Source of the DNA: Myxococcota bacterium
GTDB taxonomy: Bacteria > Myxococcota_A > Polyangia > Polyangiales > Sandaracinaceae
Direction of reading: 5' to 3'
Length of the DNA: 47,667 nt
NCBI GenBank assembly: GCA_036149055.1
Contig: JAYZQJ010000169.1
Location: forward strand, 1-47,667
This document shows, piece after piece, positions 1-47,667 of the stretch. The notes under the pieces were generated by a model. It was given only the letters and a program-made list of their open reading frames with translations. It had not been told where the DNA came from and did no database searches. Within the stretch, counting starts at the first letter, position 1; every line of letters starts with the position of its first letter. Made by a program: the position numbers and the translations under genes.

Positions 1-445
1 GCGCGAGGTCGTTGTCGTCGTCGAGGTCCCGGTAGTTCGGGATGCCGTCGAGATCGAAGTCACCCACCCCCTCGACGCCGTCCGGGTAGCCGTTGTTGTC
101 CGAGTCCGTGTCCCGGTAGTCGGGCGCCCCGTCGAGGTCGGAGTCGATCGGCGGCGTGTCGAGCCGGAGGTCACCCGCCTCGTCGATGTCGAGCAGGCCG
201 TCGCCGTCCGAGTCGGTGTCGCGCCAGTCCTCGATGCCGTCACCGTCGGTGTCGATGCGGTCGCCGCGGAGCTCGTCGTCGTCGGTGATGGTGTCTTCGT
301 CGAAGTCACCCCCCGACGGCACGTCGGCGTCGCCGCCGCCCGCGTCAGGTCGGTTGCCGCCGGTGTCGCAGCCTGCCCCGGCCAGGCCGAGGGTGAGGAA
401 GGAAATGACACAGAGAATCGAAGGGAGGGTGCGTGAAATCTTCAT
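1..445 (-). CDS. Lipoprotein with thrombospondin type-3-like Asp-rich Ca-binding repeats (3' end runs off window)
   Basis: Not in ORF track; manual translation from ATG 445: [26 protein letters not shown] (lipobox) then repeats [62 protein letters not shown]; open to window edge. Confidence 0.85.
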
Positions 446-551
446 GGCAATCCGCTAAACGAGCGTCTGTAAGGCCCCGGGTAGGTGACGGGAGAAATCT
501 TACTACCGCCGATACCTAACTCCGTCCAGCCGAGCTACGTTCAGGAGCAAT

Positions 552-2369
552 ATGCGTAAGACCGCCACTTGGACTGCCGCGATCGCGGCTCTTCTCCTCG
601 TCCCTTCGATCGCTTTCGGCCTCGTCAGGCTGAGCACTGACGGGGGGTTCGACTTCGACGTCTCCGAGACCGCGGGCGGCCAGCTCCTCAACGGGACGGC
701 GAACGCCTACGACCAGATGTACTACCTGGACGTCGACGGCACTCGCTACAACTCGAGCGGCATGGCGAGCACCATGTCGCTGATGGGGCGGCAGGTCGAC
801 ATGCCGACTCAGACGCTCTCGGGCCTCGAGGTCAGCCGTAAGATCTACGTGCCGGAGATGGGCGGCGACTACGTCCGCTTCCTCGACTCGCTCACCAACC
901 CGGGCGCGACCGACGTCACGGTGACGGTGTCGATCGAAGGCAACCTCGGCAGCAACTCGACCACCAACGTCTACGCCACCGAGTCGGGCGACCGGACGCT
1001 CGACGCCACGGACTCGTGGTTCGGCACCGACGACGCGACCGACGGCGCGGGCACGCCCTCGCTGGCCCACGTGACGATGGGCGCCGGCGGGTCGGCGGTC
1101 CGCCTCGCCTCGGCCCCGGCGCTCACCGGCGCGACGGGCGACGAGCTCGGCTGGTCCTTCGACATCACCGTCCCGGCGGGCGAGACCGTGTCCCTCCTCA
1201 CCTTCGGCGTGCAGGCGGACACCCAGGCCGCGGCGATCGCCGAGGCGCGCCGCCTCGCCAGCCTCCCGGCGGACGCGGTGGTCGGCCTCGACGCCCACCT
1301 CTGCGACATCGTGAACTTCCGCGCCAGCGTGCGCTTCGACGCGCCCTCCGAGGTGGCCGAGGGCACCGACGTGCCGCTCACCGTCAACGTGGCCGGCTGC
1401 GAGACGGCGACGCCGACCTTCAGCTGGGACACCGACGACGACGGCACCTTCGGCGAGCTCGCCGACATGGCCTCCTACACCCTGCCCGGCGCGATGCTCG
1501 ACGGCCCCGACACCGTCCGCGTCGGCGTGCAGGTCATCGACGGCTCGCTGACCACCGAGGCCTTCGCGGTCATCGAGGTCAACAACGTCGCGCCCGAGAT
1601 CACCTCGGCGCCCCGCACCGTCGCCGCCATCCGCAGCGAGTACCGCTACGAGATCGAGGTGGACGACCCGGGCGGCGCGAACGACCCGCTCTCCTACACC
1701 CTCACCGACCGCCCGACCGGCATGACCGCGGTGGGCAACGTGCTCGTCTGGACGCCCGACGCGGCGACCCGCGGCGACTCGTTCCGCGTCGTGGTGCGGG
1801 TCGAGGACGACGACGGCGGTGAGGACGTGCAGATGTTCGAGGTCACCGTGGCCGAGAACAACGTGCCGCCCGCGCCGGTGCCGGTCTCGCCCATCGAGCG
1901 CGAGAACGTCGCCCTCGACGAGCCGGTGACCCTCACGGTCGAGAACGCCGTGGACCTCGACGGCGACCTCCTGGACTACTTCTTCCGCATCTCGCGCCAG
2001 AGCGACTTCACCGGCGACTCGGTGATCGGCTCCGGCGGCATCGCCGAGGGCGAGGGCGGCACCACCTCCTGGACCACCCCCGAGCCGCTCGAGCCCGGCC
2101 TCTGGTACTGGGAGGTCTGGGTCGACGACACCATCGCCGAGGGCCCGCACCGCTTCGCGCAGTTCGTGGTCGGCGAGGGCACCGTGATGACGCCGGACGG
2201 GGGCGTCATGCCCCCGTCGGACGCCGGCAGCATCCCCACGCCCGACTCGGGCACCGGTGGCGGCGGTGGCGGCGGCTGCAGCGTCGGCGCGACCGATCAG
2301 GGCAGCCCGCTCGGGCTCCTCGTCGCCGCGCTGGGCCTCGTCGCCCTCGTCGTGCGGCGCCGCCGCTGA
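552..2369 (+). CDS. MYXO-CTERM-anchored surface protein with PKD/Ig/cadherin-like domains
   Basis: Signal peptide; AGGAG RBS; PKD-like FSWDTDDDGTFG and VNNVAPEITS; C-terminal GGGGGCSVG..PLGLLVAALGLVALVVRRRR sorting motif. Confidence 0.85.
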   Translation: MRKTATWTAAIAALLLVPSIAFGLVRLSTDGGFDFDVSETAGGQLLNGTANAYDQMYYLDVDGTRYNSSGMASTMSLMGRQVDMPTQTLSGLEVSRKIYVPEMGGDYVRFLDSLTNPGATDVTVTVSIEGNLGSNSTTNVYATESGDRTLDATDSWFGTDDATDGAGTPSLAHVTMGAGGSAVRLASAPALTGATGDELGWSFDITVPAGETVSLLTFGVQADTQAAAIAEARRLASLPADAVVGLDAHLCDIVNFRASVRFDAPSEVAEGTDVPLTVNVAGCETATPTFSWDTDDDGTFGELADMASYTLPGAMLDGPDTVRVGVQVIDGSLTTEAFAVIEVNNVAPEITSAPRTVAAIRSEYRYEIEVDDPGGANDPLSYTLTDRPTGMTAVGNVLVWTPDAATRGDSFRVVVRVEDDDGGEDVQMFEVTVAENNVPPAPVPVSPIERENVALDEPVTLTVENAVDLDGDLLDYFFRISRQSDFTGDSVIGSGGIAEGEGGTTSWTTPEPLEPGLWYWEVWVDDTIAEGPHRFAQFVVGEGTVMTPDGGVMPPSDAGSIPTPDSGTGGGGGGGCSVGATDQGSPLGLLVAALGLVALVVRRRR

Positions 2370-2393
2370 TCGCTCCTGCCGAAAGCTCTCGCC

Positions 2394-4877
2394 ATGAAGT
2401 ATCTCCGCGCGCTCTTCGCCCTCTCCTTCCTTCTCGTCGCCGGATGTGACGACGGCTCCATCCCGCCCCCCACCGACAGCGGCGTCCGCATGGACACCGG
2501 GGTCGTGCCCACCGACTCCGGTCCGCCCGAGCCGATGTGCGACAACTGGGAGCGGGACGGGGACGAGACCGGCATCGACTGCGGGGGCTCCTGCCCCGGC
2601 TGCGAGGACGGCAGCCCCTGCACCGCGAGCGACGACTGCGAGAGCGACGTCTGCCAGCGCGGCTTCTGCCTCGTGCCGAGCTGTGACGACGGAGTGCGCA
2701 ACGGGACCGAGACCGGCACCGACTGCGGCGGCGAGAGCTGCCCGCTCTGCGGCGGCGGTGAGCCCTGCACCTCGAACGACGAGTGCCTCTCCGGGCGCTG
2801 CCGCGGCGGCATGTGTGAGGCGTCGTCGTGCGAGGATGGCCGACAGAACTCGGACGAGACCGACGTCGACTGCGGCGGCGCGACCTGCCCGCCCTGCGAC
2901 GGCGGCCTGACCTGCCTCACCCGTGAGGACTGCGTGAGCGGGATCTGCGCGGCGGGCACCTGCACCACCCCGGCCTGCAACGACAGCCGGCAGAACCAGG
3001 ACGAGACCTCGGTGGACTGCGGCGGCGCGACCTGCCCGGGCTGCCGCGACGGCCTCGCCTGCAACATCGACATGGACTGCGAGAACGGCCGCTGCGTCGA
3101 CGGCGGCTGCATCTCGTGCATGGACCGGACGCGCAACGGCGACGAGACCGGCCTCGACTGCGGCGGCACCGTCTGCGACGCGTGCGCCGACGGGCAGACC
3201 TGCGCCGTCGACGGCGACTGCGCCAGCGGCGTGTGCGAGTCCGGGCTCTGCATCTCGTGCGGCGACGGCGTCCAGAACCAGGACGAGACCGACGTCGACT
3301 GCGGCGGCGCGACCTGTGGCGGCTGTCAGAACGGTCTCACGTGCTTCGTCGACGCGGACTGCGCCTCGAACGACTGTGACGGCGGCTTCTGCCGCGGCGT
3401 CGCCGACACCTGCACGGACGCCTTCGTGCTCGCCGACGGCCGCAACGTCGTCAACTGGACCGCGTACACCAACGACTACTGGTCGTCGGCCGCGCCGAGC
3501 TGCAGGAGCTTCAGCACCGTCGACGGGCCGGACCTGGTGATGACCTACACCGCCACGGTGGACGGCATCGTCGAGTACAGCTTCGAGAACCCGGGCGACG
3601 AGACCATCGTCACCGTGGTGACCGACCAGCCGTGCGGCTCGACCACCGAGCTCCACTGCAACGACGTCTTCTCCGGCCCCCTGGCCGGCGACTTCCCGGT
3701 CACCACCGGGACGACGTACACCATCTACTTCCTCGACATGGACAGCTTCCCGGCCAGCGGTCCCCCGGATCCGCTCGTCGTGAACATCCGCGAGGTCGAC
3801 GGCCGCTGCCGCGACGGCGTGGCCAACAACATGGAGACCGACGTCGACTGCGGCGGCCCCATCTGCCCGAGCTGCACCAGCGGCCAGACGTGCGGGATGA
3901 ACGACGACTGCGTGTCGAACATCTGCATGGGCGGCACCTGCAACGCACCGGGCTGCGGTGACGGTACGCAGAACGGCCTCGAGACCGACCTCGACTGTGG
4001 CGGAGGCAGCTGCATGGGCTGCGCGCCCGGGTTGATGTGCATGGTCGGCCGGGACTGCGCGTCCGGCGTCTGCTCGGGCGGCGTCTGCCAGGCTCCGACG
4101 TGCTCCGACGGGGTGCGCAACGGAGACGAGACCGACGTGGACTGCGGCGGACCGATCGGCCCCGGCGGCTGCCCGCGCTGCCCCGACTTCCGGCTCTGCG
4201 ACACCGCCACCGACTGCATGACCGCGACGTGCACCATGGGCGTCTGCGGCACCATCGGCTGCGTCCCGTTCTCTGGCCGCTCCACGGACAGCTTCGGCTA
4301 CTTCGGCTGCACGGTCTCGGGGGCGACCCTCCCGTGCCCCGACATCTCCGTCACGGGCACGCCGGTGACGCTGAGCGACGACGACAACCAGAACGTGCCG
4401 ATCGGCTTCCCGTTCAGCTTCTACGGGACCAGCTACTCGAGCGTGGACATCCAGAGCAACGGCGGGATCACGTTCGACCCCGGCTACCTCACGCTCGGGA
4501 ACACCTGCCTGCCTCGCACCTCCACCCCGCGCAACATGGTCGCCGTCTTCTGGGACGATCTGAACCCCGCCATCTCGGGCGGCCAGATTCGCTACGAGAC
4601 GCGTGGCGTCGCTCCGAACCGCCAGTTCATCGTGCGGTGGGACACTGCGCTCTGCTGCAGCGGGACCGACCGAGGCGTGTTCAGCGTGGTGCTCAACGAG
4701 GGCAGCAACGACATCGACGTGTGCTACCCGGACACCGGCTTCTCGAACGCCAGCCGCGACGCCGGTCTGAGCGCGACCGCCGGGATCAACGGCCCCTCGG
4801 ACTCGCTGGAGTACAGCTGCAACACGGCGGACCTGACCGACGGGCTCTACGTCCGCTACATCCACCCGTCGCCGTGA
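2394..4877 (+). CDS. Lipoprotein with nine Cys-rich (CxDGxxNxxETxxDCGG) repeats, an internal beta domain and a C-terminal nidogen(NIDO)-like domain
   Basis: Lipobox LVAGC; 6+3 repeats; C-terminal LSDDD..VPIGFPFSFYG..SNGGITF..VAVFWDDL. Confidence 0.85.
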   Translation: MKYLRALFALSFLLVAGCDDGSIPPPTDSGVRMDTGVVPTDSGPPEPMCDNWERDGDETGIDCGGSCPGCEDGSPCTASDDCESDVCQRGFCLVPSCDDGVRNGTETGTDCGGESCPLCGGGEPCTSNDECLSGRCRGGMCEASSCEDGRQNSDETDVDCGGATCPPCDGGLTCLTREDCVSGICAAGTCTTPACNDSRQNQDETSVDCGGATCPGCRDGLACNIDMDCENGRCVDGGCISCMDRTRNGDETGLDCGGTVCDACADGQTCAVDGDCASGVCESGLCISCGDGVQNQDETDVDCGGATCGGCQNGLTCFVDADCASNDCDGGFCRGVADTCTDAFVLADGRNVVNWTAYTNDYWSSAAPSCRSFSTVDGPDLVMTYTATVDGIVEYSFENPGDETIVTVVTDQPCGSTTELHCNDVFSGPLAGDFPVTTGTTYTIYFLDMDSFPASGPPDPLVVNIREVDGRCRDGVANNMETDVDCGGPICPSCTSGQTCGMNDDCVSNICMGGTCNAPGCGDGTQNGLETDLDCGGGSCMGCAPGLMCMVGRDCASGVCSGGVCQAPTCSDGVRNGDETDVDCGGPIGPGGCPRCPDFRLCDTATDCMTATCTMGVCGTIGCVPFSGRSTDSFGYFGCTVSGATLPCPDISVTGTPVTLSDDDNQNVPIGFPFSFYGTSYSSVDIQSNGGITFDPGYLTLGNTCLPRTSTPRNMVAVFWDDLNPAISGGQIRYETRGVAPNRQFIVRWDTALCCSGTDRGVFSVVLNEGSNDIDVCYPDTGFSNASRDAGLSATAGINGPSDSLEYSCNTADLTDGLYVRYIHPSP

Positions 4878-4896
4878 GCCTGAGGTGACCCTCCCG

Positions 4897-4934
4897 ACGA
4901 GCCCGGCGCGGTCACGCGTCGGGCTCGTTTCGTT
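4897..4934 (+). terminator. Putative intrinsic terminator
   Basis: 14-bp stem ACGAGCCCGGCGCG-GTCA-CGCGTCGGGCTCGT (one G-U) followed by TTCGTT, just after stop at 4877. Confidence 0.6.
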
Positions 4935-4965
4935 CCGTCGATCGGGGATGATAGTCTCCGCGCCC

Positions 4966-5841
4966 GTGGACGAGCTGCTCCGCCTCCTCGAGCTGATCCG
5001 CCGCGAGCTGGGCGCCGCCGACGTGCGCGCCGAGCTGGGTGGTCAGGCCCCCGACGACCCCTCCGCGCTCTCGACCGAGCTCGCGCCCGGCTGGCGGGTG
5101 GTCGCCCTCTTCGACGCGCCCCCCGCCGACGACGCGGCGGCGAAGCTGGAGGCGCTCGTCGAGCCCTTCGAGGAGGTGGTCGGCCAGATCGAGATCCCGA
5201 AGGTCGGGCTCGGGGCCGCCAAGCAGCGGGAGCTCGACGAGGAGCTCGACGCGCTCGCCGAGCGGACCGGGGCGCGCGCCGCGGTGGTCTTCGACGAGCG
5301 CTCCCCCGTGCTCTGGGGCTGCTCCGCGCCCCGCGCCGCCGGCTGGGACCTCGACGCGATGGAGCGCGCGCGGCTGCTCGCCCGGGACGTCGCCGCCGCC
5401 GGCCTCGACCCCGCGCGCTGGCTCGCCGAGGGGCACGTGCCGTCGGACGAGACCCTGAAGGCGGCGGGCATCGACGAGACCGTCGCCCAGCGCTGGGGCC
5501 ACCGCTTCACCCGCCTCGCCGGCGTGGCGCCTCGCTGGCGGCGCGCCGAGTGGCAGGAGGCGCTGCAGATCGCCACCGCCGTCTCCGCGGCCCGCGCCCG
5601 GTGCAAGGGCGGGCGCGCCCCCGATCGCGTGGCCGACCACGACGAGGACTGGGGGCTCTTCGCCCGCGGCTTCGCCCAGATCTACCTGCTCGCGCTCGTC
5701 TACGACGGCCCCTACTCCGAGCTGCACGCCGAGGGGCCCGCGGTGCGCGCGCTGCCGCACATCGAGACCCTGGTGCTGGCGCTGCCGCCGGTGGAGCCCC
5801 CGCCCCGCGGCGCGAAGGTGATCCCGCTCCGACGCGGATGA
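4966..5841 (+). CDS. Hypothetical protein
   Basis: Coding-like frame; GTG 4966 preferred (TAGTCT 8 nt upstream, and the terminator lies inside the longer 4885 version). Confidence 0.7.
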   Translation: MDELLRLLELIRRELGAADVRAELGGQAPDDPSALSTELAPGWRVVALFDAPPADDAAAKLEALVEPFEEVVGQIEIPKVGLGAAKQRELDEELDALAERTGARAAVVFDERSPVLWGCSAPRAAGWDLDAMERARLLARDVAAAGLDPARWLAEGHVPSDETLKAAGIDETVAQRWGHRFTRLAGVAPRWRRAEWQEALQIATAVSAARARCKGGRAPDRVADHDEDWGLFARGFAQIYLLALVYDGPYSELHAEGPAVRALPHIETLVLALPPVEPPPRGAKVIPLRRG

Positions 5842-5882
5842 CGCTTGCCCTCGGCGCCCCGCTCGCACCATGGTGGCGGCGT

Positions 5883-6395
5883 ATGCTCCAGCTCCCCATC
5901 GAGACCGACCGCCTGAAGCTCCGCCGCCACCAGCCGGACGACCGCGACGCCTTCGTGAAGCTGGTCTGCGACAAGCGCTTCTTCGCGCACCTCAGCGTGC
6001 CCGAGTGGCAGCGCACGCCCGACGGCGCGCGGGAGGTGTTCGACACGATCGTGCAGTCCTACGAGACCGAGGAGCCGGTCTGGGGGCTCACGGTCGCCGA
6101 CCGCGCCTCGGACGCCTTCCTCGGCACGGTCGCCCTGCACCCGATCCCGTTCGGCGAGGCGCTCGAGGTCTTCTACGCGATCGTCCCGCGCCGCTGGGGC
6201 GAGGGCCTCGCGACCGAGGCGCTCTCGGCGCTGCTGCTCGCGGTGCCGGACAAGGCCTTCGTGGCCCTGACCTCCCCCGCCAACGAGGGCTCCAAGCGGG
6301 TCGCGCTCCGGGCGGGCATGACCGACGACGGGATCCACCAGCCCCTCGGCGGCCCCGAGCGCCACCGGTTCGTGCGCGGCCCGATCGGCACGTGA
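5883..6395 (+). CDS. GNAT N-acetyltransferase, RimJ/RimL family
   Basis: IETDRLKLR, RWGEGLATEA, NEGSKRVA motifs; alternative start ATG 5838. Confidence 0.85.
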   Translation: MLQLPIETDRLKLRRHQPDDRDAFVKLVCDKRFFAHLSVPEWQRTPDGAREVFDTIVQSYETEEPVWGLTVADRASDAFLGTVALHPIPFGEALEVFYAIVPRRWGEGLATEALSALLLAVPDKAFVALTSPANEGSKRVALRAGMTDDGIHQPLGGPERHRFVRGPIGT

Positions 6396-6470
6396 GCCCC
6401 GGCGCGGTCGCGTGATTGGACGCTGGCGCCGCGCGCGAACGGCGCCAAGGTCACCAGCGCGAGCCGTTCG

Positions 6471-7676
6471 ATGCCGGTCGACACCCGAAACCTCGTCCTC
6501 TACCTCGGCGCCCGCCTCGCCGGCACGGTCGGCATCCAGGTGCAGAGCGTGGCCATCGCCTGGGAGGTCTACGCGCGCACCGGCGAGCCGCTCGACCTCG
6601 CCTGGGTCGGCCTCGCCCAGTTCCTGCCGCTCGCGCTCCTGAGCCTCTGGGCCGGCAACCTCGCCGACCGCCTCGACCGCCGGCTCATCCTGACCGTCTG
6701 CCGCGTCACCTACGCGCTCGGCTCGCTCGCCCTCGCCTGGTTCGCGCTCCACCCGGAGCACGGGCTCTGGCCCATCTTCTCGGTGCTGGTCCTGCTCGGC
6801 GCCACCCGCGCGTTCGCGGCCCCGGCGGGCTGGGCGCTGCTGCCCTGGCTGGTCGGCCAGGACCGGCTGCCCCGCGCGATCGCGATGAGCTCGACCACCT
6901 TCCAGCTCGCGACCATCGGCGGCCCGATGCTCGGCGGGCTGCTCGTCGCCGCCGGCGGGCCGGCCGTCGCCTACGGCACCGCCGCGGGCCTCGAGGCGAT
7001 CGCGGCGCTGCTCGTGGTGCTCCTGCGCTTCACCGCCCCGGAGCGGAAGGCGCCCGAGGAGAAGGGGCTCGCGCTGCTCTTCAGCGGCGTGCGCTACGTC
7101 TGGCGCGCCAAGATCCTGCTCGGCGCGATCAGCCTCGATCTGTTCGCGGTGCTGCTCGGCGGCGCGGTCGCGCTGATGCCGATCTACGCCCGCGACATCC
7201 TCGAGGTCGGCGCCACCGGCTTCGGCTGGCTCCGGGCGGCGCCCGCCGCCGGCGCGATCGCGGTCGCGCTGGTCCTCGCCTACCGCCCGATCGGCCGCCA
7301 CGCCGGCCGGTGGATGTTCGCCGGCGTCGCGGTCTTCGGCCTCTCGACCATCGTGTTCGGGCTCAGCGAGAGCTTCCCGCTCAGCCTCGTCGCCCTCGCG
7401 CTCCTCGGCGCCGCCGACATGGTGAGCGTCGTGATCCGTCAGTCGCTCGTGCAGATCTGGACCCCCGACGAGATGCGCGGCCGGGTGGGCAGCGTGAGCA
7501 TGATCTTCATCGGCGCGTCGAACGAGCTCGGCGAGTTCGAGTCGGGGGTGACCGCGCAGTGGCTCGGCGCGGTCCGGGCGGTGGTGCTCGGGGGCGTCGG
7601 CACGCTCATCGTCGTCGCGCTGTGGCTGCGGCTCTTCCCCCGGCTCCGCGACGTGGACCGCCTCGAGGACGCCTGA
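6471..7676 (+). CDS. MFS transporter
   Basis: About 12 hydrophobic segments; motif A GNLADRLDRR; TPDEMRGRV; GASNELGEFESG. Confidence 0.9.
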   Translation: MPVDTRNLVLYLGARLAGTVGIQVQSVAIAWEVYARTGEPLDLAWVGLAQFLPLALLSLWAGNLADRLDRRLILTVCRVTYALGSLALAWFALHPEHGLWPIFSVLVLLGATRAFAAPAGWALLPWLVGQDRLPRAIAMSSTTFQLATIGGPMLGGLLVAAGGPAVAYGTAAGLEAIAALLVVLLRFTAPERKAPEEKGLALLFSGVRYVWRAKILLGAISLDLFAVLLGGAVALMPIYARDILEVGATGFGWLRAAPAAGAIAVALVLAYRPIGRHAGRWMFAGVAVFGLSTIVFGLSESFPLSLVALALLGAADMVSVVIRQSLVQIWTPDEMRGRVGSVSMIFIGASNELGEFESGVTAQWLGAVRAVVLGGVGTLIVVALWLRLFPRLRDVDRLEDA

Positions 7677-9071
7677 TCAGACCGCGCTGCACAGCGCCGA
7701 CATGGACTTCTGCGCGTCGCCGAAGAGCATGTAGGTGTTGTCGTGGAAGAAGAGCGGGTTCTGCACGCCCGCGTAGCCCGCGCTCATGCCGCGCTTGAGC
7801 ACCACGACGCGGGCGGCGTTCCAGGCCTCGAGCACGGGCATGCCGTAGATGGGGCTGGCCGCGTCGTCGAGCGCTCCGGGGTTCACGATGTCGTTGGCGC
7901 CGATGACCAGGACGACGTCGGTCTCGGGGAAGTCCTCGTTGATGTCCTCCATCTCGAGCACGATGTCGTACGGCACGCCCGCCTCGGCGAGCAGCACGTT
8001 CATGTGCCCGGGGAGACGCCCGGCGACCGGGTGGATGGCGAAGCGCACGTCGATCCCGTCGCCGCGGAGGCGCTTGGTCAGCTCGTAGACGGCGTTCTGC
8101 GCCCGCGCGACCGCCATGCCGTAGCCCGGCACGATGATCACGCGCCGCGACGCCTTCAGCCAGTCGGCCACTCCGTCGGCGTCGACCTCCTGGATCTCGC
8201 CCTGGTCGCCCGCGTCCTGCGTCGGCGCCTTCACGTCGGCCGTCCCGAAGCCGCCGAAGACGACGTTCAGGATCGAGCGGTTCATCGCCCGGCACATGAT
8301 GATCGACAGGATCGCGCCGCTCGAGCCGACCAGCGCGCCGGTGACGATCAGGAGATCGTTCGCGAGCACGAAGCCCGCGGCCGCCGCCGCCCAGCCCGAG
8401 TAGCTGTTCAGGAGCGAGACGACGACCGGCATGTCCGCGCCGCCGATCGCCATCACGAGGTGCACGCCGAGCAGCGACGCGAGCCCGGTCATGATCCAGA
8501 GCCAGGTGAGCGCCTCCGGGCCGCCCGCGTCCTGCACGAAAGGCACGCCCATGCCGACGATGGCGGCGGCGACGAGCGCGTTGAGCAGGTGTCGCCCCGG
8601 GAGAAGCAGCGGCCGGCCGCTGAGCGAGCCCCGCAGCTTCGCCCACGCGACCACCGATCCGGTGAAGGTGACGGCGCCGACCGCGACGCCGATCCAGATC
8701 TCGACCAGGTGGATCACCTGCGCGACCCCGGTGAGCGGGTCCTCGCCCGGGTCGAGGTGGCTGCTGATGCCGACGAGCACGGCGGCGAGGCCGACGAAGC
8801 TGTGCAGGATGGCGACGAGCTCGGGCATCGCGGTCATGGCGACCCGGCGGGCGACCACCGCGCCGACGACGCCGCCGACGGCGAGGCAGCCGAGCATGAT
8901 CTCGAAGCGCTCGACCCGCGGATCGAGCACCGTGGCCGCCATCGCGATCGCCATGCCGACGAAGCCGAAGAGGTTGCCCTGACGCGCGGTCTCCTGCTTG
9001 GACAGGCCGCCCAGGCTGCGGATGAAGAGCACCCCGGCGACGAGGTAGGCGATGGTCAGCGCGCCGCTCAT
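7677..9071 (-). CDS. pntB: NAD(P) transhydrogenase subunit beta
   Basis: [64 protein letters not shown]. Confidence 0.97.
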
Positions 9072-10678
9072 CGGTCGCCTCCGCGGCCGCCTTCATCGGA
9101 GTGTTTGTGGAACATCGCGAGCATGCGCTGGGTGACCAGGAAGCCGCCCGAGATGTTGATGGCCGCCACCAGCACCGCGACCGCGCCGAGGATGGCCGGC
9201 AGATCCAGCTCTCCGCCGCCGACCTGGAGCATGCCGCCGACGATGATGATGCCGCTGATCGCGTTGGTGACGCTCATCAGCGGGGTGTGGAGCGCGGGGG
9301 TGACGCTCCAGATCACCTGCCAGCCGACGAAGCAGGCGAGCACGAAGACCGTCAGGTGCTGGAGGAAGTCGTCGGGGGCGAAGCGGCCGAGCACGAAGAG
9401 CAGGAGCACCACGATCATGCCGCCTACCGTCGTGCCCCAGGCGCGCCGCGCCGGGTTCATGATCTCCTGCTTGGCCGGCAGGTCGGGCGCGCGCTCGTGC
9501 ACGTGCGAGCGGCGGCCCTCGGTCGGCGAGGGCTTCGGGGGCTCGGGCGGCGGGAGCACCTCGCCGGCGTGCACCACGGTGGCGCCGCGCACGATCTCGT
9601 CTTCGAGGTCGAAGGTGAGCTCCCCGTCCTTCACCAGGAGCTTCAGCAGGTTGGCGAGGTTGGCGCCGAAGAAGCGGCTCGCGCTCGCGCCCATGCGGCT
9701 GACGAGATCCGTGTAGCCGACGATCTTCACGCCGCCGTGATCGACGACCTCGTCCGGCCTCGACAGCGCGCAGTTGCCGCCCTGCTCGGCCGCGAGATCC
9801 ACCACCACCGAGCCAGGCTTCATCGCCTCGACGACGTCCTCCGGGACGAGCAGCGGCGCCTTCTTCCCGGGGATGAGCGCGGTCGTGATGAGGATGTCCA
9901 CCTCGGCCGCCTGCGCGCGGAAGAGCGCCATCTCCGCCTCGATGAACTCGGGGCTCATCACCTTCGCGTAGCCGCCGCCGCCCTCCCCGCTCTCCTCGAA
10001 GTCGATCTCGAGGAAGGTGCCGCCGAGGCTCTCGACCTGCTCCCGGGTGGCGAGCCGGGTGTCGAAGGCGCGGACCTCGGCCCCGAGCCCTCGCGCCGCC
10101 GCGATGGCGGCGAGGCCGGCGACCCCGGCGCCGATGACGAGCACGCGGGCCGGCGGCAGCGTGCCGGCGGCGGTGACCTGCGGGGCGAAGAGGCCCTGAT
10201 AGAGCGCGGCCGCCTCGAGCACCGCGCGATAGCCCGCGAGGTTGCCCATCGAGCTGAGCACGTCCATCGACTGCGCGCGCGTGATGCGCGGCACCTTGTC
10301 GAGCGCGATGACGTTGCAGCCCTTGGCGGCGAGCTTCGCGAGCAGCGCCTCGCTCTGCGTCGGGTAGACGAGCGAGACGAGCGTCGCTCCCTCCTTCAGC
10401 CGCTCCGCCTCCTCACCGGTCGGCGGCCGCACCTTCACGACGAGGTCGGACTCCCAGGCCTCGGCCCGCTCTCCGTCGCGATAGCCGCTCGCGGTGGCGG
10501 GCTCGACCATCGTCGCCCCCGCCTCCTCGTAGGCCGCGTCGGGGTAGCCGCTCGCCGCGCCCGCGCCCCGCTCCACGACGACCTCGAGCCCGAGGCCGAT
10601 CAGCTTCTTCAACGAGGCGGGGGCGACGGCGACGCGTCGCTCCCGCTCGTGGCTCTCCCGTACGACTCCGAGTCGAAT
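9068..10678 (-). CDS. pntA: NAD(P) transhydrogenase subunit alpha (single chain; start probably ATT 10678)
   Basis: [50 protein letters not shown]; stop overlaps pntB ATG (ATGA); the nearest upstream ATG/GTG/TTG start is GTG 10816. Confidence 0.93.
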
Positions 10679-10736
10679 GGCCCACCCCCTCGGGACGAGA
10701 GCATACCCGAGTCCGGACGTCCGAGGCGGAGAGCCC

Positions 10737-10769
10737 TTGACAGAATAATGAGAACCAATATCACTCTCA
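10737..10769 (+). promoter_or_regulatory. Sigma70-type promoter overlapped by a Fur-box-like operator
   Basis: Perfect -35 TTGACA 10737-10742; AATAATGAGAACCAATATC 10744-10762 matches GATAATGATAATCATTATC at 15/19; strongly AT-rich island in a GC-rich window. Confidence 0.75.
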
Positions 10770-10775
10770 CTCAGA

Positions 10776-10849
10776 GTCGGCGGGGGCTGGTCGGAGGCGA
10801 GCGATGGTCGCTCCACCCTCCTCTCTCACTTTCCCCGGCCCCCGCCGAC
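10776..10849 (+). other. Structured 5' leader / candidate regulatory RNA
   Basis: GTCGGCGGGGGC(TGG) 10776-10790 pairs with 10835-10849; inner GGAGG/CCTCC and GAGCGA/TCGCTC helices; unpaired C/U-rich stretch 10822-10834. Confidence 0.45.
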
Positions 10850-10870
10850 GCTGCTCTAGCGGAGGACGAC

Positions 10871-11086
10871 ATGCTCCGAATCGAAGCCGAGCCGCTCGCC
10901 CTGGGTCCCATCGCGCGGGTCGAGCGCGCCCCGTGTGGACACGTCCACTTGCACGTCGGCCCGGTCACCGTCCGGCTCTCGCCGTCGGCGGCGGCGTCGG
11001 TCAGCGAGACGCTCGCCGAGGCGGTGCGGGTCCTGGAGCTCGACCCGGAGCTCGCCCGCGGGTGCACCGCTACTCACGGGCATTGA
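10871..11086 (+). CDS. Small 71-aa His/Cys-motif protein, probably iron-regulated
   Basis: GGAGGA RBS then ATG 10871; MLRIEAEPLALGPIARVERAPCGHVHLHVGPVTVRLSPSAAASVSETLAEAVRVLELDPELARGCTATHGH; only appears as the tail of shadow ORF 9101..11086. Confidence 0.75.
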   Translation: MLRIEAEPLALGPIARVERAPCGHVHLHVGPVTVRLSPSAAASVSETLAEAVRVLELDPELARGCTATHGH

Positions 11087-11888
11087 TCGCCCAGTCGTAG
11101 GGCGTGTAAGCGAGGCGGGTGCGGGGGTCGCGAACCCGGGCGGCGTCTTCGCCCTCGAGGTGGTCGGCGACGAACGCGCGCACCCCGCCGGCGGCCTCGA
11201 AGTCGGCCGCGAACCACTCGAAGATCTGGCTCAGCCGCGCGCGGCGCCCGCGCACCTCGGTGGTGGCGCGCACGAACGCGTCGGTCTGCGCCTCGAGCTG
11301 GGCCTCGAGGTTCTCCGCCGCGAAGGCCTGGCGGCTCAGCGGGGGGCAGCCCGCGCTCGCGCAGTTCACCGCGAAGTGGATGCGCGGCTCGGCGAAGCGC
11401 GCGGACCGGATGATGTCGTTCTCGAGCGCGTTGAGCGTCATCTCGCGCCCGGCCACCCGGTGCTCGATCGCGTCGAAGAAGCCCTCCACCCGCATCACGC
11501 TCTCGATCGGCCAGCGCTCGAGCACCGCGTGCACGGTCAGCGCGTTGTAGGCGTCGATGTAGAAGGCGAGCTGGGCGTCGCGGCTCCAGCTCGACGGATC
11601 GGTCTCGCCGACGTAGCGCACGAACGCCTCGAGCCGGGCTCGGTCCCCGTCGTCGGCCCGGAGCGCGGCGTACCGGAAGCCGCCATCCGCGGTCGCGTAC
11701 CCATCGAGCACCGCCTGCCAGTCCGCGACCGACAGCCCCGCTGGCGCGGCCGCTTCCTCCGCGACCTCCTCCTCTTCGACCGGCGCCTCCCGGGCCACCG
11801 GCTCCGGCGCCTCCGTGCGCGCGGCCTGCGCAGCCCCGTTCTCGGCCGAAGAGCACCCCACGAGCCACACGATCAGCCACCACCTCAT
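11070..11888 (-). CDS. DUF547 domain lipoprotein
   Basis: MRWWLIVWLVGC lipobox; QLAFYIDAYNALT, EPRIHFAVNCASAGCP, LSQIFEWFAADF, YDWAIN. Confidence 0.88.
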   Translation of the reverse strand: MRWWLIVWLVGCSSAENGAAQAARTEAPEPVAREAPVEEEEVAEEAAAPAGLSVADWQAVLDGYATADGGFRYAALRADDGDRARLEAFVRYVGETDPSSWSRDAQLAFYIDAYNALTVHAVLERWPIESVMRVEGFFDAIEHRVAGREMTLNALENDIIRSARFAEPRIHFAVNCASAGCPPLSRQAFAAENLEAQLEAQTDAFVRATTEVRGRRARLSQIFEWFAADFEAAGGVRAFVADHLEGEDAARVRDPRTRLAYTPYDWAINARE

Positions 11889-11922
11889 GAACATCAGACG
11901 CGCCCGCGGCCCCCAGGTTACG

Positions 11923-12096
11923 GACACGGGGACGGAGTTTCTTTGTTGCCCAATCATCGCTTCACTCCCGATCCGAGGACGTCAGCGGCGGGTTTCGCGC
12001 CCAGGACACGCCCCCACCGAGCCCGTGCGGCCCGGATTCGACCCTCTCGAGGGCCTCTCGGGCCGGTTCGGAAACAAGGAAACTCCGTCCCCATGT

Positions 12097-12097
<1 letters not shown>
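11923..12097. repeat. MITE/REPIN-like element with 31-bp imperfect terminal inverted repeats
   Basis: GACACGGGGACGGAGTTTCTTTGTTGCCCAA (11923-11953) vs TTCGGAAACAAGGAAACTCCGTCCCCATGTC (12067-12097): 27/31 complementary; no credible ORF inside. Confidence 0.65.
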
Positions 12098-16170
<4,073 letters not shown>

Positions 16171-16233
16171 GCGCGCGAGTCTGCCACGCGAATGTGTCGC
16201 CAGGCGGCGCGACCCTGTACTCTCGCCGTCTGA

Positions 16234-17634
16234 ATGGATCGCGACGAGGAAATCCTTCTCGGAAAGCGCCGCAAGCGCGTCTGGATCGGCCTCGTCGTCA
16301 GCGTCCCCTTCCTCGCGGCGATGGCCGGCGGCGTCTGGTTCTTCCTCGACAAGCGCCGCGAGGCGCAAAACGAGGTGATCGTGGAGAACGTCACCGGCGC
16401 CGCCTTCGGCTGCGTGGCGTCGGTGCGCGGGGACGCGCCCGAGGCGTGGGGCCTGGAGCGCGCGCTCGAGCACATGTCGCGCATGGAGCGGGTGACGCGC
16501 GACGCCGACGACCCGACCACGCGCGAGGAGCGAGAGCGCTTCGCCCGCCTGGCCGAGGACGCCGCGAACGGCTGCGAGGAGCTCGGCCGGCTGATGATCG
16601 GCGCCCAGCGAGACGAGACCGAGCTCTACTTCGGGGTGCCGGCGCGGCTCGCCCAGCCGCCGGATCAGGGCGACCCCGAGCGGTGGTTCCGGCGGGTGAT
16701 GCCCAAGAGCCGCGCCGAGGTCCTCGAGCTCACGCGGCAGATCCGCACGATGGCGGAGCAGATCAACGCGCGCCGCACCGAGCGCCAGCTGATGGCGCAG
16801 CAGCTGCCCATCGAGGGGCGCGGGCCGAGCGAGCTGGCGCGCATGGTCGAGCTGACCGCGCCGCCCCGTGACCGCGAGCGCGTCCAGACCGAGGTGTGGC
16901 CCCTCCCCGACTACGTGTTCGTCGTGCGCCGCGGCTCCATCCCGGCGGTGCCGTGCGACACCCGCTTCATCAACCGGGCGAGCTGCTTCAACGAGTTCGT
17001 GCAGACGGTCTCGTGGGACGGCGAGGTCTCGGAGCTCCGGGCGCTGACCCGGCCCGAGCGCGTGACCTACTGGAGCGCCTTCACCCCCACGCCCGACGGG
17101 GGCCTCTGGGCGGTCGGCCTCGACGCGCGCAACCGGGGCATCGTCGGGCGCTACCCGCCGGGCGAGACGGAGCCGGCGCTGGCGCCGATCGACGCGGAGG
17201 TCAACGCGGCCACCAACATCGTCGCCGTCGCCGGGGGCGTCGCCATCTTTCCGACCGACGGGAGCGCGTGGCTCTCCGAGGACGGCGCGCTCGCCTTCGC
17301 GCGGGTGGAGACCACGCCGCCTCCCCTCATCGTGAAGATGGGCCGAGGCGGCGCCGATCAGGGCGTGCGCTTCGAGGGCCTGGGCACGCTGAGCCTCTTC
17401 GGGAGCGAGGACGCGGGCTGGACCTCGCGCTTCTCCCCGGTGGAGGACGACGGCGACGAGGTGCTGCTGCGCGTGATCGACGCGAACCGCCGCGTCCGCG
17501 AGGTCGCCGCGCTGCGCTCGCTCCGCTCGGGCAAGGCGGTCGCCTTGCTCCAGCGCTTCCACGAGTCGCCCGACGCGATCATCCTGAGCGAGGACTTCGG
17601 CCGCACCTGGCTCGCCGACCCGCCCTCCGAGTGA
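16234..17634 (+). CDS. Hypothetical membrane-anchored protein
   Basis: Single N-terminal TM after KRRKR; coding-like frame; BNR-like SEDFGRTW at C-terminus. Confidence 0.75.
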   Translation: MDRDEEILLGKRRKRVWIGLVVSVPFLAAMAGGVWFFLDKRREAQNEVIVENVTGAAFGCVASVRGDAPEAWGLERALEHMSRMERVTRDADDPTTREERERFARLAEDAANGCEELGRLMIGAQRDETELYFGVPARLAQPPDQGDPERWFRRVMPKSRAEVLELTRQIRTMAEQINARRTERQLMAQQLPIEGRGPSELARMVELTAPPRDRERVQTEVWPLPDYVFVVRRGSIPAVPCDTRFINRASCFNEFVQTVSWDGEVSELRALTRPERVTYWSAFTPTPDGGLWAVGLDARNRGIVGRYPPGETEPALAPIDAEVNAATNIVAVAGGVAIFPTDGSAWLSEDGALAFARVETTPPPLIVKMGRGGADQGVRFEGLGTLSLFGSEDAGWTSRFSPVEDDGDEVLLRVIDANRRVREVAALRSLRSGKAVALLQRFHESPDAIILSEDFGRTWLADPPSE

Positions 17635-17637
17635 CGC

Positions 17638-17994
17638 TCAGGGTCGCGGGGCGGAGGCCCGACGGTGGGCCGCGGCGTCGACCGCCTCGCGCCACTCGTC
17701 CTGCACGAAGCCGACGAGCACGCGACCGTCGACGTCGGCCACCGGCACGGTGCGGGCCGGGTTGAGCGAGCCCCAGCGCGCGGCCGCGCCCGGATCGGTC
17801 TCGACGTCGCGCTCCTCGTAGGGGATGCCCCGGGCTCGCAGCCAGCCGCGGGCGTGCGCGCAGACCGGGCACCAGCGCGTGGTGTAGAGCGTCACGCGAA
17901 CCTGCGCCCGCTGCGCGGCCGACGCCGGAGGCACGGCGCTCCCGCAGCCCATCGGGACGAGCGCGAGGAGCGCGACGAGGAGGAGGTGACGCAT
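17638..17994 (-). CDS. Glutaredoxin/NrdH-like lipoprotein
   Basis: MRHLLLVALLALVPMGC; YTTRWCPVC; TVP cis-Pro loop; LVGF. Confidence 0.88.
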   Translation of the reverse strand: MRHLLLVALLALVPMGCGSAVPPASAAQRAQVRVTLYTTRWCPVCAHARGWLRARGIPYEERDVETDPGAAARWGSLNPARTVPVADVDGRVLVGFVQDEWREAVDAAAHRRASAPRP

Positions 17995-18010
17995 GGGTAC
18001 GAAATTGAAC

Positions 18011-18041
18011 GGAGCCGCCGGAGCGAGGCTCGGGCGGCTCC
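18011..18041 (-). terminator. Hairpin, possible terminator of 18072-19040
   Basis: GGAGCCGCC..GGCGGCTCC stem with inner GAGC/GCTC; weak U-tract on minus strand. Confidence 0.35.
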
Positions 18042-18071
18042 ATGGAGACGCGCGGGGAGCGCGCGCGGGGA

Positions 18072-19040
18072 TCAGCTCTGGAGCTCTTCCAGCTTCTTCC
18101 GGCCCTTGGGGCGGAGCGTGGTCCAGATGAAGTCGTAGATGTCGAGGAGGTCGTTCGGCTTGTGGCCGGCCTTCTCGAGGCGGCGCGCCACCTCCGTCGA
18201 CATCTTGTGCATGCGGTTGTAGAGGTCGGCGGTCGGGTAGGCGTCGTAGGGGAGGTTCGGGGCCATCCACTGCGCCTGCGCGCGGAACACGCTCGGCTTG
18301 ATCGCGATGTGCTGCACCGGCTGCACGAGCGCCGGCACCGCGGTCGCGAGCGGCCAGGTCACGCGCTCGCCCGGGGTGCGGCCGAGGATGCCGACGTAGC
18401 GGGTGAAGCGCGACTCGTAGGGGCCCTCGCCGTAGAGCAGCTCGCGGGCCGCGTTGGCGAAGTCCTCGTGGTGCTCCTCGGGGAGGCTGCGGAGCGAGGC
18501 GGTGTCCTTGCTCGTGGTGAGGTTGGTCGAGCCGAGCACGTCCTTGAACAGCTCGATCAACCCGGCGTGGTCGCCCTTGTCCATGAGGCCGTCGACGGTC
18601 TCCTGGTTCAGCTTCTCGGCCGCCTCGAGGTGGGCCGGGTAGCGGTGGCGCTTGAGGCGGTTGACGCCCTCGCCGCCGCGCACGTCCGCGATCCACTTCT
18701 CGTCCTCGAAGCCCTTCGGGTAGAAGGCCTCGAAGATGGTGACCTGATCATCGAAGCTGATGATGCGGTTGACGCTCTTCGGGGTGGGGTCGGGGGCGCG
18801 GCGGACGCGCTCGATGCGGAGCATGGACTTGAGGTCGCGGACGATGTCGCGGGCGGAGTCGTAGGGCTCGTCGACCGGCTCGAGGAGGTCGTACCACCCC
18901 TTCTTGAACGTCCTGAGCTGACCATCCTGGAACTGGTAGCGACGCTTCTCTCGACCCTCCCACGCCAGGATGGCGTAGCCCCAGTCGGGGCGCTTCGAGT
19001 GGGTGTAGAGGGGCTCGAGCGAATCGCTTGCGTTGTCCAT
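18072..19040 (-). CDS. Hypothetical soluble protein (N-terminal HxKRPDWG small beta domain)
   Basis: AAGGAG RBS before ATG 19040; coding-like composition. Confidence 0.8.
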   Translation of the reverse strand: MDNASDSLEPLYTHSKRPDWGYAILAWEGREKRRYQFQDGQLRTFKKGWYDLLEPVDEPYDSARDIVRDLKSMLRIERVRRAPDPTPKSVNRIISFDDQVTIFEAFYPKGFEDEKWIADVRGGEGVNRLKRHRYPAHLEAAEKLNQETVDGLMDKGDHAGLIELFKDVLGSTNLTTSKDTASLRSLPEEHHEDFANAARELLYGEGPYESRFTRYVGILGRTPGERVTWPLATAVPALVQPVQHIAIKPSVFRAQAQWMAPNLPYDAYPTADLYNRMHKMSTEVARRLEKAGHKPNDLLDIYDFIWTTLRPKGRKKLEELQS

Positions 19041-19059
19041 CGTGCTCCTTGAGAAACGA

Positions 19060-19074
19060 ATTGGTCGGACCAAT
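19060..19074. promoter_or_regulatory. GntR/FadR-subfamily-type operator palindrome
   Basis: Perfect ATTGGTC-G-GACCAAT about 20 nt upstream of ATG 19040; resembles PdhR/LldR boxes AATTGGTnnnACCAATT. Confidence 0.6.
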
Positions 19075-19250
19075 CGCCGTTTTCTGGGGCTTGGGCCGAA
19101 TGCACGTCGAGGCAGATGGGCCGACGGCCACACCTCCCTCGCGCGTCGTGCGTAGACTCCCCCGTGGGAGGACCGCGCGGCCTCGCGGGCGCGACCCAGG
19201 TCGAAGGGTCCGCGTCCGAGCTCCGGCGTCGCCGGGCTCTCGCCCGGTTC

Positions 19251-19267
19251 TTGGCACGACTTCTGCT
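19251..19267 (+). promoter_or_regulatory. Sigma54 (-24/-12) promoter
   Basis: TTGGCACGACTTCTGCT = TGGCACG-N4-cTGC with GG-N10-GC spacing, upstream of kinase ATG 19354. Confidence 0.65.
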
Positions 19268-19353
19268 AGCGATAGGTCCCGCCAGCGCCTGGAGTAAAGC
19301 ACGAAACGGCGATCGTTTCAAACGCGCCTGCGTGGTATCCCCGGCCACGGGGC

Positions 19354-21030
19354 ATGGCCATCCAATGCGCGAGCTGCGGGCAGGACAACCGCGAAGGCGC
19401 GCGCTTCTGTCTGCGTTGTGGCTCGGCCTTGAGCGTCGAGCCGGGCGCCGATCCGCTCATCGGCAGAGTGCTGCACGAGCGCTACCGCGTCCGGCGCGTG
19501 GTGGGCGAAGGCGGCATGGGGCGGGTGTATCTCGGCGAGCAGCAGATGGGCCCCGCCTCGCGCGACGTCGCCATCAAGGTGCTCCACGAGAAGCACTCCC
19601 GGGACGAGACCCTGCGTCAGAGGTTCTACGGAGAGTGCGAGGTGGTGGTCGGACTCACCCACCCCCACACCATCCAGTTCCACGACTTCGGCGCGCTCGA
19701 GGACGGCCGGCTCTTCATCGTGATGGAGTACATCGAGGGCCACTCCCTCGCGGAGGCGCTCCTCGCCGGGCCGATGCCCCTGCCGCGAGTCGAGCGCCTG
19801 GTCAGTCAGATCGCGGGCTCGCTCCAGGAGGCGCACGAGCGGGGCGTGATCCACCGCGACCTCAAGCCCGACAACGTGTTGCTCACCGTGCGCGGCGGCG
19901 AGGCCGACTTCGTGAAGGTCTGCGACTTCGGCATCGCGAAGCGCCCGGCCGAAGGCGAGCTGGCCGAGGGCCCGGCGCTGACGCTGCAAGGCACGGTCAT
20001 CGGCACGCCGCAGTACATGAGCCCCGAGCAGCTCGCGGGCGGCGACATCGACGCGCGCAGCGACGTCTACAGCCTCGGGCTGATGGTCTACGAGATGCTC
20101 GCCGGCCGGCGCCCCTTCGAGGCGTCGAGCGCCATCGAGTGGGCCGCCAAGCACACCGCGAGCGCGCCGCCGCCGCTCTCCTCGCACGCGCCCGCGAGCG
20201 GCCTGCCGCCGCACGTGATCCAGGTGGTCATGCAGGCGCTGGAGAAGGACCGGGAGAAGCGGCCCGCGTCGATGCGCGCCTTCGCCAGCGCCCTGCTCGG
20301 CCGCGCCGACGCCACCACGCCGATCACGATGGACGGCCGCGCGTCGGTGAGCGCCCCGGGCGCGCCCGCGAGCGTCCCGCCGGTCGACCAGCACGCGCCG
20401 ACGATGCTCTCCCCGGCCACGCCGATGACCGGTCCCGAGGTCCTGAAGCCGGCGGGGGTGCGCGCCAGCCTCGCGCCGCTCTTCATCGGCGCGGTGATCT
20501 TCGCGGTCGGGCTCGCCGGGGCGGGCTGGCTCCTGCGCGACCGGCTCTTCGGCGCCGAGGAGACGCCCGACGCCGGCGTCCCCGCGCTCGACGCGGGCGG
20601 CGACGCGGGCCCTCCGGACGCCGGCCCCCGGACGCCCCGGGAGTGGACCCACATCGTGCACTTCCAGCGGCGCGTCGACGACGCGGCGCTCGCGCTCGGC
20701 CCGCCGGACGGTCGCTACGCCGTGGTGCGGCCCCAGGGCACGCTCGTGCTGGAGATCGAGGCGGGGACGCGGATCGCCAGCGACGGGACCAGCCAGCCCG
20801 ACGTGCGCATCGAGATCGACGACGCGCGCTCCGATCCGTACCGGGCCGACGTCGGCGTCGCGCGCAACCAGTACACCACCGTCGGCTCGGAGCTCGTCGG
20901 CAGCCTCGGGCTCGACGCCGACCAGTTCGAGATCTCGCGCATCCGCTACGTGCGCATCAAGAACCGCGGCCGCCGCAACCTCTACGTCGACGCGGTCGGC
21001 GCCTACGACACGGTCGCCGCGGAGGATTGA
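19354..21030 (+). CDS. Membrane Ser/Thr protein kinase with N-terminal zinc ribbon and C-terminal extracytoplasmic beta domain
   Basis: CASC..FCLRCG; GEGGMGRVY, VAIK, HRDLKPDN, DFG, GTPQYMSPE; TM around LFIGAVIFAVGLAGAGWLL. Confidence 0.93.
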   Translation: MAIQCASCGQDNREGARFCLRCGSALSVEPGADPLIGRVLHERYRVRRVVGEGGMGRVYLGEQQMGPASRDVAIKVLHEKHSRDETLRQRFYGECEVVVGLTHPHTIQFHDFGALEDGRLFIVMEYIEGHSLAEALLAGPMPLPRVERLVSQIAGSLQEAHERGVIHRDLKPDNVLLTVRGGEADFVKVCDFGIAKRPAEGELAEGPALTLQGTVIGTPQYMSPEQLAGGDIDARSDVYSLGLMVYEMLAGRRPFEASSAIEWAAKHTASAPPPLSSHAPASGLPPHVIQVVMQALEKDREKRPASMRAFASALLGRADATTPITMDGRASVSAPGAPASVPPVDQHAPTMLSPATPMTGPEVLKPAGVRASLAPLFIGAVIFAVGLAGAGWLLRDRLFGAEETPDAGVPALDAGGDAGPPDAGPRTPREWTHIVHFQRRVDDAALALGPPDGRYAVVRPQGTLVLEIEAGTRIASDGTSQPDVRIEIDDARSDPYRADVGVARNQYTTVGSELVGSLGLDADQFEISRIRYVRIKNRGRRNLYVDAVGAYDTVAAED

Positions 21031-21034
21031 CCGC

Positions 21035-21406
21035 TCACCGGCAGCGGCGGCCGCGGCCGTCGGGGTCCTGGTGCCGGCCGCGATCGGCGTCGCTGCAGCC
21101 GCAGCTGCCCTCCCCGGCCGGGTCTCCCCAGCGGCCTTGGTCGGTGTCGGTGCAGCCGCGGCGCGGGTTTCGGCCGTGCCCCGGGCGGTCGGCTCCCGCG
21201 CCCTCGTCGCCGTCGGTCGCTCCGGTCCGGCCCCCTCCGGCGGGATCGGCGAGCGGCCCGGTGTCCGAGTCGGTCTGGGCCCGCGCGGGGGCGGCGACGA
21301 GGGCGAGGCCGACCGCGCCGAGGGCGGCCAGCGCCGATCGGCGGCCGACCGCGCGGCCCCGCTCGAAGTCCGCCTCGGTGAGGGTCTGATCCTTCTCGTC
21401 GCGCAC
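21035..21406 (-). CDS. Tat-signal small secreted protein with four Asp/Gly-rich repeats
   Basis: GRRSALAALGAVGLALVAAPARA-Q signal; repeats TDSDTGPLADPAGGGR, TDGDEGAGADRPGHGR, TDTDQGRWGDPAGEGS, SDADRGRHQDPDGRGR. Confidence 0.75.
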   Translation of the reverse strand: MRDEKDQTLTEADFERGRAVGRRSALAALGAVGLALVAAPARAQTDSDTGPLADPAGGGRTGATDGDEGAGADRPGHGRNPRRGCTDTDQGRWGDPAGEGSCGCSDADRGRHQDPDGRGRRCR

Positions 21407-21435
21407 CGCGGGAACTCTGACGTAGGCTGCCCCCG

Positions 21436-22623
21436 ATGGCGAGAGAGCGATGGGATCTGGAGCGGCTGATTCACCCGTTCCCGAGCGAGGCCTTCATCGA
21501 GGAGCGCTTCGAGAACGAGGTGCTCCACGTCGAGCGCGGCGACCCCGGCTACTACGCCTCGCTGCTCGGGCTCGACGACATCGACCGAGCCCTGACGACC
21601 CTGCACCTGCACCACCCCACCGTGACGATGGTGAACGCGGGCAAGCCGGACCTGACGCCCGCCGCCTACACCTACCCCTCGGGGCTCATCGACGCGGCGC
21701 GGCTGTATCAGGAGTACGCCGACGGGGGGAGCATCGTGCTCAACCAGCTCGAGGGCTCGCTGCCGTCGCTGATGGATCTCTGCCGGTCGATGGAGGCGCG
21801 CTTCTCGCATCGCTTCCAGTGCAACATCTACCTCACGCCCGCCGGCGGCGCGCGCGGGCTGGCCACCCACTACGACTCGCACGACGTCTTCGTGCTGCAG
21901 ATCAGCGGGACGAAGCGCTGGACGCTCTACGACACGCCGGTGCAGCGGCCGCTGCGGGGTCAGGGCTTCGAGCCCGGCGCGCACGAGGTCGGGGAGCCGA
22001 CGCTCGCGCTCGACCTCGCGCCCGGCGACATGCTCTACGTGCCGCGCGGCGTGATGCACGACGCGTCGAGCACCGACCAGGACAGCTGCCACATCACCCT
22101 CGGCGTGCTGCCGAGCACCTGGACCGACCTGCTGCTCGAGGCGGTGGCCCGGGTGGCGCTCAAGGACGCGGAGCTGCGCCGATCGCTGCCGGTCGGCTAC
22201 GCGGTGCAGGGCTTCGATCGCGAGGCGGCGCGGGCCCGCTTCCGCGACCTGCTCGGGCGCGTGGTCGAGAAGGCCGACTTCGACGGCGCGCTCGATCACT
22301 TCGCCGAGGACCTGGTGAGCACCCGGCACCCGCTGCTCTACGGTCAGCTCTCGCAGCTCCAGCGGCTCTCCCGGCTGAGCCTCGACGACGAGGCCGCGCC
22401 CCGCCCGAACCTGCTGTTCCACCTGAGCCGCGACGAGGAGCGGGTGACGGTGAGCGCCTACGGAGGCACGCTGTCGATGCCGCTCCACGCCGCCGAGCCG
22501 CTCGAGCACGCGCTGACCGCGCCCCGGTTCCGGGTGGGCGACCTGCCCGGCGAGCTCGACGACGACGGCAAGCTGGTGCTCGTCCGCAAGCTCGTGCGCG
22601 AGGGGCTGGTCGAGCTGCGCTGA
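21436..22623 (+). CDS. JmjC/cupin_4 2OG-Fe(II) oxygenase (YcfD/NO66 ROX-like) with C-terminal winged helix
   Basis: NIYLTP, HYDSHDVFVLQISGTKRW, LAPGDMLYVPRGVMH (HxD...H triad), LVRKLVREGLV. Confidence 0.9.
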   Translation: MARERWDLERLIHPFPSEAFIEERFENEVLHVERGDPGYYASLLGLDDIDRALTTLHLHHPTVTMVNAGKPDLTPAAYTYPSGLIDAARLYQEYADGGSIVLNQLEGSLPSLMDLCRSMEARFSHRFQCNIYLTPAGGARGLATHYDSHDVFVLQISGTKRWTLYDTPVQRPLRGQGFEPGAHEVGEPTLALDLAPGDMLYVPRGVMHDASSTDQDSCHITLGVLPSTWTDLLLEAVARVALKDAELRRSLPVGYAVQGFDREAARARFRDLLGRVVEKADFDGALDHFAEDLVSTRHPLLYGQLSQLQRLSRLSLDDEAAPRPNLLFHLSRDEERVTVSAYGGTLSMPLHAAEPLEHALTAPRFRVGDLPGELDDDGKLVLVRKLVREGLVELR

Positions 22624-22629
22624 GCCGAG

Positions 22630-24798
22630 ATGCGCGGTCTCCGTCTGCAGCTCGGGCTGGTGCTCGCGGCCTCGGCGCTGTGGGCTGCGCTGCCGCACCC
22701 GAGCTTCGCCGCGTGGCTCGGGAGCTACGCCGCGGTCTGGCTGGTCGCGCAGGCGCTGGTCGCGCGGACGGGCTGGCGCTGGACCCTCGGGCGCGGGCCG
22801 ACGCTGGCCCTCGGCGCGCTCCTGCTCGCGGCGCCGGTCGCGCGGGCGATCGAGGCGTGGGGCCCGCTGCTCGAGCGCGAGCGCCTCGACGGAGTCGCCC
22901 ACCTGACTGCGGCCCGGCTCCGACTCGAGCGCACGCCGAGCGTGGCCCCGCCGCTGGTGAGCGCGGATCGACCGCAGACCTTTTACCTGCACGCCGACGG
23001 CGACGCGGTGGCGCTGCGGCTGGGCGACGGCGGCCCCAGGCTCGAGGCGACGCCGCTCGGTCACGGCCTCTTCCGGGTCGCGTACGATCCTCGCCGCGAC
23101 GGGCTCGCCGACCCGCCGGACGGCGCGCTCGAGGCGACGATCGAGGTCGACGGCGAGGCCCACCGGCGCGAGCTGCTCGCCGTCCGGCCGCTGCCCCACC
23201 CCCGCGCGCTCGCGCCCTCCCCGTCCCGCGCCCGCGCCGCCGCGGTGAGCGAGGAGACGGACGAGCTGGCGGTGATCGATCGCGAAGGCCACCTCGAGCG
23301 CGTCGAGGTGCTCGACGGCCCGACCGACGTCGCCTGGCTGGACGAGGCGCGCGTGATCGTGACCCACCGCTACGCCGACGCCGCGATCGTCGAGGGCGAC
23401 GCGGTGACCCCGATCGACACGGGCCCGCTCTGCGTGCACGTAGCGGCGCGAGACGGAGTGGCGGCGGCGAGCTGTCACCGCGCCCTGGTGGTGATCGAGG
23501 ACGGTCGCGTGCGACGGCGCGCGCTGAGCTTCCAGCCGGAGCACGTCGCCTTCGGGCCGGCGGACACCCTGGTGGTGAGCAGCCGCCAGCCCCCCGCGCT
23601 CCATCGGCTGCGGCTCTCGGACCTGGAGCCCGACGTGGCGCCGCTCTTCCTCGGGCGCCCGGCGGTGACGATGGCCGCGGAGGGCGGCGTGGCGGTGGTC
23701 GCGGTGACCGACTTCCGGCCCGACGGCCCGGCGCACCTCGGCAACCACTTCGTCGACGACCAGCTCGTCGACGTCGACCTCGCGGCCTGGCGCCCGATCG
23801 CCTGGCACCGCACCGCCGCCCGCACCGCCCGGCAGCGCGCGCCCGGCGACGTCGATCGCGGCGTCTCTCCGCTCGGCGTCGATCTGGCCCCGGACGGCAC
23901 GCGCTGGGTGGCCTTCGCCGGGACCGACGACGTCTGGGGGCTCCGGGACGGTCGCGCGCCGACGATGATCGCGCTCGAGCACACGCTGCCGACGCCGGTG
24001 TCGGTGGCCGCGCTGTCCGGAGACCGGATCGCCGTCGCGTCGGCCGCGTTCGGCGCGATCGCGATCCACGCCGCGAGCGGACGACCGATCGCGCTCGCCC
24101 GCCTCGCCCCCGACGACGCGACGCTGATGCGAGACGACGAGGCCGCGCTGATGCGCCGCGTCGGCGAGCGCAGCTTCTACGAGAGCACGCGGAGCGGGGT
24201 GAGCTGCCAGAGCTGTCACCTCCACGGCGGGAGCGACGGGCAGCGGCACAACATCGGCGGCGGCGCGCTGGTGGCCACGCTCGACGCGCGCGGGGCGCTC
24301 GGCACGCCGCCGTTCCTGCGCGACGGCGGCTACCCCACCCTCGGCAGCCTCGACGAGCTCGCGCGCACGCTCTACCGCGGCTACCTCCGGCGCCAGGGCG
24401 GGCGGCGGGTCGGGCTCGATCGCTGGCTCGCGTCCCAGCCCCGCCCGACGCCGCCCGCGCAGCTGCTCGGCCGCGATCTCGCGCGCGAGCGGCGAGGGCT
24501 GGACGCGTTCGTGCGGGCGCGCTGCGGGCTCTGTCACGCCTTCCCCGCGTTCACCAACCTCGGGCAGCACCCGGCCGAGACGATCTTCCCGGACTTCGCC
24601 GCCTCCCACGCCGGCTACGAGCTCGACACGCCCTCGCTGCTCGGGCTCGGGGAGAGCGCGCCCTACCTGGTGGACGGGCGCGCCGAGACGCTCGCGGCGA
24701 TCTTCACCGACCACGACGCCGCGCGGCGACACGGCTACGTCGAGGCGCTCGACGAGGCCGCGCTCGCGGACCTGCTGCACCTGCTGGAGGGCCTGTGA
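22630..24798 (+). CDS. Membrane-anchored beta-propeller plus di-haem cytochrome c peroxidase/MauG-like protein
   Basis: About 3 N-terminal TM; YVTN-like blades (DGPTDVAW, QPEHVAF, SPLGVDLAPDG); CQSCH and CGLCH; DTPSLLGLGESAPYLVDG. Confidence 0.82.
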   Translation: MRGLRLQLGLVLAASALWAALPHPSFAAWLGSYAAVWLVAQALVARTGWRWTLGRGPTLALGALLLAAPVARAIEAWGPLLERERLDGVAHLTAARLRLERTPSVAPPLVSADRPQTFYLHADGDAVALRLGDGGPRLEATPLGHGLFRVAYDPRRDGLADPPDGALEATIEVDGEAHRRELLAVRPLPHPRALAPSPSRARAAAVSEETDELAVIDREGHLERVEVLDGPTDVAWLDEARVIVTHRYADAAIVEGDAVTPIDTGPLCVHVAARDGVAAASCHRALVVIEDGRVRRRALSFQPEHVAFGPADTLVVSSRQPPALHRLRLSDLEPDVAPLFLGRPAVTMAAEGGVAVVAVTDFRPDGPAHLGNHFVDDQLVDVDLAAWRPIAWHRTAARTARQRAPGDVDRGVSPLGVDLAPDGTRWVAFAGTDDVWGLRDGRAPTMIALEHTLPTPVSVAALSGDRIAVASAAFGAIAIHAASGRPIALARLAPDDATLMRDDEAALMRRVGERSFYESTRSGVSCQSCHLHGGSDGQRHNIGGGALVATLDARGALGTPPFLRDGGYPTLGSLDELARTLYRGYLRRQGGRRVGLDRWLASQPRPTPPAQLLGRDLARERRGLDAFVRARCGLCHAFPAFTNLGQHPAETIFPDFAASHAGYELDTPSLLGLGESAPYLVDGRAETLAAIFTDHDAARRHGYVEALDEAALADLLHLLEGL

Positions 24799-25391
24799 CC
24801 CGGGCGGTCTACGCGGCGACGCTGGGCGTCGGGCTCGCGCTCCTCGCGTGGGGCGCCGCCGCCGTCACCTGGCCGCTGGAGCGCGCGCTCTTCTGGATCC
24901 GGTCGAGCGGCTGGCTGGCCGCCGGGCTGCTGCTGCTGGCGATCCTGGTCACGCCCCTCGCGCGCCGCCTCCGCTCGCCGTCCAGGGCGCTGCCCTCGCT
25001 GCGGCGCGCGCTCGGGATCTCGGCCGCGGCCAGCGCCACCGCGCACGCCGCCCTCTCTCTCGGCACCCACCTGGACGGAGCGTGGGCGCAGGTCGCGTCG
25101 CTGGCCTGGCTCCGGGCGGGCGCGCTCGCGTGGCTCGTGCTCGCCGCCCTCTGGCTGACCAGCTACCCGGGCGCGGTGCGCGCGCTGCGGGTGAAGCTCT
25201 GGAAGCCGCTTCACCGCCTCGCGCTCGTGGCCGCCCTCCTCGCCTTCCAGCACGCGCTCCTCTCGCCCCTCGCGGCGCGCGGCTGGGTGCTCGGCGTGTT
25301 CGGCGTCGCGGCCGCGGCGTGGCTCACCCGGCTGATCCCTCAGGGCCGCAGCTCGACTCCGTCCCAGGCGAGCAGCCAGTCGCAGACCTGA
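24795..25391 (+). CDS. MsrQ/YedZ-like ferric-reductase transmembrane cytochrome b
   Basis: Tail of shadow ORF 21450..25391; GTGA overlap with upstream stop; SGWLA, LVTPL, RRALG, three His (TAHAA, WKPLHRL, FQHAL), LTS. Confidence 0.85.
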   Translation: MTRAVYAATLGVGLALLAWGAAAVTWPLERALFWIRSSGWLAAGLLLLAILVTPLARRLRSPSRALPSLRRALGISAAASATAHAALSLGTHLDGAWAQVASLAWLRAGALAWLVLAALWLTSYPGAVRALRVKLWKPLHRLALVAALLAFQHALLSPLAARGWVLGVFGVAAAAWLTRLIPQGRSSTPSQASSQSQT

Positions 25392-25857
25392 TCGACGAGC
25401 GCGGTGGCGCCGACCGTCTTCTGGATGACGCCGGCCGCGCCCGCCCGCGCGCAGATCGTCTCGAGCGCGCCCCGATCGAGCGCCGACCAGAACACCACGC
25501 GGGTGGCGCTCAGTTTCCGGAGGGGGCATGCGCCCCCTCCCGCCCGACCGGCAAAGCCGGCTCGGGCTCCCACCCCATCTCACGCGCTCACGCGCGTGGA
25601 AGCTGCGGCAATATTTGCCGCATCTTCAGCTCGCCGTCGGCCCGCACCAGCTCCACCAGGGACGGGCCGTCGAGGCCGGGCATGGTCACGTCGAGCAGGA
25701 CCAGCGCCGGACGGTGGGTGGCGATGGCGGTCAGCGCCCCGAAGCCGCCGTGCTGCCGGACGACCCGCGCCCGCGTCCCCCGAAAGGCCAGCTCGACGAG
25801 CCGGAGCATCTGCTCGTCGTCGTCGATCACGAGGATCACTGCCGGGTTCGGCGACAT
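25340..25857 (-). pseudogene. Single-domain response regulator interrupted by a 116-bp insertion
   Basis: N half MSPNPAVILVIDDD..LLDVTMPGLDG..ADGEL; C half SATRVVFWSA..AGAAGVIQK in another frame; deleting 25514-25629 restores a 133-aa ORF. Confidence 0.85.
25514..25629. mobile_element. 116-bp non-autonomous palindromic element (MITE/PATE/REP-like)
   Basis: TCAG at 25510-25513 and 25626-25629; hairpins GGAGGGGGC-ATGC-GCCCCCTCC, GCCCGACCGGC-AAA-GCCGGCTCGGGC, TGCGGCAA-TAT-TTGCCGCA. Confidence 0.8.
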
Positions 25858-25929
25858 GCCCGTCCCCAGGGTAGGCCCTCGTTCGTTCGTCGGGCCAGAT
25901 TCCCGAGTCGTACCTGATATACTCGGGGC

Positions 25930-26961
25930 ATGACACGCGGCCTGGGCGCGGTGGCGTCGCTTCGCGTCACCGGCGCCGGCGACACCCACATCGGGGGACG
26001 AGAGCACAACGAAGACGCGGTCCTGCTGCGTCCGGACCTCGACCTGTACCTCGTCGCCGACGGAGCCGGCGGGCACAACGCGGGCAACGTCGCCTCGACC
26101 CTCGCCACCACCACGGTGGCCCACTACTTCGAGTCCACGCTCGAGCAGGCGAAGGAGGCGCCGGCGTACGACGCGATGGGCCTGTCCTGGGCCGCGCGCC
26201 GCCTCGCCACCGCCTTCCAGCGCGCCAACCGCGAGGTCATCGAGATCGCGCGGAGCTCCGAGCAGAAGAAGGGCATGGGCACGACCCTGGTCGCCGCCTA
26301 CTTCGACCTCGCGCACTCGATGCTGGTCCTCGGCCACGTGGGCGACAGCCGCTGCTACCGCCTGCGCGGCGGGCTGCTCGAGCGGCTCACCCAGGACCAC
26401 ACGCTCATCAACGACGTCCTGGAGCTGAAGCCGGACATCGACGCCGACAGCGCCGCGAAGCTGCCGCGCAACGTCATCACCAACGCGCTCGGCATGGACG
26501 AGAAGGTCCGGGTCAGCGTCCGCACCCACCAGGTGATGCCGGGCGATCGCTACGTGCTCTGCTCGGACGGGCTGACCGACGAGGTCGACGACGGGCAGAT
26601 CCAGCAGGCCATCCAGCTCGCGAGCACCCCGGACGAGGCGGTGCGGCTGCTGATCGATCTCGCGGTCGACCAGGTCCCGCGCGACAACGTCTCGGCGCTC
26701 GTGCTCCTCTGTGGCCTCGCGCCCGGCGTCGGCCGGCTGCCCGAGCAGTCGGTGCCGCCCCGGCGGACCTACCCGGAGGAGCACGACGCGGTGCTCATCG
26801 TGGACGACGACGACGACGAGGAGTCCATGGAGGTCCTCATCGTCGAGGATCCCGAGGACGACGACGCGCCCGAGATCCAGATCGTCGAGGATCGCCCGGC
26901 CACCGACGCCGGCAAGCGCCGCCGCCCGGACGAGACGATCGTCCACAAACGCAAGCCTTGA
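25930..26961 (+). CDS. PP2C-family Ser/Thr phosphatase with acidic tail
   Basis: REHNED, VADGAGGH, MGTT, HVGDSRCY, TQDH, LCSDGLT, DNVS. Confidence 0.93.
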   Translation: MTRGLGAVASLRVTGAGDTHIGGREHNEDAVLLRPDLDLYLVADGAGGHNAGNVASTLATTTVAHYFESTLEQAKEAPAYDAMGLSWAARRLATAFQRANREVIEIARSSEQKKGMGTTLVAAYFDLAHSMLVLGHVGDSRCYRLRGGLLERLTQDHTLINDVLELKPDIDADSAAKLPRNVITNALGMDEKVRVSVRTHQVMPGDRYVLCSDGLTDEVDDGQIQQAIQLASTPDEAVRLLIDLAVDQVPRDNVSALVLLCGLAPGVGRLPEQSVPPRRTYPEEHDAVLIVDDDDDEESMEVLIVEDPEDDDAPEIQIVEDRPATDAGKRRRPDETIVHKRKP

Positions 26962-27822
26962 TCAGGCGGCCCGGGCCTGGAGCCCGCACGCCGCGGCGAA
27001 GGCCCGGCAGTCCTCGAAGCGGTCGCGCGGCGCCTTCGCGAGGGCGCGCATGACCCCGTCGGCGAGCGCGCGAGGCACGGCGGGGCGCAGCTTCGAGAGG
27101 GGCTCGGGCGGGCGGATCATCGCGCCGAGCACGTCGCGGATCTCCCCGCCGCCGATGTCGTGCGGCGGCCGGCCGGCGAGCATCTCGTAGATCGTGGCCC
27201 CCGCGGCGTAGACGTCGGTGCGCGGCGTGGGCGCGTCGCCGAAGAGCTGCTCGGGCGCCATGTAGCCCACCGTGCCGACGACCACGTCGGGCGCGGTCAC
27301 CCGGCTCCGTGGATCGCCGAGGTCGCGGCCGATGCCGAAGTCGATGAGCTTGGGCGCGTGCGGCTGGCCGCGCACCAGGAACACGTTGGCCGGCTTCACG
27401 TCGCGGTGCACGACCCCGGCGTCGTGGGCGGCGCTGAGCGCGTCGAGCAGGATCGCGGCGAGGGCCTGGGCCTCCTCGAGGTCCATCCAGAAGCGCCCGT
27501 CGAGGTGCGACTCGAGCGTGATCCCGTCGAGCCGCTCCATCGCCAGGTAGGCCTTGCCGCCGGCGAGCGGCCCGGCCTCGTGCACCCGCACGATCGCGGG
27601 GTGCCGGAGGCTCTCGGTGATGCGGGCCTCCCGGAACAGCCGCTCTCGCTCGGTCACCCGGTGCTCCGGCTCGGGGTCGAGCACCTTGACCGCGCAAGGG
27701 CGACCGTCGGCGCGCTCGGCCGCGTAGACGATGGACGAGCCCCCGCGACCGAGGGGTCGCCCGAGCACGTACCGTCCGGCCAGCCGGGTCCCGGGTCGAA
27801 GCGTCCTCCGCGCGTCACTCAT
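26962..27822 (-). CDS. Cytoplasmic Ser/Thr protein kinase
   Basis: GRGGSSIVY, CAVK, HRDVKPANV, DFG, GTVGYMAPE; start ATG 27822. Confidence 0.92.
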   Translation of the reverse strand: MSDARRTLRPGTRLAGRYVLGRPLGRGGSSIVYAAERADGRPCAVKVLDPEPEHRVTERERLFREARITESLRHPAIVRVHEAGPLAGGKAYLAMERLDGITLESHLDGRFWMDLEEAQALAAILLDALSAAHDAGVVHRDVKPANVFLVRGQPHAPKLIDFGIGRDLGDPRSRVTAPDVVVGTVGYMAPEQLFGDAPTPRTDVYAAGATIYEMLAGRPPHDIGGGEIRDVLGAMIRPPEPLSKLRPAVPRALADGVMRALAKAPRDRFEDCRAFAAACGLQARAA

Positions 27823-27949
27823 GCGGCGCCGAAAGTGCAACAATCGCGCCCCCGTTCACGGCGGTCGAAGCGGGCCGGCGGCGTTGCTCACTCCGGCACA
27901 ACGCGTGACACCCGTGAAGTCGCGGCACGGTTCGCGGTAGCGTCGCGCG

Positions 27950-30850
27950 GTGGGTGGAGCCTTCGCGCTCGGCTGGATCCTCGCCGCGCTCGGGTGCGTG
28001 CTGCCGGGCGTGGTGCTGGTGGCGCGGCAGCCCTGGACGGCCGCCGAGCGGCTCGCGGCCGGCGCGGGCCTCTCGCTCGTGGCGCTCGGCGTCATCTCGG
28101 GCGCCACCTACCTGGCCGGCCTCCCGCCCTGGACGAATCTCGCGCTGCCGCTCGTCGCCCTCGGGGCCGCCTGGCCGAGGCGGCGCGCGCTCCGGCGGCT
28201 GTGGGTCGACGGCCGGGAGGGCCTGCTCGCGTTCGCGCTGCTCACCGCCGCGTTGCTGGCGCTGCTCGCGCTGATCCGCGTCTACGGCGGCGGCGACTGG
28301 TGGGGCGACTGGCTCGGTCACTACGAGCGCGCCCGGCTCTTCGCCGACCGCGCGCCTCCGGGCACGACGATCTTCGTCGACGACGTGATGCCGTCCCGGC
28401 CGCCGCTCGCGAACCTGGCCGTCGCGGCGCTGCTCGGTGGAGGCGGCTACCCGGTCTACCAGCTGTCCTGCGTCTGGATCGCGGCGACGGCGTTCTTCGG
28501 CGTCTGGCTGGCCGCCGAGCGCGCGGGGGCCGGCGCGCGGAGCCCCTGGTGGGCAGCGGCCCTGATGGTGGCCAGCCCGGTCTACGTCCAGGGCGCGCTC
28601 TACCCGTGGACCAAGGCGGCGACCGCCGCGCTCGCGGTCTGCGGGGCGCTCTTCCTCGAGCGCGCGTCACGGGACGGAGACCGGCGCCGCCTCCTCGTCG
28701 CCTGCGTGTGCCTCGGCGCGGCGCCGATCGCGCACTACTCCGCCCTCCCCTTCGCGATGCTCGGCGCCGCCTGGCTCCTCTTCGCGGCCCGCCTGCCGCT
28801 CGCGGCGCGGGCCTCGGCGGCGGCGTCGCTCTTCGCGCCGCTGGCGGCCTGGCTGGCGTGGGCGTCGGCGACCTTCGGGCGGGCCGCGGCGCTCGGGAGC
28901 TCCACCACCGCCCGCGCGATGGAGGGGGCCAGCGCCGAGTGGCTCGTGACCCGCGTGGGCGTGAACCTGCTGAGCACCCTCGTGCCCCACGTGGCGCGCG
29001 ACGTCGACCGCGCGATCCTCGAGCAGCCGTCGACGCTCGGCTGGATCCGCGACGTCGTCTTCCTCTGCCTGCAGACCAACGCCGTGCTCGCCCTGGGGCT
29101 GCTCGGCCTGCCCGTCCTCGTCGCCAGCGCGCGGCGCCGGCGTCCGTCTCGCCGGAGCGTGGTGTTCTTCGGTGGGCTCGCGGCGCTCACGCTCGCGGTG
29201 AACGTGGCCGCCCATCCGTGGCCGTCGCCCTACGGGGTCGCGCACATCGGCGGCCTGCCGCTGGTGCTGCTCGGGCTCGGGTGGCTGGCGGCGGTGGCGA
29301 GCCGGAGCCGCGCCTGGGCGCGCTGGCTCGCGATCGGCGCCGCGGTCGACGTCACGCTCGGGATCGCGCTCCACGTGGGTCTGGCCGCGACCCCGATCGA
29401 TCCGGGCGGCGCGCGGCTGGGTCGGCTCGTGCACGACAACGCGCGCATCGCGGTCGAGCAGGGCGTCACGCTGCTCGGCGAGGCGCTCGGGCCGGCCCAC
29501 GTGTGGCTCGCGCCGGTGGCCGCGGGGGCGGCGCTCGCGATCTTCGCCCGGGCCTTCGGGGCGCGCCTCGACGCCCGGCGCGGAGCCCTCGGGGCGGCCG
29601 CCGTCTTCGGCGTCGCGGGGCTCGTGTTCCTGCAGCTGGAGGTCCCCGCGGTCGCGGGGCCGGACTACTTCCGCTGGCCGTGGACGTCGGTCGCCGCGGC
29701 GCGCTTCTGGCCGCTGTGGGGGCTCGCGGTGGGCACGCCGCTCTTCTTCGCGGCGTGGCAGCGCGCCCGGCGCGGGCGGCTCGCGGTCGCGTGGCTCTGC
29801 GTGGCCGCCGGGGCCGCGAGCCTGCTGCCGCACCTGCTGCGCGGCGGCGACCTGCGCGTGATGGTCGCGCTGCTCGAGAGCGAGACGGTGCACGGCTACG
29901 CGACGAGCGCGGCCGCCCTCTGCGACTCGGGGACGCTCTGGTCGCGCTGGCCGGCGACCCTGCCCGCGCAGCCGATGCACGTGAGCACCCACCCGCCGGG
30001 GCTGGTCGCGCTCTGGTGCGGCGCCCGCGCGGCGACCGTCGCGCCGGCCGCGCTCATGGCCGCCCTCCTCACCGTCGCCGCGGCCGCGTCCCCCTGGGCG
30101 GTGCACGGCCTCGGTCGGGCGCTCGCGCCGCGCTCCGCCTTCCTCGCCGCGACCTTCGCCGCCCTCAGCCCGACGATCGCCGCCTTCGCGCCCTCGTTCG
30201 ACGCCGCCTACGTGCCCCTCGCCTGCCTCTTCCTCTGGGCCGTGCACCGCAGCCCGGACGCGCGCTGGGCGATCGCGCTCACCGGGGTGCTCGCGTTCGC
30301 GCTCAGCCAGCTGGCCTACACGCTCGTGCTGCTCGGGCTGCCGGCCGCGGTGCTGCTCGGCGCCGGGCCCACGACCAAGCCCACGTGGAGGCTGGCGTGG
30401 AGGCCCGCCCTCGGCGCGGCCGCCGTGGCCGTCGGCTGCCACGTCGTGTTCTCGCTGATCACCGGCTTCGATCCGCTCGCCACCCTGGAGGTCGCCCTCG
30501 CGAACCAGGCCGAGCACCTGGAGCTGCTCGCCGACCGGCGGCTGCCCCGAACCCTCGGCTGGGACCTCGCGGACTGGGCGCTCGCCGGCGCCTTCACCCT
30601 CCCCTGGCTGGCGCTCCGCGCGCCGCTCCGCCTCCGCCTGCTCGCGCTCCTGCCACCGGTGGTGGTGGCGGTCTGCGGGGTGACGCCGGGGGAGACCTTC
30701 CGGCTCTGGTCGATCTTCTTGCCGGGCCTCTGGATCGCGGCCGCCGCCGGGCTGCGGGACGCTTCGCCCCGGGCGCGCGCCGCCCTGCTCGCGCTGACCC
30801 TCGTCGTCTCGGCGACGATCGGCCGGCAGCTCGCCTTCGTCTGGCTGTGA
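27950..30850 (+). CDS. Large polytopic membrane protein, probably two fused GT-C-type glycosyltransferase modules
   Basis: 966 aa, many TM segments; module 1 GDWLGHY..SRPPLANL; module 2 HVSTHPPG..SFDAAY..GETFRLW. Confidence 0.65.
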   Translation: MGGAFALGWILAALGCVLPGVVLVARQPWTAAERLAAGAGLSLVALGVISGATYLAGLPPWTNLALPLVALGAAWPRRRALRRLWVDGREGLLAFALLTAALLALLALIRVYGGGDWWGDWLGHYERARLFADRAPPGTTIFVDDVMPSRPPLANLAVAALLGGGGYPVYQLSCVWIAATAFFGVWLAAERAGAGARSPWWAAALMVASPVYVQGALYPWTKAATAALAVCGALFLERASRDGDRRRLLVACVCLGAAPIAHYSALPFAMLGAAWLLFAARLPLAARASAAASLFAPLAAWLAWASATFGRAAALGSSTTARAMEGASAEWLVTRVGVNLLSTLVPHVARDVDRAILEQPSTLGWIRDVVFLCLQTNAVLALGLLGLPVLVASARRRRPSRRSVVFFGGLAALTLAVNVAAHPWPSPYGVAHIGGLPLVLLGLGWLAAVASRSRAWARWLAIGAAVDVTLGIALHVGLAATPIDPGGARLGRLVHDNARIAVEQGVTLLGEALGPAHVWLAPVAAGAALAIFARAFGARLDARRGALGAAAVFGVAGLVFLQLEVPAVAGPDYFRWPWTSVAAARFWPLWGLAVGTPLFFAAWQRARRGRLAVAWLCVAAGAASLLPHLLRGGDLRVMVALLESETVHGYATSAAALCDSGTLWSRWPATLPAQPMHVSTHPPGLVALWCGARAATVAPAALMAALLTVAAAASPWAVHGLGRALAPRSAFLAATFAALSPTIAAFAPSFDAAYVPLACLFLWAVHRSPDARWAIALTGVLAFALSQLAYTLVLLGLPAAVLLGAGPTTKPTWRLAWRPALGAAAVAVGCHVVFSLITGFDPLATLEVALANQAEHLELLADRRLPRTLGWDLADWALAGAFTLPWLALRAPLRLRLLALLPPVVVAVCGVTPGETFRLWSIFLPGLWIAAAAGLRDASPRARAALLALTLVVSATIGRQLAFVWL

Positions 30851-30856
30851 CCGGGC

Positions 30857-31060
30857 TCAGGGTCGCGTGGGCCGGAGATCGGTGACGTCGGGCTCCTTGG
30901 ACCAGCGATCGTGGGGATCGTCGAACGCGCCGCCGCGCTGGATGGCGCACGCGAAGCAGAGGATCTCCTCGTCGGAGATGGCGAAGACCCGGTCCTCGGC
31001 CGCGACCTCGGCGCCGCAGGACGCACACTGTTCGAGCCCTTCGGCTTCGGAGCGATGCAT
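30857..31060 (-). CDS. Small C4 zinc-finger protein
   Basis: 67 aa; CASC...CFAC; fills the gap between larger genes. Confidence 0.7.
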   Translation of the reverse strand: MHRSEAEGLEQCASCGAEVAAEDRVFAISDEEILCFACAIQRGGAFDDPHDRWSKEPDVTDLRPTRP

Positions 31061-31123
31061 GCCGGCGAAATACGCACGCGGGGTCGCCGCTCAAGGGGAT
31101 TCGGTGTAGGGCTCCGGCGACCG

Positions 31124-32050
31124 ATGGAACAGACCATCCCCGTCGTGTCGCTCGCGGACGGCGAGCGCGACCCCGAGCGCTTCGAGGCCCAGCTGGGCAA
31201 CGCGCTGCGCGACCTCGGCTTCGTGGCCGTCGAGGATCACGGCATCCCGCAGCGCGTCTTCGACGACGTGTACGCGGACTTCGCGCGCTTCTTCGCGCTC
31301 GAGGAGGCCGCCAAGCGCCGCTACGAGCGCCCGGACGAGGGTCGCGCCCGCGGCTACACGTCGTTCGGGGTCGAGCACGCGAAGGATCGCGCGGTCCCGG
31401 ACCTCAAGGAGTTCTTCCACGTGGGGCGCGAGGCCGATCCCGACCACCCCCGCCGGAAGGGCCTGATGGCCAACCAGTGGCCCGAGCAGATCCCCGGCCT
31501 GCGCGCTCACACCCTCGCCCTCTTCGAGGCGCTCGACCGGGTGGCGGCGCGGCTCCTCGCCGCCGTCGGGGGGCACCTCGGGGTCGAGCGCGACCGGCTG
31601 CCGGACCTCGCCCGAGACGGAAACTCGGTGCTCCGGGTCATCCACTACCCGGTGTGCGACGGCTTCGACGCCCCGGGCGCGATGCGGGCCGCGGAGCACG
31701 AGGACATCAACCTGATGACCCTGCTGCCGCCCTCGCCGCAGAGCGGGCTCGAGCTCTTGACCCGCGACGGGGAGTGGCTCCCGATCCACGCGATCGAGGG
31801 GCAGATCATCGTCGACACCGGCGACATGATGAGCCGGATCACGAACGGCGCGCTCCCCGCGACGACGCACCGGGTGGTCAACCCGGACGGCGAGCCCGAG
31901 GCTCGCTACTCGATGCCGTTCTTCGTGCACCCGCACGTCGAGGCGACGCTCGAGGTCCTGCCGCCCTGCCAGGGCGACGACGACCCGCCGCCGGTGGGCG
32001 CCCAGGACTTCCTGATGGAGCGGCTGCGGGCGATCGGGGTCGCCAAATGA
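31124..32050 (+). CDS. Isopenicillin N synthase-family 2OG-Fe(II) oxygenase
   Basis: IPVVSL, DLKEFFH, LRVIHYP, HEDINLMT, TTHRVVNP, RYSMPFFVHP. Confidence 0.92.
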   Translation: MEQTIPVVSLADGERDPERFEAQLGNALRDLGFVAVEDHGIPQRVFDDVYADFARFFALEEAAKRRYERPDEGRARGYTSFGVEHAKDRAVPDLKEFFHVGREADPDHPRRKGLMANQWPEQIPGLRAHTLALFEALDRVAARLLAAVGGHLGVERDRLPDLARDGNSVLRVIHYPVCDGFDAPGAMRAAEHEDINLMTLLPPSPQSGLELLTRDGEWLPIHAIEGQIIVDTGDMMSRITNGALPATTHRVVNPDGEPEARYSMPFFVHPHVEATLEVLPPCQGDDDPPPVGAQDFLMERLRAIGVAK

Positions 32051-32087
32051 GCCGGGTAGCGAAGTGAGCGGGGTAGCGAAGTGAGCC
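32048..32087 (+). repeat. 17-bp tandem duplication of a stop/start junction
   Basis: TGAGCCGGGTAGCGAAG TGAGCGGGGTAGCGAAG TGAGCC. Confidence 0.85.
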
Positions 32088-32422
32088 TGCTCGCGTTCGG
32101 CCCGGTCGTGCGCGACGGAGACCGTTGCACCGTCGCGGTCGAGGTGCCCGCCGACGTCGACTACTGCGAGGGGCACTTCGAGGGCGATCCAATCCTCCCG
32201 GGGATCGCGCAGCTGCTCCCGATGGTGCACGACCGCGTCCGCGAGGCGTGGCCCGAGCTCGGCGCCCTCACCGACGTGCGCCGCCTCAAGTTCAAGGAGG
32301 CCATCCGGCCCGGGCACCGGCTGACGGTGGTCCTGAGCCGGAGCGGCGCCAAGGTGAAGTTCGAGATCCGACGTGGAGAGACGACGTGCAGCACCGGTAG
32401 CCTCTCGTTCGAAGGGACCTAG
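32081..32422 (+). CDS. FabZ/ApeI-like hotdog-fold dehydratase
   Basis: CEGHFEGDPILPGIAQL, LKFKEAIRPG. Confidence 0.85.
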   Translation: MSLLAFGPVVRDGDRCTVAVEVPADVDYCEGHFEGDPILPGIAQLLPMVHDRVREAWPELGALTDVRRLKFKEAIRPGHRLTVVLSRSGAKVKFEIRRGETTCSTGSLSFEGT

Positions 32423-32442
32423 AGACTCACGGGGGGACAGCG

Positions 32443-34077
32443 ATGCGGCTCCGGATCGAGAACGCGCGGATCGTCGACGGCACGGGGGCGCCGGCGCGCG
32501 AAGGCGCGGTGCTGATCGAGGACGAGCACGTCGCCGAGCTCGGCGAGACGACCCTGACGCCGGACGAGACGCTCGACGCCGACGGCGCCGTCGTCGCGCC
32601 CGGCTTCATCGACATGCACTCGCACTCCGACTTCACGCTCCCGGGGCAGCCCGACGCGAGCGCGAAGGTGCTGCAGGGCGTGACCACCGAGGTGGTCTGC
32701 AACTGCGGCCTCGGGCTGACGCCGGCCAACGCGCGGGTCGAGGAGTTCTACGCGCTCATCCAGCCGATGATCTTCGGCGAGCAAGGCGGCAGCTGCTACC
32801 GCGACCTCGACGCCTACGCGGACCGGCTCCACGGCGACGGCGTGAGCGTGAACGTCGCGTGCCTGGTGCCGCACGGGAACGTGCGCGGCGCGGTCATGGG
32901 CATGGAGGAGCGCGAGCCGACGGGCGCCGAGATGGCCTCCATGCGAGAGCTGGTCGAGTCGCAGCTCTCGCAGGGCGCCTTCGGCCTCTCCACCGGGCTC
33001 GTCTACCCGCCGGGGGCCTTCGCCCGGACCGAGGAGCTGGTGGAGCTGGCCAAGGTCTGCCACCCCTACGGCGGCTTCTACGCGACCCACATGCGCGACG
33101 AGGGCACCCGGCTCGTGCCCTCGGTGAAGGAGGCGCTGACGGTCGGGCGCGAGGCGCGCGTCGGCGTCCAGATCAGCCACCACAAGGCGGCCGGGCGCTT
33201 CAACTGGGGCAAGACGAAGGCCACCCTGAGGCTGCTCGAGCAGGCGCGCGAGGACGGGGTGGACGTGCACAGCGACGTCTACCCCTACACCGCGGGGTCG
33301 ACCGTGCTCAGCGCGATGTTCGTCCCGCTCTGGGCCTTCGAGGGCAAGCAAGACGCGTTGCTGGAGCGACTGCAGGACCCGGCGACGCGCGCCCGCATCG
33401 TGAAGGACAGCAAGGCGCGCCTCCTCGGCTTCGCCAAGCTCCCCGGCGTCCTCGACCGCATCTTCCCGAAGCGCCTGCTGCTGCCCCTGCTCCTGCGCGA
33501 GCTGTCGAAGGTGATCGTGATCAGCTCGACCAAGACGCAGCACCACTACGAGGGCATGAGCCTCGCGGAGATGGCCCGGTCCCGTCGCCAGCCCCTCTAC
33601 GAGGCGATGATGGATCTCCTCGTCGAGGAGGAGACCGCGGTGGCCGCGATCGCGCACGTGATGGACGAGGGCGACGTGCAGCGGGTGATGAAGCACCCGT
33701 TCACGATGCTCGGCACCGACGGCTTCCCGCAGCGCGAGGGCAAGCCGCACCCGCGCACCTACGGCACCTACCCCCGGGTCCTCGAGCACTACGTGCGCGA
33801 GCTCGGGCTGCTGACCCTCGAGGAGGCGGTGCACAAGATGACCGGCATGGTCGCGGCGAAGCTCGGCCTGCCCGACCGCGGCGTGCTCCGGCCCGGCGCG
33901 CGCGCGGATCTGGTGCTCTTCCGGCCGGCGGCGGTGAAGGACCACGCGACCTACGCCGACCCGCGCAACCCGCCGGAGGGCATCGACCACGTCTTCGTGA
34001 ACGGCGCCTGGACCGTGAAGGACGGCCGGCACACCGGCGCGCGCGGCGGCCGGGTCCTGCGTCGTGGCGCGAACTGA
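32443..34077 (+). CDS. N-acyl-D-amino-acid deacylase (amidohydrolase)
   Basis: APGFIDMHSHSD, GVTTEVVCNCG, THMRDE, ISHHK, DVYPY, HPRTYGTYPR, ADLVLF. Confidence 0.92.
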   Translation: MRLRIENARIVDGTGAPAREGAVLIEDEHVAELGETTLTPDETLDADGAVVAPGFIDMHSHSDFTLPGQPDASAKVLQGVTTEVVCNCGLGLTPANARVEEFYALIQPMIFGEQGGSCYRDLDAYADRLHGDGVSVNVACLVPHGNVRGAVMGMEEREPTGAEMASMRELVESQLSQGAFGLSTGLVYPPGAFARTEELVELAKVCHPYGGFYATHMRDEGTRLVPSVKEALTVGREARVGVQISHHKAAGRFNWGKTKATLRLLEQAREDGVDVHSDVYPYTAGSTVLSAMFVPLWAFEGKQDALLERLQDPATRARIVKDSKARLLGFAKLPGVLDRIFPKRLLLPLLLRELSKVIVISSTKTQHHYEGMSLAEMARSRRQPLYEAMMDLLVEEETAVAAIAHVMDEGDVQRVMKHPFTMLGTDGFPQREGKPHPRTYGTYPRVLEHYVRELGLLTLEEAVHKMTGMVAAKLGLPDRGVLRPGARADLVLFRPAAVKDHATYADPRNPPEGIDHVFVNGAWTVKDGRHTGARGGRVLRRGAN

Positions 34078-34104
34078 CCGCGCTTCGGGTACCCTCCGGC
34101 CCAC

Positions 34105-34539
34105 ATGCGGATCCTGCTGACGCCGCCCGCCGGGCGGGACGAGGTCGACGCGGCGGCGCTCGCCCTCGGATGGTCGCTCGCGAACGTCTACCCGCGGCGC
34201 GACGGGCGCCCGCGGCAGGTGGTGTACGCGACCGGCGAGGCGCTGATCACCTTCGTGGACGACCACCGCGTCGACGCGCGCTACCTGGTGCTGTCCGGGC
34301 ACGACCCGGACGCCCTCGCCGACGCGGCCCGCGAGACGCTGCCCACCCTGAGCGAGGCGGCGGTGCTGGAGCTGGCCGCGACCGACCGGGTGCGCGCGCT
34401 CTGCTGGCTCGGGGTGGTCGGCGCGACGAGCCCGGCGGCGACGCGCGTCATCGAGGAGGCGCTCGAGAGCGACGAGGCGCCGGTGCGAGAGGCGGCCCGC
34501 TTCGCGGCGGAGGCGCTCGGCTGGGAGGGCGCCTCGTGA
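34105..34539 (+). CDS. Hypothetical protein with C-terminal HEAT-like helix pair
   Basis: ALESDEAPVREAARFAAEALGW; stop overlaps next GTG. Confidence 0.7.
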   Translation: MRILLTPPAGRDEVDAAALALGWSLANVYPRRDGRPRQVVYATGEALITFVDDHRVDARYLVLSGHDPDALADAARETLPTLSEAAVLELAATDRVRALCWLGVVGATSPAATRVIEEALESDEAPVREAARFAAEALGWEGAS

Positions 34540-35918
34540 CGATCCCCGAGCGCCCCCGCCTCGCCCCGGAGGTCCTCGCGCGGCTCCACCTCGCGGACGG
34601 CGAGGCCAAGGTGATCCTGCACGACCCGCGGCGCGACGTCGTGCTCGAGATCGAGCCCGCGAGCTGGATGGTGCTGCGCCAGGCGGACGGCACGCGGGAC
34701 CTCGACGCCCTCTGCCTCGCGGCCGCGCGCAGCGGGCTCTACCGCGGAGAGGCGGATCTGCGCGCGCTGCTCGAGGGCCTCGCCGAGGCGGGGGTGCTGG
34801 TGGACGGGATCCCGCAGCCCGCGCCGCCCGCCCCGGTCGACGCGCCCGCGCGCGACGAGCGCCGCCCCCTCGAGCCGCTGCCCGGCTACCGCTTCGCGTG
34901 CGACGGCAACGGGAGCTGCTGCCGCACCTACGGCAGCGTGACGTTCACCCGCCTCGAGGCGCTCCGGGCCCGGGTGACCGCCGAGCGCATGACGCTGCCG
35001 CTGCCCGCCGACGAGGCGTTCACCCCGCTGAGCGGCGGCGATCCCGAGAGCTGGGCGCTCGCGGTGGCGCAGGTCGAGGGGCGCTGCCTCTTCCTCGAAG
35101 GCGACGGGCTCTGCGGGCTGCATCGCCGGGACGGCGCGCTCGCCAAGCCGTTCCCCTGCCGCTTCTATCCGGCCATGCTCGTGGACGACGGCGTCGCGGT
35201 GCGGGTCAGCGCGCTCCCCGAGTGCAGCTGCGTCTACGCGAGCGCCGAGCGGCCGAGCGACGACGCGGCGCCGCTCGTCGACCCGGGCGCGCGCACGCTC
35301 GCGGAGCTCGGGCCGCAGGCGACGGTGGTGCACGTGCCCGACCCGGTGCCCCTCTCACCGATGCGCGCCGGCTCGGTCGCGGCCCTGCGCGCCTTCAGCG
35401 CGGCGCTGGTGGACGCGCTCGACGGAACGCAGGACGCGGCGGCGGTGGCCTGGGGCCTCGCGGCCCACATCGAGGCGCGCGGGCTCGAGGGCGCCACCGT
35501 GGAGGCCGCCGTCGCGCCGGCCCGGGACGAGGCGCTCCCCTGGCTCTCGGCGCTCGGCGCGCGGGCCCGCGAGGTCGCCGGCGTCGAGGCGACCTGGCGC
35601 GGGGGCTCGGACCGGTCGCGCGCGGTGGCGGCCTGGATCGCCGAGGCGCTGGCCGACCCGCCGTGGCCGCTCGAGGCGACCGATCCGGCGGCCGAGGCCT
35701 TCTACCTGCGCAGCCTGGCCCACGGCCACCGCCTCGCGGTGGAGGGTCGCCCCCTGAGCCACGGCCTCCGGGACCGCGCCACCCGCATCCTCGCCGCCCG
35801 GGCGATGGCCCGACGCGGCGCCCCCGTCGAGCCCCAGGACGCGCGCTGGCCCCTGGCGCCCCTCGAGGCCGCGATGCGCAACCTGCGCCTCTCCCCGTAC
35901 GCCGACTCGGTCGCCTGA
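34536..35918 (+). CDS. PqqD/RRE-like domain fused to YkgJ/FliB-type cysteine-cluster domain
   Basis: Tail of ORF 32373..35918, GTG 34536; N-term ILHDPRRDVVLEIEPASWMVLRQADGTRDL..LLEGLAEAGVL; FACDGNGSCC, CLFL..GLCGLH, KPFPCRFYP, ECSC. Confidence 0.82.
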   Translation: MTIPERPRLAPEVLARLHLADGEAKVILHDPRRDVVLEIEPASWMVLRQADGTRDLDALCLAAARSGLYRGEADLRALLEGLAEAGVLVDGIPQPAPPAPVDAPARDERRPLEPLPGYRFACDGNGSCCRTYGSVTFTRLEALRARVTAERMTLPLPADEAFTPLSGGDPESWALAVAQVEGRCLFLEGDGLCGLHRRDGALAKPFPCRFYPAMLVDDGVAVRVSALPECSCVYASAERPSDDAAPLVDPGARTLAELGPQATVVHVPDPVPLSPMRAGSVAALRAFSAALVDALDGTQDAAAVAWGLAAHIEARGLEGATVEAAVAPARDEALPWLSALGARAREVAGVEATWRGGSDRSRAVAAWIAEALADPPWPLEATDPAAEAFYLRSLAHGHRLAVEGRPLSHGLRDRATRILAARAMARRGAPVEPQDARWPLAPLEAAMRNLRLSPYADSVA

Positions 35919-35932
35919 TACGATGGGCCGCG

Positions 35933-36616
35933 ATGCGCGGCACGATGTCTCTGCTCCTCGCGCTGCTGGTGGGGGTGACGGCCTGCCCGCTCGAGGCGCG
36001 CGCGCAGGCGGAGGATCCGCGCACGGTGGACGTGCCCCCGCCTCCGCCGCAGACCGCGCCGGCGCCCCCTCCTCCGCAGGCCGCGCCGCCTCCCCTGGTC
36101 TGGGCGCCGCCGCCCCCGCCCCCTCGACCGGCGCCGGAGCTGTTGCCGGCGCCGGTGCCCTTCATGCTGGGCTTCGGGTTCGCGGTGCTCGGCGGCTTCG
36201 GGATCGCCGGCACGACCGCGGTGCTCCTCGAGGCCCCCTCGGTGGACGGCGAGCTGATCGGAGGCGCGACGCTGGCCTACCTGTTCTCGGCGGCGTTCGG
36301 CGGCGTGGGCCTCTTCATGATGGCCGGTGCCCTGACCGGCGACGTGAAGCTCTACAGCCGCGCGCCGGGCTGGCCCTGGACGGCGGCCATCTTCTCGACC
36401 CTCGGCGGCCTCGGCGCCATCGCGGCGGTGACCAGCTGGCTGGTGGACGGCGACTTCGGGGCCGACTCCATCGGCTACACCCTGGCGTCCATCGGCTGCT
36501 ACGGCCTGACCCTGCTCGTCTTCCTCGGCCTCGACGAGGCGGACGATCCGGGCGCGCGGCTCGGCGTGGTGCCCCTCCCCGGCGGCGGCGCGATGCAGGT
36601 GTCCGGGCGCTTCTGA
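35933..36616 (+). CDS. Pro-rich exported/membrane hypothetical protein
   Basis: Signal peptide, poly-Pro linker, about 4 hydrophobic segments, C-terminal PLPGGGAMQVSGRF. Confidence 0.7.
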   Translation: MRGTMSLLLALLVGVTACPLEARAQAEDPRTVDVPPPPPQTAPAPPPPQAAPPPLVWAPPPPPPRPAPELLPAPVPFMLGFGFAVLGGFGIAGTTAVLLEAPSVDGELIGGATLAYLFSAAFGGVGLFMMAGALTGDVKLYSRAPGWPWTAAIFSTLGGLGAIAAVTSWLVDGDFGADSIGYTLASIGCYGLTLLVFLGLDEADDPGARLGVVPLPGGGAMQVSGRF

Positions 36617-36658
36617 CCGCTTCCGAAGCCCGGAACGGGGCATACGGTCACGAAGGCC

Positions 36659-37804
36659 GTGAACATCCTGTCGGTCCTCGACTTCGTCGTGGCGGCGCTG
36701 CTCCTCACCGCGGCGTCGTACCTGGTGCGGCGCAGCCGCATGGGGGTCGCCGGCGTCGCGCTCGGCGGGCTGTGGGCGCTCCTCGTGGTCACCCAGCTGC
36801 TCGGTCTCGGCACCGCGTCGTGGCTCCTGCAGGTGTCGTTCGCCGCGGTCGCGATCTGTCTCGCGATCGCGTTCCAGGCCGAGCTCCGCCACGGCTTCGA
36901 GTCGTTCGCGGCGTGGTTCTCCCGGCGACGCGGCGGCGATCACTCGGAGCCCGAGGTCGACGCGATCATCGCCGCGGTCCGGCAGATGGCGGACGCGCGC
37001 ATCGGGGCGCTGCTGGTGTTCCCGGGCGAGCAGGCCATCGAGCACTGCCTCACCGGCGGCCACGAGCTGGACGCGCGCATCAGCGAGCCGCTGGTGCTCA
37101 GCCTCTTCGACCCGTCCTCGCCCGGACACGACGGCGCGGTGGTGGTCGAGGGCGGTCGCCTCACGCGCTTCGGCGTGCACCTCCCGCTGTCCTCGGACCA
37201 CGCCGCGCTCGGCCCGGGCGGCACCCGTCACGCCGCGGCGCTGGGCCTCGCGGAGCGCTGCGACGCGCTGGCGCTGGTGGTCTCGGAGGAGCGCGGGACG
37301 GTCTCGCTCGCCGAGCGCGGAGCCATCCAGCCAGTCCCGCCGGACGCGATCCTCGCCACCCTGAGAGAGCGCCTCGGCCGCGAGATCTCCGGCGAGCGAG
37401 GCGAGAGCGGCCCCCGCTGGCGGCGCGCCGGCCCCTGGCTCGACGTGGCGGTGGGCGCGGCGCTCGCCGGCCTCCTGTGGGCGTTCGTCGCGCCCGGCGT
37501 CTCCCGCGCCGAGCGGACGCTGACCCTCCCGGTGGAGGTGATGAACCTGCCCGACGGCTTCGAGCTCACCGAAGCGCGCCCCGCCGAGGTCGAGGTCACC
37601 CTCAACGGCCCGCGCATGCGGCTGTGGAGCCTCCAGCCCGAGGACGGCCGCGTCCTGATCGACGCCGGCCGCGTGCTCGAGGGCCGCCGCGGCTTCCGGG
37701 TCAAGCCCAGCGCCGTCCACCTCCCTCGCAACATCGAGGTCGTCGCCATCCACGATCCCCGGGTCCGCCTGAGGGTGCGCCGCTCGGGTCGCGCCTCGGA
37801 GTGA
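36659..37804 (+). CDS. Diadenylate cyclase (CdaA/DacA-type DisA_N) fused to a YbbR/CdaR-like domain
   Basis: 3 N-terminal TM then FQAELR; IGALLV; SPGHDGAVV; GTRHAAALGLAERCDALALVVSEERG; further TM then LPVEVMNLPDG..PAEVEVTLNGP. Confidence 0.88.
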   Translation: MNILSVLDFVVAALLLTAASYLVRRSRMGVAGVALGGLWALLVVTQLLGLGTASWLLQVSFAAVAICLAIAFQAELRHGFESFAAWFSRRRGGDHSEPEVDAIIAAVRQMADARIGALLVFPGEQAIEHCLTGGHELDARISEPLVLSLFDPSSPGHDGAVVVEGGRLTRFGVHLPLSSDHAALGPGGTRHAAALGLAERCDALALVVSEERGTVSLAERGAIQPVPPDAILATLRERLGREISGERGESGPRWRRAGPWLDVAVGAALAGLLWAFVAPGVSRAERTLTLPVEVMNLPDGFELTEARPAEVEVTLNGPRMRLWSLQPEDGRVLIDAGRVLEGRRGFRVKPSAVHLPRNIEVVAIHDPRVRLRVRRSGRASE

Positions 37805-37806
37805 CG

Positions 37807-39597
37807 TCAGGGCTCGGAGCCGTCGAGGAACACGCGCACCTGCACCCGCCCGTCGGGCGGCACGCTCACCCGCCGCGTCTCCTCCAGCCCGAGGACCGGG
37901 TTGACGAGCCGGACGGTGTGCGCCCCGGCGGGGACCTCGATCCCGCGCGCCGGCGCGTTGCGCCCGTGCTGCACGCCGTCGATCCAGATCTGCGCCCACG
38001 GCCGGGTGAACACGTCGAGCGTCCCGACCCCGTCCACCGCCCCCCGCGGCGCCGCCGCCACCTCGCGGCCCTCCTCCGCCGCCCCCGTCGCCCGCCGCCC
38101 CCCACCCGAGCGCGCGCCCCCCACCGGCGACGCAGGCTCGGCCCCCACCGCGGCCTCGCCCACGGCCCCAGACTCGGCGGCGGACTCGGACTCGGCGGCG
38201 GACTCGGCGACGGACTCGGACCCGGACTCGGACTCGGACTCGGACTCGGACTCGGACTCGGACTCGGACTCGGACTCGGACTCGGTCTCGGCGGCGGCTT
38301 CGGTCTCGGCTGCGGCTTCGGACTCGGCTGCGGCTTCGGACTCGGCTTCGGCTTCGGACTCGGCTGCGGCTTCGGCTTCGGCTTCGGACACCCCCGAGCC
38401 CGAGGACGAAGCGCTCGCGATCTGCGCCTCGGCCTCCCCTTCGCCTCCCGTCCCTGACAGGGCCCAGACCACCGCCCCGCCGACCACCGCGAGCATCAGC
38501 GCCGCGAACGCCCACATCGGCAGCTCGCGCTTCTCGGACGACGAGGACGAGGCCGGCTTCACCCGCGCCACGACCTCCGGCTCCGACCCCGGCGCGAGCA
38601 TCGTCACCCCGTCGGGCGACACCCCGGTGGCGACCAGGGTCTCGATCCGGCTCGGGTTCGACGGCTGGGTCGGCGCGTGCGCGTCCGGGGCCTCGTCGCC
38701 GACGAGCGGCCTCAGCTCCCCCGGGTCGAGCACGATCTGGCACTTGTAGCTGACCGCGAGGATCTCCTTGGTCAGCTCGCGCGCCGTCTCCACCCGGGCC
38801 TCGCGATCGGGCTGCAGCAGCCGCTCCACCAGCGCGTCGACCTCCGGGGGCACCCCGGTCGAGAGGAGCGAGGGGGCCTGGTAGTCCATGTCCTCCAGGG
38901 TCGCGTCGACCGAAGGATCGACCATGCCCTTCCAGGGCCGCTCCCCGGTGATCATCTCGTAGAGCAGGATGCCGACCGCGAAGAGATCGCAGCGGGCGTC
39001 GAGCGCCTCCCCGCGGATCTGCTCGGGCGCCATGTAGAGCGGCTTGCCCGCGACGAGCGACGTGCGGGCCTCGTGCGACGAGAAGGCGGCGATGCCGAAG
39101 TCGGTCAGCTTGACCACGCCCTGCCGGCCGACGAGCACGTTGGCCGGGCTCACGTCGCGATGGATCACGCCGGCTGGCTCGCCGTCCTTGCCGACGAGCG
39201 AGTGCGCCGAGTCGAGCGCCCGCGCGACGTCGAGCCCGATCTGCAGCGTCTGGGCGAGCGTCGGCCTCTTCCTTTTCGCCGCGAGCGCTGCGAGGATGGT
39301 GTCGACGCTCTGCCCGTCGACGAACTCCATGACGATGAACAGCTCGTCTTCGTGACGACCGAAGTCGAAGACCTGAACGATGTTCGCGTGCTGCAAGCGC
39401 GCGGCGATCTGCGCCTCACGGATGAAGCGTTGCGCCATCGACTCCTGCTGCGCCCACTCCGCCTTGATGCGCTTGATGGCGACGATCTTCTCGAAGCCGT
39501 GCGGCCCGACCGCGCGGGCCTTCACGACCTCCCCCATGCCCCCGACGCCGAGCGGCGCGAGGATCTCGTAGCGGTCGAAGCGAGTCGAAGCGGCCAT
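37807..39597 (-). CDS. Membrane Ser/Thr protein kinase with Ser/Glu/Ala-rich linker and C-terminal PEGA-like domain
   Basis: ATG 39597 MAASTRFDRYEIL; GVGGMGEV, VAIK, HRDVSPANV, DFG, GKPLYMAPE; TM; PWAQIWIDG..GAHTVRLVNP. Confidence 0.92.
   Translation of the reverse strand: MAASTRFDRYEILAPLGVGGMGEVVKARAVGPHGFEKIVAIKRIKAEWAQQESMAQRFIREAQIAARLQHANIVQVFDFGRHEDELFIVMEFVDGQSVDTILAALAAKRKRPTLAQTLQIGLDVARALDSAHSLVGKDGEPAGVIHRDVSPANVLVGRQGVVKLTDFGIAAFSSHEARTSLVAGKPLYMAPEQIRGEALDARCDLFAVGILLYEMITGERPWKGMVDPSVDATLEDMDYQAPSLLSTGVPPEVDALVERLLQPDREARVETARELTKEILAVSYKCQIVLDPGELRPLVGDEAPDAHAPTQPSNPSRIETLVATGVSPDGVTMLAPGSEPEVVARVKPASSSSSEKRELPMWAFAALMLAVVGGAVVWALSGTGGEGEAEAQIASASSSGSGVSEAEAEAAAESEAEAESEAAAESEAAAETEAAAETESESESESESESESESESESGSESVAESAAESESAAESGAVGEAAVGAEPASPVGGARSGGGRRATGAAEEGREVAAAPRGAVDGVGTLDVFTRPWAQIWIDGVQHGRNAPARGIEVPAGAHTVRLVNPVLGLEETRRVSVPPDGRVQVRVFLDGSEP
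38170..38390. repeat. Coding microsatellite (CGGACT)10 with degenerate flanks, encoding (SE)n/(AE)n
   Basis: Ten exact CGGACT copies 38223-38282 inside the kinase gene. Confidence 0.9.
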
Positions 39598-39621
39598 CGG
39601 CGACCTCGCCTCCACGTTAGC

Positions 39622-40767
39622 ATGGCCGTGACCTGCGCCGCCCTGCTCTCGGTGGCCTGCGGGGGAGGCGCCAGCGCCGGGCGGACCACGACGGTGCTGC
39701 TGGTGCCGAGCGGAGACGCCGCCGAGAGCTCGGAGGCCGAGCGGGTGCTCCGGCGCCGCATCACCGAGCGCGAGGACCTCGAGCTGACCAGCCTCGCCCG
39801 GCTGGCCTCCCTGGCCGCGGACGCCGAAGGAGAGGACACGGACGCGGTCGAGATGGAGGCCCAGCGCCGGATGGCGGACGCCGACGAGGCGTTCTCCAAC
39901 TTCGACTACGCGGGCGCGACCACCCAGCTCGCCGAGGCGCTCGAGCTGCTGCGGCCGCTCGCCCGGCGCGCCACCGGTCGGCAGCGCCTCGCCGCGCTCC
40001 ACCTCCAGCTCGCGAACGTGCTGCAGGTGCACGGCGAGCGGGACGCGGCGATCGAGGAGCTGCGCACCTGCCGCCACGTCGACCCCGAGTGCCGGCCCGA
40101 CCCGGCCCGCCATCCGCCGGAGCTGATCACCCTCTTCGAGGAGGCGACGGCCGAGACCGCGCGGGCGGCCTCGCTGCGCATCACGACCGATCCGCCGGGC
40201 GCGTCGGTCAGCGTCGACGGCTCGCCGCCCAGGGCGTCGCCGGCCACCTTCGAGGCGCTCTCGCCCGGACGCCACTACGTCACCATCGAGCGCGACGGGT
40301 TCCGGCCGGAGGCGCAGCTCGTCAACGTGGCCGCCGGCGAGCCCACCGAGCGCGCGATCGCGCTGACCGCCGGCGCCGAGCCCGCGCGCGCGCAGGCCGC
40401 CTTGCGCTCGCTGCGAGGTCGAGGCCCGGACGCGGAGCCGCTGTGGCGCGCCCAGGCGGCGGCGCTGACCGAGGCCGACGTGCTGCTCGTGCTCCGGCTC
40501 GATCGGGAGGCGTTCCGGCTGGCGCTCTTCGACGCTCGCGGCGCGCCGCTCGGGGACGCGCTCGAGCGCGACCGCGACGACGCGAGCGCGGCCCTCACTC
40601 ACCTGGAACAGACCCTGCCCGAGCCCACCCTGCCCTGGTACGGCCAGTGGTACTTCTGGGTGCCGGTCTCGGCCGGCGTCACCTTCGTGCTCGTGACCGC
40701 GGCGCTGATCGTGCTGGTCGAGCCGGACGTGCACCTGGTCGGGGGATCGGTGACCGATGGCTTCTGA
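39622..40767 (+). CDS. TPR-like plus PEGA domain lipoprotein
   Basis: LLSVAC lipobox; helical region; ITTDPPGASVSVDG..LSPGRHYVTIERDGF; PWYGQWYFW before a C-terminal TM. Confidence 0.82.
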   Translation: MAVTCAALLSVACGGGASAGRTTTVLLVPSGDAAESSEAERVLRRRITEREDLELTSLARLASLAADAEGEDTDAVEMEAQRRMADADEAFSNFDYAGATTQLAEALELLRPLARRATGRQRLAALHLQLANVLQVHGERDAAIEELRTCRHVDPECRPDPARHPPELITLFEEATAETARAASLRITTDPPGASVSVDGSPPRASPATFEALSPGRHYVTIERDGFRPEAQLVNVAAGEPTERAIALTAGAEPARAQAALRSLRGRGPDAEPLWRAQAAALTEADVLLVLRLDREAFRLALFDARGAPLGDALERDRDDASAALTHLEQTLPEPTLPWYGQWYFWVPVSAGVTFVLVTAALIVLVEPDVHLVGGSVTDGF

Positions 40768-41224
40768 GCGATGGGCCTGGCTGGCCGCGCTCGTGCTCGC
40801 GGCCGGCTGCAGCGACAGCGGCTTCCGCCGCGTCGACCTCGCCTTCCAGGTGCCGGGCATGTGCGGCGACGCGCAGGTCGACGGCGGCGCGCCCGAGCCG
40901 GCCTGTCCCCTGGGCGCGGTCGGCTCGTTTCGCACGGAGCTGCTCCGGGTCGACGGCACCCAGGGGGTGGAGCCGGACTGCATCCCCGCGCTGCACGCCA
41001 CCACCGGAGAGCGCCTCTGCGGCTGGAGCGACCTGATCGACCTCAAGTACCTGCGGCGCGGCTCGCCCTCGGACGGCGTCGACATCCTGATCACCGGCTG
41101 GACCGGAGACGACTGCGACGGGAACCTCGCGCTGCGCTGCGAGAGCCTCGGCGACGGGGTGATCGAGCTGGGCACCATCGAGGAGGTCGCGGTCTGGTGC
41201 GACTGCCCGCTGATCACTCCCTGA
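40757..41224 (+). CDS. Cys-rich lipoprotein
   Basis: LAAGC lipobox; several Cys; overlaps upstream stop. Confidence 0.72.
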   Translation: MASERWAWLAALVLAAGCSDSGFRRVDLAFQVPGMCGDAQVDGGAPEPACPLGAVGSFRTELLRVDGTQGVEPDCIPALHATTGERLCGWSDLIDLKYLRRGSPSDGVDILITGWTGDDCDGNLALRCESLGDGVIELGTIEEVAVWCDCPLITP

Positions 41225-42053
41225 GGTCGACCGGCTCGAGGCGGAAGCGCAGCCGGAGATCGTAGCCGTCGACGAAGCCGTTCTCGGGCGTGCACTCCGC
41301 GAGAGGCCGCCGCTCCTCCGCCCCCGCCTCCCGGCAGCCGACCACCTCGCCGCCCTCGGCGATCCAGCGCTCGAGCCCGTCCTCGTCGAGGTCCACGTCG
41401 GGCTGGAGATCCTCGACGATCAGCATGTCGAGCACGGAGCGCGCGTCGCCCTCGACCACCGTCAACCCGGCGAGCTGCTGCGGCGGCCAGACGGTGTCGG
41501 CCTCGCCGGTGTTGAACGCGAAGCCGGGGCCGTCGGAGCCGGGGCCGCGCGAGCTCAGCTCCCGCCCGCGCACGGTCAGCGCCCACCAGGTGGGGAAGGC
41601 GCCGAGGGTCGCGTCGCCGATCTGGAAGCGGCCGAGCGGGATGCGCCCGTCGACCGTCGCGCCGTCGATGAACACCGGACCGCGCACCCGGACGTCGCGC
41701 GTGCGGGCGTCCTCGTAGCTCACCGGCTGCACCAGCAGGATCCCCGCGCCGTCACAGGGCTCGCCCTCCTCGACCGTGGTGAGCACGAAGCTCGCCGTGC
41801 CGAAGCCCTGGCCGTCGACGACCTCGCCTTCGATGTGGAGCGCCACGGGCTGGCCACCGCCGCAAGCCACGAGCTCGAAGAGATCTTCGAACTGGGCCGC
41901 GAGCTCGGGGTTGCGGCGGAAGAGCTCCCCGGGCTGGGTCACCGCGTCGACGGTGAGCCGCTGGATCACGAGCGAGCGGCTGAACGGCTCGGGCTGCGGC
42001 TCGGCGCATCCGGCGAACGCGAGCAGCGTCGACACGAGGTAGGCGAAGCGCAC
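41214..42053 (-). CDS. Hypothetical lipoprotein
   Basis: LAFAGC lipobox; QPDVDLDEDGLE Ca-binding-like motif. Confidence 0.75.
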   Translation of the reverse strand: MRFAYLVSTLLAFAGCAEPQPEPFSRSLVIQRLTVDAVTQPGELFRRNPELAAQFEDLFELVACGGGQPVALHIEGEVVDGQGFGTASFVLTTVEEGEPCDGAGILLVQPVSYEDARTRDVRVRGPVFIDGATVDGRIPLGRFQIGDATLGAFPTWWALTVRGRELSSRGPGSDGPGFAFNTGEADTVWPPQQLAGLTVVEGDARSVLDMLIVEDLQPDVDLDEDGLERWIAEGGEVVGCREAGAEERRPLAECTPENGFVDGYDLRLRFRLEPVDLRE

Positions 42054-42068
42054 GCGCTCAGCATACTC

Positions 42069-43550
42069 TCATTGGCCCGCGTCGGCCCCGGCCGCCTCGC
42101 GCAGGAACGTCTGGCTGGAGGCGCGCGGCCGACCGAGGGCGGACACCCCGGCGAGGAGCGCGACGTTGAGGGTCACGCCGTAGAGCCCGGCGTGGATCGG
42201 GAGCGGCCGCAGCTCGGGGAAGGCGACGAAGAGCACGGTGAGCGCGGAGCCGCCGAGCAGCCCGGCGAGCACGCCCGCCCCGGTGGCCCGCTCGACGTAG
42301 AGGCAGGCGATCAGCGCGGGCATGAACTGCACGACCGCGCCGTAGGCGCTCAGGAGGAGGAAGACGAGCGAGCCGTCGTAGAGGATCGCGACGCCGTAGG
42401 CGACGACGAGGTAGAGGGCGACGAGCGCGCGGATGGCGCCGAGCTCGCGATCCGGCGAGAGGCGCCGCGAGAGCGCGGTGACCCAGCCGTCGCGCACGGT
42501 GATGGAGGCCACCGCGTGCAGCATCGCGTCGCCGCTCGACATGCTCGCCGCGAGCGCGCCGGCGCAGAAGAGCCCGACGAGCCACGGCGACAGCTCGAGC
42601 CGCATGAGCAGGTGCGGGAGGATCTGATCGGCCTGATCCGGCGCCGGCGCGAAGCCGACCCCGGCGAAGCCGATGAGGAAGAGCGGCACCAGGAAGATCT
42701 GGAACGTCGGGTAGAGCAGCACGGTGCGGCGCAGCGTCTCGTCGCTCTTCGCGGTGAACGCCTTCATGAACAGGTGCGGCCAGGCGCTGAAGCCGATGAT
42801 GCTCACGATCACGGCGCTGCTGTACTCGGCCCAGTGCCACGGCTCGCCCGACGACGTGAGGCCGGGCGCCGCGAGCAGCTCCGGCCGCGACGCCGCGATC
42901 TCCTCGAACATCGCCGTCACCGAGCCGTGCCGGAGCGCGGGCAGGTAGAGGCCGAGGCCCCACGCGAGCGCGATCATGAACACGCCCTGGAAGGTGTTGG
43001 TCCAGCCGACGCCGAGCACCCCGCTCTTCAGCACGTAGACGAGGACCACCCCGTAGACGATGGCGGCTCCGAGCGCCTCCGGGACCGCGCCGTCGGTGAC
43101 CGTCTCGAGCACCAGGCCCGCGCCCTTCATCTGGAGCGCGAGGTAGGGCACGAAGGCGACCGCGCTCACCAGCGCCATCACGCCCGCGAGGGCCGGCGTC
43201 TCGAAGCGCGCCGCGATCATCTCCGCCTGGGTCACGAAGCCGCGCGCTCGCCCCAGCCGCGCCGCGCGCGGGCCGAGGAAGTAGAAGGGCACGAAGCCCA
43301 GCGCCCCGTAGCCGAGGATGTAGAAGGCGGCCGCGCCCCGCGAGTACGCCCAGCCGGGCAGCCCGAGGAAGGCGAACGCGCTGAAGATGGTCGCGCCGGT
43401 GATGAAGTACATCAGCAGCAGGCCGAGCCCGCGGTCCCCGGCCACGTAGAGGCTCGTGCTGGCCGCCTTGCCCCGGCTCGACAGGGTCCCGAGCGCGACG
43501 CAGGCGAGCAGGTAGACCGCGCAGACGGAGACGACGATCGCGCCGCTCAT
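42069..43550 (-). CDS. Sodium:solute symporter family permease (MctP/YhjB-like)
   Basis: YVAGDR, FSAFAFLGLPGWAY, YLALQMKGAG, WTNTFQG, GALAASMSS; ATG 43550 overlaps upstream stop. Confidence 0.92.
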   Translation of the reverse strand: MSGAIVVSVCAVYLLACVALGTLSSRGKAASTSLYVAGDRGLGLLLMYFITGATIFSAFAFLGLPGWAYSRGAAAFYILGYGALGFVPFYFLGPRAARLGRARGFVTQAEMIAARFETPALAGVMALVSAVAFVPYLALQMKGAGLVLETVTDGAVPEALGAAIVYGVVLVYVLKSGVLGVGWTNTFQGVFMIALAWGLGLYLPALRHGSVTAMFEEIAASRPELLAAPGLTSSGEPWHWAEYSSAVIVSIIGFSAWPHLFMKAFTAKSDETLRRTVLLYPTFQIFLVPLFLIGFAGVGFAPAPDQADQILPHLLMRLELSPWLVGLFCAGALAASMSSGDAMLHAVASITVRDGWVTALSRRLSPDRELGAIRALVALYLVVAYGVAILYDGSLVFLLLSAYGAVVQFMPALIACLYVERATGAGVLAGLLGGSALTVLFVAFPELRPLPIHAGLYGVTLNVALLAGVSALGRPRASSQTFLREAAGADAGQ

Positions 43551-43741
43551 CGTCGCCGCCCCGTCAGGTGGTAGGCGCCGAGCACGAAGAAGGTGAGCAC
43601 CACCCAGCCGACGTTCCACGCCAGGCTCGTGGGCACGCCGAGCACGAGCGCGGGGGCCCGCGCGGTGAGCCAGCCGAGCCCCGGCCAGGTGATCGCGGCG
43701 AGGCAGACGAGGGCGTAGAGAAAGAACGCGAGGTTGCGCAT
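43547..43741 (-). CDS. Small two-TM SSS partner protein (DUF3311-like)
   Basis: MRNLAFFLYALVCLAAITWPGLGWLTARAPALVLGVPTSLAWNVGWVVLTFFVLGAYHLTGRRR; coupled to both neighbours. Confidence 0.8.
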   Translation of the reverse strand: MRNLAFFLYALVCLAAITWPGLGWLTARAPALVLGVPTSLAWNVGWVVLTFFVLGAYHLTGRRR

Positions 43742-45828
43742 CAACGCTCGCTCCGCTCGGGCGGATCGACGCCGAGCGCGCGCATGCGGGCGAAGAGCTC
43801 GCGCATGGTGAACGGCTTGGCGATCAGGCGCGCCAGGACGCGCTCGTCGAGCGAGGCCTCGGGGTAGCCGGACATGAAGAGGAAGGTCGCCTGCGGGAGC
43901 AGCTCGGCGAGCGCGTCGGCGAGCGCCGGGCCGTCCTCGGCGCCGAGGTGCACGTCGCAGAGCACCAGGTCGATCTCGGGATCCGCCGCCGCGATCCGCC
44001 GCGCCTGGTCCGGCCCGGTCGCGCACCTCACCTCGAAGCCGCCGCGCTCCAGCATCGAGCCCACCGCCTCGAGCACCGCGGCCTCGTCGTCGACGACCAG
44101 CACCCGGTCGGCGCCCGCCCGGGCCGCCGGCGCGATCGCCTCGCTCTCGGCCGAGAGCGGCCAGTAGATCGAGAACACGCTGCCCCGACCGGGCTCGCTC
44201 TCCACCTCGATGCGACCGGAGGCGCCGTTGACCAGCGCGAAGACGGTGGCGAGGCCCAGCCCCATGCCGCCCTCGTCGGCCCGCGACGTGAAGAAGGGCT
44301 CGAAGACGCGCCGCTGGGTCTCCCGGTCCATGCCGCGTCCGTCGTCCTCGAAGCGAAGCCGCACGTAGGCCCCCTCGGGCAGCGCGATGGCCGCGCCCTC
44401 CTCGCTGCCGAGCACGATCCGGCCGCACGACACGCGCAGGGAGCCTCCCTCGGGCATCGCGTCGCGCGCGTTGGTGGTGAGGTTGAGCAGGATCTGATCG
44501 AGGGCGCCCTCCTCCAGCCGCACCGGCGTCGGCGCCGCCTCGAGCTGGAGCGAGAGCTCGACCCCGTCGCCGCAGAGGCGCTCGAGCATGGGACGCGCCC
44601 CGCGGAGAGCGTCGACCACGTCCACGTCCACCGTCTGGGCGACCCGGCCGCTCGCGAGGCCGAGCAGCTTGCGGGTGAGCTGCGCCGCGCGCCCCGCCGC
44701 GTCGTCGATGTCCGAGACCCAGCGCGTCTGGTCGTCGGGCCGCATGGGCTGCGAGAGGAGCAGGCTCGTGCCGGCGCGGATCACGGTGAGCAGGTTGTTG
44801 AAGTCGTGGGCCACGCCGCCCGCGAGGCGCCCGAGGGCCTCCATGTTGCGCTGCCGATCGAGGATCTCCTGGAGCCGGCGGCGCTCGGTGACGTCGCGCA
44901 GGATCCCCTCGAAGTGCGAGGGCCGGCCCTCGGCGTCCTCCACCAGGGTCCCGTGCACGACCGCGCGGAGCGGGCTGCCGTCGACGCGCCGCAGCTGCAG
45001 CTCGGTCGGGCTCGACGACGCCACCGCCTCGCGGAGCCGGCGGCCCTCGTCGTCCTGCTGCTCGGCCAGGTGGCGCGCGAGGTCCGCCTCGAGGAGCGCC
45101 TCGACCGAGTCGAACCCGAGCATCTGAGCGAGCGCGGGGTTGGCGCTGCCCACCCGCCCGGAGAGGGACACCTCGAACACACCGACCGGCAAGTTGTCGA
45201 GCAGCGCGCGGTGCCGGCGGGCGAGGTCTCGCTCGTCCCGGAGCGCCCGCTCGTTGGCGACCACGAGGAAGCCGACCGCGATCAGCGGCTCGAGCACCGC
45301 GGCCAGCGCGTAGCCCCAGGGCGCGGCCGACGGGATCGGGCGGAGGAAGGGGTAGTCGAGCTGATGCAGCCCCCAGACGACGAGCACCGCCCCGGCGAAC
45401 CAGCGGGCGCTCGTGCGCTCCGCCCGCCAGACGAGGACCCCGGACGCGACGCTGGTCAGCCCGAGGAAGACGAAGGTCGGCAGGGTGAGCGCGAGGAACG
45501 GGAGCGCGAGCGTGTGTCCGATCACGATCCACGCCGCTCCGACGAGCGCCAGCGCGCCGAGGCGTCGGGGCACCCGCCGGCCGGTGAGCGTGAGCGCGCC
45601 CGCGAGCACGAGGAGCGCCTGGCCGAGCGCCGCGAGCTGCTCGAGCGTGGTGAAGACCGCGACGCCCGACAGCGCCGCCGCCACGCTCATGCCGTGTCGC
45701 AGCGCGGTCGCGGCGAGCGCCGACGTCCACCAGCCGAGGAACGGCTCGCGGCGCGACCGGTAGAGGTAGGCGAAGACGCCGGCCAGGACCACGGCCTCGA
45801 CGAGCGTCATGAGCAGGGCGGGGAGCAT
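43741..45828 (-). CDS. Hybrid sensor histidine kinase (multi-TM sensor, PAS, HisKA, HATPase, receiver)
   Basis: AGGVAHDFNNLL, NARDAMP, DDGRGMD, FEPFFT, GMGLGL, VLVVDDE, FMSGY. Confidence 0.93.
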   Translation of the reverse strand: MLPALLMTLVEAVVLAGVFAYLYRSRREPFLGWWTSALAATALRHGMSVAAALSGVAVFTTLEQLAALGQALLVLAGALTLTGRRVPRRLGALALVGAAWIVIGHTLALPFLALTLPTFVFLGLTSVASGVLVWRAERTSARWFAGAVLVVWGLHQLDYPFLRPIPSAAPWGYALAAVLEPLIAVGFLVVANERALRDERDLARRHRALLDNLPVGVFEVSLSGRVGSANPALAQMLGFDSVEALLEADLARHLAEQQDDEGRRLREAVASSSPTELQLRRVDGSPLRAVVHGTLVEDAEGRPSHFEGILRDVTERRRLQEILDRQRNMEALGRLAGGVAHDFNNLLTVIRAGTSLLLSQPMRPDDQTRWVSDIDDAAGRAAQLTRKLLGLASGRVAQTVDVDVVDALRGARPMLERLCGDGVELSLQLEAAPTPVRLEEGALDQILLNLTTNARDAMPEGGSLRVSCGRIVLGSEEGAAIALPEGAYVRLRFEDDGRGMDRETQRRVFEPFFTSRADEGGMGLGLATVFALVNGASGRIEVESEPGRGSVFSIYWPLSAESEAIAPAARAGADRVLVVDDEAAVLEAVGSMLERGGFEVRCATGPDQARRIAAADPEIDLVLCDVHLGAEDGPALADALAELLPQATFLFMSGYPEASLDERVLARLIAKPFTMRELFARMRALGVDPPERSER

Positions 45829-45927
45829 CCCGACCCGACGATAGCCGGAGCCGCCGTCCCGGCGACAGCCGTGGTTAAGGATTTAGTAAGAAGTCGCACT
45901 TCCAACTTTTGACATAGGGTGCGCCGC

Positions 45928-46521
45928 GTGACCCACCGCACTCACCTCTCTCCCGTCGTCCTCACCTGCCTCGTCACCGCGCTCGTGATCGCGTGCGACG
46001 GCGAGGCCCCCGGCTCGGTCGACGCCGCCGCGCCCGACGCGACCGCGGCCCCGCCGGTCGTCGACGCTGGCGAGACCGACTCCGGGCGGGTGGACTCCGG
46101 GCGGGGCTCCGACCGGGACGCCGCCGCGCCCGCCGGGGGCGGGAGCCTCGTCGGGTCGATCCGCCGGACCGCGGAGCCACGCGCCGGCGGGGTCGGCCAC
46201 GTCTACGTCGCGGTGTTCGATCGCGACCCGGTGCTGAACCGCGACGACGCGGTCCTGGTCGGCCGTGCCCTCGTCGAGGACGCCGATCTGCGCGCGCCGG
46301 ACGCGACCGTCTCCTACCGCGTGAACGAGGTCCCTCCGCGCGCGGAGCCGTACTTCGTGACCGCGTTCCTCGACGACAACGGCACCGTCGACGCCGCCAA
46401 CCCGGGCCCCGACCGCGGCGACCTCGTCTCGCTCGACGGCCTCGCCTCCCCGAGCGTGACCGTCGATCGCGCCGGGGACGTGCCCTTCGACATCGTGCTC
46501 AACGCCAATCTCCCGTTCTGA
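45928..46521 (+). CDS. Hypothetical lipoprotein
   Basis: LVIAC lipobox; AFLDDNG..PDRGDLV; start GTG 45928 (or 45919). Confidence 0.75.
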   Translation: MTHRTHLSPVVLTCLVTALVIACDGEAPGSVDAAAPDATAAPPVVDAGETDSGRVDSGRGSDRDAAAPAGGGSLVGSIRRTAEPRAGGVGHVYVAVFDRDPVLNRDDAVLVGRALVEDADLRAPDATVSYRVNEVPPRAEPYFVTAFLDDNGTVDAANPGPDRGDLVSLDGLASPSVTVDRAGDVPFDIVLNANLPF

Positions 46522-46574
46522 GCTCTTCGGCGGGTCTCCCATCCCATCCCCATCTCCCGCCCGCCGGAGAGCTC
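46520..46574 (+). other. Intergenic 15-bp stem with C-rich loop upstream of an RBS
   Basis: GAGCTCTTCGGCGGG / CCCGCCGGAGAGCTC (one G-U); loop TCTCCCATCCCATCCCCATCTCCCG. Confidence 0.5.
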
Positions 46575-46595
46575 GGACCTTGCTCTGGAGGTCCC

Positions 46596-47477
46596 ATGTC
46601 CCGCGTCTCGCTCTCGCTCTTCCTCTGCCTCGGCTGCGCGCAGCCGGAGCCCTTCACCGCCGACTGCCTCGAGCTCTCCGAGGCGCGCGCCTACGAGTGC
46701 GTGGAGGCTCGATACTGGCGCGTGTTCCAGGTCGACCGCGCCGATCGGGTCGACGCGCACGCCGACTTCGGCGCCGTCCTCGACGCGCACGCGCCGGGCG
46801 ATCCCGCGCTCTCCCGGGAGCGCGCCAACGTCTACTTCCGCCGCGGGCAGCTCGCGATGGCCATCGCGATCGAGGAGGACGTGGGCGACGATCGGATCCG
46901 CTTCGTCGCCGGCGTGGTCCCCGACTTCGAGGAGACCGAGCGCCTCGCGCCCGACGATCCCATCGTCGTCAGCTGGAAGGCGTCGATGGAGATCGCCGTC
47001 GCCCACGTCACCGGCGACGACGCGCGCGCGGTGGAGCTCTACGACGCGGCGGAGCGAGAGATCCGCGCCGACCCTCTCGGCAACGTGCCCTCGATCAGCG
47101 GCACCGCGATCGGCCTACCGCTCTCGACCGGCGTTCCGGCGCGGGTGATCGAGGCGATCGACGAGTGGGAGTGCCGCGGCGCGGACTTCTGCGAGCGCAA
47201 CACCGAGCACGCGCCGTGGGCGCTCCCCGGCATGGCCTATCACTGGGCGGAGCACTACGCGCGGGTCGGCGATCGCGAGACCACCCTCGCCTACCTCGAC
47301 GAGGCCGCGGCCGCCGACGGCTTCGAGGCGTGGCCCTACCGCTGGGTCGTCGAGGAGGCCCTCGCCGACCCCGACGCCCTCCTCGGCCGATTCGAGGAGC
47401 GCGGTGAAGACGGCAGCTGCTTCGACCTCATGTACGCCAACGCCGACTACGGCTGCGTGTTCTGCCACGCGCCGTGA
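46596..47477 (+). CDS. TPR-like lipoprotein with terminal CxxCH motif
   Basis: GGAGG RBS, MSRVSLSLFLCLGC; helical repeats; ends YGCVFCHAP*. Confidence 0.8.
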   Translation: MSRVSLSLFLCLGCAQPEPFTADCLELSEARAYECVEARYWRVFQVDRADRVDAHADFGAVLDAHAPGDPALSRERANVYFRRGQLAMAIAIEEDVGDDRIRFVAGVVPDFEETERLAPDDPIVVSWKASMEIAVAHVTGDDARAVELYDAAEREIRADPLGNVPSISGTAIGLPLSTGVPARVIEAIDEWECRGADFCERNTEHAPWALPGMAYHWAEHYARVGDRETTLAYLDEAAAADGFEAWPYRWVVEEALADPDALLGRFEERGEDGSCFDLMYANADYGCVFCHAP

Positions 47478-47500
47478 GCCGGCGGAGCTCATTCGCGAGA

Positions 47501-47667
47501 GCGGCTGCGGGGCCGGCAGCGGCTGCGAGGGCGGCAGCGGCTGCGAGGGCGGCAGCGGCTGCGAGGGCGGCAGCGGCTGCGAGGGCGGCAGCGGGGCCGG
47601 CAGCGGCAGCGGAGCCGGCAGCGGCTGCGGGGCCGGCAGCGGCTGCGGGGCCGGCAGCGGCTGCGGG
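47501..47667. repeat. 18-bp GC-rich tandem repeat array running off the window
   Basis: GCGGCTGCGAGGGCGGCA x4 exact (47519-47590) plus GCGGCTGCGGGGCCGGCA variants. Confidence 0.9.

Follow-up and report, generated by a model that had tools for sequence, protein, structure and literature searches.

Does a compact locus of four genes encode a single peptide-modification and redox system, or two units packed side by side? The window analyzed here, a 47,667-nucleotide stretch of a Myxococcota contig (JAYZQJ010000169.1), contains a gene for a small peptide precursor, divergent from a run of genes for a JmjC oxygenase, a β-propeller/di-haem protein, and an MsrQ-like membrane protein, which the earlier note had read as one system. 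We find that all four genes are real and that the locus is two independent modules, peptide/JmjC and di-haem/MsrQ. The reading we favor, with somewhat better than even confidence, is that JmjC hydroxylates the peptide repeats, probably at Asp, before Tat export, and that the separate di-haem/MsrQ pair acts as a membrane-anchored periplasmic redox enzyme. The features are as follows.

21035–21406, minus strand: 123-aa precursor with a GTG start, a Tat signal, and four Asp/Gly repeats (module 1)
21050–21274, minus strand: four repeats [TS]DxDxGxxxDxxGxG, residues 45–119, predicted hydroxylation and metal-binding region
21365–21382, minus strand: L(X)4(I/F) motif, residues 9–14 (L-T-E-A-D-F), where the JmjC C-terminal domain is predicted to bind
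21414–21428, both strands: back-to-back -10-like boxes, CAGAGT (21414–21419, minus) and TAGGCT (21423–21428, plus)
21436–22623, plus strand: JmjC Fe(II)/2OG oxygenase, NO66/MINA-like, with triad H145/D147/H208 and K160 (module 1)
22420–22617, plus strand: JmjC C-terminal domain (~residues 329–394), RRE-like in the structural model
22630–24798, plus strand: propeller/di-haem protein, CxxCH at 526–530 and 632–636, propeller ~187–493 (module 2)
24795–25391, plus strand: MsrQ-like ferric-reductase membrane protein with conserved R70/R71, H84, H140, and H153 (module 2)

Gene packing and the boundary between two modules

The twin-arginine peptide gene starts 29 bp from the divergent JmjC gene, which is followed after 6 bp by the di-haem gene, itself overlapping the MsrQ-like gene by GTGA. 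These distances are those given in the earlier note, and the three plus-strand genes form a predicted operon. Both -10-like boxes also lie where the note had placed them, each 7 nt before a start codon, and they are present again in a sister species (G001). Across this genome, TANNNT peaks 6–9 nt before ATG, with 137 matches among 775 first-in-run genes versus ~3 per position elsewhere; the CANNNT peak is weak. The divergent transcripts are likely leaderless, as judged from these sequence patterns, and a promoter scan found no full sigma-70 promoter; the terminator scan was likewise empty. Assembled RNA contigs from one sample (X2–X4) include the peptide gene and a portion of JmjC, and one assembled X1 contig spans the JmjC/di-haem junction; strand, level, and co-transcription are not readable from any of these contigs.

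Tight packing in the window would suit a four-gene system in which di-haem and MsrQ act as oxidant or reductant toward the exported peptide or the metal it carries. Six of the 26 genomes holding both enzymes have the four genes together, JmjC and di-haem are together in nine, and in G001 the peptide gene remains beside the di-haem gene with JmjC relocated. Nevertheless, we consider such a system improbable. The two enzymes are apart in 17 of the 26 genomes, and in five relatives that carry the di-haem pair, neither JmjC nor the peptide was found. The six four-gene genomes all belong to one subclade with a shared wider neighborhood, including a flanking kinase and other genes, which points to inherited gene order. 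Moreover, no di-haem orthologue was found in 67 peptide/JmjC genomes of other families, using a query that retrieves the genome of the window (G000) at 6e-296, and the Trp expected of a MauG-type enzyme is missing. The proposal that di-haem/MsrQ is the redox module of the peptide is thus not supported: the four-gene unit is unlinked in most relatives, whereas its peptide–JmjC half stays linked.

A peptide precursor paired with a JmjC oxygenase

All 30 relatives with a JmjC orthologue contain the peptide, adjacent to the enzyme in 25 and away from it in five. Beyond these relatives, clade JmjC occurs in 36 of 80 flanked GTDB motif loci (33/76 once overlaps are removed), and where a motif locus has no JmjC, the enzyme is found elsewhere in 36 of 39 such genomes; two of the three misses have no peptide-HMM match. 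Among 300 Alphaproteobacteria, the enzyme is found in six and the peptide in four, always adjoining the enzyme, and in the remaining two carriers the enzyme adjoins divergent peptides that share the leader motif. Likewise, the same two of 200 genomes of the bacterium's own phylum carry both. The pairing therefore recurs across phyla, which supports this part of the earlier note. The recurring neighbors of the 80 loci, read by eye, are housekeeping genes (ruvABC, transketolase).

This distribution bears on whether the peptide is instead an unmodified Ca- or metal-binding periplasmic protein, with JmjC acting on another, e.g., ribosomal, protein and merely co-regulated. The nearest characterized relatives of JmjC are ribosomal oxygenases, many automatic annotations label proteins of this group L16 Arg81 hydroxylase, and the two genes are often divergent. 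We judge this reading very improbable, since the enzyme is patchy (6/300 and 2/200) and in neither sample occurs without a peptide, JmjC often lies co-directionally and directly behind peptide arrays in the GTDB motif loci, and the leader type follows the enzyme clade across taxa (see below).

The precursor begins with an acidic n-region that contains the L(X)4F motif, which starts 13 residues ahead of the twin arginines. The signal continues with G-R22-R23-S, a hydrophobic stretch, and A-R-A/Q, with predicted cleavage after residue 43. R22-R23 is invariant in 13/13 sequences, and an RR pair is present in 46/46; the Tat-signal model TIGR01409 matches five of 42 relatives, not the window peptide itself. 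By motif, h-region, and AxA site, the peptide is a predicted Tat substrate. Its repeats span residues 45–59, 64–78, 86–100, and 105–119. Three have the exact DPxGxG ending that the earlier note ascribed to all four, but repeat 2 ends D-R-P-G-H-G. The last two repeats are bracketed by Cys pairs (C85/C102 and C104/C122), and across the family Cys pairs flank repeats in 88/94 versus 19/395 cases. The repeat is not a product of chance: at 50% identity, the family defined by it comprises 632 clusters. Two further paralogues of the peptide exist in the same genome, 2–12 further repeat matches per genome lie away from the enzyme locus, and some family members have a lipobox-like motif. Neither Pfam nor NCBIfam has a name for this family, and the ESM Atlas yielded nothing beyond clusters without names and a model of low confidence.

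Within the repeat, Asp is conserved at three positions in 99, 94, and 95% of 480 relaxed matches, which makes it the most invariant candidate and probably the hydroxylated residue. A competing possibility, which we regard as unlikely, retains the same pair but places the target at Arg or His in the GxGR tail, or has a product that binds no metal and serves as a surface, structural, or signaling peptide. As described in excerpts of PMC6182338 and PMC5862935, NO66 and MINA are histidyl hydroxylases and YcfD hydroxylates an Arg in a Gly-rich loop. Because characterized ROX enzymes act on His or Arg and a terminal Arg is present in 89% of strict repeat matches, Arg remains a candidate target. On the other hand, a divergent partner peptide (L213) keeps the three Asp residues and not the terminal Arg, and the repeat has no conserved His. 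A product unrelated to metal is also consistent with the neighborhood: no conserved transporter, peptidase, receptor, or regulator appears among the recurring neighbor clusters of the 80 loci, and with no transporter, receptor, or metal regulator conserved nearby, metal binding is without genomic support here.

JmjC folds, in a model with pLDDT 94, into a JmjC domain, a middle domain of helices corresponding to the dimerization region of ROX enzymes, and a C-terminal winged helix. It matches PF08007 at 90.9 bits (cut-off 22), and its active site is intact: the iron triad H145, D147, and H208 is present in 85/85 clade members and the 2OG lysine K160 in 84/85. R117, variable outside the clade, is invariant in the same 85, and along with the likewise invariant Q128, H149, and G223 marks positions where NO66 differs. 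The earlier note had placed JmjC among ROX/cupin_4 enzymes, and both profile and fold searches put it with NO66/MINA, outside the ribosomal L16 hydroxylases. Sequence identity is 25% to NO66 and 16% to YcfD; profile E-values are 1e-52 for NO66/MINA, 2e-10 for R. marinus YcfD, and 3e-6 for E. coli YcfD. The top Foldseek match is NO66 (TM about 0.75), and in the comparison with ROX enzymes (3e-31 versus 7e-18) YcfD is not the closest. Homologues of this clade number at least 1308 clusters at E ≤ 1e-40, annotated mostly as hypothetical, cupin, or L16 hydroxylase.

Whereas an RRE fold has three strands and then three helices, the modeled C-terminal domain of JmjC has three strands, then a pair of long helices with a short turn; a Pfam search with the isolated domain gave no RRE/PqqD match. 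As the winged helix is found in the ribosomal-protein enzymes NO66, MINA, and YcfD too, the fold alone is no proof of leader binding. A precedent is the 2OG hydroxylase MppG, in which a C-terminal RRE binds an L(X)4L leader (bioRxiv 10.64898/2026.10.04.756588). In our data, leader type follows enzyme clade: it is long and acidic in 29/29 classified clade-A loci and short and basic in 38/38 clade-B loci, a split that cuts across taxonomy. Clade B enzymes have the more acidic C-terminal domain (charge -7.4 versus -2.8 in clade A). Clade A has a support of 86 in a quick tree, and a single deep split underlies the leader/clade correlation; in clade B, L(X)4F is the ordinary Tat motif.

The favored reading of module 1 builds on three observations: gene linkage in several phyla, an Fe/2OG site with its residues intact, and a twin-arginine signal. 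In this reading, the precursor is genetically tied to its modifying enzyme, as in leader-dependent RiPPs. The RRE-like C-terminal domain would bind L(X)4(I/F) in the n-region, so that the export signal doubles as a RiPP leader and may keep the peptide cytoplasmic until modified. At least one of the three invariant Asp residues per repeat would then be β-hydroxylated, and one enzyme could also serve the repeat proteins encoded elsewhere in the genome. Tat export would be followed by signal-peptidase cleavage, or by lipid anchoring where a lipobox-like motif exists, and the Cys pairs would close repeats into loops. In the least certain step, the product may bind Fe, Ca, or a lanthanide in the periplasm or at the surface. 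A bolder version, which we hold only tentatively, posits a widespread two-gene class of ribosomal metallophores: the JmjC-RRE would read L(X)4I in the Tat signal and β-hydroxylate Asp in tandem repeats stapled by disulfides to yield hydroxy-Asp chelators of Fe or lanthanides, the ROX winged helix would be a leader-binding RRE, and, separately, a Trp-less HZS-βγ-like enzyme with MsrQ would constitute a new Polyangiales periplasmic reductase.

The di-haem/MsrQ pair

The second module is stable, with di-haem and MsrQ-like genes adjacent in 30 of 31 genomes. An apparent fusion of the two in G032 (L033, 950 aa) was set aside as reading through a frameshift; the final di-haem residues are encoded in another frame. 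The di-haem protein consists of three N-terminal helices, a predicted membrane anchor, followed by a β-rich domain, a β-propeller, and a di-haem c domain. Two CxxCH motifs in a CcP-like domain are present in 116 of 119 homologues, and profile searches match CcPs. The distal ligand of haem 2 is Tyr in MauG/MbnH and Met in CcP; past residue 680, the protein has no conserved Met or Tyr, and H701 and H695 are conserved at 100% and 76%. In CcP, the inter-haem Trp lies within an FWDGR motif. Mapped through an HZS γ alignment and the partial text of PMC12758564, the position of the CcP/MauG inter-haem Trp is occupied by Arg564 in 97% of the 119 homologues; at this residue, the analogy to MauG/MbnH drawn in the earlier note fails.

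The MsrQ-like protein is the sole PF01794 match in G000, a genome 96% complete with no PF00174 (MsrP) match, and is thus an orphan, as proposed; as a control, the PF00174 search matched nine of 14 genomes. It scores 36 bits against NCBIfam MsrQ (cut-off 130). R70 is present in 24/25 sequences, and R71, H84, H140, and H153 in 25/25; the FMN-binding RR pair and haem His were equated by motif with R77/R78/H151 of E. coli MsrQ. The idea that quinol electrons feed this protein is at odds with a 2025 paper that has MsrQ reduced through FMN and argues against ubiquinol. In module 2 as we picture it, MsrQ would relay electrons through the membrane, first to a haem that is probably bis-His (H701) and then to the active-site haem, which may reduce peroxide, NO, an N/S-oxide, or a similar small substrate.

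Comparison with known systems

The di-haem protein, which lacks a MauG-type Trp, resembles hydrazine synthase β-γ. HZS γ (8e-10) and HZS β (4e-7) are among its best profile matches, its C-terminal HG motif aligns with HZS γ, and the propeller superimposes on HZS β with an rmsd of 2.9 Å across 290 residues and Z 30.1, which exceeds the Z of the next propeller by 1.0; Foldseek with the whole model returned generic propellers only. Hydrazine synthase and its non-anammox homologues share the same seven-bladed-type propeller and CcP-like di-haem domain (excerpts of PMC12758564, PMC12607021). Unlike them, the protein here has a membrane anchor, an MsrQ partner, and Arg in place of HZS His144 or CcP Trp, and no HZS α-like gene was seen within di-haem loci. 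With MsrPQ (PMC12525009, in part), the MsrQ-like protein shares the RR pair and three His, but the known system has MsrP, whereas here no MsrP was found and the partner is a di-haem c protein. Separating the four genes corrects their joint reading and singles out this unstudied module.

For module 1, NO66/RIOX1, MINA53/RIOX2, and YcfD/RoxA have the same JmjC–helical–winged-helix plan and HxD...H triad, with the function of the winged helix described as unclear (parts of PMC6182338, PMC5862935). JmjC differs in being patchy and tied to a secreted peptide, with no ribosomal-substrate evidence. The pair provides a candidate substrate for this large bacterial NO66-like clade and makes leader binding by the ROX winged helix directly testable with two small genes. 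We found no description of it in the literature searched, which covered main texts, largely from journals without subscription.

MppG/MppE (bioRxiv 10.64898/2026.10.04.756588) and BipG of biphenomycin biosynthesis (PMC12707348) are also 2OG/Fe hydroxylases of RiPP precursors. They tailor within multi-enzyme clusters; here, no enzyme but JmjC is conserved, the motif belongs to the n-region of a Tat signal, and an acidic multi-repeat protein forms the core. Related in principle are the bufferins and oxazolins, also signal-peptide precursors, some repeat-built, that are modified before export and chelate metal, with the signal peptide, in a preliminary report, part of the recognition sequence (PMC11626156, PMC12452194, in part). 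They use an MNIO on Cys and Sec export, whereas the present pair combines JmjC, a Tat signal, and Asp-rich repeats; if our reading is true, the bufferin principle of an export signal serving as leader would extend to Tat export and 2OG chemistry.

The repeat peptide and its genomic setting

The window carries the following features.

21035–21406, minus strand: repeat peptide
21436–22623, plus strand: NO66-like JmjC oxygenase
22630–24798, plus strand: di-haem protein of 722 aa
24795–25391, plus strand: MsrQ-like gene
25583–25857, minus strand: short response-regulator-like reading, in pieces

The window sequence bears out the first four open reading frames as the earlier note describes them, together with their spacing: 29 bp between the divergent pair, 6 bp to the di-haem gene and a GTGA overlap at the last junction. 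The oxygenase matches Pfam JmjC_2 and the last of the four Ferric_reduct, while the 722-aa protein has a CCP_MauG match below the Pfam threshold and the peptide matches nothing in Pfam or NCBIfam. Named close homologues are Sandaracinaceae/Polyangiales proteins, which probably places the genome in that group. The response-regulator-like reading, a single ORF of 127–136 aa in relatives, is possibly broken here.

The 45 largest contigs of the window's genome (9.9 Mb, 73% GC) have a TANNNT peak 6–9 nt before ATG, which suggests frequent leaderless transcription in this organism. The back-to-back −10-like boxes noticed earlier in the peptide/JmjC gap are both present again in the sister species G001, where they remain in the gap separating the peptide from the di-haem gene; this recurrence, with the TANNNT peak, would fit leaderless divergent transcripts.

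In the peptide, a twin-arginine motif leads into a hydrophobic stretch and an A-R-A/Q site, with four repeats after it. The repeat number stands as first proposed, and the exact DPxGxG ending is confined to three of the four. With a profile built from 13 peptides, the family comes to 632 clusters at 50% identity; the counts below use the best 150. In this set, the three Asp positions of the repeat are occupied by Asp in 99, 94 and 95% of 480 relaxed matches, and 462 strict matches have the final Arg in 89% and the Pro in 62%. Of 94 repeats preceded by Cys, 88 have another Cys no more than four residues after them, compared with 19 of the 395 other repeats, and the core Cys number is even in 124 of 140 peptides, counts that are non-independent since the sequences are kin. 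This pattern predicts disulfide-closed loops, formed in the window peptide by C85/C102 and C104/C122. Lipobox-like motifs occur in 22 of 131 classified signals.

The window's genome encodes two more peptide paralogues (C205:1121–1453 and C215:27980–28333, the latter with a lipobox-like Cys); no JmjC gene adjoins either, and both are candidate JmjC substrates in trans. One homologue, P0022, is fused to a C-terminal domain matching peptidoglycan-associated models, a hint of cell-wall localisation.

Pairing of the peptide with the JmjC oxygenase

The comparison covered 61 genomes from the window's family and order, with G023 excluded from counts. Of these, 30 have a JmjC orthologue; the peptide is present in all 30 and adjoins the enzyme in 25. 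The co-occurrence and synteny proposed earlier for these two genes are supported, also in the unbiased samples below. One further relative, 82% complete, has the peptide without JmjC. A DNA motif scan of GTDB yielded at least 124 stretches, 80 with flanks, and the same JmjC clade is found at 36 of the 80 flanked loci listed (33 of 76 without overlaps). Among the loci listed, those with JmjC belong to Maricaulis, Parasphingopyxis, Hyphobacterium, Rhodobacteraceae, Brevundimonas, Granulosicoccus, one acidobacterium and myxococcotes; 39 genomes have a motif locus lacking the enzyme, and JmjC lies elsewhere in 36 of them. Of the three in which no JmjC was found, two had no peptide-HMM match either.

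Two unbiased samples agree with this pairing. In 300 genomes drawn evenly from the Alphaproteobacteria, the class of G068 (seed genome uncounted), JmjC occurs in six and the peptide in four, always adjoining the enzyme; the remaining two enzymes each have a divergent peptide alongside that shares the leader motif, and of these peptides one carries a Tat signal and Asp repeats and the other (58 residues) does not. In 200 genomes of the window's own phylum, peptide and JmjC occur in the identical two genomes, neither with a di-haem orthologue. No third conserved partner was found among the recurring neighbours of the 80 flanked loci.

Several variant loci were observed. At L214:314–5998 (G316:C32), a 58-aa peptide that shares the leader motif but lacks a Tat signal precedes a long-branch JmjC; read by eye, the neighbouring genes encode a TonB-dependent receptor, a FecR-like protein and an ECF sigma factor. 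Two sphingomonad genomes carry second peptide–JmjC pairs (L230:2482–2874 and L245:4437–4805), in which the first Asp of the repeat is often Asn and the enzymes form their own sub-clade. L252:2557–5123 (G008:C46) encodes, in order, an acidic Asp/Ala/Gly-repeat protein (leader TTLTDDEI, Tat signal absent), a distant JmjC and a sucrase/ferredoxin-like protein. At L227 (G076:C1:3589796–3591067), in a complete genome, the JmjC match is in two pieces.

The di-haem/MsrQ pair

The di-haem and MsrQ-like genes adjoin in 30 of 31 genomes with an orthologue, the exception being a contig end, and overlap by 4 bases in 17 of 25 loci with both genes called. The earlier note had joined them with the peptide and JmjC into one peptide-modification/metal-redox system, and the best point in its favour comes from G001 (L021, G001:C72), in which the peptide is still beside the di-haem gene while JmjC, with no peptide adjoining, is on a different contig. 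The four-gene system is nevertheless not supported. Of 26 genomes holding both JmjC and the pair, nine have them side by side. The full set of four genes is found together in six of the 26, all within one subclade that also shares the wider neighbourhood. The pair occurs in five relatives, three at least 90% complete, where neither JmjC nor peptide was found; four others have JmjC but not the pair. In a search backed by a positive control, no di-haem orthologue was found in 67 peptide/JmjC genomes from other families, a set with many MAGs whose completeness is unstated.

In the model of the di-haem protein, three N-terminal helices precede a beta-rich domain and a propeller, and the di-haem domain is modelled at lower confidence. 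Two CxxCH motifs are present in 116 of 119 homologues and H701 is invariant. Arg replaces the CcP/MauG catalytic Trp in 97% of the 119. The best-matching di-haem structure is hydrazine synthase (HZS) gamma, and the top propeller match is the HZS beta subunit, 1.0 Z over the next propeller; HZS's own haem gamma-II is bis-His. The ESM Atlas places the protein among unnamed propeller/CcP proteins. In the MsrQ-like protein, the RR pair and three His are retained (25 rows, one from G023), and no MsrP match was found in the window's genome. In E. coli MsrQ, the RR pair is reported to bind FMN, and ubiquinol is reported not to be the donor (PMC12525009). We therefore read the pair as a putative reductant-fed periplasmic haem enzyme rather than the MauG-type protein oxidase suggested earlier.

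Six more distant di-haem domain paralogues lie on contigs C168, C4, C147, C31, C253 and C198 of the window's genome. Relatives also have several apiece, one of which, in genus g6, sits 2–4 kb from the orthologue.

Leader, enzyme clade and probable target residue

By sequence, profile and fold, the window JmjC is nearer NO66/MINA than the L16 hydroxylase YcfD. The iron triad is kept in all 85 clade members. In a quick IQ-TREE analysis of 95 proteins, the clade divides into A (42 rows, support 86; Polyangiales, Rhodobacteraceae and Inquilinaceae) and B (43 rows, support 99; Maricaulaceae, Caulobacterales and Sphingomonadales). An acidic long leader is found at 29/29 classified clade A loci (32 examined, three unclassified; the window and nine loci without adjoining peptide omitted) and a short basic leader at 38/38 classified clade B loci (43 examined); clade B enzymes have a more acidic C-terminal domain than those of A. 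Leader type thus appears to follow enzyme clade across taxonomic lines, which is suggestive rather than statistical because the match is a single split.

The C-terminal end of the JmjC model (pLDDT 94) consists of three strands then helices, the order that defines the RiPP leader-binding domain (RRE) in PMC12710340, which also places bacterial homologues of RRE-bearing JmjC proteins in RiPP-like contexts. In the 2OG hydroxylase MppG, a C-terminal RRE is reported to interact with the L(X)4L motif of the leader (bioRxiv 10.64898/2026.10.04.756588). Residues 9–14 of the window peptide read L-T-E-A-D-F, and the motif lies 13 residues ahead of the arginines in 38 of 63 motif-bearing peptides from the best 150 of 632 clusters. 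This L(X)4(I/F) stretch is a predicted recognition site for the putative RRE of the JmjC. Ribosomal oxygenases carry the same winged-helix domain, with a role described as unclear.

Asp is the probable JmjC target, given its invariance in the repeat, the clade-specific JmjC residue R117 and the peptide at locus L213, which keeps Asp and lacks the terminal Arg. Arg may also be the target, since YcfD hydroxylates Arg within a Gly-rich loop. Beta-hydroxy-Asp, the product expected for an Asp target, is an iron ligand in siderophores.

A related RiPP-like cluster, L075 (G043:C521:500–10950), has three NO66-like JmjC paralogues, two further cupin/JmjC proteins, an NHLP precursor with a double-glycine leader and the L(X)4L motif L-S-D-A-D-L, a PIMT-like methyltransferase, HlyD and a C39-peptidase ABC transporter.

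The enzyme–peptide pair is real and apparently undescribed: searches of the openly accessible literature gave no account of it and, among RiPPs, other systems only. Its chemistry is predicted to be RiPP-like, with a putative modification and function, and the closest known logic is that of the bufferins.
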